Shown: positions 1-8,017 of the stretch, piece after piece
Layout of the letters: the number at the start of each line of letters is the position of its first letter
Position numbering within the stretch: position 1 is the stretch's first letter
IMG/VR virus record: IMGVR_UViG_2585427792_000006
Source: a virus
Lineage: Duplodnaviria > Heunggongvirae > Uroviricota > Caudoviricetes
Strand: one strand, 5' to 3'
Length of the DNA: 8,017 bases
Made by a program: the position numbers and the translations under genes
The notes under the pieces: model-generated
What the model was told of the DNA's origin: nothing
Databases searched by the model: none
Seen by the model: only the letters and a program-made list of their open reading frames with translations

Positions 1-1089
1 TCCCGTAAATCCTCCGGTTGCAAAATGGAATTTCGCCGCAGCGGCCTGAATGGCTGTACCGCCTGACGCGGATGCGCCGCCACCAACAGCCCCGCCAATG
101 GCGCTGCCGATACTCCCGACAATCCCCACCATTGCCTGCTTAAGCAGAATTTCTGTCATCATGGACAGCACGGAACGGGTGAAGCTGCGCCAGTTCTGTT
201 CGCTGCCGGTCAGCATCGCCGCCATATTCTGTGCAATACCGTCAAAGGTCTGCGTGGCCACACTTTTAACCTGCGAAAAACTGTCCGTCGCACTTTCCGC
301 CCACTCTCCCCAGCCGGACTTCATCCCGGCCATCCAGCTTCCACGAAGCTGCTCCTCCGCAGACCTGGTGTTCTTCAGTGCAGATGTGGCCTTCGCCAGC
401 GCAGCCGGATTATCACCGTACACCTCACGAAGGCGCTGCTCTTCCGACTCCCGCTGCGCCTGACGGTCGGTGAGGCCGCGGGCTTTTGCGCTGATTGCCG
501 CCTGCTTCGCGCTTTGCTGCTGTTCAAACCGCGCCGCCTGCTGTGCCAGCTCATTCAGCCGCTTCTGGTGTTCAATCTTGTCTCCCAGCTCAGCCAGCTG
601 GCGTTTGTACTCCAGCGTCTCTTTCTCATGAGCCAGCAGGGATTTTTCCTGCTCAGATAACTGCCGTTTCGTGGCGGCCTCTTTCAGGACCACATACTGA
701 TTTTCCGCTTTCCATAAATCACGGCGCTGCTGGCTGATTTTTTCATTCGCACCGCTGTGCTTCTCCAGCGTCCTGAGCTCAGTTTCAAGCGCCAGCAGGG
801 CTGCATGCGCCTGGTCTTCCTGGCGCTCACCGGCAGACACCTTCACACCGGACGGCTTTTTCTGCGTCGACTCATAATCCTTTTTTGCCGACGCCATCAG
901 CGTGTTGTAATCCGCCTGCAGGATTTTCCCGTCTTTCAGGGCCTTATTCAGCTCTTCCTGCCGGGCGGTATATTTCTCCAGTGGCGTCAGCAGGCGCTCA
1001 TACGCCTTCTGCGCCTCTCCGGTATACTTCAGCTGTGACGACTCACGCTCAGCCCTGTCCCTTGCCGCCTGTTCACCGGCTTTTTCCAT
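1..1089 (-). CDS. H: Tail tape measure protein, distal segment. Open reading frame from the A5 run to the window start with no stop inside the window; the 3' end of the gene lies beyond coordinate 1. It is in the +1 frame relative to the N-terminal segment (1073..2212). Start coordinate is the first in-frame ATG (1087..1089), which is not necessarily a used start.
   Basis: Manual reverse-complement translation of 1..1089 gives one continuous frame: ...AGEQAARDRAERESSQLKYTGEAQKAYERLLTPLEKYTARQEELNKALKDGKILQADYNTLMASAKKDYE...GANEKISQQRRDLWKAENQY...SWMAGMKSGWGEWAESATDSFSQVKSVATQTFDGIAQNMAAMLTGSEQNWRSFTRSVLSMMTEILLKQAMVGIVGSIGSAIGGAVGGGASASGGTAIQAAAAKFHFATGGFTG. This is colinear with the central part of lambda gpH as I recall it, including the glycine-rich hydrophobic segment. 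Confidence 0.85.
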   Translation of the reverse strand, partial: MEKAGEQAARDRAERESSQLKYTGEAQKAYERLLTPLEKYTARQEELNKALKDGKILQADYNTLMASAKKDYESTQKKPSGVKVSAGERQEDQAHAALLALETELRTLEKHSGANEKISQQRRDLWKAENQYVVLKEAATKRQLSEQEKSLLAHEKETLEYKRQLAELGDKIEHQKRLNELAQQAARFEQQQSAKQAAISAKARGLTDRQAQRESEEQRLREVYGDNPAALAKATSALKNTRSAEEQLRGSWMAGMKSGWGEWAESATDSFSQVKSVATQTFDGIAQNMAAMLTGSEQNWRSFTRSVLSMMTEILLKQAMVGIVGSIGSAIGGAVGGGASASGGTAIQAAAAKFHFATGGFTG

Positions 1090-2212
1090 CAGCCTTCTTT
1101 CGGGCGGCTTCAAGCGCAAGACGGGCCTTTTCACGATCATCCCAGTAACGCGCCCGCGCTTCATCGTTAACAAAATAATCATCCTTGCGCAGATTCCAGA
1201 TGTCGTCTGCTTTCTTAAACGCAGCCTCTGCCTTAATCAGCATCTCCTGCGCGGTATCAGGACGACCAATATCCAGCACCGCATCCCACATGGATTTGAA
1301 TGCCCGCCCAGTCCTATCCGCCCAGGTCTCCAGCGTGCCCATGTTCTCTTTCAGGCGGCGGGTCTGGTCATCAAACCCTTTCGTGGCGACATCGTTCGCC
1401 GCCTGCAAGGCCCCGGCCTCGTCTCCGGAACGCTGCAGTTGTGCAACATACGCAATCTGCTCTGCCGTCACGTTACGGAACTGGCGCGCCATCGCCATCA
1501 GTCCCGACGTCGGGTCAGTGGTCAGCTTCCCGAAGGCTTCAGCGACTTTATCCACCTCCACACCGGATGCAGACGCAAAACGCGCGACACTCTGGTTAAT
1601 GGCATCAAACTGTTCACCACCACGCACACCGGCATTCACCAGGGCTGCCAGTGACTCACTCGCCTGGTTAAACGTCAGCCCTGCTGCCTGCCCGGCTCTT
1701 GAGAGCGTCAGCATACGATCGGCAGTCAGTCCGGCCTGATTGCCGGAAAGGACCAGCGTTTTATTAAATTCTGAAAGCGTGGAATCTCCCTGGTACCAGG
1801 CGTACACCAGCGCACCTGTCGCCACCGCCAGCGAGGTGACCCCGACCATCGGCAGGGTGATCGCACCGGCAAGCCCCCTGAACATGGGGATCATCCCGCC
1901 GAAGGAGTCCTTCACCTGACCGCCCTGTTGCAGCAGGATCAGCCAGGGATTCTGACCACCGGCAAGCTGCGTGGCGATATCCGTAAACTGTGCGGGCAGG
2001 GTTCGCATGGCCGCTTTATACTGTCCGACGGAAATCCCTGCTTTTTGTGCAGCCAGCGCCTGGCGGCTCAGCCCCTGCTCAACAGCACTGGCGGTTTTTC
2101 TGGCGTCAGTATCCAGACCTGAAAAATGACGCCTTACCCGGCTCATCTGCTCATCGAAACGGACCGCATCCAGACTAAGGTCAATAACAAGATCACCAAC
2201 CGGCTGGGACAT
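1073..2212 (-). CDS. H: Tail tape measure protein, N-terminal segment (379 aa), ending at a TGA directly after an A5 homopolymer. It is probably the 5' part of one H gene interrupted by a frameshift.
   Basis: ORF-track protein MSQPVGDLVIDLSLDAVRFDEQMSRVRRHFSG...EARARYWDDREKARLALEAARKKADGKSR is colinear with the lambda gpH N-terminus. RBS GGGAGGTG lies about 7 nt upstream of the ATG at 2212. The start overlaps the end of the T frame by 20 nt. Confidence 0.9.
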   Translation of the reverse strand: MSQPVGDLVIDLSLDAVRFDEQMSRVRRHFSGLDTDARKTASAVEQGLSRQALAAQKAGISVGQYKAAMRTLPAQFTDIATQLAGGQNPWLILLQQGGQVKDSFGGMIPMFRGLAGAITLPMVGVTSLAVATGALVYAWYQGDSTLSEFNKTLVLSGNQAGLTADRMLTLSRAGQAAGLTFNQASESLAALVNAGVRGGEQFDAINQSVARFASASGVEVDKVAEAFGKLTTDPTSGLMAMARQFRNVTAEQIAYVAQLQRSGDEAGALQAANDVATKGFDDQTRRLKENMGTLETWADRTGRAFKSMWDAVLDIGRPDTAQEMLIKAEAAFKKADDIWNLRKDDYFVNDEARARYWDDREKARLALEAARKKADGKSR

Positions 2213-3064
2213 ATCTCACACCTCCCGGAATCCCCGCTGAAGCCATCATTAATGCGGCATCATCCACCATGACATCCGCCACATCCGCAGACGATAAAAT
2301 ATCGCCCCCTCCGTCCCCACCGAACCGGACGCCTCCGGCAAGTCCTGCCGCTTTCTGCATCAGCATTTTGTCCTCATCCGGCCTCTCCACCTGCTCTTCC
2401 TCATGCCGGGGGACAAGCAGACTGAAATCAGAGGGATGCATATCCGGATCGCAAAAAAACAGGCTGAGTACAGCGTACGTCAGCCCGGAAAAATGCATAT
2501 CCAGCTGGGTATCCTGAAAATAATGCGTGCGGTAAAAACGGTGCCAGTCGGCATATTCGGTGGATGTCATCCCGGCAAGCATGGCGCGCCAGTCGGGTCT
2601 CCCCATCTCACGCGCCAGTCTGAGGGCAAAGTTCAGCTCACCGTCGAAGACTTTCCCGCAGAAAAATCATCATCAGTCAGCGTGTTATTTTTCGCCACTT
2701 CAGTAATATCAGTATCCGGACGAACAGCTTCGATCATCCCGGACAGGCACAACACCACGTCTTCCGCCCGGGCAATGGCATCAGCAGGCCAGGTGGTGAG
2801 CACTTCCTGCTCTATCTTCATCACGGCCTCATTCATTGACGGTGACTGCGTTTTCTGTGGATGGTTATGCCACAGGGACATCGCCACCAGAAACGCGCCG
2901 GTTCTGACAAGATCTTCCACACTCACCTGCAGGTTGCCGCTGGCTTCAGCCTCTTCTGCCCGCCGTTTCAGGAGGGCAAGATGCTCAATACGCTGCAGCG
3001 CAGACAGCTCAGAAAGCGTGACGGATACACCGTTATATTCAAATTGTTCTGTTTTCAGAAACAT
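2193..3064 (-). CDS. T: G-T tail assembly chaperone fusion, made by a programmed -1 ribosomal frameshift at 2651..2657. The G frame runs 3064 to 2654, then the -1 frame continues to the stop at 2193.
   Basis: The -1 frame downstream of the heptamer reads GKVFDGELNFALRLAREMGRPDWRAMLAGMTSTEYADWHRFYRTHYFQDTQLDMHFSGLTYAVLSLFFCDPDMHP..., matching lambda gpT. The T frame has no convincing independent start or RBS, and this arrangement is conserved across long-tailed phages. Confidence 0.85.
2633..3064 (-). CDS. G: Tail assembly chaperone G (143 aa)
   Basis: Protein MFLKTEQFEYNGVSVTLSELSALQRIEHLALLKRRAEEAEA...SMNEAVMKIEQEVLTTWP...DDDFSAGKSSTVS is a near-colinear match to lambda gpG. RBS GGAGG precedes the ATG at 3064. 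The slippery heptamer sits 5 codons before the stop. Confidence 0.93.
   Translation of the reverse strand: MFLKTEQFEYNGVSVTLSELSALQRIEHLALLKRRAEEAEASGNLQVSVEDLVRTGAFLVAMSLWHNHPQKTQSPSMNEAVMKIEQEVLTTWPADAIARAEDVVLCLSGMIEAVRPDTDITEVAKNNTLTDDDFSAGKSSTVS
2651..2657 (-). promoter_or_regulatory. Programmed -1 frameshift slippery heptamer G GGA AAG (G to G-T recoding site)
   Basis: Minus-strand sequence ...GAT TTT TCT GCG GGA AAG TCT TCG ACG GTG AGC TGA: the heptamer G_GGA_AAG is in the G frame 5 codons before the G stop, identical to the lambda G/T slip site as I recall it. Confidence 0.85.
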
Positions 3065-3077
3065 GTATTACCTCCGT

Positions 3078-3827
3078 TTAGCCACCCGGCACATTATTAA
3101 CGGTAATTTCAGCCACCGCAGCGAACTGACCATTTCCGCTCACCACAGGGATCTGCACCTTACCTGTCGCCACGCCGTTTACCGTAATTGTCATATCTTT
3201 CACACTAATGGTGGCTTTCGACGGATCGGCGGAAACCGCTCTGAACGTCTTGTCCGTTGCATTTTCCGGTTCCACAGTAACGGTCAGGGTGGTTGTTTTC
3301 CCTTTTGCCACCGTACCGGATGTCGGCGTCACCTTAATCGCACTGACCGGCGTAATTTTGCTGCGTTCTTCCGCTACAGAAGGTTTACCCACGTTAGTGA
3401 CTTTCACCGTGCGGGTGATCACTTCTTTCGCCGTCACGGCCTTACCGATACTGCTGACCCAGCCACGAAACACATCCACCGTGCCATTCGGAAAACGGAT
3501 TTTATAGGCCCGGACATCGCCGCTTTCAAACCAGCCTATAAGCCCTTTCTGACCTTCCTCTCCCGGTTTCCAGGCCAGCGTAAAACTGGTATCACCTGCA
3601 GATTTCTGCCCCTGCCCGGTCGCGGTCCAGTCCGCGTCTTCATCATCCAGGTAGTTATCATCGTAGGATTCTGCCGTCATCTCGCCCGGCGTCAGATCCT
3701 TCACCTTAGCCAGTCGCTGCCAGTCAGCGTCTGACAACGGGTTTGCATAAGCATCACCCTTGCCGTTGTAAACCCACAGAGTGGTACCGGCACCTTTTAC
3801 CGGCTCCAGGGGATTTGGTGTTGCCAT
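3078..3827 (-). CDS. V: Major tail tube protein V (249 aa) with a C-terminal Ig-like (Big_2-type) domain
   Basis: Protein [50 protein letters not shown]... matches lambda gpV. The C-terminal segment ...[66 protein letters not shown]... has the alternating beta pattern of a Big_2 domain. RBS GAGGA overlaps the U stop. Confidence 0.95.
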
Positions 3828-3834
3828 ATCGTCC

Positions 3835-4230
3835 TCACATCTCGTATGTAATGGAATAAGTCAGATCCGCAGAGCTCCATAACGCCATATCGTCATCACG
3901 ACGATACTCATAGCCCTGCGTAACCATCGTGGTAATCAGTCCAGCCAGTGCCGGGATCGCAGTCATCGCCGGATAAATCCGGCTTTCCATCCACTGATCA
4001 AGCTCTGAATCCGGTACCTGTGCCGGTAAAAACACCTCAATATGCAGTGTGGCCCGCCAGGTATCTGCATCCAGCTCTTCACCGGTATACTCTGCATCCG
4101 TCAGATAAACCGCGATCGCAGGAAAATCCTCTTCGTCAAAAACAACGGGGCGACCATCAAACAGCGTCGCCCCGTGTTCATGCTGCTCGAGTGCATCCAG
4201 CACTGCAGCACGGATATCAGTGTGTTTCAT
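3835..4230 (-). CDS. U: Tail terminator protein U (131 aa)
   Basis: Protein [131 protein letters not shown] matches lambda gpU in length and sequence. Its start overlaps the Z stop (ATGA). Confidence 0.95.
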
Positions 4231-4766
4231 CGTTTTATCGCAATCCTCAGTTGTTGTTTCAGCGCGGATGCCAGTTCTCCGGGCAGGCGTTCACGCCGGA
4301 TACGGTCAACATTCTCATCAAATGCCTGTTTCAGTGGGGCCGCCATCGGGATTTTCACCACCTCAATAGGGTAACGCTTTTTCCCGGCCACAGGAAGACG
4401 TTGCATAACATGCCAGCGACCATTATTTAATCGCTGAATAAATGCCCGCTGATAACGATGCTGACCGGCTTTGAGTATGCTGTCCGGACGACGCCCCAGC
4501 ATCCTGATCCCCAGCTTAATCACAGGGAGATCACCGCGGTTAACGATAATTCTGGCATTCGGATTTCTGACCGTGGCCCGTTTCAGTCTGGACCGTTCCT
4601 TAACCAGTTTCCGGCGTACCTTTGTCTCCCGGGCAACCTGTGATGAAGACTGATTAATCGCCGTTGTGGCCACGCGGTTAATCGTCATTGCTGAAGCCGC
4701 CGGAATGGCGTTTTTACGAACCCGGCTCAGATTATCAATCGCCTGATCAAGCCCTTTTATCGCCAT
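4227..4766 (-). CDS. Z: Tail completion protein Z (179 aa)
   Basis: Protein MAIKGLDQAIDNLSRVRKNAIPAASAMTINRVATTAINQSSSQVARETKVRRKLVKERSRLKRATVRNPNARIIVNRGDLPVIKLG...NGRWHVMQRLPVAGKKRYPIEVVKIPMAAPLKQAFDENVDRIRRERLP... matches lambda gpZ. RBS AGGGGGAA is upstream of the ATG at 4766. Confidence 0.95.
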   Translation of the reverse strand: MAIKGLDQAIDNLSRVRKNAIPAASAMTINRVATTAINQSSSQVARETKVRRKLVKERSRLKRATVRNPNARIIVNRGDLPVIKLGIRMLGRRPDSILKAGQHRYQRAFIQRLNNGRWHVMQRLPVAGKKRYPIEVVKIPMAAPLKQAFDENVDRIRRERLPGELASALKQQLRIAIKR

Positions 4767-4781
4767 AATTTCCCCCTGCGT

Positions 4782-5135
4782 TTATCGTCGCCGGTTAACA
4801 GCGGGTGGTTGCCCACGGTTGAGCCAGAGATAACAGCTTCCCCCGTCATCCGGAGAAACACGATCCACCCAGAACATCTCGCCGTTAATGGTCAGCGTGT
4901 CACCACGCCGCACGGCACGCACCGTATCCGTCCGCACAAATAATGACGGGCTGCTTCCTTCAATACGGACCCCGCCACCGGCAAAACCCAGCGACTCCGG
5001 ATCGTCAAAAACCCCCTGAACTTCGCTGCCACACTGTGCCCCCGAGGTGAACTGCGCACAGAGCCCCATCACTTCAACAATCGTTCTGTCCACCCCGGCA
5101 AGGGCAGCATCAAAGGAATTCTCAAAATCACGCAT
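4782..5135 (-). CDS. FII: Head-tail joining (head completion) protein FII (117 aa)
   Basis: Protein MRDFENSFDAALAGVDRTIVEVMGLCAQFTSGAQCGSEVQGVFDDPESLGFAGGGVRIEGSSPSLFVRTDTVRAVRRGDTLTINGEMFWVDRVSPDDGGSCYLWLNRGQPPAVNRRR matches lambda gpFII, including the identical C-terminus ...WVDRVSPDDGGSC.LWL.RG.PPAVNRRR. Its start overlaps the FI stop. Confidence 0.95.
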   Translation of the reverse strand: MRDFENSFDAALAGVDRTIVEVMGLCAQFTSGAQCGSEVQGVFDDPESLGFAGGGVRIEGSSPSLFVRTDTVRAVRRGDTLTINGEMFWVDRVSPDDGGSCYLWLNRGQPPAVNRRR

Positions 5136-5496
5136 AAACGGCCACTCCGCTCCTGACCATGTCTTTTGCCACTGAGGGGGGCATCAGAATTACTCTGCCA
5201 GCATCAACATGCTCAACAGGCCCACCTGTTTCATCGTCAACACCACACAGGTAAAAACACTTCAGAAGCCTGATACGTTCCAGAATACCAACGTCATCCT
5301 CACCGGTGTGCCTGCATGCCTGCTCATGAACGGTATCATCAACATCTGCGATTTCATTTTCCGAGGCGCAAACCTCCTCTTCCCACTCTGCCACACGCTG
5401 TGCGATATCCGCAGCACTCCCCGACATATCCGCCTCGCGCCCCAGCAGACCAGCCAGTTCACGAAGACGTTTCTGATTTTCTTCTTTTGTTGCCAT
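5128..5496 (-). CDS. FI: FI-like DNA-packaging / head assembly accessory protein (about 122 aa from the ATG at 5496). The ORF-track start at 5544 is probably not the real start.
   Basis: Position between E and FII matches lambda FI, and it has a similar size and an acidic central region. MATKEENQKRLRELAGLL... begins at 5496 with GGGAG 6 nt upstream. The upstream Met at 5544 would lie inside the terminator hairpin only 3 nt after the E stop. The sequence is more divergent from my recollection of lambda FI than the neighbouring genes are from theirs. Confidence 0.75.
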   Translation of the reverse strand: MATKEENQKRLRELAGLLGREADMSGSAADIAQRVAEWEEEVCASENEIADVDDTVHEQACRHTGEDDVGILERIRLLKCFYLCGVDDETGGPVEHVDAGRVILMPPSVAKDMVRSGVAVYA

Positions 5497-5511
5497 ATCC
5501 AGCTCCCTGTG

Positions 5512-5539
5512 AAAAAAACACGGGGGCATTTCGCCCCCG
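5512..5539 (-). terminator. Intrinsic (rho-independent) terminator-like element between E and FI: 7-bp G/C stem CGGGGGC/GCCCCCG, 5-nt loop, then UG and U7
   Basis: Minus-strand RNA reads ...UAA UCCGUGAG CGGGGGC GAAAU GCCCCCG UG UUUUUUU CACAGGGAGCUGGAU AUG. The stem is perfect and the U7 tract (plus strand a7 at 5512..5518) follows immediately, directly downstream of the major capsid gene stop at 5548. Confidence 0.7.
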
Positions 5540-5547
5540 CTCACGGA

Positions 5548-6576
5548 TTATTTCACCTGTACCACCACAAACTCATCCGGATCCGGCAGCACCATCAGCG
5601 GCGCGGACTGCGTCATGGTGAATTCACAGGACGGATCGCCCACGGTCAGCCAGTGTTTCGGGTAACGGGAAGAAGCCACCACTCCTTCAGATAACGCCTG
5701 TGCATCCTTAATGGCTCCATAGCAACGAATCCCCTCTGCTGCCGTATTCCCCAGCACCAGCGTGCCCTCCGGCAGATAACGTTTTTCGGTACCGTCCTCT
5801 GCCACATAAGACGTTTTCGCTACCACAATGGCCAGATCGCCGTAATACCCCTTGAAGGATACCACTGCGCCCAGATCTTTCACTGCCGTTTCGAGTTGTG
5901 AATTTGAACCGCGACGGGTATCCAGTTTTTCGCGGAAAAGCTTAAAGCCATTCAGCAGACGCCAGACGGTACCGTCCATAATGGCAATATTCACAAGACC
6001 ACTGGCCTGATCACAGAAAAGGTCGATATCATATGTCGGGTCGAACGTGTCACGATCCTGTTTTGACCACTCCTTACCGCTACCTTGTATGATGTTATTC
6101 TTCGTCGATCGGCCAAAATCGACTTCAATTTTCTCGAACTGGTCTCCTTCCATCGTATATTTGCCATACAGCACGGCATTCACCGCCTGCATTTCTTCCA
6201 CCTGGACAATAGCGTGCTCTTCCTGTTTGAGGTTATCGGTAATGATACGCAGACGACGGTAGGCCGGGTCGTTCAGCTGAGCCGGATCTTCACCAGGAAG
6301 GCGCTCAACCGCCTGCTGGTAATTAAATTCGTGTTTGGGCTTGACGTAGCCCGGACGTAACACGCGGGTTTCACCACCGCGATGGCGAAGCACTTTTCCT
6401 TCAACGATCGGGGAGACATAGGCCGCCACCGGCGTTTTTCCGGTAATTTTGTCCAGCATCACCTCTTCGGTGTGGAAATTCACCGTACGGCGGAAAAACA
6501 GCTCCAGAAACAGCGCACGGAATTTCACTTTTTGTTCGGTATAACCGAGTAACTGGCGGGTCGTAAACAATCCCAT
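5548..6576 (-). CDS. E: Major capsid protein E (342 aa)
   Basis: Protein MGLFTTRQLLGYTEQKVKFRALFLELFFRR...YVSPIVEGKVLRHRGGETRVLRPGYVKPKHEFNYQQ...AYRRLRIITDNLKQEEHAIVQVEEMQAVNAVLYGKYTMEGD...KLDTRRGSNSQLETAVKDLG...TMTQSAPLMVLPDPDEFVVVQ is colinear with lambda gpE (341 aa). RBS AAGGAA is 8 nt upstream of the ATG at 6576. Confidence 0.97.
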   Translation of the reverse strand: MGLFTTRQLLGYTEQKVKFRALFLELFFRRTVNFHTEEVMLDKITGKTPVAAYVSPIVEGKVLRHRGGETRVLRPGYVKPKHEFNYQQAVERLPGEDPAQLNDPAYRRLRIITDNLKQEEHAIVQVEEMQAVNAVLYGKYTMEGDQFEKIEVDFGRSTKNNIIQGSGKEWSKQDRDTFDPTYDIDLFCDQASGLVNIAIMDGTVWRLLNGFKLFREKLDTRRGSNSQLETAVKDLGAVVSFKGYYGDLAIVVAKTSYVAEDGTEKRYLPEGTLVLGNTAAEGIRCYGAIKDAQALSEGVVASSRYPKHWLTVGDPSCEFTMTQSAPLMVLPDPDEFVVVQVK

Positions 6577-6603
6577 AAATCAGTTCCTTTCATTAAGAAA
6601 TCA

Positions 6604-6627
6604 GTCAGGCCAACGCGGTGGCCTGAT
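6604..6627 (-). other. GC-rich palindromic hairpin in the D-E intergenic region (7-bp perfect stem CAGGCCA/TGGCCTG at 6606..6612 and 6619..6625, 6-nt loop). It has no following U-run, so it is not a classic terminator.
   Basis: Direct inspection of 6606..6625 caggccaacgcggtggcctg; it lies between the D stop (6634) and the E Shine-Dalgarno. Confidence 0.5.
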
Positions 6628-6633
6628 AACGTG

Positions 6634-6981
6634 TTACGGCAGCGCCGCGTGACTCAGGGCACTGCCGGTAAAGGCGTTGGCCTTTTTGTGTTCATCCACA
6701 CTTTCAGGCCAGCGGATTGCCTCCGTCGCAAAGGTCCCCGACTTGTAATACGTCAGCACCGCCTCTGTGCCTTCAAGCGGCAGTACCAGTATGCCAACCG
6801 CACTACCGGCTTTCTGTCCGTCCCAGACCACCAGTTTCCCGGTGGCCCCATCCAGCATCAGGGGTGTCAGTGCTGGTGTTGCCGAGGAAATCCCGCTGCT
6901 GCCTGTGGCGGTGTGAGCCGGATCATTACCGGCAAAAATACGTACTTCCGCACGCTGTTCAGTGATGGTTTTCGTCACCAT
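6634..6981 (-). CDS. D: Head decoration protein D (115 aa)
   Basis: Protein contains ...GNDPAHTATGSSGISSATPALTPLMLDGATGKLVVWDG...AVGILVLPLEGTEAVLTYYKSGTF..., matching lambda gpD motifs (SDPAHTAT, MTPLMLD, KLVAWDG, VGIL, YKSGTF). Its position between C/Nu3 and E also matches. Confidence 0.93.
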   Translation of the reverse strand: MVTKTITEQRAEVRIFAGNDPAHTATGSSGISSATPALTPLMLDGATGKLVVWDGQKAGSAVGILVLPLEGTEAVLTYYKSGTFATEAIRWPESVDEHKKANAFTGSALSHAALP

Positions 6982-7017
6982 ATTGTTAAAACCTCGTATT
7001 GATGTTCAGCACTGACT

Positions 7018-7620
7018 TCATGGCATGGCCATGAGCATTTTCACGTCCGCATCACCGTCTTCTGACGCCTGTGACACGCCCCCCTGGACCGCAGCCGGTG
7101 AATGGTTCGCCATGAAATGTTCAAACAGGGCGGTTGTGGATGCAGAGACCGGTTCTGCCTTACCTGAGCCCGCAGCCAGCACAGCCCGGGCGCTCTCCAC
7201 GGTCATTCCCGGGCAGGCAGCCAGCTGTTCAGCCTGCGCCTCAGCCCCTTTTGCCTCATCCAGTGCCATGATCTGATCACGGAGTGATGGTCCGGCATTC
7301 GCCTGCGGTGAAGCAGCCAGGATCGGGCGGGCTTTTTCCACCGTCATCTCCGGCATCGCCGCCAGCGTTACTGCCAGTTGTTCACGACCGTTCGCTTCTT
7401 CACACGCCATAATGCGATCGGCTTCACTCTGCGCGGATGCCACCGGCTGCTGCGGTGCCGCCGCGGCCAGAATAGCCCGGGCCTGTTCAACGCTCATGCC
7501 CTGTTGCCCTGCCAGCATCGTGGCAAGCTGTTCACGTCCTTTCGCTTCCTGGCATGTCAGGATCCCCATCACTCGCTGGTTCTCCTGCACGGCGGCTTCC
7601 GTTGCAGTTAATTGCGGCAT
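7018..7620 (-). CDS. Nu3: Nested in-frame scaffolding protein (Nu3-like), 200 aa, translated from an internal start within C
   Basis: Internal ATG at 7618..7620 is preceded by the strong Shine-Dalgarno GAGGAGG (spacer CACT). The resulting 201-codon nested ORF agrees with my recollection of lambda Nu3 (about 201 codons sharing the C stop). An alternative start is the ATG at 7567..7569. Confidence 0.55.
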   Translation of the reverse strand: MPQLTATEAAVQENQRVMGILTCQEAKGREQLATMLAGQQGMSVEQARAILAAAAPQQPVASAQSEADRIMACEEANGREQLAVTLAAMPEMTVEKARPILAASPQANAGPSLRDQIMALDEAKGAEAQAEQLAACPGMTVESARAVLAAGSGKAEPVSASTTALFEHFMANHSPAAVQGGVSQASEDGDADVKMLMAMP

Positions 7621-8017
7621 AGTGCCTCCTCTGACATTACTGTTCAGCGCCGTGGCCATCACACTGATGGCATCCGACGCATTGATTAATTCATCCGCCA
7701 GCCCGGCCTCAATGCCGGACTGACCTTCAAAAACGGCGGCCTCTGTTCCCGTGACCGCATCCACAGACAACCCGGTATACATCGCCACTTTTTCGGCAAA
7801 CATCCGGTGCGCCGCATCAATCCGCTGCTGCATATCCTGGCGAACCTCTGCCGGCAACGCTTCAAACTGATTGCCATCCACCTTGTGCGCCCCGGCATAA
7901 ATCAGCGTGATATCCACACCGGCCTGCGCCAGATGACCGGCATAGCTGACATGGCTCATCATCACGCCAATGGAGCCGATACGGGATGTCTGGGTAACCA
8001 GCCGTCGGGAGCAGGCC
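7018..8017 (-). CDS. C: Head maturation protease / scaffold protein C, 5'-truncated by the window edge. The frame is open to coordinate 8017, so the GTG at 7965 in the ORF track is not the real start.
   Basis: The frame continues upstream of 7965 as ...SRRLVTQTSRIGSIGVMMSHVSYAGHLAQAGVDITLIYAGAHKVDGNQFEALP..., matching the S49/ClpP-like protease core of lambda gpC (GSIGVMMAHVSYAGHLAQAGVDITLIY...). The C-terminal part is the scaffold-like domain. Confidence 0.92.
   Translation of the reverse strand, partial: ACSRRLVTQTSRIGSIGVMMSHVSYAGHLAQAGVDITLIYAGAHKVDGNQFEALPAEVRQDMQQRIDAAHRMFAEKVAMYTGLSVDAVTGTEAAVFEGQSGIEAGLADELINASDAISVMATALNSNVRGGTMPQLTATEAAVQENQRVMGILTCQEAKGREQLATMLAGQQGMSVEQARAILAAAAPQQPVASAQSEADRIMACEEANGREQLAVTLAAMPEMTVEKARPILAASPQANAGPSLRDQIMALDEAKGAEAQAEQLAACPGMTVESARAVLAAGSGKAEPVSASTTALFEHFMANHSPAAVQGGVSQASEDGDADVKMLMAMP
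7168..7575 (-). repeat. Three diverged in-frame tandem repeats (period about 141-150 bp, 47-50 aa) inside the C/Nu3 scaffold-coding region
   Basis: Protein units: VMGILTCQEAKGREQLATMLAGQQGMSVEQARAILAAAAP / RIMACEEANGREQLAVTLAAMPEMTVEKARPILAASP / QIMALDEAKGAEAQAEQLAACPGMTVESARAVLAAGSG. The DNA units are also recognisably similar, e.g. gccagttgttcacgaccgttcgcttcttcacacgccat versus gcaagctgttcacgtcctttcgcttcctggcatgtcag on the plus strand. Confidence 0.8.

Follow-up and report, generated by a model that had tools for sequence, protein, structure and literature searches.

What has split the tape-measure gene H of this lambdoid prophage, and where does its reading frame change? The window, which is the whole 8,017-nt stretch analysed here, is identical to the entire contig JOSH01000083.1 of assembly GCA_000713615.1, from Escherichia coli 1-392-07_S4_C3, an isolate from the faeces of a Tanzanian child that was sequenced by means of an Illumina HiSeq 2000 with 100-bp reads and assembled with MaSuRCA 2.3.2 (PMC6222053). 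Every gene of the window is on the minus strand, and together they make up a lambda head-tail module (Table 1). The best matches, at 97-98% identity, come from E. coli lambdoid prophages; induced lambdoid phages match at 94-95%. The median number of places that carry the region in an E. coli genome is 2. The ten genes other than H are intact and have counterparts in functional phages. Both contig ends (positions 1 and 8017) fall in conserved stretches, one inside H, where the sequence reads ...GGATTTACGGGA, and one inside C, which suggests that the assembly broke at sequence common to another lambdoid prophage of the same genome.

Several features identify the split gene as that of a lambda-family gpH. 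It lies directly after G and T in the order Z-U-V-G-T-H, in the window as in annotated relatives; it carries TMP_2 N-terminally and Tape_meas_lam_C C-terminally, one domain on each ORF; and its product, once repaired, is 92-95% identical to proteins of 851-857 aa annotated as tape-measure. What it lacks is the single ORF of ~850 codons: a stop at 1075..1073 interrupts the gene, and the rest is in the +1 frame. As assembled, H is a pseudogene, and the GenBank record already splits it into two CDSs. Its 5' ORF consists of 374 native codons followed by an out-of-frame G-K-S-R and TGA, ending ...LEAARKKADGKSR, and precomputed matches assign Pfam TMP_2 (PF06791) to the 379-aa product. The 3' part is a called gene with Pfam Tape_meas_lam_C (PF09718), and ~115 C-terminal codons fall outside the contig. 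An initial annotation, made from the window by itself, had ended the N-terminal frame at TGA 1073..1075, in agreement with both ORF and translation, and had continued H in the +1 frame to the window start; that frame is indeed without a stop from 1236 to position 1, reading ...MEKAGEQAARDRAERESSQLKYTGEAQKAYERL..., the third frame being closed. Over 161 nt neither H frame contains a stop, so the sequence cannot by itself place the shift, and relatives are needed.

Table 1. Features of the window that bear on the split of H, with the strings compared at the joint.
Feature	Coordinates	Strand	Description
Module gene order		minus	C/Nu3 (partial), D, E, FI, FII, Z, U, V, G, T, H (partial)
Z	4227-4766	minus	179 aa; variable patch at ~4372-4390
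V	3078-3827	minus	249 aa; divergent C-terminal (Big_2) end at ~3090-3300
G/GT -1 heptamer G GGA AAG	2651..2657	minus	in phase, near the 3' end of G (3064..2633)
H 5' part	1073..2212	minus	ORF and translation; 379 aa; annotated as KEN81169.1
H 3' part	1..1089	minus, +1 frame	363 codons from ATG 1089..1087 (MEKAGEQ...) to contig end
Zone open in both H frames	1076..1236	minus	161 nt; any single shift inside gives the same two ORFs
L-type block	~1390..1090	minus	...GRPDTAQEMLIKAEAAFKKADDIWNLRKDDYFVNDEARARYWDDREKARLALEAARKKA; set in an otherwise S-type H
Joint GAT	1088..1090	minus	lambda-type identity ends ...AAGGCTGA (1089); S-type starts ATGGAAAAAGCC (1089)
A5 run	1081..1085	minus	native S-type codons GAA AAA
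Private SNP	1070	minus	CAG (Gln) vs CTG (Leu) in S-type; 19 nt downstream of joint
L-type string			...WDDREKARLALEAARKKAEQQ[T/S]QQDKNAQQQSDTEASRLKYT
S-type string			...WDDRENARLGLAAATLQSDMEKAGELAARDRAERESSQLKYT
Joint string as assembled			GCTGATGGAAAAAGCC
L-type continuation past joint			GCTGAGCAGCAG
S-type sequence upstream of joint			TCGGATATGGAAAAAGCC
String expected of an intact hybrid allele			GCTGATATGGAAAAAGCC

Prophages of E. coli carry two allele classes across this region of H, a lambda-like L-type and an S-type, which are equal in length and have little DNA similarity across the block. Both are common: of the best 120 matches to the protein as repaired, the joint region is L-type in 82 and S-type in 38. 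H of the window combines the two. The left boundary of its L-type block lies in well-conserved sequence; across the bins from 1278 to 1100, ~200 nt, the block has 0 mismatches to the 851-aa alleles of loci L007 and L010, as against 41-56 mismatches per 100 columns to the S-type allele of L001. Identity to L007 and L010 runs to ...AAGAAGGCTGA. From ATGGAAAAAGCC (1089) to position 1 the gene is instead identical to the S-type with a single SNP, at 1070, and compared with the intact H of SCU-125 it shows 0-1 mismatch per 100 nt.

The joint itself reads GCTGA/TGGAAAAAGCC, where S-type genes have GAT ATG GAA. At 1089/1090 the L and S segments adjoin, sharing no more than 1 nt and standing 2 nt out of register, and the window has 401 nt where 80 of the 80 relatives listed, whether L- or S-type, phage or prophage, have 403. 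Inserting AT (GAT[AT]GG) gives ...ARKKADMEKAGEQAARD..., read as KKADMEKAGEQ, within a single ORF of at least 738 codons to the contig end, and H so repaired has the same length as both allele classes. Each flank of the joint therefore matches a separate attested allele, with 0 mismatches on the left and 1 on the right, and the switch is made within 1-2 nt. To judge from these alignments, the lesion in H consists in 2 nt missing from a chimeric joint, 1089/1090, which lies 4 nt upstream of the A5 run.

Apart from this joint, H is in good order. Against 132 relatives the repaired protein has two private residues only, V275 and Q382, and no second lesion. V275 (GTC codon, ~1388-1390) and Q382 (the CAG codon with the SNP at 1070) each adjoin a boundary of the block and represent an L-type base in S-type context, a pattern that points weakly to patchy exchange or a mixed consensus. 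We rejected long-term prophage decay, given the single lesion, the paucity of private residues and the intact neighbours; the decaying prophage of the initial annotation finds no echo in a second H lesion or in any of the ten other genes.

No second instance of the joint was found in any of the collections searched. With a 101-nt probe over it, none of 5,426 complete E. coli genomes shows a match of 80% coverage or more; the matches stop at 1089. Phage records likewise lack the joint and any in-frame version. So does IMG/VR, where both were sought as CGAAAGAAGGCTG-N(0-30)-GCCGGTGAAC, and the same pattern, run on one genome per species and on JGI metagenomes, retrieved chance matches in an Oscillibacter gene only. 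The pattern GCCCGAAAGAAGGCTGATNNGGAAAAAGC gave nothing in IMG/VR viral contigs. The CAG variant at 1070 is absent from the 5,426 complete E. coli genomes and from IMG/VR, where the positive control, the ordinary S-type string, yielded at least 120 matches. At the protein level, a 140-aa repaired junction peptide retrieved only proteins of up to 239 aa, and the joint is in none of them; the best 120 matches to the 738-aa repaired protein include no hybrid; and KKADG, KKADME and GEQAARD occur in none of the proteins retrieved. The exact 379-aa product is found on this contig only, among ~15 billion proteins, a collection searched through cluster representatives, so that an in-frame hybrid could hide inside a large cluster.

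We prefer, at what we judge to be an evenly balanced probability, to read the split as a real and very recent inactivating lesion at a private chimera of two common allele types. The lambda-type block (~1390..1089) would have entered an S-type H, with its right-hand joint placed in a non-homologous stretch and 2 nt short. This could have come about through one imprecise exchange between lambdoid phages or prophages aligned through flanking homology, or through an in-frame hybrid that subsequently lost one AT from ATAT. The register error would leave the remaining 60% of H, downstream of the joint, in the +1 frame, and translation would be expected to end after 379 aa, keeping the TMP_2 region and losing the rest with Tape_meas_lam_C. 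From what is known of lambda, tail tubes without a continuous tape measure would be neither initiated nor measured, and induction would probably yield heads without functional tails, unless another prophage supplied H.

Of the two routes, the single step, an out-of-register non-homologous exchange between aligned lambdoid H alleles that left a 'failed' mosaic junction before selection could act, is conceivable but on the unlikely side. If it did occur, the joint would be the kind of non-functional intermediate that is predicted by the model of phage mosaicism in which illegitimate recombination is followed by selection. Broken tape-measure genes are no rarity, which also speaks for a real lesion. 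Among 83 S-type loci of IMG/VR with the open frame fully inside the locus (L012 onward), H is interrupted elsewhere in 8, which puts the base rate in prophage and viral contig collections at very roughly 10%.

The strongest competitor is an artefact of assembly, to which we assign a substantial though less than even probability. Here the genome would hold two lambdoid prophages, with H of the L-block kind in the first and of S-type in the second, and the MaSuRCA/Celera consensus or a merging of contigs would have switched alleles in the divergent block with a 2-nt glitch; neither of the real H genes would in that case be broken. The setting is one in which such things happen: a short contig, of which the window is the whole 8,017 bp, bounded by repeats and ending inside genes C and H, in a MaSuRCA 2.3.2 draft made from 100-bp reads, over the kind of region, with a median of 2 places in each genome, from which chimeric contigs come. 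A joint so near to register (2 nt) is what an alignment-based consensus or a merge error is expected to leave, while random illegitimate recombination would hardly land there unless the partners were aligned by flanking homology. The uniqueness of the joint in all public data searched also points this way, as do V275 and Q382, with their L-type bases in S-type context at the block boundaries. That nothing else in the module has decayed is compatible with an artefact, and fits a very recent event equally.

Two properties of the joint count for a real event. Each side follows one allele cleanly (0 and 1 mismatches), with no scatter of mixed bases such as a mixed consensus would give; and the L- and S-types share no k-mer there, so that a path through the assembly graph could not have crossed the joint without reads that bear it. 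A further point for the artefact, that Z and V of this contig have no exact match elsewhere, is weakened by both being ordinary allelic variants with close relatives. We had considered a scrambled contig on account of the short Z and the unique V and rejected it, as both variants are in frame. The exact sequence of Z is confined to this contig; its length elsewhere is 191 aa (L001, L007) or 177 aa (L009, L010), in-frame variation and not damage. V has one codon fewer than in L001 and L007, and other V proteins of 249 aa exist, although the exact sequence is limited to this contig.

That the shift lies in the A5 run itself, as the initial annotation proposed, is highly improbable, the comparison with relatives largely refuting it. 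An ancestor with A4 (string GCTGATGGAAAAGCC) would have gained one extra A at 1081..1085, by mutation or by miscall. The coordinates given for the run and for the ATG at 1087..1089 are right, and removing one A does fuse the two frames, giving ...KKADGKAGEQ... and a single ORF. Relatives, however, put the shift at 1089/1090 and show the A5 run to be native. The proposed check, whether close relatives have A4, came out the other way: intact relatives have A5, in ATG GAA AAA GCC (M-E-K-A), where an expanded run would have left them one base shorter. In the intact 857-aa S-type H of SCU-125 the run stands in frame in TCG GAT ATG GAA AAA GCC GGT GAA; the exact S-type string with A5 is present on at least 120 IMG/VR contigs, and 75 of 83 testable S-type loci of IMG/VR read through it in a frame that stays open beyond 800 codons. 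From ATG 1089 on, the window is identical to the S-type except for the SNP at 1070.

An A4 ancestor would in addition call for a 3-nt register error together with an A that was lost and later regained, and its product would be one codon shorter than both allele classes. Illumina rarely miscalls A5, and the reads were from a HiSeq, which makes a homopolymer miscall, another of the explanations first offered, unlikely. On the other side, homopolymer indels do occur in error-prone records, and phage 204576 (CP025907) has A4 at this very run. In that unannotated record (L004), the stretch at ~7597-8034 carries A4 and several other 1-base gaps within ~500 nt; these look like uncorrected indel errors, and so like a model of a true homopolymer error at the A5 site. 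A run that is in frame in intact relatives carries a general caution: a frameshift beside a homopolymer should not be blamed on the run before relatives have been checked.

On comparative grounds we rejected, as exceedingly improbable, any retention of function through a programmed +1 frameshift on GGA AAA AGC, transcriptional slippage, or a two-piece H made by restart at ATG 1089..1087, since recoding or a two-piece H predicts a conserved two-frame layout and relatives lack it. The layout is confined to one contig, while the best 120 relatives, all tape-measure proteins, read the joint region in one frame. Re-pairing of tRNA-Lys is conceivable after a +1 slip on A AAA A, but inspection finds neither a rare codon nor a stop immediately after the run, AGC following it and the stop coming two codons on; and A5 is too short for known transcriptional slippage. 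The restart ATG, 14 nt upstream of the stop, has before it a weak SD-like AAGG that is poorly spaced, at only 3 nt, as noted at the outset. Restart would moreover give a separate C-terminal piece and not a ruler; the lambda gpH tape measure acts as one continuous chain. Recoding had also been ranked least likely in the initial annotation, and the alternatives it named as real, an inactivating lesion or an artefact of assembly or sequencing, are those that still stand.

Comparison with known systems places the locus as follows. (i) With lambda gpH (853 aa) the split gene shares its identity and its place after G and T, in a region of 90% DNA identity, as well as the TMP_2 and Tape_meas_lam_C domains and a block of lambda type (1390..1089); it differs in that its other parts belong to the 857-aa S-type allele, common among prophages of E. 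coli, and in that the frame is broken at the joint. (ii) The mosaic 851-aa H alleles (P0092/L007 and P0095/L010) carry the same lambda-type block in an S-type background, but their right boundary is in frame and falls within conserved sequence (LKYT..EAQKAYERL), ~60-100 nt farther downstream, whereas that of the window is non-homologous and out of frame. (iii) Lambdoid tail genes split by frameshifts are known from stf of the laboratory lambda PaPa and from defective lambdoid prophages such as those of E. coli O157 Sakai. As in these, a small indel in H has made two adjacent ORFs within an otherwise intact structural module; unlike them, the indel here sits precisely at a novel allele joint and not within otherwise uniform sequence. 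(iv) A genuine recoding site, the programmed -1 frameshift of lambda G/GT, is present in the same tail module of the window. The G/GT site is conserved in relatives; the split of H, which would call for +1 (or -2), occurs on this contig alone, and no conserved signal accompanies it.

The split of H is accordingly of a kind already known, either a dead prophage gene of the ordinary sort or a mistake of assembly, and its significance is mostly limited to annotation. If the lesion is real, the prophage cannot build functional tails alone, and H should be annotated as a pseudogene with a 2-nt deficit at 1089/1090; an indel at a novel, non-homologous allele joint would, if supported by reads, also be a small illustration of the non-functional products of mosaic recombination. 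If it is an artefact, the contig is an example of a chimeric contig in a draft genome with several prophages.

Two further observations were made along the way. In the window, the 0 frame of G ends ...SAGKSSTVS*, while the -1 frame entered at the heptamer reads GKVFDGELNFALRLAREMGRPDW... straight into T. Among the relatives, a partial H of 875 aa on a 4.2-kb E. coli contig (P0091) contains an in-frame tandem duplication of ~137 aa (TADRMLTLSR...TLETWADR, present twice), which could be an assembly artefact and, if real, would predict a longer tail.

Follow-up and report, generated by a model that had tools for sequence, protein, structure and literature searches.

The window analysed here, an 8,017-nt stretch of a Caudoviricetes record, carries near one end part of a gene resembling the protease/scaffold gene C/Nu3 of phage lambda, and the question raised by this locus is why its scaffold part appears to contain the same helical unit three times over. 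At issue are whether the three copies are real, whether they represent an expansion or an ancestral arrangement, and what such a unit might do during head assembly. Our overall reading, to which we assign a probability of roughly 0.7, is that the locus is a phage-21-type nested protease/scaffold gene whose old, triplicated module would serve in multivalent interactions.

Genomic context and identity of the gene

The coherent long open reading frames (ORFs) of the window all lie on the minus strand and follow the order of the lambda late operon:

1..2212, minus strand: tape-measure gene, lambda H-like
After the tape-measure gene, minus strand: G/T-like, V-like, U, Z, FII and FI-like ORFs (from the ORF list)
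5548-6576, minus strand: major capsid protein, 342 aa, gpE-like, 61% identical to lambda gpE
6634-6981, minus strand: decoration protein, 115 aa, D/shp-like
7018..8017, minus strand: 3' two-thirds of the prohead protease/scaffold gene (phage 21 gene 5, lambda C homologue)
7645..8013, minus strand: C-terminal part of the Peptidase_S49 (SppA-like) domain (Pfam PF01343)

The protease/scaffold gene ends with a stop codon at 7018-7020 and its 5' end lies outside the window, which holds 332 aa of the product and just the C-terminal part of the S49 domain (PF01343 match at residues 2-124, E 6.7e-27, 94.8 bits against a cut-off of 24.9). NCBIfam gives a partial SppA_dom match in the protease part, and PHROGs assigns the whole product to 'head maturation protease', its C-terminal part matching families named 'capsid assembly protein' and 'head scaffolding protein' over three or four distinct segments. 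The gene order is of the lambda C/Nu3 type, with a D/shp-like and then a gpE-like gene 3' of the protease/scaffold gene; the portal gene, which is upstream both in phage 21 and in H49 (one of the deletion alleles described below), falls outside the window.

The 1-kb segment matches phage 21 (M81255, OL657228) with 97.3% nucleotide identity over 1000 nt and no indels. It also matches a group of related Escherichia phages, and is present in some 1870 of 5426 complete E. coli genomes. In the two phage 21 records the protease gene is annotated as gp5 / capsid protease-scaffolding protein. Judged by these sequence matches, the region belongs to a lambdoid prophage of E. coli, in which it forms the scaffold part of a head gene of the phage 21 type. 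The first-pass annotation had located the repeat in the scaffold part of a C/Nu3-type gene, and this placement is borne out by the S49 domain upstream, the PHROG matches to protease and scaffold families, and the D/shp- and E-like genes downstream.

A nested scaffold reading frame

Within the protease/scaffold gene we identified the following elements of a second, in-frame product:

7018..7620, minus strand: nested in-frame scaffold ORF, 200 aa, starting MPQLTATE (phage 21 gp6, lambda Nu3 analogue)
7625..7631, minus strand: Shine-Dalgarno sequence (G)AGGAGG, 4 nt before the internal ATG
7021..7158, minus strand: C-terminal scaffold tail with two smaller conserved motifs (ALFEHFMANHSP... and ...DADVKMLMAMP), from alignment A1

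The internal ATG occupies 7618-7620 and the start is kept in the window (AGGAGGcactATG; AGGAGG-N4-ATG at 7631-7618). The same Shine-Dalgarno sequence is annotated as the 'putative' ribosome-binding site (RBS) of gene 6 in M81255 and of CPT_21_06 in OL657228, and the predicted product is 95.5-96% identical in amino acid sequence to phage 21 gp6 and its relatives. Based on these signals and the 'putative' annotations, translation from the internal start would yield a scaffold protein of its own, with the same sequence as the protease C-terminus. The tail at 7021..7158 is homologous to the tail of lambda Nu3 (TALDRLMQGAP...DLLNTPV), both in alignment A1 and by BLASTP against lambda C.

Additionally, we observed that lambda gpC has a strong Shine-Dalgarno sequence and ATG at M309 (AGGAGGgcgaATG), at the position equivalent to the phage 21 gp6 start, and that the annotated start of lambda Nu3 lies 70 codons upstream of M309, with a weaker Shine-Dalgarno sequence.

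Three diverged copies of one unit

The scaffold protein contains three diverged tandem copies of a helical module of about 39 aa:

7447..7575, minus strand: unit 1 (RVMGILTCQEAKGREQLATMLAGQQGMSVEQARAILAAAAPQQ), unit HMM match at residues 151-190, 75.6 bits
7300..7416, minus strand: unit 2 (RIMACEEANGREQLAVTLAAMPEMTVEKARPILAASPQA), unit HMM match at residues 201-239, 80.8 bits
7159..7275, minus strand: unit 3 (QIMALDEAKGAEAQAEQLAACPGMTVESARAVLAAGSGK), unit HMM match at residues 248-286, 73.5 bits

The units start at residues 148, 201 and 248 of the partial ORF (window 7575, 7416 and 7275), with start-to-start spacings of 53 and 47 aa, and each consists of a conserved core of about 36-39 aa and a variable linker of 8-13 aa. 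The core follows the consensus I[LM]..xEAKGRE.LA..LA..(P)GMTVE.AR.ILAA, and a profile hidden Markov model (HMM) of the unit finds exactly three full-length matches in the window protein, at 73-81 bits each. Local BLOSUM62 scores between pairs of units are 101, 87 and 90, compared with shuffle means of 25-29 (z = 14.8, 11.1 and 13.9), and none of 2000 composition-preserving shuffles reaches the observed scores. The earlier statement that three units are visible in the protein is therefore confirmed by shuffles and HMM matches alike, and its coordinates, 7168-7575, are right to within a few bases, the end of unit 3 being placed here at 7159.

At the DNA level the signal is real and weak. Local alignments between units reach z = 7-9, and the sole in-register seed in an exact repeat search is a 12-nt word that occurs three times at spacings of 153 and 150 nt. 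Tandem Repeats Finder (TRF), run on the window, does not report the array and finds just an unrelated 18-nt repeat, since the units are too diverged in DNA. Codon-aligned cores are 60-64% identical and third positions match at 0.33-0.47, against a chance expectation of 0.29; the third-position values, being near chance, imply that the DNA similarity mostly reflects protein conservation and, together with the core identities, that the duplication is old. Thus, the claim that the repeat can be seen in the DNA stands as far as the alignments and the seed go, and falls short in that a standard repeat finder misses it. In a neighbour-joining tree of unit cores, each of the three window units falls together with its positional counterparts from close homologues, and for units 1 and 2 these clusters also take in the counterparts from the Salmonella homologues. 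This clustering by position indicates that the triplication is older than the split of the E. coli and Salmonella prophage lineages.

The Tri boxes of phage 21

In the feature table of M81255, gene 5 encodes 501 aa, and nested within it is gene 6, of 200 aa, for which a separate putative RBS is given. Gene 6 in turn contains three repeat_region features, each with the note 'function unknown; putative', which correspond to the following window positions:

7450-7553, minus strand: 'Tri1 box', within unit 1
7303-7413, minus strand: 'Tri box', within unit 2
7159-7272, minus strand: 'Tri3 box', corresponding to unit 3

The boxes sit at corresponding positions and their translations are exactly the three units. 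Phage 21 genes 5/6 thus share with the window the nested ORF, the RBS and three repeat segments at identical positions, with a protein 95.5% identical, and differ from it by point changes only, such as A/V at a few positions. The triplication was therefore already known, as it is annotated in the GenBank record of phage 21, and the repeat in the window is that previously annotated Tri-box triplication, neither an assembly artefact nor a new expansion. The phage 21 head genes are reportedly the subject of a paper by Smith and Feiss from 1993 (Gene 126:1). For the window itself, what this mainly settles is annotation: the gene is a homologue of phage 21 gp5/gp6.

Comparison with lambda C/Nu3

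Using NC_001416 (lambdap05 and lambdap06) as the lambda reference, we found that the unit HMM has a single match in lambda gpC (439 aa), at residues 362-401, and no second unit was found there even at domain E-values up to 1000. The core unit (..IMGIL.CEEA.GRE..A..LA..PGMTV..AR.ILAAAP) is thus present three times in the window and once in lambda. The first-pass statement that lambda gpC/Nu3 carries one such unit was correct, and the finding that would have spoken against an expansion, the same three units in lambda, does not occur. In a phage collection, around 80 lambda-type records match over one 38-aa unit only, while 20 match the full 200-aa three-unit protein, namely 19 phage-21-type Escherichia phages and Gifsy-1. 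In BLASTP alignments the lambda unit pairs with unit 1 together with its preceding flank (ITAAVAAENS versus TEAAVQENQ) and with unit 3 together with its following tail (TALDRLMQGAP versus TALFEHFMANH), as expected from tandem amplification between conserved flanks.

Common to the two systems are a scaffold ORF nested in frame within an S49 protease gene, the gene order C/Nu3, D, E, and a homologous unit and C-terminal tail, with 48% amino acid identity over the overlapping part of gpC. They differ in that lambda has one unit rather than three, a low-complexity linker of about 50 aa before the unit rather than about 15 aa as in phage 21, and an annotated Nu3 start 70 codons further upstream, inside the protease domain, where the window has an ATT (Ile) codon. 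The full-length protein of the phage 21 type has 501 aa and is 62 aa longer than lambda gpC, whereas the predicted nested product, with 200 aa, matches the 201 aa of lambda Nu3 because the lambda start lies further upstream and the lambda linker is longer.

Studies on lambda report that Nu3 is a scaffold that interacts with E, with C and with itself, that it is needed for the incorporation of portal B into the procapsid, and that it is removed before DNA packaging; gpC is described as a viral protease and may degrade Nu3 (PMC3224144).

Copy number among relatives

We searched 1.84 billion representative proteins with a profile built from 29 units and obtained 1338 proteins at E <= 1e-3 and 101 at E <= 1e-10. 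Among the best 150 of the 1338, about 135 carry one full unit (58 long, protease-fused proteins and 77 short ones that are stand-alone or fragments), 9 carry two and 3 carry three; in the 58 long proteins of this set the unit lies about 80 aa from the C-terminus. A scan with one genome per species (alignment A1) yielded 22 loci, with three units in E. coli, Shigella flexneri, E. albertii, Trabulsiella and Providencia, and one unit in another Enterobacteriaceae bacterium, Vibrio, several Rhizobiales (Rhizobium among them), Paracoccus, Caulobacter, Leptospira, Bryobacter, Desulfarculus and others. Outside the Escherichia/Shigella, Trabulsiella and Providencia group, each of the 17 loci carries a single unit. 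No family in Pfam or NCBIfam covers the unit, and NCBIfam has none for the scaffold part.

In several alphaproteobacterial loci the domain that precedes the unit is CLP_protease and not S49; the unit was seen near the C-terminus of such ClpP-type (PF00574) prophage proteases in a Pleomorphomonas metagenome-assembled genome (L013), Rhizobium (L015) and Paracoccus (L023).

Since one copy predominates over distant taxa and over two protease types, it is most parsimoniously the ancestral state, and the suspected expansion is supported by the single-unit state of both the roughly 135 of the 150 best proteins and the 17 outgroup loci. Amplification to three units would, on this comparative evidence, have taken place in an ancestor of the phage 21 / Gifsy-1 / Trabulsiella / Providencia prophage group.

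Across relatives the copy number spans 1 to 4. Three units, arranged in the same order, occur in the Gifsy-1 'prohead protease; lambda gpC homolog' and in other S49 peptidases of Salmonella prophages (identity 56-63%); every unit there most resembles its positional counterpart in the window, while the linkers and the tail have diverged. An E. coli lineage (P0040 / L027, 106 complete genomes) encodes an S49 peptidase with the same architecture and with HDPD decoration protein, Phage_cap_E and Packaging_FI as neighbours, but with four units, of which units 2-4 are much more alike and cluster in the tree, indicating a separate, younger amplification. In this lineage TRF does report the array (L027 410-918, on an E. 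coli GCA_032727965 contig: period 138 nt, 3.7 copies, 77% matches), and the full-coverage matches of L027 (all 744 nt), among those listed in complete genomes, are of equal length. In another homologue, P0043 (270 aa), a Nu3-like scaffold with three units follows, in the same frame, about 55 N-terminal residues that resemble part of a DNA methyltransferase (…DLIVCDPPYG…); this ORF has probably been rearranged or mis-called.

Natural deletion alleles

All or part of unit 2 is missing from several alleles (H49, P0009, P0010, P0015 and P0018). P0018 lacks exactly unit 2, while P0022 carries a hybrid of units 1 and 2, the signature of an unequal crossover, and other internal deletions occur in P0015 and P0101. 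H49, P0009 and P0010 share a 57-nt in-frame deletion within unit 2 that is present in 56 complete genomes of E. coli, as counted with a 42-nt junction query (a 74-nt query was uninformative, with BLAST joining pieces from undeleted alleles). The junction has about 5 nt of microhomology.

The 57-nt deletion allele was also seen to be a mosaic (L004, NZ_AP022221 1799-1803, corresponding to window ~7320-7373). Its identity to the window is 99.7% 5' of the junction (7373-8017) and 92% 3' of it (7018-7320), a shift indicating that the deletion coincides with a recombination breakpoint between diverged alleles.

Repeat-number variation among related prophages, which the first-pass annotation had proposed to look for, thus exists in the form of 1-4 copies and of partial copies. 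Its suggestion that such repeats are prone to indels fits the natural deletion and hybrid alleles, but its mention of replication slippage does not, as the DNA identity between units is too low for classical slippage. The existence of alleles with a deleted unit 2 also indicates that three copies may not be required, prophage viability aside.

Two other accounts of the repeat can be weighed against this body of evidence. One holds that the apparent repeat is an artefact of an Ala/Gln/Glu-rich, low-complexity composition, in line with an alanine content of 22.5% and with the failure of TRF to detect the repeat in the DNA; however, shuffles of the same composition never reach the observed scores (z = 11-15) and an identical position-specific pattern recurs in over 1000 proteins, so that the shuffles, the unit HMM and the profile search together refute this account and leave it practically no chance. 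The other accepts the repeat and reverses its history, making three units ancestral and having lambda and the other single-unit phages lose two. Close relatives do lose units, as P0018 and P0022 illustrate, and units 1-3 are old, yet single-unit proteins dominate distant taxa and two protease types, and multi-unit forms are limited to a few Enterobacterales lineages and scattered, independent two-unit cases. We therefore regard such a contraction as improbable and favour an old amplification from a single unit.

Predicted structure and possible role

AlphaFold predicts a compact three-helix model for one unit (43-residue peptide, pLDDT 80.5), for which there were no informative structural neighbours; a sequence search of the PDB returned no relative. 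For the whole 200-aa scaffold (AlphaFold2, 18-sequence alignment), helices joined by low-confidence linkers were predicted at a mean pLDDT of 52, and we set this model aside for its low confidence. Such a result agrees with the intrinsic disorder of lambda gpNu3, which has been characterised as intrinsically disordered according to the title of a study cited in PMC11922011. The unit model does not support a long-heptad coiled coil, as its helices are 5-10 residues long and broken by Gly/Pro; the longest helix in the whole-protein model has 22 residues and low confidence.

We propose that the single reading frame would give rise to two products, a full-length S49 prohead protease with a scaffold tail (gp5) and a 200-aa scaffold (gp6), and that each unit may act as a scaffold interaction module for the major capsid protein and/or other scaffold chains. 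The units would drive procapsid assembly and bring the attached protease inside, three of them making a multivalent scaffold in place of the long low-complexity linker of lambda Nu3, and after assembly the protease would remove the scaffold, as in lambda. The unit is the most conserved part of alignment A1, and it lies near the C-terminus in S49-type and ClpP-type prophage proteases alike.

Different functions for the unit have to be considered in this context. The consensus of helix-hairpin-helix (HhH) DNA-binding motifs is L..lpGIG..tA..I, and the segment 'L..PGMTV..AR.IL' resembles it; unit 3 also gives a weak Pfam HHH match, with E 0.044 when the whole protein is scanned and E 0.0019 when the unit is taken alone, so that each unit could be imagined as an HhH motif through which the scaffold contacts DNA. 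This is very improbable, and we reject it, because the PF00633 match, at 14.1 bits, stays below the gathering threshold of 24, 1 of 29 units matches at E <= 1, and the hairpin reads PGMT or PEMT, not GhG. A weightier proposal concerns the tail. In P22-type scaffolds the coat is bound by the extreme C-terminus, and by analogy the coat-binding element here could instead be the C-terminal tail at 7021-7158. The units would then be self-association or spacer elements that set the oligomeric state or length, a role that would fit with the conservation of the tail motifs F[DE]xFM and [LM]LMx[MI]P in alignment A1, with a predicted scaffold length that is kept (200 versus 201 aa in lambda Nu3) despite differing composition, and with the Nu3-Nu3 interaction reported in lambda (PMC3224144). 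The persistence of alleles with a damaged unit 2, seen in 56 genomes, is compatible with either binding or oligomerisation/spacing. Nevertheless, conservation of the unit is much broader and stronger than that of the tail, with matches in 1338 representative proteins and an EAKGRE motif that hardly varies, as would not be expected of a pure spacer, and we consider a spacer or self-association role unlikely, if with an appreciable chance of being correct, and prefer the reading of the unit as an interaction module.

Parallels with the scaffolds P22 gp8 and phi29 gp7, in which a short helical hairpin within a flexible scaffold binds the capsid N-arm (PMC11922011), are by analogy only: we found no sequence relationship or detectable fold relationship, and these scaffolds lack a protease fusion and have one hairpin element.

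More tentatively, it is tempting to extend this reading and to view the uncurated ~39-aa 'EAKGRE...GMTV..A..LAA' mini-domain as a universal procapsid-targeting, coat-binding element of S49- and ClpP-linked scaffolds, with a copy number of 1-4 acting as an evolvable valency knob. We hold this extension to be conjectural and somewhat doubtful; if it were true, a range of 2, 'two and a half', 3 and 4 copies would already be represented among natural alleles of E. coli prophages. Regardless of its precise role, the unit emerges as the part conserved best in a very widespread class of phage scaffolds; it has neither a curated family nor a solved structure, and the natural 1-4-copy and partial alleles provide a ready series for studying the effects of scaffold valency on lambda-type procapsid assembly. 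The copy-number survey (1-4) and the recognition of a widespread, uncurated module are by-products of the analysis, and the wider point is a modest one.

Other features of the window

The lambda H-like tape-measure ORF stops after 379 aa (...EAARKKADGKSR*), at window ~1073-1110 on the minus strand, and past this stop the H-homologous reading resumes in another frame and exits the left end of the window. Intact E. coli tape-measure genes align there at 92%, with 403 nt in the place of 401 nt in the window, and the alignment suggests a 2-nt deletion with a frameshift, pointing either to a defective prophage or to a sequencing error.

Over the scaffold region, three antisense ORFs of 77-103 aa lie on the plus strand (7025-7276, 7378-7611 and 7412-7723); the GC-rich, Ala-rich coding strand most likely accounts for them. 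Finally, OL657228 marks two 'CII binding sites' inside the gene, both of them pattern matches only; one falls within the repeat region, at about window 7368-7381, and one not far from the gp6 start, at about 7602-7615.
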